From: Pelomyxa schiedti
Lineage: Eukaryota; Protista; Evosea
Reading direction: 5' to 3'
Length of the DNA stretch: 64,000 bases
NCBI GenBank assembly: GCA_020536535.1
Contig: JAHLWZ010000864.1
Location: 1-64,000, forward strand
The position numbers and the translations under genes are program-made. Below the pieces are notes generated by a model that saw only the letters and a program-made list of their open reading frames with translations, ran no database searches and was not told the origin of the DNA. Position 1 is the first letter of the stretch; every line of letters begins with the position of its first letter. Shown one piece after another: positions 1-64,000 of the stretch.

Positions 1-110
1 GACAAGGGAGGCGCAGCAATTGCACTCGCCGAAGCGGTGGCAAGAAGGAACATCGCGTGGTGCTTGTGAATTTGTTGCATTTCTCCAGTGGCTGTGCAGT
101 TTGCGTTCAT
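1..110 (-). CDS. Possible 5' end of a gene running off the window (hypothetical)
   Basis: ATG at 110 opens a frame MNANCTATGEMQQIHKHHAMFLLATASASAIAAPPL... that stays open to the window edge. No recognisable motif. Confidence 0.25.
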   Translation of the reverse strand, partial: MNANCTATGEMQQIHKHHAMFLLATASASAIAAPPL

Positions 111-403
111 GGCAAAAACAGATCTGACCCTGGCTCGTTGCGTTCTCGTATCATTTTTTTTTTGTTTATTGTGTGTTTCGTAACGAAAGTTTGAAGGTTT
201 TGCTTTTTTTAAAAGATACAAGATGCCGTAGGCACAACTGACAACTCAGCACACTGATGGTCACTTGTCCGTGGTGGAGCAACCACAAACCACCGCGGAA
301 TCCCATAATAGAGCTGTTGTTGTTGGTGCAATAGGAAAAACAAACGCAAAAACAAACACAATCACCAAAAGAACAACCCTTTTTCCCCTCCCACCCCAAT
401 CTA

Positions 404-545
404 ATTCCCCAATGTAGTCCATTTGATACCAGCAGATCCATCTACCAGAGGCTCATGAATCTTGCAAGGTCAAAGATGCCTTCCTGAGATTCATCAGCCT
501 CTGGTAGATGGATCTGCTGGTATCAAATGGACCCTGTGGGGGAAT
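404..545. repeat. Long inverted repeat / hairpin 1
   Basis: 417-462 pairs with 487-532 (46 bp, one C/C mismatch at 454/495) around a 24-nt loop. An outer stem attcccc (404-410) pairs with ggggaat (539-545). Confidence 0.95.
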
Positions 546-1073
546 GTTGTTATGGGAGCATCAGCCTTGCCTCGTCATGTGATTGAGGGTACTGGAGGCA
601 GCATCTTCGATGGTTGCATTGTGGTGACAAGGCTTTTTTGTTGTGATATCGGTTGTGATTGGCAATCACACTAGGGGCTGAGGGGATTGGTCATTGGGAG
701 TTTCCCTTGTTTTTGTTTTCTTCAATTTCCCCTTCCGAGATTTCGAGGAACGTGCCACGTTGGGATCGGGACTCTTGCCTCCGAATCCAACACAAGGCAG
801 CGCAGTGATTGTGCGCGCGGCACGTGGCGACCCATAACTACTAATTCCGGTGCTGGACGATTGAAGGGGTGTTGAGAAACAGACAACTAAGATAAGTTTG
901 ATCTCTCTTATGATCATAAGAGCCTTTGAACTTGACCTCGTAGAGCGTTCCTTCAGTACGAGCTTGTGTGCAACAATTTCCTCAATTTCCTCAATTTGCT
1001 TGTTGTTGACACTTTCCTTGTGGTCCTTTGTCTTCGGCAATAGCGGAGCCTTTGCCGGGTCAACCATAGAATT

Positions 1074-1775
1074 CTATGGTGTTAGACCAGTAGTTGTACT
1101 CGGTGTTGTATTGTGTGCATAGACAATTGCAGGTATTAGCGAATCCCAATCACCCGCTTTCTTCAGAGCTCTTCGTAGATTGCTGTTGACTTGCTCAACT
1201 CTTCCAATAGTATGTGGGTGATAAGGCGCATTGACATTGTGCACAGTATTCATAAATCCATGTAGTTCTTTGATTATTTCTGCTGTGCTTCTAACGGTTC
1301 CGTCAGTCATCACGATCTGAGAATGATCGGAGTAAAACAATTTCCCAATGCTGTAGGCTTCTTCCCAAACGGTCCAGCATGGTCCCACTGTATACTGTGA
1401 AATATTCTTGGTGCATACATATATCCTGGAGTAGAATGTGATACTGGTTGCTGCAACACATTGCACATTTGCTCCAGACAACTTCGGACTTGCTTATGTA
1501 TGCCACTTACAAGGACTTCACGGAAACTATCTATCCGGTTCCAGAGAATATGTGATATCTTTGCTCATGTGGAACAACAACAGTGACTTGAAACTGTCTC
1601 GCTTCCTATCTTTATGTACATGTTTCAACAAATTATCTTCCATGAAATACCAAGGTAGCTTCCACAGAATATCTTCTGAGGGTTTAACTTTACCTTGCAG
1701 ATAATCAATAATGACTTTCAGTTCAGGGTCCTTCTCTTGCATGCCTTTCATACTTGCGTCATCGAAAATCTGCAC
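1074..1775 (-). pseudogene. Integrase, broken, with internal deletions
   Basis: Core motifs FHSIQWDHAGPF, IVMTDGT and YHPHTIGRVEQVN lie in different frames. The HHCC zinc domain and the segment between the first and second catalytic Asp appear largely deleted. Confidence 0.85.
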
Positions 1776-2443
1776 GCAAATATCATGGGATCCTTCACTG
1801 CCTCATCTTCAGTGACTGAATCAGAATTCTCCGAGTTCGTTGGTGCTCGTGAAAGTGCATCGGGAACTACGTTTGTATTCCCCTTTATGTATACGACTTT
1901 CGTAGGTAAGCAACTTTGTAGAGTAATATACCATCTCCATACTCTACTGTTAGGCGGACATGTATCGTTTAACCTTACCAATGCTGCATGATCACAATAA
2001 AGTATCCATGGGTGATTTTCCAGGTATTCTTTGAATCGAACAATTCCACAAACACAGCTAATGCTTCCAATTCCGTAATAGGGTAATTCTGTTCGTATTT
2101 CTTTAGCTTTCCAGCATCCAATGATTCTGTATTCTTTGCTCTTTGGAACTCCCTGCGACAATATAGCAGCGATTCCAGCTTTGGATGCGCCAGTTTCTAA
2201 GTTAAATAGCAAATTCCAGTTTGGGTGTCCTAACATCGATTCTTTGCACAGAGTTTGCTTCAAATCGTTGAATACAATTCTTTCTTTTCTGCCCCATTTC
2301 CAATCTCCAGACATTCTCTTGACCAGAGTATTGGCTCTGATGGCGTAGTCTTTGATGAACATTCTGTGGTATCCAGTCATACCAAGAAATCTTCGTAACT
2401 CATCAGCGTTTCTAGGTTCAGGGTAGTCACGGATTGCGTACAT
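1748..2443 (-). pseudogene. RT connection and RNase H domain
   Basis: LRRFLGMTGYHRMFIKDYA, FNLETGASKAGIAAILSQ, YCDHAALVRL and NVVPDALSR match RT_RNaseH motifs (DAS to GAS). Confidence 0.9.
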
Positions 2444-3110
2444 TTTCTCGGGATCTGGTTGTATTCGTCTTGACTAATAATGTGTCCAAGGAAATTAATT
2501 TTATCAAGACAAAATTCGCACTTCGAAGGTTTCAACCTCACTCCAGCTTCATACAAACATTCAAATACTTCTTCCAGATGTTTCACATGATCCTCGAATG
2601 TATGTGAAAATATGATGATGTCATCAATGTAAGCTAAAACGCTAAAACATATTGCTTTCCAGAAAATACTTGTGACATTCCTCGTTGGTAAGTTGGGCCA
2701 GCATTTACCAAACCAAATGGCATTCTTACCATCTCCAGGTGCCCTAATGCACAACTGAAAGCAGTTTTAAGTATGTCTTCCTCTTTCATTTTCACTTGTC
2801 AATAGCCACTGAATGCGTCTAGCTTTGACCAAAATCTGTTCTCTCCTAGCAGATGCGTTGTACTCATGATATCGGGCATAGGAAATCCATCCTTGACAGT
2901 GATTGTGTTGAGGCGCCGATAATCAACACAAAATCGAATTGAACGTCTTTCTTCACAAGAACGACAGGTGCTGAGTATGGACTATTGCTTTATCTAGCCA
3001 CACCCGCATCAAGTAATTTCTGTGCTTCTTCTGTCTCCTTCTCACCCTTCTCAGGATTCACTGTGTCTCTTCACATTGATGGGTACATCGTATGTCAACT
3101 TGATCTCGTG
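2400..3110 (-). pseudogene. Reverse transcriptase, broken
   Basis: Manual translation across frameshifts gives SNSPYSAPVVLVKK, RFCVDYRRLNTITVKDGFPMP, SKLDAFSGY*QVKM, RMPFGLVNAGPTYQR, VLAYIDDIIIFS (YIDD) and KCEFCLDKINFLGHII. It contains TAA and TGA stops. Confidence 0.93.
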
Positions 3111-4144
3111 TTCAACTCCCTTAATTTCTCTGAATTCTTGCTGTTACCGCGAAAACTTTGCGATAAGCCATTGAGGAGTTTCAACAGCTTATGTCTCTGA
3201 TGCTCATCCAAATGTGATCCGATCTTCCAATCGTTTATCGGTTCTCTAGGTACTGTATTTTCACCTTTCTTGTTAATGTTAATCTCATAAACCGCAAGTG
3301 ATCCTACTCGTTTCCAGCTTCCATTACCTCTTGGCTGGGATTTCCACTTGAGGGCCACATCCTTAGCACTTCCAACCTGTGCTATCCCTTGTACAGTCGA
3401 ATAGGAGCTTCCCTTGTTAGCAACTTCGATTGCAAAACTTCTAGTCTCCGGTATGGTATACAGAGCAGATTGTGCACATATACCATGTATGATTCCTTCT
3501 TTACACTTCTCAACAAGTAATAATTCTCCAGGATGTAATCCGACTGGTAGATTGACTTCAATCTTCATAGTAGTCCAGCCTGGGATTGTCAAATCGTTGG
3601 CCGATACTATCCTCTTGGTGGTTCTATTCTTCGTGAGTAAATGTACTTTCTTTCCACCTTGCCATCTAAACGAATTACAAGAATGCAAGATGTCTCCTTT
3701 GTATGTTGTAGTGGCATCACAGCCCAGTAAAACTATATCCTTCAGTCCTCTGGTCACTGTAAAAGTTACAATGTACCTTGCATTTCCGATTTCTACCGGA
3801 GAATCGATTCGTTCCCAGAATTCCAGTAATGTGTCATTGATAGCTTCAGCTTTTGCAATACTAGGCATTTGGGTGACTTGCTTCTCAGGTGCAATTCTTT
3901 CCAATGCATCTTCACTAATAACAGAAATAGTAGAGCATGAATCAATCATGATAGTGATGGGCTTATCATTGACTTTTCCCCTCAAAGTGGACAACCAAGT
4001 GCCCAACTTACTACCAAATGCGTGCGTGCTTGCCTTGGCGTCAGAGTTGGCAGCTGTAGATGGAGGAATTGTCTCCACAGTTACGTAGGCTACAAGTTTT
4101 GGCGGAACCTGTGCCGCTACCTGACTAGCTACCAGAGCTTTCAT
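3095..4144 (-). pseudogene. Retroelement aspartic protease region of pol
   Basis: GKVNDKPITIMIDSCSTISVISE (D-S-C at the D-S/T-G site) and DIVLLGCD (ILGxD flap motif). The frame is lost near 3100. Confidence 0.85.
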
Positions 4145-4700
4145 TCACGTCGGTTTGCTCTTCTTCATCGTTATCTCCTAATCCATATACTCTAGGCTTA
4201 GTACAATCGCTCCACTTGTGACCATATCCTCCACAGTTATGACATTTGATGTGACCATTTCCAAAATGAGATGTCTTCGACGATGAATCAAATGTGGTGT
4301 GCTTGGTTCGTGGATAGTGGCGACTTCCTGATGTGCTAGCGCTAGTTGGGGTACTAGTAGTTGAGGGAGAATGGTGAGATGTGCTTCCAGATGACTGATT
4401 TGAACGGTGTTCGTTATGGCGATTGTTCTGATGGTAAATATCCCTGATCATTGTATGTCGTGTGAATCCCAACCTGTTGTAGTGTCTGGATGTCACTGCC
4501 GTGAGGTAATACTTCCCATACAATGCATTTACGAACATCTTCACTTTCGTATCTTCATCCAGTGGAGCTCTCAATCTTGCCACTTCTTTCTGAAATTTAC
4601 TTCCAAAGTCTACAATCTTTGTCTCTTATTCCCCAGGTGTTTCCGAAAACTCCACCATACAACGTTCGTAATAACGACTTTGCTTTTCCTTCACAAGACC
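4125..4700 (-). pseudogene. gag remnant with CCHC zinc knuckle
   Basis: CHNCGGYGHKWSDC knuckle. The upstream frame ...FSETPGE*ETKIVDFGSKFQKEVARLRAPLDEDTKVKMFVNAL resembles a retrotransposon gag core. There is an in-frame TAA, and the N-terminus is missing. Confidence 0.85.
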
Positions 4701-4907
4701 AAAAAAACTCAAACGCAACAAGACTTAATCGACACTGCCAATTCGGCAACCGCAGCAAGCCATTTTTGGAGTCCAGTCGCGCAGTTGTCCAACGGGGGAG
4801 TATAAAAGCCGAAAAGAAACAGAATGGCCATTTTTTTTAAAAAAAAAACAACACTCAAACCAAACAAGAGCGTCAAATCTTTATGTACCTGTCGTACATC
4901 TACGTGT

Positions 4908-5066
4908 TCGAGGCACAAGGTTAACGGTTTGCGACTAAGCGCAAAAAGTGGGGCTGTTCTACCCAAGCGCCGTATTATTGTGCGATGTCCACCCTATAAT
5001 ACGGCGCTTGGGTAGAACAGCCCCACTTTTTGCGCTTAGTCGCAAACCGTTAACCTTGTGCCTCGA
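4908..5066. repeat. Perfect long inverted repeat / hairpin 2
   Basis: 4908-4978 is the exact reverse complement of 4996-5066 (71 bp, no mismatch). The 17-nt loop is tgtgcgatgtccaccct. Confidence 0.97.
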
Positions 5067-5168
5067 GCCCTTTTTTGGTTTTCTTTTTTCTCCTCCCTTG
5101 TTCCGTATGTCGGTGTCGCAGCGTTGTCGCTGTCGCTGTCGTCGTCGTTGGCTGCCTCACATTTTTCT

Positions 5169-7458
5169 TTAATTATTTCTTGTTAGGCTTGGGAAAGATG
5201 AGTCAACCGAAGAGGTGCATGTAGTCACGGAATACGCCATCCTAGGTCCTCGGGTGGACACGGCGACAGCTGCAAGATCACGAACATAAACTTTGTTCTG
5301 GCCTTCTTGGGACATCCCAATAAGGCCAGAACAAAGTTTATGTTTGTGATCTTGCATGAGTTGGTTTGGTTCTAACTTGTTTAAAAAGCATGCCCATTCT
5401 GAATCCAACTCAAAGAAGCACTACCATTGAGAGCCACAACCCAAAATGATTGCCCCCACACTATTGATACTATCAAAAATTTCAATTAGTCCATTCCAAT
5501 TCCTTCCCACTCTTCAAACAACACTGTCGTTTTATTCTAGCACGTTAGGGTCGACGGCTTTGCCTTCCTTGAGTGGGATAATGATGTGAGATGCATTTCG
5601 AGCTTGTGTGACCATCGTTTTCACCAAGTGTCTGAGGTTGGACACACCGTGGAAGGTATGTACCTGTGTGGTTGTGAATTGTGGGAGAATGTGCGAAAAA
5701 ATGAAAGTCAGGTCAGACCTTTCCATCATCCAGCGAGATTTGGAAGGAAGCTTTTCCCGGTATTAGTCTCAATTTCACCTTTTTTCTCCCTTAATGATGT
5801 AACAGCATGTTTCTACGTACTTGGTTTACAGACAAAATTGCCTTTAGAGGGCATGTGATATGACTTCCACCAGTAATTAATGCTTCAAAGCATAAATAAC
5901 CTGGTGTGAAACATGTTAATACTGGATTGTTAAGGAAGGCTTACTTTGACTGAGGTATAAATATCCGGGATTCATTCCATAGGAACAAGAAAAATCTGAA
6001 TGTTCTCAGTACACAACTGAAAAGCAGGAAATTACAATCAATAAGTAGCTCGGTTGCTGGAAGGTCCGGGAACCGGTCGTGAAAATCCTTAGTGTTTTAG
6101 TGTCCAGATTTTGGCCGGAAACTCTTACTTTATCTCTTGATAGGTCTTTTTTTGACCTTGTACTCTGAACCATAGTTTGTGTCTCTTCAAGCTTAGTTCG
6201 AAGAGAAGAGACTTCGGTGTGGAATTGGGCATTTTGTTGCATGAGGGCAGTTATAGTGGTTTGTGCAGTGCCGAGTTCTTCAGCCAACCGCTGCTGTTGT
6301 TCATGCGATGATGCAAGCTGTTTCTCTAAAGCTCCACGGTCGGCTTCCATACCCTGCAACCCTGGGGAGTGTCAAGTGGCATTGGAAATTTCATAACAAT
6401 ACGTGTTTCAAGTTGTCGTTTTGGTTCTATATCAACTTTGAGTCGCTCCAATTCGTTCTGCGAAGCACTCAACTGCTGCTTTGTTGATTCAAGTATGGCT
6501 CTGGATGCATTGAGGCCGGCGGTGGCCTCATCTAAGAGCACCTGCTTTGCACCAAGACTGGAGTGAATGCCTTGAATTTGTTGTTCACATGACACATATC
6601 GCGAATTGAGAGGGTTAAGGTTCATTTCGTATTCTGCGCGCATGCGTTGAAGTGATTGTTCCAGTTCTTGGGATCTCAGTTGGACTTGTTTTATGTCTTC
6701 AGTGCTCTGACTGCTTGAATCGGCTTGTGTGATGTTCGTTGTGCTGGGATTGCATTGGAGAGCTCCGAGCACCTCAGCAGGTGTGGAGATATTACTTAGC
6801 GGAGTTGGTGGTGGTGTGAGACTCAATGGGGGAGTTGTTTGGCATGAAGGAGTTGGTGGTTGAGGGGGTGAAACTGGTGGTGTGCCAAACTCCGGTAATG
6901 GACCATTTCTTGGAATTGATGAATCGCTCAGATTAGGTGTGGGTATCCGGGAAATAAGAGCTTCAGAACCCAGGTGCGGAGGTGTTGGTGTGGTTGGGAG
7001 GGCTGAAGAAGTCATAGATGGTGCTTGATTGGAAGAACGATAGCGCTGCAGTAGAAAAAGTTTGTTTCTGGAATCCTGCAAACTAAAAAGTGTGATATGG
7101 GTTTACCTCGAGAGTTGCATTGAGGTCTCTTATGTGCCTTTTATTTTTGGCGTTATTTGCTCTCTCCTGTTCTAAATCAAACTTGATTTTGTCAACCTCA
7201 GCAGAAAGTTTTTGTTTGTCTGCAAAACCACCAATTAACAGTTATTCTAGAAAGCATTACTTACTCACTCAGAATGAGTTCCTTAATATCCGTGGGTACA
7301 TTAGCATTAGGTTGTGATTCCTTCAACAGCTTCACTTGCATCTTTGAAAACAATTGTTAATCCCTCACCACCACTTTCAGAGGGAAACAAACCCTTAGTG
7401 CGTCAATCTCAGCATTTTTGTCAGTCAGTTCATCCCTCAGTCTTCCACCCCCAGACAT
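5169..7458 (-). CDS. Multi-exon coiled-coil + GRAM-domain protein, possibly with a C-terminal VASt-like region
   Basis: ATG at 7458 (MSGGRLRDELTDKNAEIDALR) and GT-AG introns that restore frame. Long coiled-coil and Pro-rich exons. Spliced ELLIDYFSCSYGMNPGYLYLSQ...YLCFEALITGGSHITCPLKAILSV matches the GRAM pattern. The VASt call is tentative. Confidence 0.7.
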
Positions 7459-7673
7459 CACCGCGAAAGTGCTAACACTACAGTTGAAATTGATCGAGGG
7501 AGTTATGATCACTGATGCTCATCAGTTCTCAGACTTTGCTTTTCTCCCTCCACAGGTTTCAAATGGGGCCCAGCCACGTCCAACAGGCCACGTGGCCCCC
7601 AACTTGGTCTCCGACGCTTCAAGAGGCGCACACAGAAAAAAAAAAAACCAAGGAAAATACAGAATCACAAGAG

Positions 7674-9500
7674 ATGCAAGCTTGGGACCAAAGAAACGGC
7701 GTAGCGTATCACGAGGTTCGGCTACCACGTGAAATCCACTTTTTTTTTAACAAGCATGTTCATAAGGTAGTGCGCGGCGACGACGGCGTTACGCGCCTGC
7801 GGCCCTGGTCATCGTCCTTTGCAGTTGACAAACCCGCAGCCGCAGCGGCCAGCTCCAACAAAGGCAGCCGCAACGGAGAAACCAGCATTGTGGGACCGTG
7901 CGCGGCGGCGGCGTGGGCGGCGTGGGCGTGGGTTGTGCGGGGCCTCTCGTCGGTGTTCCTGCCGGCTGGGTACCCTCGGTCGGTGAGCGGGGACTACATG
8001 GCGTACCAGAAGTGGGACACGCTGCAGGCGCTGTGCTCGTCGCTGTCGGGGCTGCTGGCCACCAAGGCGGTGCTCACGGGGGTGGGCGTGGGCAACGCGG
8101 AGGCCACCCCCGCCGCGGCTACTGTGCAGTGGATTGTGCGAGGCATGTACCTACCTTCCCCCCTATTTGGGCATTATGGGTGTTGTTGTACGTATTATTA
8201 TTTGTTTGTATTTATCCTCTGGAGGTTGTAGTCCCCAGAGGATTCTTTCATTGGTAAATATGTAAGGAAATGAGAATGGGGAGGAAAAGGGGGAGTTGAT
8301 TGGTTTTTTCATTTACGTCTGACTCTTTTTGTGTGAAGATATGTCTGGGATGGTGAGCAGGATTGTATTTGCTTGGATGAAGGGAACGGCGTTGGATACC
8401 AATGCAAAGTCTTGGCGGTTTGTTTTTCATCACAACATAGTTCTTCTTTACCCACCAAACTCCAATTCACTTTTAGCTTTGTAGCAGATATATTAAATGA
8501 CATGGCTATGATGGTCGAACTCCTTTCTCCTCTTATGCCCTCTATTTTTCTTCCCCTTACGTGCTTTGCCTGTGTTATGCGTGCCATCGTTGGAGTCGCA
8601 GGAGGTGCCACAAGATCAGCTGTTACTATGCATCAGGTATTCATCACGTGTCTACTGTGTACACTTACCCTTATAGGCAAGAAGAGGCAATCTTGGTGAT
8701 GTATGTGCAAAAGATGCAAGCCAAGAAACTGCAGTCAATTTGATTGGTTTCCTTCCTCTTATTTAATAGCTTTCTTACATTAAAAAGGTCTCGCATTAGG
8801 AGTGCCTCTTATTCGATTCGTTGAGGATAAAATGATTGCAACGTGGCTAATCTTTCTTTGCCTTACATTTTTGCACCTGCTGTTCAACTATTGCGCTGTG
8901 AAGTCCATTGTCATGGATACACTCAACGAGCAACGTGCGTCAATCCTCATCCAGCACTTTCTTGAAACAGGTTTTGTTCCCACCATTTCTGTTTTCATTC
9001 ACTGATCTGGTATTTCCGCAGGAGATGTACTGACTCCCAAGGCCGTAGCTGAAAAAGAGAGAATACTTGACTTGGCTTCATTCTACCCAAGTGTTGTCAT
9101 TGGAGTATCCCTATCTGAACTGTGCCCTACTGGTGATCATCAGCTCTCGGTTTTACTGCACAAAGGTGCCGCACAGGGCTACATGGCGAACTTGAGCACT
9201 CTCAAGTGGGGATTTGGATTCTTCAAGTACCCAGTTGTTGTCCTTGCATTGTGTGATGGGGCCGGAGGAGACCAGCTTCTTCGCGGTATGTTCCATGCAC
9301 ACTGTGTGCCTCTATCTCTGCGGAGGGGACTGAATGGCTGGTCTGCTATTGTGACTGCACATGATACTACTCAAGAGAAGTACCAGTCATTCATGGAAGG
9401 AATGAAGTCCTCAGGCTGGAAGCAGCCCTGCCCTCTGCTTGAAACGGTGGTGGAATCCGTTCAGTGGAGAGTTCATTATGGGAAAAACAAAATGGATTGA
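7674..9500 (+). CDS. RUSF1: RUS1 / DUF647 family protein
   Basis: VFLPAGYPRSVSGDYMAYQKWDTLQALCSSLSGLLATKAVLTGVGVG, FAWMKGTALDTNAKSWR, ADILNDMAM and GVAGGATRSAVTMHQ are RUS1 motifs. Multi-exon; the start codon is uncertain (7674 preferred). Confidence 0.92.
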
Positions 9501-9706
9501 TTGATTGACACCCCGCCTGGAAAGATGTCATGTTAAATTGTTTTATTTTAAAAAAGAAAGAGCAACCTTGTTTTATGAACCAAAACTAAAATGCCAAAAT
9601 GGAGGCAGTAAGTGCCTGCGGGGCAGATCTTGCATAACAAGGCACATAATTCATATTTGACAAAAAAACAAACAACAGACGCTGTGCACCTCATTCTCTT
9701 GACCGC

Positions 9707-11185
9707 GTGATGCATCCAATCAGTGCCGCATTAAAATCCTCTCTTGGCGGGAGTCAATGTTCATCTCCAACAGTTCCACCGTTTCCAGCAACACCGGCAG
9801 TGATACCAAGCAACCTCGTATCTGTGCAGCGGTGTGTAGAGAAGGTCAAGGATCTGTCAGAGCGTTGTTGTCAGCAATTCACCACCCAAGGGATCGATAT
9901 CTGTCGTGCGAGATCGGACTTTGACCGTCTTGTGAGGGAGCACTCTGAGCAAAATGTTACAAAACTCGATGTGCAGAAGAAAGTGGAAAAGCTACAAGCC
10001 AACTTGGCGTCTCAGTCATCCAAGCTCTCTCAGATGTGTGGATACATTGTGTGCCCAACAACTCCGGTTCCGCAAGGTCCATGCACAAGTTCAGCAGGTT
10101 CTTTGTCCACCAGTTCCGCATCCAGCTCCTCCGAATCTAGTAGGACTCCCCTTCAAATCCCCAAAGGAGTGCTCTCTGACAATTTGGAAGTACTTGATGG
10201 TGCTGAGAGATGCCTGTCTTGTGCGGTGGATAGTTTGAGGAATGAGATGGCATACCGCACACTGTCAAAGAGGGGTGCCAAGTCCCCAGTCCCGGTTAAA
10301 TCACCGCCACCGCCACAACAACAAACTGCCCATAGAGTAATAGGAATAAAGCCAAAAAAAGCAAGCAGTTCCAGTTCCAGTGAGAAGCGCAAAATTCATC
10401 TAATATACAAGAGTAGCTCATCTAGCTCCAGCAGTGATGAGAGACCTCCGAGACCAAACACGAGGAAAAGTACACCACAGAAAATACACCACCCCTTCAG
10501 CTCCAAAGAAGGCACCTCCACCTCATCGACATCCAAGGCGCCAATGTCTACTCAAGGTGGAAAAGGAATCCTTCATCCCTCCACAAGCCCGGCTCCTACT
10601 GCCACCGCAGAGACACAATCACCAAGTCCCGAGATGTTACTTGGTACGTGTGACCTCCTTCTCTCCACCGCAACGGAACTGCCAGTTCTATGTGCTAGCC
10701 TCAAGGCAACCGCTGAGCAATTGATTGAAGAACAGCGGCAACTGGTGCACAGCGGAGCGGAGAAAATTGGTGCCATAGATGCGCTCAAGAGTGACGTGGA
10801 GCAGCTTGAAAAGCTAGAGCAATCCCTTGACTCTGAACTGAAGTGGACAACACTTCGCCTGTCTCTGCTCACTGTGCCAACGTCACAGCATTCCGATATC
10901 CTGGCAGTATTATCCGACTTGGACCTTTGTAACTTGACAGCGGACTTCCAATCAACTCTCCGCAAAGTGCAGTTAGGCCAAGCCAAGGTGATGCTGTGCC
11001 GCGAATCAACTCCGTCAGTGGTGGCAGATGGTCCCAGCAACAAGTGCCTTGTATGTTGGGAGCGGCCTAAGCAAGTATTTCTTGACCCCTGCGGCCACAC
11101 GCTGTGCCAAATGTGCTCAGGCATCTTGAAAATATGCCCTGCCTGCCGCGCCCCCATTGAGAGGTGTCAACCACTGTTCCTCTGA
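9707..11185 (+). CDS. Intronless protein with C-terminal RING-HC (C3HC4) finger, putative E3 ligase
   Basis: 492-aa ORF with a Ser/Pro-rich centre and coiled coil, ending CLVCWERPKQVFLDPCGHTLCQMCSGILKICPACRAPIE. Confidence 0.85.
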   Translation: MMHPISAALKSSLGGSQCSSPTVPPFPATPAVIPSNLVSVQRCVEKVKDLSERCCQQFTTQGIDICRARSDFDRLVREHSEQNVTKLDVQKKVEKLQANLASQSSKLSQMCGYIVCPTTPVPQGPCTSSAGSLSTSSASSSSESSRTPLQIPKGVLSDNLEVLDGAERCLSCAVDSLRNEMAYRTLSKRGAKSPVPVKSPPPPQQQTAHRVIGIKPKKASSSSSSEKRKIHLIYKSSSSSSSSDERPPRPNTRKSTPQKIHHPFSSKEGTSTSSTSKAPMSTQGGKGILHPSTSPAPTATAETQSPSPEMLLGTCDLLLSTATELPVLCASLKATAEQLIEEQRQLVHSGAEKIGAIDALKSDVEQLEKLEQSLDSELKWTTLRLSLLTVPTSQHSDILAVLSDLDLCNLTADFQSTLRKVQLGQAKVMLCRESTPSVVADGPSNKCLVCWERPKQVFLDPCGHTLCQMCSGILKICPACRAPIERCQPLFL

Positions 11186-11309
11186 TTAGCATGCCGATAC
11201 TTGTGTTCTGTTCTGAACCCCGTTCGAGTAACAAAAAATATTTTGAACATTTCCTGTAATAACACCTCTAATATCAATGGAAGTCGAAATTGAAGTTCAT
11301 CCAACAACA

Positions 11310-16090
<4,781 letters not shown>

Positions 16091-16306
16091 CGCCGTCGAT
16101 GGCGATCTGTTAATTAATTACTTTTTCCGCGCTCCTCGACGAACGAAACGGTTTTTGTTTCTTCTGTAGTGGACAGACAGAAAGCAGGCCACTTGCTCCT
16201 TGCAAAACCTTTGGTTGTGCTTGGTGTCACAAGATATGGAAAACGACTTGTGGTACTGATATTTTCGACTTATTGTTGGATGCCCTTTCTACCTTCTTTT
16301 TCGGGT

Positions 16307-17002
16307 TCAATCAGTCCCCTTCTTGGTAGCTCTACACAGGCGCTTGTGTTGGGCCCAGTCTCGCCTCTGGCATTGTGGGGAGCAGTACCATGCCACTGAG
16401 CAGGCCGAGCATTTCTTCAAATCAACGTCCTTTCCACACCCTCCATCACATGCTGGGGTAAAATATTGAATGTTACTCAATTAGAAACAAATACAAGCAG
16501 CAGAAACAGGGCACCACCACATCATATTGCTTGGAACAGTGGGTATGGGTATTGGCACACCTTTCCTCACCACCAGCGGGACCTTCTCCTGAGCCGCAAA
16601 GTCCCAGGGCACCCTGGGCGCGTCCGCCCCCCCGCACCTTATGTACCCCCCCTGGATGCTCACCACCAGCCCCGCCGCGTGGGCAAAGTCCCACCCCACC
16701 ACCACGGGGCAGGCCTGCGGGCCCTCCACCACCAGCGCGTCCACGGACACCGGGGCCCGCATGCCCAGCCCCGGCACCAGCAGGTCCACGCGGGCGAGGC
16801 CGCGGGGGCGCACGGGGTCGGGCGCCGGGGGCCGCAGGAAGACGCTGCCCGGGGGCGGCGGGGGCAGGGGCGAGGGCAGCCCCGGCAGCGAGGAGACCAC
16901 GCAGGTCATGGTCTGGTCGATGGCCAGGGCGCAGCCCTCGTGCTCCACCCCATTCACGACGACGTGGTTGTTGGTCCCTGTGCTGTTGGTGCTCGCGCTC
17001 AT
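16307..17002 (-). CDS. Two-exon protein: retropepsin-like (aspartic protease fold) domain + MYND zinc finger
   Basis: Exon 1 (17002-16561): HVVVNGVEHEGCALAIDQTMTCVVSS...PVVVGWDFAHAAGLVVSIQGGYIRCG. A GT-AG intron at 16560-16453 restores frame. Exon 2: ACDGGCGKDVDLKKCSACSVAWYCSPQCQRRDWAQHKRLC (MYND). Confidence 0.8.
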
Positions 17003-17339
17003 TGTGGGCCTACCACCATACAACTAATTCACGATTTCCTGGAAAGTGATCGGATCAACAGGTGCCAGCAGCTTGGACTGACAATTCGCACCCTCATTTT
17101 TTTGTACAGTTGGGGTGTTCTTCCGTGCACAGGACGCAGTCGTATACCCAGTCAATTGAAGCGGCATTCCGAGGGAAAACTAGCTAGGGACCGTTCTGCT
17201 ACCACGTCCAACTACTTGGCTCTTCAGAGCATATTTTTGTTCTTCACAGTCCAGGAACTATTTAGGTTCCCACAAGTCTTAAATCTGAAGGAAACAGGTG
17301 CAGTTCAAGACTGTGAATCCCTGCTTGTCACAGAGAAGT

Positions 17340-18234
17340 TTAGTCGCCACGCTTGTGAATTGGGAACACCAGAAAACAGGTCTCAATTTGTGGCTGTTCC
17401 TTAACCACACGGTGGGAACTAAATTCAGTTTTTTCCTTGGCACCAACAGTGAAGGTGTCGATTTAAAAAGGTGTTAGAGCATTCAAACCCAAACCAGTTG
17501 ATTTGTCACTACTTGTGGGACCCAACTGTGCCAGCCAATCTCAGTTACTGTGCCGGTACTACCTCCATTTATGCGAAGCAACTATGGTTTTCTTTTTTTT
17601 TACCATTTAACAAGAAATATATCCACAAATTCAAAGTACTTGTTAGCACTTGTTGTTATTGTGAGTATTCTCCAGTCAGTGTGGGTGTTTAGCTCTTCCA
17701 TTGTCTGTACAAATTTATCTGTGAGCAGTGTCTGTGTGGCGTTCCTGCTTGTTGGTGACAACAAATTCTGCGGACTGCATTGCACATATGTGTAAGAGTT
17801 TTGATAGTTGCTTTTCAAGTGAACCCAGCCATATGTGGCTGTGGTTGCACGTGGTAGTGTAACTTGGTAGAAGTCTGCCTCATCCTGAATTGCTGATGCT
17901 TCCATTCCTGGTGGGAGCCTCAATTTTCCTGTCCTCATGAATTCCAGAATTGGTGCAAAACAATCTGCACTCCTATCAATAAAATATGCCCCGCTTTCAT
18001 CCCTTTTTTTGTAGTATGTTTAGGAATACCCACTGTGCTTGTTTGCTTGCAAATAAAAGCTCAAAAAAAGTAGATGTTTCCCACGTAGAACGCAACTACA
18101 ACAAACAACCTGACAGATGGCATTCTTCCAGATAACAAGCCCGTGAAAAATGATGACCCTCTGCAGGTCAGAGTTGCCACTGACGTCACAAACAACCTCC
18201 CGCCAACATTTAGCCGCACAATGTCACTCGACAT
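17340..18234 (-). CDS. KCTD-type BTB/POZ (T1) domain protein
   Basis: Spliced MSSDIVRLNVGGRLFVTSVATL...RDESGAYFIDRSADCFAPILEFMRTGKLRLPPG...DEADFYQV. The 3' end is approximate. Confidence 0.88.
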
Positions 18235-18381
18235 TGCACTCGTTTTTCGGTTCGTCCGTTGAAACGGTATCTACTAGGCTTCGTTTTTGTTTTGATTGTT
18301 TCGTGAACGATCAAAAGGACTGAAGTGGTGATTAAACAACATACAAAGGGAACAGTCTCTTGTTGTTTTATTTGGTGTATT

Positions 18382-21300
18382 TTATTGTTGGTGGTTGCGT
18401 CTTCTGGATTTGGGCTTCTCGCGTGCCCATTTGGTCCACTGCCGCTTGTTCTTGGTGTTGACAACATCATAGAAATGGAACCCAATGCGGTTCTTCTTGT
18501 CCTTCTCAATCATGTCTGATTGCACATTTCTCACCTTTGTTGGCTTGGAGAAATCCCAAGCATAGGCTGGCTTCCGTGTCCTCTTGGGTCCTTTCAGCCT
18601 AACTGGCTTCTTTTCAGCTTCAGGTTCTGGGATAAAAAGATTAGTGTATTGTAATTAGTGTGTTACGGTAATTGAAAGTGGAAAAGATACCATTTTTGGC
18701 TGGGGGTGCATATGTAACCCAGTATTCAGGGGCCGGTCCTAGAGAGAGGGTTGGAAGTGTCCCAGTAGTAATCACTTCTGATAGGTTCATGCTAGTGGCT
18801 GTGCCTTTGGATTTTTTCTTTGGTTTGTCTTCTTCAAGTATAGTTTCAATCCACGACTTTTTAGTTGATTTCCCCTTCCTTGCAGCTTTGGGTTTGCTTA
18901 CGGATGTAGTTGTTGAGGTAGTGGTTGTGGTGTCCTCTGGGGTGTCAACTTCTTCTGGTTCTTCTACTTCACTTGGGGTTGTTGAAGGCACACTGCCTGA
19001 AACTTCATCATCAGGCTTCACTTTACGAGCTTTTGTTGGTTCTTTCGGGGTCTCCTTAACTCTTTCTCTTTTTACACGTGGTGGGATAGGTGAATCATCA
19101 GCCGGTGGATCATCCTCACCGGTTTGCCCTTTGCGCTTTCTTTTCCGAGATTTGAGTTCTTTCTCCGTGACTGCGTCATCACCACCTTTGTGTTCTGCAA
19201 GAACGACGAGTCCGTCATCACCGTCGTCGTCGTCGTCTTCCAGTAGCTTATTTACTGCGTGAGTGTACTTAGACATGGCATAGAGTGTACCTTCGGTTTA
19301 ACTTGGTCCCAGTCAATCTCGTCGTTATCGGAATCACTGTAGTCACTGTCAGAGTAAGTCAACGACTCTAATTTATTTTGAACTGGTCAGAAAGTGGATG
19401 GTTAAGCTTAAAATAGACCAGATGTGGGAGGTAAAAGGTTGCTGGCGCTATTAGACGGGGCAATAATATCCGAGTCAAGGAAGTCAAATGCTGGCTGGAC
19501 TTCGTTGAAATTTTGAACTGGTATTGGGACAGCTGCCTAGTTTTGTTGTTAAGTGCAGTTACTGAGGTCAGCCCTCTCAACCTTGTCAACTTTAAGCCGT
19601 GTCTTCTTTTGTCCACTTTCTTCTTCGGACTCTTTTGCCGTGGTTTGAGTGAGGTCAACAGCCTCGGCGGAAGTATTTTCCCCCACTGTGATAGGACGAG
19701 CATCAAGAGAAACCTGTTTGGCAGAAGCAGTTGAAGAATCTGTTGCAGAGTCCGCGTTTTCTTTTTTGACTGTGACACTTTCGATTCTTGTTGTCCCATC
19801 TTCTGGTGCATTTATTGTCTCCGCCTTGGCGGCCTCTGATTTTACTTCAGGTTGCTGTTGCAACTGCTGCAATCGTTTTGGATCAATTGGTGGTGGTACA
19901 AAGTAAGGTATTTTCCCACGCTGAAAATCATTTAGAATCATTTTTGCAACTGTACCGAGATCTGGTTCTCCTTTCTAATGTATTAGGCATTGTTTATAAC
20001 CGAAAATAAACCTGCAGAAGTTTTCCGGAGCGTACAGCAAGCTGGGACATGAAGTCAACATCATCAGTCCACTGTGGTACATCGTAGGTGCGTTGGATAT
20101 ATTCCGGTTTTACCCTTGCCAGTAGTGCTTTGATGTGCTCTGTTGGATCCTCTAGATTTTCGACTCGCACCACACCTTTTTTTTACCCCCAGTGAGTAAA
20201 AACGAGATCATGGAAGTATCGAATGAACCTTTCAGGACAATGTCAGACTCGGAATCTTGAGAGGGATAGATAACACCAGGGCAGTCAATGAGGAAAATAC
20301 GTTTCATTAAAGTGATATATTGCCAAACCTAATAATATTGGACTCTGAAAGTACACAGCTCGAATACCTTAGTTTCACCAGCACGGGGTGCTACTTTACA
20401 AACTTTCTTACTTCTCAAAGTGTTGATAATACTGCTCTTGCCAACATTTGGATAACCCACAAAACCAACACTGATTTGACGCTCCTCCTGGTGCAATTTT
20501 GCAAATTGTCTAAATGTCGTCAACCCATGAAGAGAGTAAACTAAAAAAAACCTCAGTAATTGAATAAGAGAGCCCTTCCCAAAGGGGTTGGTCATCGAGG
20601 CGTGGAACGCTATTGTGGGGTATTCCTTTGAAAGGACTTGAACCCACTCCGCCTGTAGGAAGTTATTGGAAGTATAATACTGAAGTACGGAGGTTTACTG
20701 TTGCCCATTTTGGTATGAGATCACATTTATTCAACAACAACACGACGTGTTTATGTCGGTGATCTTTTTTAAGCATGTCTTCAAGGTACTTGCATCTTGA
20801 GGCTGTTGGGACCAACAATAAGTATTTGAATCAGTACCTTGTCCCCATGGGATCGCGTGCATCAAGTACTTGTACAATGACATCAGATGAATCAATTACC
20901 TGCAACTGTTTGAGTCCTAGAAAGAAAAATGTTTAGTCAGTACTTTCCACAATTCACCCCATATTCTATGGGATTGGCCTTTGCTATAAATCAGTTGGCG
21001 AACTGCGGGCTTTGCTTCTTCCACTGCTTTAACATTTCTATCACTTCCCTTATCACTGTATTTGCCTTGTGTATATTAATTACCGAAAAGACGCATTCAA
21101 TCATTGTAACCTTGAGAAGACTCTGCCTGTACTCGATATTCATCGAGATCCCCAAAATTCAACTTAGCTCTCTTTCTTTGAGCCTTATTACCAAAGGTGT
21201 GTGCATAACTCTCGACATCGAGTATGTGGGGTGTAGCTTCCTAGAAAGAATTTCGCATAAGATGAGAAACTAAATGAACTAAAAGGCACCTTCTCTTCGG

Positions 21301-21870
21301 TGGACAGAAGACCCCAAGGTAGCTTTCGGGACTTCAATAAAACAGTGTAGGGATTGTTGGTTGCTTTTTGCAGTTCATCACGGAAGGTGGTTAGTTCAGT
21401 CTGGCCAACAGTGTGCACATTACCTAATATTGGTAAGGAAGCTTTTCACATAAACATATATACCGAACCAGCGGCGGTCAGGAGCAATTCTAGCGTTGGG
21501 CAAGTCTCTGGAATGGTGTTCCTAAGAGTCATTAATTCCGTAATACCATCCAACAAAAACCACACACCTGGTATATGAATTTACCGTTCCTATCATGAAT
21601 AGCTTTTCCTCCACGGTACATATTCAGCCTCAGAATGTCTGATCTGAAAGAAAGAGTCACCAACAATGCAAACATTGAGGAAAAGCCCGCAATTCGAAAA
21701 AAAAAACAACACCCAAGAACAAAAAGGAAAGAAAAACCAAAACAAACAACGAGCCTTGTTCTCATGCCGGCACCCCTGGGCGTCGGTCTCTCAGGATTCG
21801 TGGAAGCATTTTGCGACCTGTATCGCCGTGTGCCGGTGAACGACGGCCTGTTCTTGGAGTTGGGTTGCAT
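18382..21870 (-). CDS. NOG2: Nucleolar GTP-binding protein 2 (circularly permuted GTPase)
   Basis: ASTNPER...[10 protein letters not shown]-terminus, [49 protein letters not shown], and a basic C-terminal tail. Multi-exon. Confidence 0.95.
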
Positions 21871-22191
21871 TTGACAGTTATGGGAACGATGACGGGGTCC
21901 GCAAAGAGGCCTTGTGGATGTCGACTTGTGTGGGCGAGGGGACTAGTGACCCACCCCTGTTATTGATGATAGCAATAAACAGAATGTTTGCAACTGAAAC
22001 AGAAAAGAAAACTTTAAAAAACCGAGTTCTGCGAATCAGCGGTTCCCAGCTGCTGCTGGAGGGGACATCCTCATTCTCTCACTCGTTTCCCATGGTGTTA
22101 ACATTCAATACCGTCGCACGCCCGGCTCAGTGGCACAGTCGGAGTCCCGTTTAATCCCCCGTGATGGAATTTTCCCTAGAAAGGAAAAAAG

Positions 22192-25100
22192 ATGAGCTCA
22201 TCGCGCTCCTCGCGGCGAGACACTACGAGGCACCATCACAGCCACCACGAATACGACAGCCACGGTAACCGGTCATCCTCCTCCCCTTCCTCCCATAATC
22301 GCCACCACGGGTCACAGAACGGGGAGCCCCTGGTCCCCGCAACCCACGAAATCCCTGCCCCCAGCACCACCACCACCGCCACTACTTCCCTCGTATCGGT
22401 CACGCACCAACCCCCACAATCACCGCCGACGCCGGCACCGGCCTCAGCATCGTCATCGTCAACATCAACATGCACACGGTCGCAGTCCCCCCCTTATGAC
22501 GAGAAACCACGGCCCCCAAGATTGCCTCAGGCAACAGTACCGCCCCGCCAGGTCTCCGTGCCCTTCCTTCCCATAACTGCAACCACAAACCCAGCAGACC
22601 ACAGCAGCAAGGAAGTGATGCCATCACAACCCGGCACCGTGGGAATCGACAGCGGGGGCGGGCCAGGGCGTGGGGCTGAGGTTGGCAAGGGCGGAGGGGG
22701 AGCCACTACAGATGCCAACTGTCCCATAATTACAGAGGGCCATAGCAGCGCATGTGGCGCGGAAGGTGCTTGTGGCAGCGGAAGAACACCCGCCTCGCAT
22801 GACGACGATCGCTCCAATGGGAAAACGGGTGGCGGCGGCCCCAATTATGGGAGCGGCTCTGGGCGCAGAAATGGAAATGATGGCACCCTGATGCCGCCGC
22901 CAAAGGCGACCAGTTATGGGAGGTCAGGCCAGCGAAATTCGGGTGACGAGGACAATGGCACCACCCATAATGCATCATCATCCTCCACCCACAGGGGGCA
23001 GGATCAAACAGGGAAAAGCGCTGAGCATTTGCAACGGGACACCCGTGGGCCTCAGAGGCCAAATTGCCGGGCTGAATCAACGGGCACTGGGCCCACTGAA
23101 CCCAAACTTTATGCTTGGCCTGACCACTACTGCCGATTGCTTAGTGAGACATTTTTCTCCACCCCTGGCAGCGTTATCAGAAAAGGCAGCCAAGATGAAA
23201 AAGACTTTTGGGACTTCCTCTCCAAGTACGAATCACACAAAGCTTCCTCTGTGCACAAGCCTCCGCCTCCAAGAGCTTCAGTTCAAAAAGAGAATCGGCT
23301 TGGGTTGCCAATGCAATTTGATCCCCGGTACAAGGTCAATTTCTCGACAATGCTCAATGCCTCGAGAATTGGTCCAGCAGGGTTATCTGGGCGAAAAACC
23401 TTTCAAGATGGTCATTACTCTTCATGGAAATCAGGAGATAGAGTGAGTGCATCAAGAGACAGTGAAAATGACTCTGAACCTTTCACAATTTCGATGGAGC
23501 AAGTATCGGAATTCAGGAAAGCAGTCCACTTGTTTGCTGACTTCCAACAAAAGAAGAAGTTCGACAGATTAGTAAAAATTCGTAAAGACAGACAAGCACT
23601 TCCAATTGCTCGCCACGCAGCCGAGATTGTTGATACTGTGCAAAGAAATAGTGTTGTTGTCATTGCTGGTGATACAGGCTGTGGCAAATCGACTCAGGTA
23701 GGCTTCATATCTCTTTGTTTTCTTGGAAATAACATGCACTCAGGTTCCTCAATATCTGCTGCATTCTGGATTTCAACACATTGCCTGCACACAACCTAGA
23801 AGGATTGCATGCATGGCGTTGTGCCGCCGCGTTGCTGTGGAGACCTTAAATGAATTTGGCACCAGCATAGCATATCAGGTGCGATTTGATACAAGTAAAG
23901 CCCGTGACACCCGGATTCTATTTTTGACAGAGGGGTTACTTTTACGGCAGGCTGCCTCTGATCCACTGCTCACAATGTACGATGTCATTATCATTGACGA
24001 AGTCCATGAACGGCACTTATTTGGAGATTTCCTACTGGGTGTGCTACGAGATCTTGTACTGAGTGGGAAACGTCCCTCCCTAAAGTTGGTTTTGATGAGT
24101 GCCACAATCAACGTGAACATGTTTTCTGATTACTTTGCTGGGGCCCCAGTAGTACTTGTCCCAGGTCGGCTTTTTTCAATTGACGTAAGATACATGCCCG
24201 CTGATGAGAACAGTTCTCATGTTGATGAAGCACTTGCCCTTGCAAAAACAGTAGCAGCTGAAGGAGGAAAGGCAGCAAACATACTCGTTGCAAATCAGCA
24301 GAAACAGTTAGATTTGCGCCCATACCTACGAGTCATTGATTTAATCGACCAAGAATTTCCCTGTATGAAGGAGCGTGGTGATGTACTTATTTTCATGAGT
24401 GGCATGAAAGAAATTTTATCCCTTGCCGAAGAAGTCAGCAAGCATACAGCTTCCAGTAAACAGTGGATAGTGCTGCTGCTGCATAGTGCACTTTCTGTGG
24501 AAGAACAAGACAAAGTATTCGACATTGCTCCTGAGGGAACTCGAAAGTGCATTATATCCACAAACATAGCAGAAACGTCCGTTACTATTGATGGTATTCG
24601 CTTCGTTGTTGACAGTGGAAAGGTCAAGGAAATGGGATATGACCAAGAATGCAAAATGCAACGTCTACAGGAGTATTGGGTGAGTCAGGCCAGTGCAGAA
24701 CAACGTAAGGGTAGAGCTGGAAGGACTGGACCGGGAGTCTGCTTCCGCCTTTATTCCCGTACGGAATTTAATCACTTCTTACCCTATACTGTCCCAGAGA
24801 TCCTACGTGTTCCTCTTGAAAGTGTTGTACTTCAGATTAAAGCTTTGGAGTTGGGTGATCCACGAGTTTTTAAATTTGTGCAATCTCCTGGAGCTGATGT
24901 GATTACGATGTCAGTAAACTCTCTTAAAACTCACCAAGCACTGTGTGACAACTCTCGCGAGGATGTGACACCTCTTGGAGTTGTTCTCTCTCGCCTTCCT
25001 GTTGAAGTTCCTATTGGAAAAATTCTCGTTCTTGGGACTTTATTTCGTGTCCTTGAACCACTGATTGTGATGGCAGCAGCATTGACAGTTCAATCACCTT

Positions 25101-26942
25101 TTGTGATGAGGCGGAGAAAAGATTCTTCGTCAATCAATAACAATGATGAACAAGATGCCAAAGAGTTCTTTTCTGATCACGGTGATCCATTTACACTTTT
25201 ATCTGTGTATAATGCTTGGATTGAAGCCAAAGTTCACCACGAAGCAACCCGTACATGGTGCCGTAAGAGAGGAATTGAAGAGCAACGGTTGTACGAGCTC
25301 ACAAAGCTTGCTGAGCAATTTAAGGAGCTCTTACAAGATGCAGGCTTACTCGATTCTTCCTACACAGAGAGAACGGTTCTTCCAACTAAAAGAACCAATC
25401 CTCACCGGAAAGAACTCCGGAGATTGCAGGTAGAACGTGATCGAGCCCGAAAAAGACGGGTCCTTTCCCTGAAAGATGATGATTTCGCAGCAGACAACGA
25501 GGAAAAGGATGAGGGGTCCGGTGAGGAAATCGATATCAAAGATGTGGATTTCATGTTAAGTCATGACCTAGAGAACGCTCACCCAAAGGACCATACACTT
25601 GAACGTGAAGAAATTACACTTCTAAAAGCAATATTGTGTTCTGGCTTGTACCCAAATGTAGCACTACCTGATGAACACAATGCCTTCCACAAAGAATCAG
25701 AACAGACTTATCACACATCTTACAAAGAGTTCGTCAACGTCCACCCCACCTCAGTTTTTGCAAGCTGTACTGATTTTCAGCAGACAGAGGTCTTAGTTTA
25801 TGTTACCCTTCTGCATACTAATAAGCCATACATCACAAATGCTATACGGGTGTGCCTACTGTTCCTTTCTTATCTTGTCTAAAAGAGGTCAATAGGTTCC
25901 AGCATTGCAGAATCTTTTGATGTTTGCGCATGAAGTCGATACCAACGAATCCTGCACACGCATTGTGATTGATCACTGGCTACAATTCGACCTTGGGCAC
26001 ACTGATGTGGCACAAAATTTATTGCGTACTGTTCATGCACTACGCAGTACCCTAAACGAAATGATGGCGAAAAAGTTGGCTGTCAGTGCAAGTAATATTG
26101 CAGCCGCCAATGAGCGCCGAAATAGTTCCTCTACAAATTTCTATGATCAAATGAAAGGCACTCAACAACACCCCACAGAAGTTAATGAAACCTCCACTGA
26201 GACCGAACTTGCCGCATCACTCACAGAATTCCTCGAAACATCAGTGAGTCACCGGCTTAAACGGCTGCGTGACTTTGAAGTGAGAGCAATATTCGGCATT
26301 GGTGCAACAACAGCCAATTCCACGGCTACCAAATCGGCAGACCTGGACACCATGCAACAACTGGACCAGTTGCAGCAACAGCAGCAAATCGGCGTAATCA
26401 GGCGCCCCGAAAGCGTACGAGTGACAGAATATCTGTGGTGGAATAGCATCCCCGACAGGCTACCCGCTGCAGCTTCCTTCAGTGACCACATGATGCAGAA
26501 ATGGACCTGCCCGGACTGTAAAGGTTCTTTCCTATTCAACCGCGCTGCGCTTCTGAGCCACATAGAGCGCGAATGCCCCTCCATCAAGGCACCAACTGCT
26601 CCATCCACACCAGCAACATCAACAAACAAGCCTCCTTCTTCCAGTACCACCGCTTCTACACCAAAGGTCCCCCAACCAGTTAAGCTCGGCACTGCATTGC
26701 GCGATACACCCCAAACACCTGCCACTGGCGTGGAGAACACTGACGACACCGATTCCAGTACTGCAGTCAATGATGATGGAGAAATGCCTTTTTCACCACA
26801 AGAAAGCAACACGAGCAACAGTAACACCAGGATGGTGTACTGGTGCAACACGTGTGCCAAAACACTCCTATTTACTCCAACAGAGATGTTGCAACACACA
26901 AAGTCACACACAGGAATTGCACAGTCTACACTGGGACTTTAA
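22192..26942 (+). CDS. DHX34: DEAH-box RNA helicase DHX34
   Basis: GDTGCGKSTQ, CTQPRRIA, DEVHER, MSAT, STNIAETSVTID and QRKGRAGR. C-terminal YWCNTCAKTLLFTPTEMLQHTKSH is DHX34-like. Two introns. Confidence 0.93.
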
Positions 26943-27027
26943 ACAACTCCCCATTGTTGTGTTCAGAAATTTTTTAAACTAAGAAGAACCATGGAGAACA
27001 AAAGAAATGATTGTTTTACTCCCAAAA

Positions 27028-28095
27028 TTAGCCCTCTGTGCGAGAGTAAGTGTAATAGTGACTGGGAAGATAACACACCCCAAATTCTGTTAAGCCTGTC
27101 ACCTGGGATCATGTTACGTACCGCACCATCACGTGTCAATACAACGGTTCGAATTAGACCACCAGAGGATCCATCACGAGCCATGGCGAGTGTGAGAGCT
27201 AGTGTAAGAGTGAGCTCGTTTAATGTATTAACGAATTTGTGAGGCTTGTACCATTAACAACAAAATTGACACATTCATCTTGGGTCATATTCGGCCTATA
27301 ATTGGCATCACAGTATCCAAAAATATACGTTGACCCAGATCCTAACGCGGTTTCGAACAATAACATTGAAGTGCGGGCGAAAATACCTCCAATGGAAAAT
27401 GGTTGCTTTATTAACGTGCCTCCTAGAGGAATTGTCCAAACACTGGGACCGTCCTGATCAACGCCAGCTACAATGACACCAGCCTTTGTAGGATTAGACA
27501 TGGAAAGCGGGTTACAAAGTAGGCTTACCAGCAGGTGATTCTTGTTAGCATAACAAAGTTGTTGGAAAAGTGAGGCAGCCGTTTTGACTGCTGGAGCTTC
27601 GCCAGTTTCACCACTAAAAAACGATAGAACAATGAGATAACAGTAAGAAAAGGGAGGCAAACTTACCAGTGCATCTTGAGGTAATACGTAACATAGTCAG
27701 AGAGTGTTTGTGTATCGGCAGCAGAACCAGATCTGCAAACGAAGATTTTTTCATGAACGCGGGTAATCTTGTTGGTAACACGATTGGCAATGAAGCTGCC
27801 TGTCAAATTGTCACCACACGTGAGCCTTTTTTCGTACGAACAAAAGAAAAAAAAAAAAAAAAAACACAACAAAAAACTGTCAGCAAGGACACACATACCT
27901 GTTGTGGTTCGCGAGTCAGCACCAAGTACGACACCGTCCTTGAACTGTACAGCCATGATGGACGTCTGCATTGCGCACGCAAACAAACAAACAAACAAAA
28001 AAAAAACCCATGAGCACAATGAAAATGGGTACCGCTGTGGTGTAGTGGGGGTTGGGAGGTGTCGCATACCCCCATCATGTGCTCATCACCTCCAA
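27028..28095 (-). CDS. PSMB6: 20S proteasome subunit beta 1
   Basis: Spliced [12 protein letters not shown]|[23 protein letters not shown] (propeptide and catalytic Thr1), [23 protein letters not shown] and MARDGSSGG. Confidence 0.96.
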
Positions 28096-28377
28096 AACCC
28101 TCCATTTCTTTCTTTGTTTGTTTTCTTTCTTGGTTTGCAATCGCCTTTGATGCCACGGAAGTTTGGAGATTCTCACACCCATAATGCTTAGCTTCAAGAC
28201 GACTGTGCTTGTTTAAAATGTGAGCTCACCTAGGGTTCCCGGAGCTCAGCAGACGATTGGTATGTTTTTGGCTCCACAGGGACGGGAAATATCAACAGTA
28301 AATAGGGAAGAAATTTTTATTAATTATTAACACTGTTTTTGAACAGAACAACATTCCCCACCAGGACTGCCCCTAGT

Positions 28378-29049
28378 TTAGATTCTGTGCTCGTCATCGT
28401 CGTCGAGGAGGGAAGGCTGTGTCCACCCTCTTGTGATCCAATCTGGGCAAATCCTTGTGCAACCAAACAAAGCGCAGCACGACGCAATGCACTGCAAGCG
28501 TATCTCGGATAGAGTCTGCATCCTAAGTCTATCAGCAGCAGCCACTCTTACAGCGGGGTCGATGTCATGCCCAGCAGTGAGTATTGCCCCCGATCCTATT
28601 TAGGTATAAGTCAAAAATTAAAAATAGAGGCCGTGCATTGTGAGTGTACTAGGCCAGAGAATAGTGGATGAAATTTTATAGTTATAATAGCAGCTCAATA
28701 AATAAGTATTACATGACACACTCACGCTGTTGTGCGTAGTCAAACAGAGTGTAGTCACCAGCCTCGAAGCCCTGGGCTGGTTCCAGCAGGGTGATGTTAC
28801 CAGGGTCACCCTTGACCTTGAGGCCGCCACCGCGTATGCACAAGTGGTCTCTTATCTGGGCCAGGTGGACACCTGCTGGGTACTCGGCACGGGGCACTGT
28901 GTCCTTGGGTTGGTCGTTTGTTGTTGGTTGTTGCATGTGTTGTGGTTGTTGTGTGGTATGACAGCCAAAACAACGGTTCGAATTTAAAGGGGCGTTGCTC
29001 GTACCACGTCGTCCAAGAATATCCGAACGGTGCCACTAAGAAACGACAT
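28378..29049 (-). CDS. Small three-exon hypothetical protein (~145 aa)
   Basis: ATG at 29049. Two GT-AG introns join MSFLSGTVRIFLDDV / DTVPRAEYPAGVHL...DYAQQ / RSGAILTAG...DDDDEHRI* in frame. No recognisable family. Confidence 0.45.
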
Positions 29050-29283
29050 TTTGTTTGGTTTATTTGCCTACCAGATCCCTGATGAGCTTCTCTCTGCCTC
29101 CATGACTGAGGGAAGAACCGAGTTTAGGTAGAACTGGCTCGGTTAATGCAGTAGTTGGGTTGTGACTGAGTCCTCTTAGAAAGGGGTTCCTGGGGAAAGC
29201 GAAAGGTACGATTGTTTTTAATCAAGTGCCTGCGGCGAACGGAAATTTAATACTCGTTCGGAAAGTAAAGATCGATTGCGCAC

Positions 29284-31425
29284 ATGTCGGATAGTTTAGG
29301 TTCACAACGGCAACGTTCGAATGGACCACCACCAAGACTAGAACAACCAGCGGCGTCACCATCTCACCTGCGAGATCTGTGCGACACACAAGATCCCGAA
29401 CTCCCCGGTCTGGACGACACCGACACGACGACAGCGAACGCCGAAATCGCGGCAGATCCAGCCGACACTAATGCAACCACGGAGATCCCGCCAGATCCAG
29501 CTGTCTCGAGTGCATCCACCACTACGCCGAGTACCGTAGAAACTACGCCGTCATATGTATCGGCGGCTCCACCTGTACCCACGCCGATTGGCCACCGTAG
29601 ATTACCGAGCGTAAACGTCCGTAGCAAGCCAGTTGCACAGCATGGTGTGCCTTTGAAGCCCAACATGGGCGATATCGCAGAGGAGTGCACTGCTAGTGGG
29701 CACGTCGGAGCCAAGTTGTTGGCACTTGAGAATTGCTATCCAACATTCAAACAATTCGAAACGTATCACAAGAGATGGTCAGAACAACCCCTTCGGGTAG
29801 GAACCCCTTACTTTTGTCAAAATTTATTGCTATCAAGGATCCACGACCTACACCAACGAAAATAGCCAAATCCAATTCGTTTACATCAAAACTTCATAAG
29901 CAAAATGGCAATGAAAGAGAGGTTTCTATTTATTGATCATTGCCATAATAGGCTGACACAGTTCAGGTCTCTGAGTGGTACCAAAAATTCATTAAATCTG
30001 TAAAGAATCTATCTGACGATGATATCGATCTTAATGTTTTTGTGGATCACTTCAGAGACGTTTCTAAGTGGCTTCCTTGTACTATGTTTTCCTATCATTT
30101 GTCTCACTGAAAACTCTGTAGTTTGGAAGCGCACCCTCTGTTCTTGGTTTTAAAAGGCTCTCTTCAAGAGAGCAAACTTGGCATGATGGCTGTATCTGAT
30201 ATTGGAAGCTCCATTGCAGTCGACAGACTTGTTGAGGCTGCTGAAGTGTGTGCAAGTAGATATCATTTCACAACAGACTGTCTGCTAACAAAGTAATATA
30301 GCCAAGATGAGTAATGAAGCCGTCAAAGTTTACAAACCACTGAAACATCTGCGAAGTGTACTGGACAGATCCATGGTGGAACTCATTTTCCAAGAAAATT
30401 ATCTTTTATTGTGGACGAACTACTGCCAAACAGTTATCTTCCTGTTTATGAAACCTGACCTGACTTTAGCAGTTCGAGTGCCAAGATGTGAGTCTTAGGG
30501 AGAAAGCGAGTCAGTTTCTTACAATTTCACCTGCACATATGGGCCTAAAGCAACAATTTTGGCTAACTGAAGTACATTTTCTTCTTACTGAATCCTGATT
30601 TATAAAGCACAGACACACCAAAGAGGAGCTGTAGAGATGTTAGCCGATACCAAACCCTATGGAGTGGCAATAGAAAGTATAGCATAACTTCTGGATGTTA
30701 ACGTCTCAACTACTAAAACAGCTGCAAAAAACCTCAACGCGGCAAGAACGCCGTGGGCCAAAATACAAGTTTTGATTGGTAATTTATTTCCCTTCCTTCT
30801 CCTTTTAAGTTTCTTTAGATGTTGGTAAGGCAATATCAAGTTGTGTATGTTTGTTCTGGGGAAAGGAAGTTTACAATAAAATGCGAATGTATTTTATCTT
30901 TGTTTTCTAGTTGTGTTTCTCACATCTCTTTAGGACTGCTGATGAGTTTCTTCCACTATTTGCCTTTGTAATTCTAAAAGCAAATTTACAGCACCCATTT
31001 ACAGGTAGTCACCCTCTTTCAACCTGAATAACTTTTCCATAGAATGCAAGTTCATTGAGCATTTTCTGGGTGACGAAGACCTTGAAGGCGAACCTGGCTA
31101 CATATTTGTGACCTATCAAACAGCTTTGTCACTGATCCTACGGATGCAACCTGACCAAGTTATCAACTTAGCGTCATTAGACTTTGCTGCCAAGAAAGCT
31201 GCTCCCACTTCAACGACCACTACCACCACACCACCGGTAACAGCACCAAGTACCACCCCTCCTTCCACTCCCACCAAAGAATCCCGGTCCGGCTCATCTC
31301 TCGCCACAAGTGTACTTAGCCTTGTAACGGCTATGACATCACGGCACCCCAGCAGTAGTACACACACCGCAGACACGCCGCAATCACCCAAACCTCCTAA
31401 CACACCCTCATCATCCTCGCACTGA
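29284..31425 (+). CDS. VPS9-domain protein (Rab5-family GEF)
   Basis: Spliced ADEFLPLFAFVILKANLQHPF...FIEHFLGDEDLEGEPGYIFVTYQTAL matches VPS9 motifs. Pro/Thr-rich termini. Confidence 0.8.
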
Positions 31426-31616
31426 GGCCAAATGCCTCTGCCCTCGCAGGATTCTCCCATTTACGAATGTGGCATTGTTGTACGAGTAACCAAACAAAAC
31501 ATACGAATCAATGTGATCAAATCAAACACATCCACGCAGACTAAAAAGTAACCCAAGAACACGAGAGGAAATTCCAGGTTTCGTCGCCGTCTAATTAATA
31601 GTCCAAGTTCTAAACC

Positions 31617-33984
31617 ATGCCCAAGAACAATTCCCCACACCGCAACAACAACAACAAAAACAAAACGCAGCAGCACAACAACAAGATGCAGGCCCAGCAA
31701 CAACAAGCGCAGCCGCAGCCGTCGTCATCGGCCGAAGCGACGACCGCGACGACAACCGCAGCGGCGACGGCGCCCGCGAAGCCGCGCTACGAAGTGGTGA
31801 AGGAGCAGGGAAACACGCTGTTCCAGGAAAACCAGTTCGGCGCCGCCATCGACAAGTACACAGAGGCGATCGAGGAGTACAACCGCACGCCAGGGGCGGA
31901 GGTGGCGGTGGCGGTGGGGGGCGCGACGGGGGGAGGCAAGGGGGCGAGCGGCGGCGGCGGCGGCGGAGGGAGCAACAAGCCCAGGATGGTGCACCCCCTG
32001 GCTGTGCTGTACTCGAACAGGGCATTCGCAAATATAAAGATGGAGGTTGCTGATTTGTTCTTACTACTGACTGTGTTGTTGCCTTTTTTTTTTTTTTTTT
32101 TTTTTTTTTGTTTTTTTGTTTTTTGTTTTTTTTTTTGGTTCTGTTCTTTGACTTCATGTATAAAACAAAATAAAAGTAATCATATTGACTTCGCTTTTGG
32201 TTATTTTTCCGTGCATTCATTGGTGTAAACTTTCTTTGTCCAGACTTATGGAGCGGCATTGGATGACGCTACAAAAGCTCTAGAATTCGATACTAAATAT
32301 CCTAAAGCGTGAGCCATTTAACTCCTTCACAACCCTTTAACTCAATTTTTTCTTCAGGTATTATAGGAGAGGATCGGCCCTGCTTGCTTTGGGAAAGGCA
32401 GAAGAAGCCGAAAACGACTTCCGTGCAGTTCTGGGCTTTTCTCCCCGTGACACTGTAATCTTCAACCCTTTCTTTCCCTCTTCTTTGACATAACCCAAGG
32501 ATGCCATTTCCAAAGTCCGTGACTGCGAACTTATGCGCAAAAAGCTTGCATTCCAAGCTGCCATTAGTGGACTAGGTGATTCTGCCATGGCCAAGCCTCC
32601 TCCACCTCTTTTCCAATCAGAAACAATTGCAGCCTCCCTTCCCTCCATAAAGATCGACCCTACTTACACAGGATTTCATTGGCCTGCCTCTTATTTACCT
32701 TCTACACCCGCCACTGACAAGTCCACCACATCAACCACATCGTCTACATCTTCTGAAGTAACATCATCTCCCTCAACACCAACTATGCCAACAGTTCAAC
32801 ATGTAGCTGAAATGATGGCTGAATTCAAGAAGCAAAATAAAATTCACATAAAATACGCTTATACCATTGTGCTGCAAGCACTAGCTCTGCTAAAACAATG
32901 CCCAACCTTGGTGGAGGTGAAGGTTCCACCCGAAGGGATATTTAACTTGTGTGGAGACGTTCACGGACAATTCTTTGATCTATGCAAGTGAGTTTTTTTC
33001 CTCACCCCTTTCCTTAAAAATGTGTTGGGATATTTTCATGTTTGGCCAACTAAGAAATTCACAGGATATTTGAGCTCAATGGACTACCATCAGAAACCAA
33101 CCCCTACCTGTTCAATGGTGAGCCACTTTTACCTAGAGGCGCCCTAATGTTTTAATACAGGCGACTTTGTTGACAGAGGAAGCTTCAGCTGTGAAATTAT
33201 TCTCACATTGTTTGCACTCAAAGTTTGTCTGCCAAATGCCATTTTCCTAGCCAGAGGAAATCATGAGACAGCGAGTATGAACAAGTTGTACGGCTTCGAA
33301 GGTGAATGCAAAGCAAAGTATTCCGATGAGTTCTACACACTGTGCCTGGAGACATTCGCCTGGCTTCCTTTAGCCCATGTGTTGCGGCCATCTTCATGGA
33401 TATCTGATGAGGCCGCGGATACTGAAGAGGCAGCTGCAAAGGCAGCCGGCATCTCCGAACCACGCAAAAAAAGAGGAGTGTTTGTAGTACACGGCGGGCT
33501 TCCAGTGAGTGACGTAAGTCTAGCACAGATCAAGTCATTGGACAGAGTGATGGCCGAAATATCCGAGACTGGTACTTCTCGTTCTATTAACACATTTAAT
33601 TTACCATTTTTAGGCCTTGCATCCGACCTGCTCTGGTCTGACCCCCAAGCTCAAAACGGAAAATCCATGAGCAAGCGAGGGGTTGGATATTCCTTTGGGC
33701 CAGACATTACACAGAGGTTCCTAACCCGCAACAAACTGGGCCTGGTTGTGCGCTCCCACGAAGTGAAGCCAATGGGTCACGAAGTGGAGCAAGGAGGACT
33801 CCTCGTCACCGTTTTCAGTGCACCGAATTACTGCGGGTTCACCGGCAACAAGGGGTGCATTCTGCGGTTCTCAAGTGATTTATCCTACACAGCAGTTCCG
33901 TTTGAACCGGCCAGTGACACCCCAAAGGATGTTCCCACCATGGCTTATGCTGGACCTCTGTTCAGGCTTCTTTCTGGTAATTAA
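31617..33984 (+). CDS. PPP5C: Serine/threonine protein phosphatase 5 (TPR + PPP catalytic domain)
   Basis: TPR segments (KEQGNTLFQENQFGAAIDKYTEAI, LYSNRAFANIK, YYRRG). Catalytic motifs GDVHGQ, NGDFVDRG, RGNHE, HGG, RSHE and TVFSAPNYC. C-terminal MAYA. Confidence 0.96.
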
Positions 33985-34125
33985 TGACACAACAAACACA
34001 CGCAGTTACCCTCAGCCCTTCTATGAACCCCTATTTAAATTCCCAACCAGTAACAACAAGGACACGTTTCCTCTCACAAACAATCTGTTATGTCTTTATT
34101 TGTTTGGTTTGGTTTGGTTTGGATT

Positions 34126-37100
34126 CTATTGCATGGCAAGAAGAGCAAGGCACCGAGTCTTCTGATCAGTCAAGGGTAATAGTGACACTTCAGTGACTGC
34201 CTTTAACCACGTCAGTTGCTGGGTTGTTTAAATTGTGGCAACCTGTGAGTAGAGAGCTCCGAAACCGGCCAAATCGTTAAACGTTGTAGAGACTGTCATG
34301 TTCAATCCCAGCTGCCCAGCAACCAACAAGGACGGGTAGTCATCAGGGAAGTATTGAGGCCAAAGAGTGTCAAACATTGCCTGGGAGATGATAGTTTAGA
34401 ATGCAATGTCGGTGTAAATAGTAATTGTATACCTTGCAACTTTGAAGGGCACCGAGTTGTCGGGTGTAGTCGGTAAACAGGAGAGAGTTCTGAAGGGACT
34501 CTGCAAAGGTCATTGCAACCTCCGTTGTTGTTTTGGTTGGAATAGGAGTTCTGATATTCACGATAACGGAGAGAGTTGAACCATCGTACTCCCAGGTGTT
34601 CAGAAATTCTAGGAAAAAAGGTTTTCACCCACAATCTGATTACAGGATTTCTTGAGCGAAATACCTTTTTGCTTGCCACCATCGTCAAATTGGACGAATT
34701 TGTTGTCGAGCCTTACAGCGGCAGGAGGCCACACACCCCTAAATTTTAGCCTGTACGTTCTGGCTTCAGGCATACTTGGGAACCCTTTTCCCTCATACGG
34801 GTTAACCCTTAGAATCAAGATATTTGCGTCCGCCTACGTAAGTCAATCTCATGATTGTATTGTATAATAATATTACGGGCTTATTACCTTGACAATAACG
34901 CTGGTCTTGGCCCATTCACCCAAGACGTATCGGGTGGTCAAACCATCATCGTCGTAGTAGTAAGATGTTACTGCTTTGCCAACTGATCCTGGGAATACCT
35001 GAAGGCATTTCAGTAAGTGTTTAAAAAGAAATCTCAAACACACAAGAAGCTCCAAAGACTCCGGTACATCTTGAGCAGAACCCAGGAGTGCAGATTTTGT
35101 CATATCTAACCTTGGAATAACAGTTCCGGCACTGTTTTCAATTAGAAAACTTATTGCGCGAAGTTCTTCTGCTTACGAAACGTAAATCGGAATTTCTTGG
35201 ATGGAGAATTGCCGGGTAATCATTTTCGGACCAGTGAACATCTTTCCAGAATACCATTCTACCCAATTACCAGGAGGAACCCAGATTTTCTGTATTTATG
35301 GAGTTGGTGAAATAATTGGCTACTGAGAGAACAGAAAGGACTACCTGAATAGCAAGACCATTCTCATCGGATTTGGCAACGATAGGGGAAACGAACATCG
35401 AGGGGCCAAACCAGTATTGATTCGTTACGAGATACGCCTCCTAAAGAAAAAAGATTCTCAGGGGTGAAAAAAAATGAATAACATAGCACACATCATTATC
35501 AGGGTGCGTGTAGTACATTGGGCGCAGCAGTCCAATGCCTGAGAGCTCATCATAGGCAGCAGAGGAGATGTAAGGAACGAGGGAAGCTCTTAACTGATAG
35601 TGTGCTTGAGTTGGAAATTGAAGTGATGTGATGTATGACGAGTATAACCTGGAAGGCCTCCCTCATCGTCTTAAAAGAATCATAAGGGTACAACCAGATA
35701 TCTCTATTGAAGCCATCCTTTCCATTGCAATGAACACGAAGAGTGGGCGAGAAAGCACTCCACTGTATCCACCTTGTAAAAAGTTCCGCATCAGGTTGTC
35801 CTTCAAAACCTCCCGTATCATGACTGGAGGAGGATTATTTTTTGGGAACAATAAAGTAGGTTTCATGAAGTCAGAACCTCCAAAGGAATCCTCCAACGTT
35901 CGACGCTGTTGCAGTGAAGTAGGGTTGAAAGGCCAGGGATGCCCATGAAGTCTGGGTATCACCACTGAATCCAATCTGACCGAGTCGGTGGTTACCTAGA
36001 CCACCCCATCGAGCCATAAGCATCGGTCTCTCCTCACCACTGTGAATAAATTTAGAACACCTTTTGCTTGAGTAGTCGTACCTCCACCAGGAAGGATTTG
36101 TTGTAAAAACGTAGTTCACCCACCAGGTGGGATTGACATTGGGTGCCAGCATTCCTTAGAGTGGTAAGTGACTTGAAATGGGATGTTGTCTGTACGTTCT
36201 CCTTGCTGGTAATCGACCCACCAGTAATCCACTCCATTTCCTTGAATAGGGTCCATCACAATATCGAAAAAGCCTGTGCTCCAGTTTTTATTGGCCAAGA
36301 CATAAGGTACGGTGACTCTGGAAGCTGGGTCGATTCCCTAGAGACACTTTAATTATTCCCAGTGGGAAATTTTGCTTACCCAATATCGAGCCATTTCGGG
36401 GTAGGTCGCTTCAATGCATTGAACCCCGGAATTAGGGTGGTTATTTAGTGTTACACGTACGCCTCTTTTGTGAAGCCTAGGAGGGTCAATAAGATTTTAA
36501 TACAGTGGTTTATCACAAACCAGGAAATAAAGCGACTTGGATCAGGGAAAAGATTTGTGTTCCATGTAAAACCTACAGGTGAATGAGTGAGGGAGCAAAA
36601 AAAGAACGAGAAAGGGTTGTACCAGTCCATGAATCAAAATACGGCAAGCAATTCGTAGTCATATGGTTCCAGGATGTGTGCCAGTCCATATCCTAAAAAT
36701 GGATTAGTTCGCCACAGTGGAAAGAAATTAACACACCAGGACCAAAACATCCAATGGAATTTCGTGCTCCACAAAGCCCTGCTCAATCAATAGTCTCTCG
36801 TCCTCTTCATTGTAGGCGTACCACCTTATACATCCCTCAATACAAGAAGGTAATTACAACCAGGAGGGACAAACCTGCTGTATTGCGGGCCGTAAGTATA
36901 CCTTGGAAGAAGTGGATGTGGTGCAGACAGCAATGTGAAGTCTTTAAGCGCCTGGACATACTCGTGTCCGTGTCCAAAGAAATACCAGTCTTGATGGAAA
37001 ACGGACTGGTCGCTACAAGTGATATGAGAGGGATGAAGAAATTACGAGATGAAGAAATACATTGGGTAGAAGCATTCAGGTATTCCGGGGTTCCCAGGTG

Positions 37101-37924
37101 CAAAACAACAACCCATAGACTCGCACTGTGCCTGGCCGCCAATACTATTAGGATTGCTGTGCGACAACAAGTGAGAAGTGAAATAGAATTATACGAGTGG
37201 TACCAGTCAACTTTGGTGGAATCAGGAAGTGCACAAGTTTGCTCGTTTATTGGTGGTGATGTAAACCAAGGCCACGAGTGTGAATCAAATTGGGGGCTGT
37301 TGTTCCGCGGTAAGATTGTAAACACTCACTATTTAGTAACATTACCTTGAAGTGTCATTTATCAGAACCCATCCATCTCGTGATATCACGCCAAGTGTGC
37401 AGTGAGAATCAGAAAGCTATAGGTTTTTTATCATTAAGGGCATGTAGGTTGATAGAATACCTTTGCAGTGTCCATGTTTGGACAGTACAATTCAGTGGCA
37501 CCATCAACGGTGTCAAGTGTACGAATGGTACCGAGCAAGTTTCCGCTGGGAGGAAGTGATGGTCTCCACGTAACACCCATTTTCTTCACCACAATTTGAA
37601 GATTGTCGTCGGTAAAGATTCCAGCAAATTGACTGTTGTAAACAACAATGACATCGTCGGTCTATACGGAGAGTAAAAAAAAAGAAAAAAAAAAGCAACC
37701 ACAAACCTCGATTTGCAACACCGTTCCAAGCCACGTGACCTCGAAGCGAGGTGTCGCGAGATTTCGGTTTACGAACGCGAACGTAGCCGAGTCAACAAAT
37801 TGACCAACGCCGGCACTGCTGTACTCGCAGCGAACAACTTGCTTCGTCAAAACGGTGAAGCGAACCTTCGTAAGTCGGTCACCTCAAAGTACGCGGCGCA
37901 ATTTATCACGTATTAGATTACGAT
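34126..37924 (-). CDS. Glycoside hydrolase family 31 (alpha-glucosidase/xylosidase-like, DUF5110-type); 5' end lost in gap
   Basis: RFTVLTKQVVRCEYS, GNLLGTIRTLDTVDG, YWWVDYQQG and RWGGLGNHRLGQIGFSGDTQTSWASLAFQPYFTATASNVG. Many short introns. Confidence 0.88.
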
Positions 37925-38024
37925 NNNNNNNNNNNNNNNNNNNNNNNNNNNNNNNNNNNNNNNNNNNNNNNNNNNNNNNNNNNNNNNNNNNNNNNNNNNN
38001 NNNNNNNNNNNNNNNNNNNNNNNN

Positions 38025-38125
38025 TCGTCATATTCATCAACATCCCCTTCATCTTCATAGTCACCCTCGTCTTCCTCGTCTTCCTCGTCTTCATCCTCCT
38101 CGTCCTCATCATACTCCCCCTCATC
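38025..38125 (-). repeat. Coding GAG/GAC/GAT trinucleotide-rich repeat (Asp/Glu tail) adjoining the gap
   Basis: The plus strand is (tcX)n-like, cttcctcgtcttcctcgtc..., encoding poly-acidic residues on the minus strand. Confidence 0.7.
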
Positions 38126-40180
38126 ACCTTCATGTGGTCCAAGGCTTGCACCTGCGGGAGGCTGGTGCACTCCCAGACGGCCCAGTATAGACCCCGCGGC
38201 TTCCCTGATTTGTGAGTTCGGGTGCACAGATAGCTTGGTAAGCCTCTGTACCCACTTGTTCTCCCTCATTTGCTGGGCAACTGTGGTTGCCCCTACTTGC
38301 ATAGAAAAGTCGATAGCCTGAACTTGTTGTTAGTAGGAGTTTGTCACTACATTTGCACACAGGAATTAGTTGTTCCATGAGTTTCTCGTCTCTGAAGAAA
38401 ACTGGGTCATACAGTGCGGAAACAAAATTTAGAGAAATGAGGTGCCTGTATTGGTTAAATACACCTTTGGAACATTTAATGCAGCACACTCAGCAACAGT
38501 TTGGCTCCCACAATTGATGGAGTTTGTAAGAGCCCAACAAGCTTCCTTCTTAACATTGGGGTCATCGTCTTTAAGACATTTCAGTAGGGGCTTCAGTAAG
38601 CCACTGTTATAAAGGGAAATAGTTTGGTCTCTAGTAAAACTGTGAGTTCAAAGCACACTGATGTAAGGTTTTGATTAATGAGAGCTAACTTAGTTCCGCC
38701 AGAAATGTTAGACAACTGTGGGTAATAAGATGAAGTCACAATTTATGACTAAGGAAAATTACCAACCAACATGATGACTTCTTTAATTGGGGGACCTTGA
38801 GACTTGGATTTTTAAGTTACAATGAAAATATCTGAAATACTGACATTTTATGCATAACAGGAAAGATTCCAGCATTAATTACAGCCTGAAAGTTTTTTGG
38901 TGTGTAGTATGAATACTGGAAGTCATACTTGGGTTTGGGCATCACTAAAAGCAGTCAGTTGAAATATGGTCATAAGCACTAACATACTTTCCACTTGCTA
39001 CATTTCCAAGGGCGTGCAAAGCCGTATTGCGGATAGGAACACTATCACTTCGCTAGGTTGCTAAATAAATAGGAAGTTCTGGCATAGAGGGTACGTACAT
39101 CAAGCACACCGACAAGAGCTTCACATATCTTGGAATCGACCAAAGCCTGAACCATTTCAGGGGAGTTGTCAGACATGTAACACACTGTCCTTTTAGACTT
39201 TAAGTTGAAGTTTTAGGTTTAAAGGCATGTACCAAGTGGTGTCTGTCAGGACATCGTTAAACTGGTGTGAGAATAACGGAAGCAGAGTTGGTAATGCTGC
39301 ACAAACGTCATGTAATTAATTGATCTTGTTTCCATTCATGTCACAAACCTGGTATCAAAAACTGTGGATTTGGAGGGGGTTTGTGTCTACAAAGATTTGA
39401 AAATGTCCAAATCTTTATGAATTTTAGTAAAGCCATAGAATAGAGTATTAAAGTATGAAACCGTATTTGTCAGAGTCGACATTGGAATTGTGTTATACTT
39501 GGCAAGCAGTCTTACTATTGGAGGTATAGCATCCATTTTTATGATATAATCGCGCATGGTGGAGTTGGTGCCTGCGATGTTTCCTAACCCCCATACTGCC
39601 TAATTTTAAAAGGGAAGAAACAAAAACCCAAAGAACACAAAGAGTGTCTTAGTTACCTGCTCGCATAGTTCATAGTTGGTTGAATCAATAAGATGAATAA
39701 AAACTTGAACAGCACCGGCATCTATTACAGCTTGTGACTGCCTTGCGTTTCCACTGGCAACTATTCGACAATAATAAAAGGAATTGTTAGTCTCAAACGG
39801 AAGGGGAAAAAAAGCACCATTTGTAACTGCCCAAGCGGCTTCGTATACTAATGTTGGTTTGTCTTCCTAAAAGGTGGTCAGATAATCCCGGTTTATTTTT
39901 GACATATTACCATCCCCATGAACCTAACCAAATGAGGCAGAACGTGACTTTCCACTACTTCTTGTATTGGAGGCGACTCCTCTTTTTGAAAAGTTACCAA
40001 TGGAAGATGTGCTGGCAGGATTACCTATAGACAACAACTTCCTGAGTTGAGTTGTTGCCGGAAGGTAGAGTGTCTCGTCGTCCCCGCCGCACATTTCGGC
40101 CAGTTGTTCGATAGTGCAGTTCTATTCAACCAATAAGATGGAGCATCTCCGTAGCTACGCCTTACCTCCACGTCCGTCAT
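38025..40180 (-). CDS. Importin-alpha-like ARM-repeat protein lacking the IBB domain; 3' end runs into gap
   Basis: Spliced ATTQLRKLLSIEESPPIQEVVES, YEAAWAVTNVASG, EQAVWGLGNIAG and VRKEACWALTNI, then an acidic tail EYDEDEEDEDEED. Confidence 0.9.
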
Positions 40181-40383
40181 GATCTCCTCGAAAAGAAAGT
40201 AATGTATGCACACATCAAGATCTCGAAGAGCCCACAGAATTCATCAGCCTTGAGCCAGTCACCTCACAAAGCCATTCACCCACGCATGCGCCACTGAGAG
40301 ATCTTGATTTATTTCGGAGTTCTGTCAGTGAGGGACTGCCATCACTGTGGCTTTTTTTCCCCTTCGTTTTTTAATTACACGAA

Positions 40384-41170
40384 ATGGGTGACAGGGCAGC
40401 TGTGGTTTCGTTGTTTCAGGATTTAGTGAGGAGAGGTTTAGCCCATAATTTCACCGTGGTCGATAAGGATTCCTTGTTGTTCACAAGTGTGGATTCAGTT
40501 CTTCTTTTTTTTTCCCTGCCAGAAAAAAAAAACCACTGGTGAGTGACTGTTGTGTGCACAAGAAACAGCCGAGGCTCGAGTGCTATTACGCGAAATCAGC
40601 GATTCTCTGAGACGGGCTGGGTTCTCTGACTCTGTGAGGACACAAGTGACCAAAAAGATGAGGCACTTTTTGCTGGCTTCAAAGAACGCTAATTTGGTTG
40701 CTCAGTATGCATTGTTTGATGTTGGATGGGTAATGTACTGCTTCTCTATATATTTTCTCCCAGCCAAGCGAAACTTACTTAACAGTTATAGCTGTACTCG
40801 TATGAGTATTCTCTGGTTGTAGAACGCTGTGAAGACAATGGAATTTTGTGGAATGTTACCTACAAAACGTGGCATATAAGGGCGTGCAAGTACAAATCCA
40901 TTGTGGTGCAAGCTGATGGCGTAATACTGTTTGTGCAAGTTAACCCACTTACCGGCAGTCAGGTGTCATGAATATGCCCATTACTTATTGTAATTTAGAG
41001 GTAGTTTTCTTGCTCTTACATTCCACAGAAAAAGGCAATCAAGGAGGTATTAAAGGAGTGGAATTCACCCCAGAGCAATGACTTTCTCACTAATTTTTCC
41101 ATAGGCAATAGAGACAATCTCCTCTGAGCATCCGGCCCTCTCCGAGCAATTCCGTACTTCCCTATTCTGA
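40384..41170 (+). CDS. Multi-exon hypothetical protein
   Basis: ATG at 40384, divergent from importin-alpha. Exons such as ETAEARVLLREISDSLRRAGFSDSVRTQV are bounded by GT-AG. No family recognised. Confidence 0.45.
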
Positions 41171-41323
41171 GAGAACACGAATGCATTCACTCGTTTCCCT
41201 TATGTAAAGTGTGAGTACCAGTTCCTCCCTTCCTTCTGTAAATGGAAATGCTCCCGTTTTTTTTGTTTTAGAAGTTTTTCGTTAGATTCGAAACAACTCG
41301 TTTTAACGAAAAGTAAAGGGACC

Positions 41324-42889
41324 ATGGGGTGCGGGGTGTCGGTAGAGGAAACGCGTAACCACGAAATTGAGACCCAATTGCAACAGTGGGACCAGGAAAT
41401 GCATAGGGAATTCAAACTGCTACTACTTGGTCCGTTTCCGGTGTTTTTTTTTTTTTTTTTTTATGTTTATTATTTTTGTGACCATGGAGTTATAACATGG
41501 TTGGGAATCGGGGACTAAATTTCTCTTTTCCCCGTTTTTCATTTTTTTTCCCCTCTAGGTACGGGAGAATCAGGCAAAAGTACACTGGTCAAACAAATGA
41601 AGATTTTATTTTTGAATGGCTACACGGAGGAAGAACTACGGAAGTTCAAGCCAGTTATTTTCAACAACTGTGTGTCCTCTATGAGGACATTGTGTGCAGC
41701 TTGTTTGCATATGCGTATACCAGTTGCCCCTGGTCACGAGGTGAAGAAATTCATGCACTCTCTTATCTTAGGCATATTTACTCATTTCGTTTAACCTAGG
41801 AAGCCGTAACAACTTTTGCAACTGACCCGGCCCTGCAAAACTTTTCTGATCCAATTCCCCCTGAAATGGCAGCTCAAATCAAAACTCTATGGGCTGATCC
41901 AGGAATTCGCGCTTGCTTTGCTCGATCAGCAGAGTTCCAACTGTTGGATTGTGCTCAGTAGTATGATCCCAACCGAGTTATCTTCTTTCACGTTTTGAAT
42001 GGCATCCTAGTTACATTGAGAATGTGGACCGCTTAGCGAGTGCCGATTATGTTCCCACTCAAGATGTACAAATACTATTCCCACCTTTAGGGAGTATAAC
42101 CTTATGAAACAGGATGTGCTTAGATGCCGTGTTAAAACAACGGGTATACATGAGCTGACGTTCAAAGATGGAAACTTTACCTACAGGTACCACAGCCATT
42201 GTTTTCTTCGTGGCGAGATTATTAATTTGTGTAGGATGGTTGATGTTGGTGGCCAACGGAATGAAAGGAGGAAATGGCTGCATTGTTTCCAAGATGTTAC
42301 AGCAGTACTTTATGTTGTCGCGTTGAGGTATCTGCTATCACAATTTAAAAGCCGTAATGGCCCTCAAGTGAGTATGATTTGCGCTTGTATGAAAATGATG
42401 AAACAAACCGAATGGCCGAGTCTCTAAGGCTATTCAAGGTCTAATTGTGAAAGGAAATTATTTGTGAAAACTCACTGGGTTTTTTCCTGTATTAGGAAGT
42501 GTCTGGTTTGCCCTGGTTTCGAAACTCTCAAATAATTCTATTCCTCAACAAAAGAGATACCTTTGAGGAAAAAATAACACATGTACCCCTAACAGCGGGT
42601 TTCCCCGAGTACACAGGTTGCAAAGCATCCTTTTTAACAAAAACCAACAAGTAAGCAGGGCACAATACTTTTGCCGAGGCGTCAGAATACATTAAAACTC
42701 AATTTATGAACATGGACTCCTCCAAAAAACACATTTTCACACACATTGTTTGTGCCACAGATACCAAAATTGTAAAGCAGCTGTTCAATGATGTAAAGGT
42801 CTGTGCTTGGTTTTTTTCCTACAACATCTTAACACCAATCACAGGAGATCATCATTTCCAATGCCGCACACACCACGGGTGGTGCTTGA
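41324..42889 (+). CDS. Heterotrimeric G protein alpha subunit
   Basis: MGC acylation start, [44 protein letters not shown] and VCATDT. All introns read are GT-AG. Confidence 0.97.
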
Positions 42890-43168
42890 GCCCCATGAAG
42901 TTAAATGACACATCCAACACACATATAATGTAAAAACAAAGTAAAGATATTTTTTTTAGAGTATTCCAACCCTTTTTTTGTCTTCGTTGAAATGCTGAGG
43001 GAATGAAGACGAGAAGGAAACGGAGGAACCGTGGGGAAAGGAAAAAACTTCTGAGCCTGAGGAGGGAGGCGCCTCCGTCGGGTGCAGCTCAGAGTTTCGG
43101 TGACATCTGTCAAGTGCTCCCAAAAAAGAACCGACCAAGTGACGGCTTTTCGTTGGCAGCTCCTTTTC

Positions 43169-45390
43169 ATGCCGTTCCTCGAAGTATGAAAAAGAACATA
43201 AAAATCAAAACCAACAAAAAAATCAAGACAAAGATCTACGCCTACAGCAAGCCATGTCCGCATACATCGGCGCCATTGCCATCTTCTCCGTGTACCAGCT
43301 GGACAACCCGACTCAACAGAAACTAGGCACATGGTGTCTGGTGTTAAGTTCAAGGTGTCGGACCGGCAGCTGATTGCTATCGAGGAAGACGTTGTGCTGT
43401 ACACGACTGGTCATCCTGCGCCTCAACCTGGGGATGGCATCGCCGTTATTGCGGCCTTCCGAAGGCCAGCGCCCGAGTGAGCACTTTTTTTTTTTTTGTC
43501 TTAGGGTTTTTTCCTTGTCGAGTGTTGTGCAGTACAACCTACTTTGCGCGTGCATTTTCTTTGACTTATTGCTCCCACCAGGGTTGAAAAAAGAAAATTT
43601 TAGTAGTGCAGGCGTATGACGGCGTAATCTTGGATTACAATGTGATTGCTGCAGAGCCTGCGGCGAAGAACAATCTCGTGAAGGGGAATCTTGATCTCGA
43701 TGCCGCGGCGGCCCCATCTCACAAACGGTTCAGGTACATCCAAACATACATATACGATTGATTGACGGGAACAACCCTACAAAACAGAAAAATAATCTCA
43801 AGTGAGGAGATAGCAAGTCACAGGTACTGTGTTCTTGTTTGTGTGCCAAAGTCATCGCATCACACCGCATGTAGCACCGTTCTTCATGACTGCTTCACGT
43901 TCACTAATCCGGCCAATCCAGGCCCGCTACCAGCAAGCATGGAACTAGGAGATCTTCTGGCAGTATAAGTTCCAGTACCAATAGCAATGCTAAGAGCAAG
44001 AAGATTACTCCTCTGAGGGGACAGGATACCGATTTGTCTCCCGAACCCAGGTAAACCAAAAAAAAATTTTTTTTTCCTTCACACTGGGATTGACTAAGGG
44101 TCATTGGCTCCAAGAGACAACATCCTGGCTGGGCTGCCGCTGGTAACGATGGCGGTTCACTCTTACAATGTTGTTCCGACGAAGATCCAGATGATCTACT
44201 ACAGCAAGAAGAAGAAGAGGAGGAGGACGCTCTTGAAGTTGCACTTGTATCTGGGGGATACTGTTCGCCGCTCACGAAGAGACCCATGGAACGCTCAAGG
44301 CTAGTGTGCCCGTCATCGTCACCAAAGCCTGTGGCTCCTGGTCCTCCAGGACCAGCAGCAAGTCGGCCGATTGAATCAATTAAGGTTTATTCTCTTGTCA
44401 CCTTTTGGTTCATTATCACCACCTATTGATGTTTCCCGAATTAATTAATTAGATCCAAATGCACCCATTCCTTCGTTAATTTCATTTCCACTTCACTGAC
44501 TTTTGCCCATCAGGTTCCTGACGCGAATGTTGACCTGTCTTCTCTTGAACTGGGTCACGACATCAACAGATGTGCAGAGGATAGTATACAGCACATGCTT
44601 TTGTTGAATGTGTACACCATATCCAACAAACAATTCATGGCAATAGATGAACATGTATGCTGTCGTTCTTGCCACATTTCTTTTCCCTAACCACCAAGAT
44701 CAGGGAAATCAAGCAATGGTTATACTAGGCGCTGTTACCCATAACTTTGTAGAGGGGTCCGTTTACCTCGCAACGGGGTTGAAAGTCACCAAGCACAGGG
44801 GCAGTGAGACCTCTGAAGTCGAAGTCGAAGCCATTACCAATTGTGCTCCTGAGCTGAAGTCCAAGTTTGCCAAGGACAGGAAACTTGGCTTGAATGGCCT
44901 TCAGTACGCTTTGTGCACTGGGGAAAGTCTCGTTGCGGTTCAACTGAAACCTCAACGCAGAGTTGGTTTGTATCTTCACCACGTTCAAATTTTCCTGCTG
45001 ACTCTTTTTTTTCGACAGATTGGATGGTGAAGATTGTGGGACACACCGCAAAAAGCAACCAATACACGGTTCTTTTTGAAGATGGTACTAAGAAATACAT
45101 CCACATCACCAATGAGGCCCTGCAAGCTCTCAACAAGCACACGCGCCGCAAGTGTTACCAGCTGGAGGTAGGTAGGTGATGTTGTCATCGCAATCATGGC
45201 AAGCTGCGGTTACTTGCCGAGGTCTCCTGCAAACGGACCAGGTTTGGTTTCCCAGTCCCACAACATCACACAATACTGAGCTACTGCAAGATTACGTTGC
45301 ACTCTGTGATGGAAAAACCATCCTCAGGCTCGTCGACCAAAGGGAGGACAGGGACTGCCCTGGGGCTCAAGAACTGAGGCTACTGTAGCG
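43169..45390 (+). CDS. One or two multi-exon hypothetical genes; structure unresolved
   Basis: Several open exons with GT-AG boundaries (e.g. VPDANVDLSSLELGHDINRC..., DWMVKIVGHTAKSNQYTVLFEDG). I could not thread a single consistent frame. Confidence 0.35.
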
Positions 45391-46434
45391 GTGGTGCCAA
45401 GGCCCCCTAAACCAAAACCAAAACCAAACAAACTACAAGAAGTGTCTTCAAGTAAACGAAACCCCTGCGATAGTCTAGAAAACAAACTTGTTTTTTTGTG
45501 TGACACTATGGGGACAAAACAGAAAATTTTTTCTTCTGTGTTTACAATCTACTTCGTCATTCTCGAATTTATCAAGCGTCATTATAGTAATTTCACTAGC
45601 ATCTTCCCCGTGCTACTCCTATGCAATGTTGTCTTCGCTGGCATGCTGTGGGACCTTTTTGACATGATATGTGATCAGCTGGCTTTTAAGCAGCTATAAA
45701 AAACTCACCTTTTGTGGGAAAGAGAGGAGGATTGACTTAGCCTCCTTCAATAGAGTAGCAACAACAGTCATTTTGCTCATCAACGTATCCATAAGAGTCC
45801 CAGTTCCTGGTGCCTTTTATTTAGTCAGTACTATTCAGGGTTTTTTTGTTGTGTTATTGCTTGCTTTTGCCCACAACCAAAAAAAAAAAAAAAAAAAAAT
45901 TACCTTTGTCTTGCATATTGCCTCGAGTTCAGCCGCGTCCCTTGCGAAATCAGATAGCAACTTCACAACGGCACTCATTGCATCGTCGGCTCCCTCCATC
46001 TTTCCAGTGTGTTTGCTTGTTTATTGGCTTTGTAGAAACACTCCTCCATTGACACTTAAAACACATTATTTGTCATGCTCACGTGTGCCATTTGTTTCGT
46101 CATGGTCACCTCAGCCGTTTCCGGTGTTTTTTTCCTCACATGTCATTGCCGTTTGGCCTTTTGAAACAGCCAAAAAAAAAACTAAAACGACTTGGTTTTT
46201 CTTTTTCCTTTTCTCTTTCAGTGCGTAGGTGTTGCGCTTCGCGATGAATTTCTCTTCTGGAAGTGTTCCCCTGTGCCCCTCGGTCGGTGATGTGTCAGGA
46301 AGCCCCGGGTCGTTGACGTTCCCATCCTAATGCACATTCATCATTGTGGGGCAGGTGCTCTTTGGCACAAACGGTGGTTTTTGGTTGGTTTGGTGACATT
46401 GTGTTAGTCCGCTAGTGGATTGAGATTGTTCAAA

Positions 46435-47578
46435 ATGAGTGAGAGGATACTGTTACCGTTTTGTCAATGGCATAGTGCCTAGCCCAAATCGGCATGCTGC
46501 AGGAGTGCCTGATTAGAGGCACCATCCAGAAATATGCCGTAAGTTTCGTATTGTGATTTAAATCTGGTGGCACCTTATAATGATACAGGGTAAATTCCTT
46601 CAAAGACATCAGGTGTTAGTGGCACAGTAGTAGAAGAGCAGCCGCCGAAGTGCGTCATACTTGATACTGGAATTCAATGAGATTCGTATAGTCAAAATTT
46701 TCTTTGGTACCTTTTGATTTTGTTTCTAATGCGTTTGCTTTTTCACATTCCTCTCTCAAGATGTTGTAATCACAACAACAATCTGTCTTAGTGAAGCAAT
46801 TGATATCATTTGGAAGGAAATAAAACTTCTTGATAAAAATTTTCCTCACAATCGCTCCTGGTAGCGATAGGTGAGTGCGGACAACTGGAAGTCAGTTTTG
46901 GGTAATGCACCCACTGATCGTACAGGTAGTCTTCAGTTGAAACTACACTGAGGAGCACACTAGCATGGTTCCACTGAAGCAAATATATGGGGTGATCCCA
47001 ATGCAGCAAGATGACCTGATTTGAATATAAGTTCACACACACAACTTGCTGTTTTTTCCTCTTCTGCCTGCTTCACATCGTTGTTATTGAAATATCACCA
47101 GATTTGAATACAAATAGACCTATTCACTTCTGTAGGTTTGTTTTGGCAGTTTGGTGTTGTGGATGGATGTGCTGACCTCTGCAGCATAGCTTTGGACTGT
47201 AAACATGATCACTTTCTGTATTGTAATATGTGCAATGAAGAGTCTTTCAGATCAATCCTTTTGTTGGTTATTACTGCAACCTTTGGGACCGTGACCTTAC
47301 GTTATAGCCAGTACCCTGGTTTTCATTGGGCCAACCCAAGTCAATATACTTCTAGAGTCGTAGTGATTGTAATTGAAAATCCACCAATCAACCAGAGTAA
47401 CAATGGGGGGGAGCAACACTGGAACGCACGCGGAATGACTACATTTCCCTATGAAGCCATGGTCATTTACAGTGACAGCACTTCGAGGGAACCAGACAGA
47501 GTCTGCCGATTTCTCAGTAATAGTAAGTCCGCACATCTTCATTGGCCTTCTCTCCCGGTTGACTTGTCATCACAATAA
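46435..47578 (+). CDS. Possible multi-exon hypothetical gene
   Basis: 146-codon open frame at 47138-47578 and intron-like segments upstream. The model is not resolved. Confidence 0.25.
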
Positions 47579-48030
47579 GCCATTATTACATGAAATGACC
47601 AGAGAAGGAAAGGCTTTCCCCCGCATAGCTACGATTATGGGAACACAAGGGAGCACCTTGGGCCCCGAGTTGTTGGCACCGCCGAGGAAACTCAGGGCCA
47701 CCAATTTGGCCTCCAGCGCACGATCAGGCAAAGGAGTGAGTTCGTGAACGAAAAGAAATGGGTCAAAAATACTCAACAACACCCACGCTTTCATGCCTTA
47801 CCTTTTTTTGATACTCAAACCAGTAGAAATTACCGGAAACACACAAACCAAAAAGAAACACTCAAGTTGGTTCAAACGGGAAAGGCGCCTTTCGGGATTA
47901 CTATGTATGTGGTTGTTGTGGTCGCTGTTGGCTTCAACACAATTCTTCCTTGGTTGGCGCAGCAGGTGAACCAACAACCGCAAGACTGACATGCCTTCAT
48001 CATTGTTATTTTTCCTTTCTTTTTTGCTTG

Positions 48031-49817
48031 ATGTTGTTGCTAATCGTGTTGGTACTGGTATCGTCGTCATTGGTTAGTGTGCAGCAACCTTACCCAGGGC
48101 TCTGTTGGTTTTTTTGCGCAAGAAGTCTGACACAGAATGTTGGATCTATGAAAATGACGATCCTTATCAAGTATGTACTTCTGGATACTATTTTTCCGTT
48201 TGAGTAAACTTCGAAGTTAGTGAATTGCAGGTTATTGATTCAATCTGTGCCGTTTGTTTATGACACTCTCATTGATTGGATTTCTGGCCTTACAGCTAGA
48301 TAGCTATCTTTATGCGGCAAATGTTTTTCAGTTTGGGGAGGTCTCAGATGACGATACAAAATATGTGGCCAGCTTTCAACCTCCTTTTGATAACGTTGAG
48401 TTATCCAATGTTCTCTACCCTGAGAGTATGCAGTCATTACCCAAGGAAGACCTGATCTCTTATTTTAAAGGATGTATTTTGTTCAGGCATATCTATGACT
48501 AAAATTCACGACCACTTTTTGTCAAGTTCACAATTCGGACCGAATTCAGGTTCTTGTGTTGCAATTCAGATGTTGCCTTACATAAGAATGCTGCAGCTTT
48601 TGTAGTAAAGGCCATTAATATAACACACAATGTGAACTATATCAATATATATCATCTAAGTAGCTGAAAGGAAAGCTAAACAGGTGTAATACTCACCCAA
48701 AACTACAAATTTCATAACAATTTACCTTCTGGAGCAATTGGGATTGGGACTCTGGTCTATCAGTCAAACACAGGTCAGCCAACCCCCATCAGTAGATAGA
48801 TACATTGGCAATAATGTATCAACCACTATACCTCACCCCTGTGAGAGGTGATCACCTAAATGAATCACAACAACAACAAATGTACACCAATATGTAATAT
48901 CTTTTCGTGAACCAAATAAGTGGTTGGCCCCATAATCTTCCAAAGGTACAATCTATGCTGAAATACACACTCACTTGCGCCAGTTTGTTCCGGCCGCGCA
49001 TATGTTCTTACCTTGGAGCACACCAGAGGTACAAATACGGAATCAGATTATAATGCATAACAAACTGCAGAACCTTGAAATACTTGACAGTTCTGATGAC
49101 AGCACACATCCAGATTAGTTTCAACAGCACAAGGTTGCTTTCTAACCGGTCATCATCCTAGGAAGCCTGCTGGCAGTGATGGACACCCAAAACAGCATTT
49201 ACTGGATATAAGTACTGCTATTTTTACTGTACACTCTATCAATGTATGAGCGACAATCTTGGCATGCATCAACTGGCAAAAATGATGCTATCCCAGCAGG
49301 TGTATGTTGAAGCTGAACATGCCTTCAACAGTTGGTTTTAACAATACCAACTCACTAGTGCTTACCACAAGTACTTAGCAGATGTACATTCCCGTAACTG
49401 GAACTAAATTCAAAGGTTTGCTGTTGTCTCTCGTAATGCATTTCAGTAACCTTAAACTTGCAGTGGACAAAAGCGGCGACTTGGTGGCTGTAGCTCCGTT
49501 ACCAGAATGCGGACTATAACACTTACTTTGAAAATGTGCTTGCCTTACAATACGAAACTTTCGGCATATTTCTGGATTGTACTATCCATTCAGTCACCTT
49601 CAAAGTCCATTCTTCTGAACTTCCACTGGACTCACGCGTTCACTCTTTTCAGATTCTCGTAACTTTGTCCTAATGCTAAAAATAGCCACCTTTTTTCTTC
49701 TACTTTGGTGCTTTGGTGATGGTGTACAGCTATTTATTATGGTCACGCGATCGAGGAACCCATCATCCCCATTTCTTGTGTTCGAAACACCCGCGTATCC
49801 ATGAATTCTACTGTTGA
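48031..49817 (+). CDS. Possible secreted or single-pass membrane protein (hypothetical)
   Basis: Hydrophobic start MLLLIVLVLVSSSLVSV, short exons, and a late hydrophobic segment FFFYFGALVMVYSYLLWS. The exon chain is not fully resolved. Confidence 0.3.
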
Positions 49818-51949
49818 ATATTCTGGCCTTGGTGATGTACAATACTTGTGCTGTACCGCTTGCATGATTTAATACGTCTTAAAAAGAAAATACCAGTCAA
49901 TAACTTCTTAGGTTTGGCGGCAGTGAACTGATCCAAAACTCCTGTCAAGTTGTTACAAGCAGGAACCTTTCACATTGGAAAAGCATGCACGCAATGAGAA
50001 GGAAGCGCGGAAACTGCTGGACTGATATTATCACACAGACTGATAGGTGTTTCAATATTGATGGACCTCTTCTGTAATTCCCTCCTGATAGGGGAGTCCA
50101 CATAGTCTTGATATTGAAAGTTGTGTGCCTGAAGGCTCAGGACAAATCTTGTAAAGTCTTGGCTTGATATTGGTCAGACATTCCCATAGATTCGTGAATT
50201 GTACAAGAGACTCGCCATACCGTTTCATCTCTTTTATTTCACCGATTTTTGCCACATCCCTTGTCTTCCCATGGAGCAGACCCCCCTTTGAGAAAGTTCT
50301 GGCAACCCACGTGCTTTTCAGTTCCATTTCCGGGCTTCATGCAGCTTGCTACTGTGACCCACTGCTGCGATTTACCAAGTATCTCCAAAGAAACTCCTCT
50401 TCCAGCAGATAAAAGCTATGGGGAATCTGTTTCCCAGAATGTAACTTTTTTCATTTGATATTTGGATTTTAACTTTTGCTTTCTAGCTCCAAAAACAACA
50501 TTGACGAGATTGAGGGTTTCCATTCAGGTCAAGTTCCTTTTTTTCCTAAGCAAAACGTTAACCAAGTGGTCAAACGTGCCACAGCTCCTCACCTTGCGAA
50601 TTTCATTGAAGTGCGGTAGTGTTCAGCAGAGATGCAATACACCAGGACATTTTCGTGTGCAAAACGAAGTGGTTCGAGCAGCATCCGCTGCCTCAACCTC
50701 AGGAGCATGATATCGTAAAAGTAAACAAAGCTGGCAAGCCTCAGGTTTACACATTTACGCTTTATACACGAATATCGCAGTAATCAGGAAATGATACGCC
50801 GTACATTTCTCAATATCAACAGTGAATTAACTAATGCAAAGCACCAGATAAAGACTGACACAGATCGCGGAATAGAGAATGCAATTCTGGATGCATCTTC
50901 TCCAGATACATTATTGCTAAAATTACGGGTGTGCAGCATCCAATCCTCTCACTCACAACTAAACAAGCCAAGAGAATCAACATGGAGCAACATAAGTTAT
51001 TTAAGAATTGCGTAAATGGTGGCACAGAGTGTGTTGTTTCGAGCCTGTCCATATGGCACATACTGCAGCTACATGTGGGAGTCCCAATAGCAACTGCAAG
51101 CACCAATTGCAAAGTCGCGCCAACTTGACCAGAACCCGCCTCAAGTGCTATGCAACATCATGATGGTGGGTGAGCTGACGATGCGACCCTGGGACTCAGT
51201 TACTGAGCTGTGTCCAGTGATGCCAAGCATTCGTTCATATATGCAGAGCCTGTCAAAGTATCAACATGTTTTTGAGAATTTCAAGTTCAACGATGCTGTA
51301 TATTTTTCCAAACAATAAGTTGGCTCTCCGAATCAATGTGCGGGAGCTGTTGCTGATTGAATTTCGTTGGGTCAATCAACTGATATTTGTCGCAGAGAAT
51401 CTTTGCACCACTTAGGGGTCTACATAACTCTTCTTTTGCTCTTTGGTGGTGAAATCTCTAGAGCTCCTCTTTGACATGGAGGGTCATGCACGCACTCTGC
51501 TGAATTCTACGAGAAGCTTGTTAGAGATTCACGGCAGCTGTAATTAAAAACTTCAGGGAAATTACCTCACATGCACCCCCAGCACGAGGTATCACTTTTT
51601 CAGATATTCTTGGGCGATCCCCTGCCTCAAACTGTCAATGCAAACACTCAAGTAAATGACCCATTGAAACAAAAAGGGGCCAAGCACAAAAAAGCACTGA
51701 ATCGACCCTTTAGGGCGCAATGCTGTACTACATCAAAGACCACAAGGATTGTGCGTGCAATGTAAGTGTGGGTATGGCAATCCCTTAGCAACAATGCCCA
51801 TCCCTCCACCACCAAAGGCCTGCCCTGCAAGCGCTCGAGCACCCCCAAAAGCAACTCCTCCCTCCACTGCAATTCGGATTCCACACTGATGCCTTCAAAA
51901 ATTCCGAAGACCCCCTTAACGGCAACAGAAAAAGCAACATCCAACAAAA

Positions 51950-52382
51950 CCACTCCTTGTGCTTTGCCCTCTACTGCTACGGGCTAGTAGTGTGTCAGCT
52001 TACTCAAGGTTTCCCTCCACTGTACATTGTTTAAGCCAACCTCACATTAACACGGCAGGAAAGCCACTGTGCCAACTCAAGGTGTACCGAGAGATCCAGT
52101 AATCGCCCTCAAAATCACCCTCACTGTGAGCTTTATGTCCCTGTCATCAAAGGGCATTGGCGAGACGCCGGTTTACCTTGGAGCATCAGTATTCTTTGCA
52201 CTCCAGGAAGCCGTCACCCCGCAAGGTTACTAACTGCTATTAATATAAACACATACTTCTAGTATCTAACACCCACCAGGAGAGACGAAGGAATCACTGG
52301 GTTCTATCCACTTCCGCATCCGACAACGTGTGAGCACATCCGTGACTCTATCACTGACATGACCCCAAATGGTCTGTATTGA
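51950..52382 (+). pseudogene. Xanthine dehydrogenase / aldehyde oxidase C-terminal fragment
   Basis: SSKGIGETPVYLGASVFFALQEAV and FYPLPHPTTCEHIRDSI match the XDH C-terminus (SKAVGEPPLFLAAS, PATPE). The upstream molybdopterin domains were not recognised. Confidence 0.65.
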
Positions 52383-52715
52383 TGGTTGTTTGTATCTTGC
52401 TACTAACAACACAACCCAGGAGGACCATCATGGTGCTTGTATGAGTTCACACCACTGACATCCTCATCCAATCCACCACCACTCCTTGATTGTAATCACT
52501 CCACAAATTAGATCCTCAATTTTTTTTCTTCTTGTGAGAAACCAATGTATGGAACACGGCACCGATAAGCTTTGCGGCACAGACGCATCTCTGGGCTTGG
52601 GGCATGCAATAATGGGAACAGCGGCGATGAATGAGACGAGCCCCGAGCACAACGAATGGGCGCACGAGTGGAGTGAGGACGAGGAAACACAACAACTCGA
52701 GGAGGAGTGGGGAAA

Positions 52716-53930
52716 ATGAGGACGAGGCACATGTGGGTTGATCCTAGTCCCAACGGTGGGCCTCCTAAGCAACTGGTAACGATCCACTATAAAATTGATA
52801 TCTAATCATCTCTGAATTCCATCATTTGGCACAGCAAAAAGTTCGTGGACGTTTGATTCTGGAACAGGGCAGTATTATATGCACTCCTTCACGCCAGATC
52901 AACCAGATCCCAACTGGGGATGCCAAGTGCTGGTTCACGCTATGCACGCTTTGATGCGCGGCTGGATTGGCATTGATGGTTTTTTCGGCTGGATGCAATT
53001 AGCTTTTTAGTCAAAGTAAACACATCCTCTTTTCAAGATTTTCTAAAATATTGGCAAGGATGACCAGTTACGAGATGAACAATTAACCCGGAATGGAAGC
53101 CAGGGATGATTTATATTTCACGACTTCTCCATACAGGAACATAAAATCTCCCTCAGGTTAGGTGTCCTCTGAGTGGGTGCCCATGCACCCACAGTATCAG
53201 GTTCATGACGTTATAAAAGGATTCCGACGTGTTTTCGCATCTCACGGATGGGACAAAGTGTTGATGGGTGAGCTATGGTTCCCTATAGAGACAGCTACAA
53301 GGTTTTATGGTGCTCCTATTGTTTGGCAGTGCAAGACAAGTGAAAGTTATGCCAAGTTCGATGAGAACAATTCAGAAGACGACATTACTGAGCACTATGA
53401 CTATGATGAATGCCATCTACCAATGATATGTCGCTGGTTGATTCTGTTGTCAACCCAGAGAATATAGAAGCAACAATTGAGGAATATATTGCTGGCATAC
53501 TAGAGTTGAAGAAACGCAAAGGTTCAGTATTAATTTCCTTTCAGACTGGCAAACCAAATACAGAGTGGGCCACATCAGCCCCAAACTGGACCATTGGCAT
53601 AGCCTCACGGGTGGGCCCAATGTGGCCACTGTAATCATGCTCGAATTGACCCTTCCAGGAACTTGCTTCATCTATAATGGTGACAAATTGGGACATCAAG
53701 ATGGGGACTTCCCTGACTCTATGATTAAGGTAGACCTACATCCTGATCCTGCATACAAACAGTATCCCTGCGCAGTACCAATGAAGGTTACATGGGAAAT
53801 AAACTTATAAACTTACCTGTACTGCACAGAAGCGAGATATACTGGAAGATTCCCACTTCACTTTCTTACTCTGAATTCCTCTTGCTAAAACAATTCCTCG
53901 CTGAAGCAGGCGCTGCTGTGGGTGTCTTCT
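52716..53930 (+). pseudogene. GH13 alpha-glucosidase / oligo-1,6-glucosidase pseudogene, N-terminus absent
   Basis: MWVDPSPNGGPP, WTFDSGTGQYYMHSFTPDQPDPNW, GIDGF+RLDAISFL (frameshift in the T run), VLMGELW, ECHLP and LTLPGTCFIYNGDKLG. The conserved NHD motif is deleted (WTIG-IASRVG) and there are several frameshifts. Confidence 0.85.
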
Positions 53931-54446
53931 AATGGCAAATGATCCCGGCACTTGGGTCTATCTCAAGTTCTCTCAATTCTTATCCTTGATTTTATCCTAA
54001 TGTTTATCAGGTATTCATTTACAGGCAAGAGCAACCCAGGGATACCCTTTTCCTGTTGATCTTTATTTAAACTGACCCTTCTACCTGGAGAGTTACAGCT
54101 TGGATTCTGCACACGCAAAAAAAAAAAGCTTTAACAAAAAGTTCTTCAAGTTCTTTTCTACTTCTTTAGACCAAAACAACACCGCCAGTGTCGTAGACAT
54201 CCCTTCAAGCAAGGATCAACAAACAGGAAGAGCACAATAGGTGACGTCAGTGAACTCTGCAGCATGATGATAACCAGAGTAAATGAGGAAGAGCGAAGAA
54301 AGTGAGTGTCATTACTTCCACCAACTGAAAGAAAATTTGAGTATGGGGATAGTTCAGCTACTGTAATGCCTCAAAGACCTAGATTGGGGGTTGGTGTTGT
54401 GAGTAGTCGATGAAGGAAACCTGGCCAATGTAGCAGCCACACATTC

Positions 54447-55974
54447 TCATAGACCTGTAGTGCACTGTCTGGCTGCATATCTGATACCTACTATGGGTTG
54501 AATGGAAGGAGGGCATCCTGGAGAACACCCTACTGTTGATAATGGTGGAATGGAGACCAGAGAGGAACTCATTGTACCGGCTAGTGACTTTTCATATGAT
54601 GTAACATAACCAGCAGAACTCAACGCCAGTAAAGTGAGGAGGGTCCAACATATGTAGTGTTTCTTTGGATGTGACACTTACTCATAGCACGAGAGGGTTC
54701 CAAACAAACAGCTGGATATGTCAGACAAATTGCCCCAAGTGGCACTTGATTGGGAAATTCGTCCTGTGAGTAAAGGTGTCCCAAAGTNNNNNNNNNNNNN
54801 NNNNNNNNNNNNNNNNNNNNNNNNNNNNNNNNNNNNNNNNNNNNNNNNNNNNNNNNNNNNNNNNNNNNNNNNNNNNNNNNNNNNNNNGGATGTGACACTT
54901 ACTCATAGCACGAGAGGGTTCCAAACAAACAGCTGGATATGTCAGACAAATTGCCCCAAGTGGCACTTGATTGGGAAATTCGTCCTGTGAGTAAAGGTGT
55001 CCCAAAGTTTCTTTGCCTCAGTGTGAGGAGCTCCAAAAACTCCTGCCAAATGGAAAGAGGTTTCCATTTTGTTAAGTCCAACAAATTTGGTTGGGTTTGC
55101 TCCTTTAAGTGCCAGTTAGCTTTCAGAAACCTTGATATTCATTGTGTAATAATTCATAACTTGCTTGATTTCCCGCTTACACTTCAGTGAAAGAAGGCAT
55201 TTCTGAAGTGGTTACAGTTTCTTGTTCAGTTATACTTCAAAGCAGACACTTTGGGAAGCTGCTGAGTAACTTCATGGAGAGTCACGCCACATAATTTCCT
55301 TTTCCATTCTCCTTGAGGGAACTTGGGGAATACAAGTATGTGCTAATGCAGGTTCCCTTGCAGTTAATAGACTAAAACTTGTGACCTGTGTCCTAGGTCG
55401 TTAAACAATTGCACAATCCATTGTGCAATTTCTTCTGAGTGAAAGAGAAAACACATAGTGGAAAGAAAGAATCATAACCATCCCTTGGAATAATTTTGGA
55501 ACAACAATCGTCAAAATATCCTATTGGCGTCTTTATTGTCGGGCAAATGCAGGTGCCCACTGGCACCTATGCCCAGAAGAATGATGAACGTAACTTGGAT
55601 AGAGGGACCATGGGGATAGGGACCAGCAAAACCCAGCAGGAAGGCGCTCCCAGTGTGTGACGACCATCACTGGGCGCGTGGAGCCGTCTCCCCTACAAAG
55701 ACAAGTAAGCACAGTTATAACTAGCAGGGAAAAAAAAAAAAAGATACATAGGAACACGGTTAAGAAATGCTCTGATTACGCCCACAGTATCGCCGGGATC
55801 AGGGGGCCCGCCAGTGGTGTAAAAAATGGTGTCGATGGGGGGAAGGCGCATTGGAACACTGAGTGCCATGTTTATTTTGATGGCATCGACGATGTGCCTG
55901 CGCCCCGGATCGTTGGGGACAGGGTTGACGAGCTCCTGGAGCGCCACAACTTCGAGAAGGCCGACGTAGTCCAT
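54447..55974 (-). CDS. Multi-exon hypothetical gene
   Basis: ATG at 55974 after a CAA-rich leader. A GT-AG intron joins ...RAFLNRVPM / GDGSTRPVMVVTHWERLP in frame. Downstream exons are uncertain. Confidence 0.35.
54667..55008. other. Scaffold gap with 121-bp duplicated flanks (assembly artefact)
   Basis: 54667-54787 is identical to 54888-55008 on either side of 100 N. Confidence 0.9.
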
Positions 55975-56796
55975 GTGTTGTTGAGTGTTGTCCAATTGTT
56001 TTGTTGCCTTGTTGAGTTTTTTGTTTTCTTTTCCTCCTCCTTGTTAATACATCCGTGCTCTGAATTATGAGTAAGCAACAACCAATACAAATTAGGCTTT
56101 TTCCGACTGTTTCCCAAAGGGCTCCCTCTTTCATCAATCTTGTAGTTCTGTCCACTGGTAAAAGGCACAAGAGGCTCCTCGTTTGTCTTTGGTATCTGTG
56201 TGGCATAAGATAATATGTTTGCTGGGCCACAGAGCGAAGCCAGTTTTGCTTTGCTGTGCAGGTTTATGAATTCAATCGTGGGAAAACCGGGTAACTCAGG
56301 AGTCCCACGGCTCACATTCCGGGATGAAAATCGTTGAATCTTGTTCCAACTGAAACAATACATACAACACATACTCACGATTTATTCAATAACAGAAACA
56401 CAGCTTTAATAATACTGCGAGGAAGCACATTGTTGCCACCATTTACGCTATCGTTGACTCAAAGGAATCGCTGACAACCCGTTGTCCTCCTCTTTGGTGC
56501 CTTTATTTCTAGAAAGAAATGAATTTGGAGATCTTACAGGTTAGACAAAAAGCAGGGCAGGGAAGTGGTGCAACGGTGGGAGCTGAATTTTCCTGGGTGC
56601 AAGTGGTGCCCCCACCACGAAGCTTTTACTCCAAATACAAAAGGAAAAAAAAAGGGAGTACTTCTCATGAACATGAGGTGGTAGGCACGAGGTATCGATA
56701 TCGATGATGGAGCAGGTGGTGAGGATTTTCCAGTCACAGGCTGCAAGAAGACGCGCTTGGGGACAATTTTGCCGGGTTCAGCTGGGGTCAAAATCA

Positions 56797-57416
56797 TCAA
56801 TCAAAGGCGGAGTGCAAGTCCATGCACAACACTTCGCGAAGCCCGCCATCTCGACTGAGCACCAGCACAACTTCGTCCTCGTTCAAGAGCCCCACCTTCA
56901 CCACTTGACCAACATTGATCACGACACTGAAATTGTATTTGCAACGAGTAAGGAGACCCACATGAAACACGGTGATGATAGGAGCAAAGTATGCCCCAAA
57001 TTCCTCCCCACATATATGTCGGACTGCCGATGCTCCACGATATCTCCAAATTATCTCACCACGCCCGTCACCAAGTTGACAAACCAGCCATCCCCGAGGC
57101 ATTGATGTGCACTTACCCCAACGCCGCATCCAAGCGGCGTGATTGACACACCAACGAAAGTAAGACAAGTGACGCCATCTCCAAAACCCCAAGGTGGCGT
57201 GCGGTGCGCGGCTTCGATAACGACGCGCCTGCATCGCCAACTTGCCGATCTCGTCGGCAGCTACGGCGACGGGGAGCACCCTGAGGGCGCTGAGCCCGGC
57301 GCACCGTGGGATCGCCGCAGCGCTATCAACGAATCAAGTTGGTCGCGGGCGGGCGAGGTCTTCGCGGAGCAACACGCGTGCGCCGTGATCCGCCTGCCGT
57401 TGTTGTTTGTTATCAT
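56797..57416 (-). pseudogene. Frameshifted GC-rich hypothetical gene, probable member of a lineage-specific family
   Basis: ...PARDQLDSLIALRR joins by a frameshift near 57310 to RCAGLSALRVLPVAVAADEIGK, which stays open to 56797. The family resemblance is from memory only. Confidence 0.35.
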
Positions 57417-57759
57417 ATGTGCCTCCAGTGAAACGAAATAAATTGTGGGTAGGGTGTGTTGCCCCACTATTGGCGAGCTACGATTACTAAAATGACAGCC
57501 TTCCTGTCCGTTGATTTCGTTTGGTTTCGAGGAAATCAACAAATAACCGAAGACAAGGCAGATCTCGCTGCCAGACAGCCGTGGCTAGTAACAAGATCTT
57601 GTGAACGGGCTGTGTTGTAGCATTGCAACGCGTGGGCGTCGCAGTTGAATGTGTGTTCTTTTCCTCCGCACGTGTGAAACTGTTGCAAACGAGCCACTTG
57701 GGTGTTTTTTCTTTGGTTTTTTTCTCGTTGTCAAACCGTTAATGTCTAAGGCATCTCAA

Positions 57760-58560
57760 TTAGAATCACTTCTGGGAACGATGTATGGGATCGTGCCATG
57801 GTACTACTGCCCTGAGGCCAGATTTAGTGTGTCTTGCTTATATTCGCCTTTTTTTTGATATTATTTTTCTTAATGTACTTACAGCAGAGATCAACTCACT
57901 GTTAAGAACCTAGAACTGGTATTCTCTCGTACTGTATTGGGTTCTGTCTAAATTTAGTGTTTAGATTTTCCTTGAAATACCCAACTAAACATTCCTTGCC
58001 CCAGTGAATCTGTGACTATTTTCCATTTCAAGGTGCATTGATTTGAAAACTTTTTTCCCACAACTAAATGTGCCTTAGGCAAAGATTACTACACTAAAAA
58101 ATTGCACCAAATGGGATCAGCTTATTGAAGCACTTGCCTCTCACCTTATTGATAGGTACTCAACTTTTGTTTGGTTTCTTCTTCTCCTCACCTTTGTCTT
58201 AGATATGGTCTTACTGCAATATTACAGTGGTACTTTGAAGTATGCTAGGGCACACAGCACTTCCAGTTTTGTTTTCTCATACATCTAGGAACGAACCAAA
58301 TTGTGGCTTCTGGTTTGGAACACAGGCAAACTACTTTGAGTTGTATCAAAACACTGCTTTGGCACTCACTCACAACAAGTCCGTCAATACTAACCTTCAC
58401 GGTTTCCTTTTATTGTTGCTTTTTCCTGTGTAACTTAAGTGGATGCAATTTAGTTGGAGGTACTGCAACTTGCCAATCTGGTTGGATCACAGAAACAGAT
58501 GAAGACCCCCTCCATCACGCCAACACTCCAGTCCTCCAACTTTTCCATCAAGCTCACCCA
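57760..58560 (+). pseudogene. GH39 beta-xylosidase-like pseudogene
   Basis: HFWERCMGSCHGTTALRPD, VTIFHFKG, KWDQLIEALASHLIDRYG, WYFEV/WNEPNCGFWFGTQANYFELY and VGGTATCQ. The donor before WNEPN reads CT rather than GT, and the sequence after VGG..WITE appears deleted. Confidence 0.8.
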
Positions 58561-61535
58561 TGGGGTGTTGCCTGGGATACTTAGATCATGCAGCTGTCAC
58601 TAAATTCCGCTACACCAACTCCCTTGTGACAACCTGGGAATCCAATGCCTCTTAAAATCACTGACTTACAATCTTCCTTGAAAGCAAATGGCTACTGAGA
58701 ACACACCCAAGTTCATGACTGAAGCATGTATGGACATCAGCCTTGGAATTCTTGATGTTGGGGTGTTTGTACCCTCTGTTTGTACACTGCTCCCACAGTC
58801 TCTCACTCAGATATTTTTCGATACAATTATGGTGAATGCATTGTGCCTTACATTTTTTTGGTGTGAAACACTCCTTATTTCCCTTTTATCTAATTCCGTA
58901 CCTCCAGTTTGTGGCACTCTTGCTTACAGCTTCCTTGTCTTTTTGAAAGAGCCATCTTTTCTACTGTGAGGACAGTAATGATATAGTGATCATATTCTAT
59001 CCCAAAGCAGCTGGCAAGGGCTAGACCAGATTCAAGAAGCCTAGTGTGGGTTGAAACCCAACTGGACAGCCAAATCCCAAGAGACATACCCCCCCTTCCC
59101 CGAAATCCCAACCAAAAGCACCTTGTATGGCACAAATAACTTAACCTGTGACTCCCGGTGGAGTGAGAGAAAGAATGAGGGAAAACCTTACTCAACAACT
59201 ATAACAAGAAGCTCAACCCCAATCCCTCAATTAACAGAAACCAACATTGAAGCAGCTATCATTTCTTGCAAAATCAGTCCTGGTGCCTGATGGGATTTGC
59301 TTTGCAGCATACTGACCCTCTGAAAGCTCAACTATGCCATCCAAATCAGACTGGTTTCTTTGAAGGACGACTCGTCATCAACAACATTATGGCAGAATTA
59401 TCCAACAACTAATACACCCTCAAACACCACAAAGATTTCCAAGGCCTGCCATAACTTAGATCAGAGTATCAATAACACACACATATCTTGGGACAATCAT
59501 AGGGGTGTTCTAGATCACAAACCTCATGCAAAATACAGAAGCATTGCTCCAGAACGTTGAGCAGATGATTAACAAGGCCCAGCTCCAGACATTATACCCA
59601 AGGTCATTGGTCTCCAAAGGAAAATCGTGGCTACCACAATATTGGGACTGAATATTCCAAAATTTTAAGAGACATACCTCCTTCCCTGAATTCCCAACCC
59701 AATATGCAAATGCTGAACCTATTGCCAACAACCTAACTTGCAATAGTGCAGTACTCCAAACCCATAAATTCACCTATTTATCTAATCAAACTAAACTGTT
59801 GGAAGGATGATGTTCCTATTTATCAAGAACTTACAAATGGCTGACCTTAAAGGCAGTTGATTCTTATCCTTGTGGAGGGTATGAAAGATAAATACAATCT
59901 GGTTCATTCTACTGAAGCTCAGAGGAATTTCTACAGAGACCCTGGAATGTTGAAGTGTGTTGCAGGTTGATGTTTGTTGTTCTGTGATGCAAGTAGTGCA
60001 TCTGTGCTCCTTGAGTGCCCATTTACCTTTGGTGCATTTTTTTGATGTATGTGTAATGTCCATTGGAATTAACATGCAATAGCACATTCTGGCTATGAGC
60101 ATCACAGATGTGGTGTGTGTTGTGGGGGTTTAGTTGTTTCCCAGTTCAGAAACTGATGCAGATGTGTCTGTGAACTTGCTTGTCTGACTACCATAAATTC
60201 TGTTAACAGAATACTTGAGTTGCCAAATGACTTGAATTTCTCAGATAGGGTTCTAGTATATCAAACCAGTGATTCACTGTGCACAAAATGCTGTGGCGGC
60301 CAAATAGAGTTTCTGCTGATTACAGTAGGTGTCTGATTACACAAAAATTTCTTCATGTTTGTATGTGATGTGCAGACTTGGCATCATATTTGCTAGAAAC
60401 TCCACACTCAATCTTGTGTGACGTTGAGTGCAAGACACAATTGTTGGGGGCTCTAGGTTCTTCTTTTCGTTGGCTGAGAGTCAAAAAATCTGACTCAGGA
60501 TCAATTTAGGGAATTAGGATTGGGATTCTACTGTGACCACAATGAATAAAGAAGTGTGTTGTATGTTGTTCACAGGGACATGAGAAATAAAGAGAGCTAT
60601 ACTCCTCACAGATACAGCTTCCAAGAAAGGCTTAGAATATGTGGTATGGAAATACAAGTATTTTGGTGTTGACTTTTTGCCTAGTGGAATTTATGAATGG
60701 CTATCTAGTGTTTTGCAGTCTATGCAGGATAGACACAGAACATTTGAGATCAAATAATCAACATACTGGAAGTATTACCAAAGACCGGAAATTCACTTAG
60801 TGGTGACCCTCAACAAAAAAGAACCCGATATTATCTATCTGGATCCACACTGCAAGCAATATGGATCTTGATGTAGCTAGCCCTACAATCAAATTTAATT
60901 TAAATAATTTTTCACTAGACATACAAGGGGATATCGACCCCTCTTGCAATTGGCATTTCGTAAGCAACATATTATCGCGGCCCTGTTCAGGAACCTCTCG
61001 TGCATTTTACTTTGCCCCAGTTCCACGAAATCTGTCCCAACTTCGTATCTTATTGTCATACAGGTGAATCTATTTGCACCAATACCATCAAATTCCCAAC
61101 TGAGAAAGAATTCTGGAACCATTGATCATTTGCACTACATATTAGATCAAGGGATCCTTGCTCCATTAAAGAACACACCATTTCTTTGTAAGAAATATTT
61201 CTGCTGTATCCTGAAGTCTTGACCCTTATCAATTCCGCTAAGTTCGACTTCCATGTGTTGGCTCACTTATGATGGCAAGTGATTGACCCATCTTCAGCCA
61301 GTCTTCTTTCCAATGCATTTCAGTAACCTGGGAATGGCGGGTCAGATCCTGCTGGGGGTTGCCACAGTGTAACACATCGATAGAAAAGAAAAGCTCAACC
61401 GATACAATACAATAAACAAAGGAGCCGCAGCGAAGCAAGGCCAATCAAGACCCTAGTCTGGTATGACTCTCACTCACAGTGTCATGGATTCTCATTTTAT
61501 AATCTCTTCTTATTGCTGGCTCCATCACTACCGTG

Positions 61536-61753
61536 TCAGTCCAGCTTGAAAGGCTTTCTGACTCGTTTTCTGGGGCAGGTTGAATCTGCTGTTGGTTCGT
61601 CCTCATCATACTCTCCCTCATCATCTTCATGTGGTCCCAGGCTTGCACCTGCGGGACACTGGTGCACTCCCAGATGGGGCAAAAACTGCTTCCCTGATTT
61701 GTGAGTTTGGGTGCACAGACAGCTTGGTAAGCCTCTGTACCCACTTCTCATTT
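61536..61753 (-). pseudogene. Diverged, frameshifted copy of the importin-alpha-like 3' exon
   Basis: 61597-61753 aligns by eye to 38100-38271 in the same orientation, with an internal indel that shifts the frame. Confidence 0.85.
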
Positions 61754-61986
61754 ACCGGCATAACAAGATTCCAAGAGGAACAAAGTAATAAAGAATATGA
61801 AGTGGGGTCAGCTCACAGTGACTTGTTGCGGTTTTCGTCTTCGAATCTGCTCTCAATAACTTTTCGACATGCTGCTGGAGAAAAGCGTGTCCTTTTATCA
61901 CCCCTTCCAATTCCTTTCCATTCTTCAAGCAACACTGTTGTTAAAAGAGAGCTTTTTTTTTATTCATTCAACTCTACAATTTATGA

Positions 61987-63858
61987 CTATGATTTTGGAG
62001 TGTGTGCTGGGCAAAACAGCAGACCCAACAGGGGTGCGTGGATGCAAGAGTCAGCCCTCAAATATGTATTGCAAGTCTGGCATTTAGCACAGGACCGGTG
62101 GCATGTGACTGCCAGCTTAGCCATTTCCATCTTATGAACCGGCTTCTTACACACAACACACAATGACCGCGGAATTCCGATGAGAGGTGGTGTGAGGGAA
62201 TTGTTACTGTAATTCAAGTTGATGCTACGGGATGGAGAGTGATCAGGGCAGTAAATGAGGCCCTCTGAGGCCTGCGATACATCAACTCCATGGTTCAGGT
62301 ACATATGGCCCAGCTGTTTATTGCAGGTGGAGCACTTGTAGCATGTCAGGTGCAGTAGAAGGTACCCGGCTTTGCATGTAGTAGCTACAGAAAGTATTGG
62401 CCGGTGGCAAATCGGGCAGGTTCCAACTAGCTTTCGGGTTTTTGAGCCATCAACATATATTCTAGGGTGCAGTTTCACAAGAAGCCCACCGTCTGGAGTG
62501 AGGTGCCAGTGGAGTAGGCAATAAGCACCTTCGTAGATGCTTGTGGTAGGTCCCTGATAGGAACCGACCCTTGCTGCCTTAGCAGGGAACAGCTTTGTGA
62601 GCTCGCGTGTCAGTCTCTCAACGAGGCCGGTTATTTGTGCTGTGCCTCCTACTAAAATAATATTGCGCATGAACCACCACCACGATCCACCAAGGCGGTT
62701 AAATACATCAGTCAGAAGCTCATGCAGGCCCAGGCCAGTGCGGCCGGCAAGAGCGGGCTTGAACAACACCTCAGCACTCTTAAACTTCATCTCCTTGGTG
62801 ATAGTGACCGTTTTTCCAGAGGGGAGATGTAGTGTACAGTTCTCACTGTTGGCAGTGTTATTCAACTCGTTTTCTGGGTCCTGGGCAATATAACAGAGCC
62901 TGTTCTTGGCCTCGTTTATTGTCTCATAGTCAGCTGACCAAGCCGTATCATCATTTGGAAGACCCAAAAGGTGCATCAGTTGAAGGGTGATGTGCCTTCC
63001 TCCAATTGTGTTCTCCAGACAAACTCCCCTTGGAACTGCGTGATATAAACTGTCAGTACCATCGTCTTCCTCCATTCTAAGAGGTTCTGCATGACAGCTG
63101 CTCTCACCAATCCTAACAAAAAGCCGCCAAACTCTTTGACATGCACCCTCATAAAGCCAATGTAGATACAGTGGTGATTGAACAACAGACAGTGAATGTG
63201 CCCCTAAGTAATCAATGAAAATTTCTGATAGCCCAGCCCGGAAATCCGGGTTGACTTGAACAGGTTCCACCACAAGGACCTTGTATTGTATTATTCCACT
63301 TCATATCTTTATGGATTCCAAACCTCACATCCATGTGGATCAACTTCCATCCTAGAAAAAGCCTCCTCCAGAATAATTCTCAAATGCTGCCAATTTGGAA
63401 TGTTTCCACCTATACCAATTACATTCTTGGTCTCCAAAATATCATCACGATGTGACGACGTGTAACTCGTAGAGGGCTCCACAGGGGTGTTTGTTTCTCC
63501 CATAATTTGAACCTGTGGCACCCACATCCGATCCAAACGCAGCAGACTCGCAATGTTCTCCAGCGCAAGAGCAGGCAACTGTCTCACCAAACTTGAGGCA
63601 CCAGCTCTCACGTGAGTTCCGCACAAGAAACTCATAAACGGTTGCCTCCAGATTCGACACAATCGCGTTGAAATAACAAAAACTAGTGTTACCCATAAGT
63701 ACCAAAGAGACCAACGAACAGTCAAACTAGAAAAAAAAAACAACGCAGGTACCCTTCTTCTCCTCTGCCTCTTCGTCGTAAATCCCACATCTTATGTTAC
63801 GTGCTCCTATGTGAAACACCACATTCTGTGGTCGTTTTTCCCCGGCGTCCGTAGTCAT
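61987..63858 (-). CDS. Divergent actin-fold protein with two C-terminal LIM domains
   Basis: ATG at 63858 (NVVFHIGARNIRCG), GGNIPNWQHLRIILEEAF, IGGRHITLQLMHLL, INEAKNRLCYIA, SAEVLFKP and NIILVGGTAQITGLVERLTREL, followed by two CxxC-x16/18-HxxCxxCxxC-x24/19-CxxH LIM motifs in the same open frame. Two introns near the 5' end. Confidence 0.88.
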
Positions 63859-64000
63859 TTCACAGGGCTTTTTTTTTTTTCGTGGTCACCAAACGACTTT
63901 TGTTTCATATCGGGATAAAAATCGAAGCTTCTTTCCCGGAAATGGAAATTCTGTTTAAGTTAACGATGAGTACAAGGGCAAAGGCTTGTGTGTTGCCAAT

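Follow-up and report, generated by a model that had tools for sequence, protein, structure and literature searches.

The Pelomyxa schiedti contig analysed here (the window, that is, the whole stretch of 64,000 nucleotides) carries on its minus strand, at 63858-61987, a three-exon gene whose 585-residue product joins a full but very divergent actin fold to two complete LIM domains in one polypeptide. This protein, P0001, and two relatives from uncultured organisms make up a very small family of three sequences. We consider it slightly better than an even chance that they are non-catalytic, actin-derived scaffolds with a built-in LIM adaptor that would bind partner peptides, probably at the actin cytoskeleton or close to it. 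Among the adaptors of that cytoskeleton, LIM domains are the most common kind, and nuclear and orphan actin-related proteins (Arps) are actin-family members off the ATP cycle that serve as structural subunits. To our knowledge, an actin-family body and LIM domains have so far been known together only in trans, as in Tes-Arp7A. An earlier sequence-only reading of this DNA had presented the gene as the best candidate for an undescribed system. What was found instead is one protein from a family with very few members, and the sequence of this protein was already public, labelled 'actin [Pelomyxa schiedti]' in GenBank and nothing more.

The actin-LIM locus is one spliced, transcribed gene with a single reading frame. 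P0001 is reproduced exactly by translating 63858-63753, 63682-63324 and 63279-61987, and both introns have GT..AG ends. The open reading frames at the locus are a long one at 61987-63273 and one containing the start at 63727-63858, both on the minus strand. The gene is organised as follows:

63753-63858, minus strand: exon 1, with the ATG at 63858, codons 1-35 and the first base of codon 36; the N-termini of the relatives P0002 and P0003 are homologous.
63683-63752, minus strand: intron 1, 70 nt, GTACCT...CACTAG, placed by the deposited model and by the homology that continues across its junction.
63324-63682, minus strand: exon 2, residues 36-155, in which the first sheet of subdomain 1 ends, and which also holds the subdomain-2 insertion and the conserved NW motif (W133).
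63280-63323, minus strand: intron 2, 44 nt, GTTTGG...TACAAG, with an in-frame stop and a length that is not a multiple of 3.
61987-63279, minus strand: exon 3, residues 156-585 and the stop TAG (61989-61987), a frame that stays open through what remains of the actin fold, the two LIM domains and a tail of 4 residues.

The splicing of intron 2 was observed directly in a single-cell RNA contig (X3#11), which matches the genome colinearly over 63322-63593 in exon 2 and in which the joint lies at 63277/63322, with CT..AC on the plus strand. A contig from an RNA library (X4#12) runs unbroken over 61980-62890 and so extends from within the actin fold, at about residue 285, as far as the stop codon. 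The view that the actin and LIM parts belong to one gene and one product is thus supported by the single open exon that they share, by X4#12, by the splicing of intron 2 and by the identical layout of the two relatives, and separate transcripts for the two parts were not seen. The locus is colinear with DNA contigs from two further runs and with RNA contigs from two runs. Exon 1 is without RNA-contig coverage and none of the RNA contigs extends to intron 1, which in the DNA runs shows a 6-nt deletion and one SNP. Neither within the 64-kb window nor at its contig end was a paralogue of the gene found.

When 1.84 billion representative proteins were searched, only two full-length relatives came up, P0002 from a JGI metagenome contig and P0003 from a Logan run-assembly contig. 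Both are encoded by uninterrupted reading frames, are 33-36% identical and have the same layout as P0001. Word-index protein searches with exon 3, the family alignment or P0002 as queries gave no further members, but these blanks are weak because the profile search missed even the known P0002 and P0003. Likewise, two scans of metagenome contigs, one with the family alignment and one with P0002, yielded no further members and did not recover the known relative contig L001 either, a record that this collection evidently does not contain. No paper on an actin-LIM architecture was found. The earlier statement that no such family had been described therefore stands, with three proteins known among the 1.84 billion representatives. 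Synteny is absent, as the upstream neighbour of the Pelomyxa gene encodes a GH3 glycosidase, whereas a Pex2/Pex12-like gene is adjacent in L001. L001 has a GC content of 61% and intronless genes; the relative contig L002 has a GC content of 49%.

The landmarks of the protein, in gene order, are:

62485-63825, minus strand: actin-fold domain, residues ~12-420, spanning both introns, supported by Pfam, AF2, Foldseek and VIA-align.
63813-63799, minus strand: degenerate P1 phosphate loop HIGAR (DNGSG in actins), residues 16-20, in exon 1.
63650-63444, minus strand: subdomain-2 insertion, residues ~47-115, ~55-70 residues, family-specific, in place of the D-loop region.
63100-63114, minus strand: degenerate P2 phosphate loop RIGES (DSGDG in actins), residues 211-215.
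63075-63046, minus strand: insertion after the P2 loop, MEEDDGTDSL, residues 224-233, ~10 residues, family-specific.
62641-62649, minus strand: GGT motif of subdomain 3, retained, residues 366-368.
62239-62418, minus strand: LIM1, residues 443-502, with C443, C446, H465, C468, C471, C474, C499 and H502.
62161-62238, minus strand: inter-LIM linker, 26 residues, predicted to be disordered, pLDDT below 50.
62002-62160, minus strand: LIM2, residues 529-581, with C529, C532, H549, C552, C555, C558, C578 and H581.

Most of this had been anticipated by the sequence-only reading, which described actin landmarks across the whole fold, degenerate phosphate loops with a retained GG in subdomain 3, insertions in subdomain 2 and after the second loop, and two LIM fingers in the actin frame at 62418-62239 and 62160-62002. 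The insertions are present, the LIM coordinates are identical, and the degeneration of the loops proved to extend to the whole family. For the fold itself, the Pfam Actin model (PF00022) matches residues 112-392 of P0001 with 79.8 bits (cutoff 27) and an E-value of 2e-22, and actins of the PDB match at about 1e-16, which puts the resemblance well outside the range of chance. The proposal that the protein would model as an actin was borne out as well, in that AF2 gives a four-subdomain actin fold on which Foldseek and VIA-align agree. Averaged in blocks of 10 residues, the pLDDT is 82-97 for the greater part of residues ~120-410 and falls to 62-78 in places. The best 50 Foldseek matches to this model are conventional actins throughout (TM 0.73-0.80 of the target, E-value 1e-23), and the best VIA-align match is also a conventional actin (Z 33.5, TM 0.78, rmsd 2.8 over 325 residues), followed by Arp4 (30.7), Arp7 (30.5), Arp3, Arp6, Arp8, Arp1 and Arp9 at Z values of 30.7-25 and identities of 14-20%. 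The identity of the actin part of the family to actins is only about 22-28%. Outside the family, the nearest matches are assorted divergent actins, among them bacterial 'actin family' and insect 'actin-like' proteins, and they point to no Arp class. P0001 is therefore filed as a probable orphan actin-like protein, a placement made by its best sequence and structure matches, which are conventional actins.

The nucleotide site was compared across the three family proteins and 61 other actin-family sequences. The P1 loop reads HIGAR, EVGAR and DIGGS in P0001, P0002 and P0003, respectively, and the P2 loop reads RIGES, SVGEV and GGDAA. At the catalytic positions, Q137 corresponds to Q, H and T, and H161 to H, H and S. 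D154 is absent from all three proteins, S14 is replaced by Ala or Gly, and G15 by Arg or Ser. By comparison, the other actin-family sequences have D11 in 54 of 61 cases, S or T at position 14 in 53 and D or E at position 154 in 46. Of these motifs, all three family proteins retain only G13, G156 and the GG of GGT; K/R18 is also kept. In addition, the length of the hydrophobic-plug region is retained, and the motif at the hinge between subdomains 1 and 3 (around actin residues 143-148) is rewritten and carries an insertion. The phosphate loops and the catalytic pair Q137/H161 of the actin family are thus not conserved in these proteins, which argues against a conventional ATPase actin but not against an actin fold. 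Degenerate loops are, however, no proof that nucleotide binding is lost: in the Arp7/9 structure, ATP is listed for the Arp7 chain (title of 5tgc), and the less degenerate P0003 retains D11 and D157.

The C-terminal part follows the actin fold after a junction of about 20 residues. Both of its domains are complete LIM domains with, as modelled, a LIM fold, and their zinc ligation is predicted from the full set of ligands in the pattern C-x2-C...H-x2-C-x2-C-x2-C...C-x2-H that each of them carries. All 16 of the 16 zinc ligands are present and are invariant across P0001, P0002 and P0003. In the three proteins, loop 1 of the two domains has 16-18 residues (16-23 in the LIM pattern) and loop 2 has 17-24, the 24 residues in LIM1 of P0001 being slightly above the usual range of 16-21. 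With the Pfam LIM model (PF00412, cutoff 22.9), LIM1 scores 29 bits when the C-terminal piece is searched and 22.8-24 on longer queries, and LIM2 scores 14.3-19.5 bits, under the cutoff. Nevertheless, all 15 of the 15 PDB matches to the family profile of this part are LIM proteins. LIM1 matches LMO2 (E-value 3e-5) as well as LMO4 and Lhx4, and LIM2 matches EPLIN (7e-7) and LIMD2 (6e-4); by weak similarities, LIM2 is akin to cytoskeletal LIM domains of the type found in EPLIN, MICAL and CRP. LIM2 is also the segment that varies least within the family, with 51-55% identity as against 33-35% in the actin core, although an alignment of three sequences is too small for surface conservation to be read from it. 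The linker between the LIM domains is shorter in the relatives (18 and 15 residues). An AF2 model of residues 432-585, built with the three-sequence alignment, has moderate confidence (mean pLDDT 70.8), and among the Foldseek matches listed for it are PINCH1, CRP1, LMO2, MICAL1, Lhx4, EPLIN and Tes; the matches listed that are not named as LIM proteins are unnamed chains from two flagellar-microtubule entries. In the full-length model the LIM region has a pLDDT of 30-60, and its placement relative to the actin body is without confidence. When the LIM region was searched as a single sequence, the top PDB matches were designed 'Pizza' propellers. These matches are sums of six sub-significant repeats, cover the LIM1 loop and the linker, and are gone under the family profile, and they were rejected as artefacts.

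Several known proteins share single aspects of this architecture. Orphan Arps, such as the mammalian Arp7A (ACTL7A) and those described in the Dictyostelium actinome (PMC2441452), likewise have a full actin fold of low identity to actin, are lineage-restricted, are not readily assigned to any of Arp1-11 and, like P0001, presumably have a structural rather than a polymerising role. Arp7A works with Tes and its tandem LIM domains, and thus provides a precedent both for an Arp that associates with tandem LIM domains and for the clamping of a peptide by such a tandem (PMC3064208). However, in that case a different protein supplies the LIM domains, which bind the Arp at an extension of its N-terminus, whereas in P0001 they are C-terminal and in the same chain; moreover, Arp7A is 43% identical to actin, as compared to ~22-28% for P0001 with its degenerate phosphate loops. 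Filactin of Dictyostelium and other amoebozoan actin fusions are similar in that an actin-family domain is joined to an unrelated cytoskeletal module, but in filactin a long extension precedes, at the N-terminus, an actin domain with extremely high homology to conventional actin (PMC2441452), whereas the extension of P0001 is C-terminal and LIM-built, and its actin domain has diverged strongly and has a degenerate ATP site. The double zinc finger with eight ligands is shared with the tandem-LIM adaptors (LMO2/LMO4, Lhx3/4 LIM1+2, Tes LIM2-3, PINCH LIM4-5) and with cytoskeletal proteins that have a single LIM domain (EPLIN/LIMA1, LIMD2, MICAL1, CRP), none of which has an actin fold. Two tandem LIM domains are the usual peptide-clamping unit; the linkers of LMO and Lhx proteins are a few residues long, in contrast to the long and variable ones of the P0001 family (15-26 residues).

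In the scaffold that we propose, which keeps the nucleotide independence and LIM-mediated targeting of the earlier reading as conjecture, the actin fold would have left ATP-driven polymerisation and would serve as a rigid protein-binding body, as in orphan and nuclear Arps. This loss is suggested by the missing D154, the changes at S14 and G15, and the replacement of the D-loop region by an insertion. The chain terminus of actin lies in subdomain 1 beside the barbed-end cleft, so the LIM pair would hang from the barbed-end face. There it would most likely clamp an extended peptide, after the manner of the tandem LIM domains in LMO4-Ldb1, Lhx3-Isl1 and Tes-Arp7A, and this peptide may belong to a cytoskeletal partner or to the protein's own disordered insertion. 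Since LIM2 is the most constrained segment and resembles cytoskeletal LIM domains, it probably carries the key contact. A cytoskeletal rather than a nuclear site of action is our guess from the same weak similarities of LIM2. A more specific and, in our opinion, improbable version is a 'self-addressed' pseudo-actin, the pointed-end face of which would dock on the barbed end or the lattice of real filaments while the LIM pair blocks growth and recruits partners. If true, this would be an adaptor for filament ends or lattices made from actin itself, working with no ATP cycle and known to date from Pelomyxa and two uncultured eukaryotes.

The proposed scaffold has to be weighed against a working actin isoform that binds nucleotide, adds to or co-polymerises with actin or caps its end, and thereby puts LIM domains on filaments. 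Conventional actin is indeed the best match by sequence and by structure, the whole fold is kept together with G13, G156, the GG of GGT, K/R18 and the length of the hydrophobic plug, and the loops of P0003 (DIGGS, GGDAA) are less degenerate. Nevertheless, we regard such an isoform as unlikely in view of the identity of only 22-28% to actins, the loss of D154 in all three proteins, the substitutions at S14 and G15, the variable residue at Q137 (Q, H or T) and the rewritten hinge motif with its insertion. In addition, the ~55-70-residue insertion lies where the D-loop region should be, and this region of actin is required for longitudinal contacts. A nuclear role appears slightly less probable still. 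Arp4, Arp7, Arp8 and Arp9 dock on helices of the helicase-SANT-associated type in chromatin complexes, and P0001 could be a module of this kind, its LMO-like LIM pair bridging transcription or chromatin factors. These four Arps rank close behind actin in the structural comparison (Z 30.7 for Arp4 and 30.5 for Arp7), and LIM1 matches the nuclear adaptors LMO2, LMO4 and Lhx4. However, all actin-family folds score highly and the gaps in this ranking are small, the best matches by sequence and structure are conventional actins rather than any Arp class, and the conserved LIM2 matches the cytoskeletal EPLIN, LIMD2 and MICAL1.

The earlier reading had also pointed to the binding of strained F-actin by LIM domains, and P0001 might accordingly be a tension sensor whose LIM pair settles on strained filaments, as in zyxin, paxillin or FHL, with the actin fold as the effector. 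Stressed F-actin is bound by many LIM proteins, and weakly so by two tandem LIM domains, but full binding takes no fewer than three LIM domains in tandem with linkers of 7-8 residues, and a 24-residue linker abolished the binding of the zyxin LIM domains (10.1101/2020.03.06.980649). The P0001 family has only two LIM domains, and 26, 18 and 15 residues separate the last ligand of LIM1 from the first of LIM2 in its members. We therefore disfavour the hint and hold a tension sensor to be very unlikely. Least probable is an artefact or a dying gene, namely an assembly or gene model that is chimeric and joins an actin pseudogene to a LIM gene, or an actin paralogue in decay. In its favour, the divergence of the sequence is high, the gene is a single copy in an assembly from single-cell genomes, and RNA contigs are lacking for exon 1. 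This explanation is largely refuted by the stop-free exon common to the actin and LIM parts, the colinear DNA and RNA contigs, the splicing of intron 2, and the two intact relatives from other data sets, whose shared architecture, insertions and motifs at 33-36% identity require long purifying selection.

With function inferred for a family of three sequences, the general impact of these findings is moderate. A conserved natural fusion can nevertheless be read as a 'Rosetta stone', and the present one suggests that in these anaerobic amoebae the actin-shaped body works as a single unit with a LIM clamp. The protein is a compact and tractable object for asking to what an actin fold with a degenerate nucleotide site binds, and which targets are recognised by a pair of LIM domains whose linker is long. 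Lastly, actin-related proteins of Asgard archaea (~500-575 residues) also consist of an actin domain followed by C-terminal zinc-binding modules. By language-model features, Asgard clusters with C-terminal double zinc ribbons are the nearest in the ESM Atlas, at a score of 0.85 where the reliability mark is 0.9, and P0019 has the domains Actin and DZR/Zn-ribbon. These proteins are archaeal and carry zinc ribbons instead of LIM domains, and the resemblance is no more than a lead and would at most reflect a parallel design. Under the pseudo-actin version, the logic of an actin fold with a zinc-finger tail may have arisen independently in Asgard archaea.

P0001, the actin-LIM protein under study, is classed here as an orphan actin-like protein, and its domain architecture is both new and conserved. 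On the minus strand at the end of the window, its locus presents a 428-codon ORF (61987-63273) along with a short ORF that opens with ATG (63727-63858), and in three-frame translation the actin-like peptide is split over three pieces. A word-index search with the long ORF matched P0001 as the sole protein. It comprises 585 residues, carries the deposited name 'actin [Pelomyxa schiedti]' and is encoded on a contig of 68,264 bp, whose coordinates are those of the window. The sequence is already public, annotated only as 'actin'. The deposited protein maps to three exons, whose translation equals P0001 exactly, with GT..AG introns of 70 nt (intron 1) and 44 nt (intron 2). This database protein was the spliced product analysed.

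Features of the P0001 gene, with exons from mapping of the deposited protein
63858-63753, minus strand, exon 1
63682-63324, minus strand, exon 2
63279-61987, minus strand, exon 3
62418-62239, minus strand, LIM1 (residues 443-502, full eight-ligand pattern)
62160-62002, minus strand, LIM2 (residues 529-581, full eight-ligand pattern)

The sequence-only reading had joined the actin and LIM parts in one frame, and a single product is indeed supported. One stop-free exon holds the C-terminal half of the actin part and both LIM domains. The locus is present in four public runs of the same study, and intron 2 (44 nt) is missing from a single-cell RNA-seq contig that joins 63277 to 63322. As this junction removes a GT..AG intron on the minus strand, the contig originates from spliced RNA. 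A second RNA run contains an unbroken contig that extends from 62890 (residue ~285, within the actin fold) to 61980, just beyond the stop codon. Exon 1 and intron 1 lie outside the RNA contig coverage; for them the gene model relies on the deposited annotation together with homology to P0002 and P0003, the two full-length relatives of P0001. The possibility that the 13 extra residues 84-96 of P0001 represent an unspliced intron was ruled out, since over this stretch the spliced RNA contig and the genome are colinear.

RNA-library contigs of two runs end at 61979/61980, 7-8 nt beyond the TAG stop codon (61989-61987), and an A-rich genomic sequence follows. The transcript thus seems to have an extremely short 3' UTR, although contigs are no proof of a transcript end. 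DNA-run contigs differ from the window at several sites. The change T>G at 63463 would cause Y109S within the disordered insertion of subdomain 2, and the T-run of intron 1 shows C>T at 63744 and lacks 6 nt at 63736; the DNA contigs of one run only also carry 63536 A>G, synonymous at L85. The RNA contig matches the window at both exonic sites. Variation between alleles or between cells, or else differences in assembly, would account for the discrepancies.

Pfam detected an Actin domain in P0001 (79.8 bits, cutoff 27, residues 112-392) as well as LIM, and the previously proposed LIM coordinates proved exact, with complete ligand sets. Alignment with 61 other actin-family sequences bore out the degenerate phosphate-binding loops, the retained GGT and the two insertions. 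The P1 loop reads HIGAR, whereas D11 is present in 54 and S or T at position 14 in 53 of the 61 sequences; the P2 loop reads RIGES, with D or E at position 154 in 46 of the 61. The lost residues are thus those kept by most other actin-family members in the alignment. About 55-70 residues are inserted in subdomain 2 at the D-loop site, and ~10 residues (MEEDDGTDSL) past the P2 loop. Every sequence feature of the earlier reading is thus verified.

The actin fold could also be modelled. AlphaFold2, run with a 64-sequence alignment, gave a mean pLDDT of 71.4, with ten-residue block means of 82-97 across most of residues ~120-410; the insertion of subdomain 2 and the LIM region scored low, and the model gave no confident placement of the LIM domains relative to the actin body. 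The best 50 PDB matches in Foldseek were all conventional actins (E ~1e-23, TM 0.73-0.80 of target). An exhaustive VIA-align comparison with 48,161 representatives ranked actin first (Z 33.5, rmsd 2.8, 325 residues, 22% identity), followed by Arp4 (Z 30.7), Arp7 (30.5) and Arp3 (29.7); further Arps and the bacterial actins ranked below these. By these structural comparisons, the actin part is provisionally an orphan, an actin-derived fold fitting no Arp class. Modelled alone from a three-sequence alignment (pLDDT 70.8), the LIM region resembles the LIM proteins PINCH1, CRP1, LMO2, MICAL1, Lhx4, EPLIN and Tes. Earlier single-sequence PDB matches of this region to 'Pizza' propellers were rejected as repeat-sum artefacts. 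A profile built from the LIM regions of P0001, P0002 and P0003 matched 15 PDB sequences, all of them LIM proteins, LIM2 matching EPLIN (7e-7) and LIMD2, and LIM1 matching LMO2, LMO4 and Lhx4.

A full HMMER scan of 1.84 billion representative proteins (E <= 0.001) returned 2,347 matches. Apart from the query itself, only two of them align over the full length: P0002 (577 aa, 36% identical, E 1.5e-84) and P0003 (573 aa, 35% identical, E 8e-57). Later matches (E 1e-27 and weaker) cover the actin part alone, and those matching in two stretches were rejected as LIM fusions, being tandem actins. Further word-index protein searches and metagenome scans yielded no more family members, and the window holds no P0001 paralogue. 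P0002 and P0003 are each the sole member of their 90% cluster, and neither carries a protein name. Both are uninterrupted ORFs, P0003 on a 1.7-kb contig of a Logan-assembled run and P0002 on a 5.2-kb JGI metagenome contig (61% GC), where the neighbouring Pex2/Pex12-like and ankyrin-repeat genes indicate a eukaryotic source. Common to the three proteins are the insertion in subdomain 2, in which residues such as H59, R61, G63 and S66 are conserved, the post-P2 insertion, the SD1-SD3 hinge motif W-x-x-G-x-C-x-R-V-x-R-L, a WWWF/WYYF motif and 16 of 16 zinc ligands. Among them, the actin cores are 33-35% identical, the LIM1 domains 27-51% and the LIM2 domains 51-55%, so that LIM2 is the most constrained segment.

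The next-best matches after the family were tandem actins of Anaeramoeba ignava and A. flamelloides (P0004, P0006, P0007; 761-895 aa), named 'actin-7-related' or 'actin-10-related', with two actin-family regions per chain. Among the closest non-family matches were also P0008 and P0010 (Streptomyces, Nocardia; 'actin family protein' or 'actin, cytoplasmic 2'), eukaryote-like actins in bacteria on actinobacterial contigs of ~90-600 kb.

With phosphate-loop residues lost, an insertion in place of the D-loop region and an altered hinge motif near the barbed-end cleft, the actin part probably serves as a non-catalytic, non-polymerising body, as in orphan and nuclear Arps. Degenerate loops are, however, no proof that nucleotide binding is lost; the Arp7/9 structure entry 5tgc is titled 'bound to ATP', and P0003 has loops that are less degenerate. 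In actin, the chain terminates within subdomain 1 next to the barbed-end cleft, so that the LIM pair would project from this side. Clamping of an extended peptide is typical of tandem LIMs, as in LMO4, Lhx3 and Tes LIM2-3 with the orphan Arp7A (PMC3064208), and by analogy the LIM pair probably acts as a peptide clamp. The earlier hint at binding of strained F-actin is disfavoured. That activity needs at least three LIMs with 7-8-residue linkers and is abolished by a 24-residue inter-LIM linker (10.1101/2020.03.06.980649). Since the family proteins have only two LIMs, spaced by 26, 18 and 15 residues, such a mechanism is unlikely.

In full-text literature searches, neither an actin-LIM fusion nor P0001 itself turned up in any paper. 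The nearest known functional Arp-LIM pairing is that of Tes LIM2-3 with Arp7A, but in trans (PMC3064208). Filactin, unlike P0001, has a near-conventional actin domain with an N-terminal extension (PMC2441452). An ESM Atlas feature search pointed to actin-related proteins of Asgard archaea that carry double zinc ribbons, at a score of 0.85 that is below the reliability mark. Two Atlas clusters of Promethearchaeota (65 and 79 members) combine Actin with DZR, and P0019, a HMMER match of 575 aa from a Logan contig, carries double zinc-ribbon modules after its actin-family domain. This layout is possibly a parallel design to actin-LIM, and is a lead only.

In Pelomyxa, a gene for a 669-aa GH3 protein with an Fn3-like domain lies directly upstream of the actin-LIM gene, beyond the window end (L003:1530-4260, on the contig stretch carrying the gene), and a GH39-like gene lies downstream (L003:9681-11561). 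No synteny was found between these glycoside hydrolase flanks and the Pex2/12 and ankyrin neighbourhood of P0002. A convergent plus-strand neighbour is transcribed: an RNA contig joins 61600-61725 to 61775-61945, lacking a 49-nt GT..AG intron, and only ~42 nt separate its end from the stop codon of the actin-LIM gene. As deposited, this neighbour is modelled over window ~60861-61549 (104 aa, no Pfam match) and stops before the region of the contig, so either its 3' UTR contains an intron or its last exon is mis-modelled.
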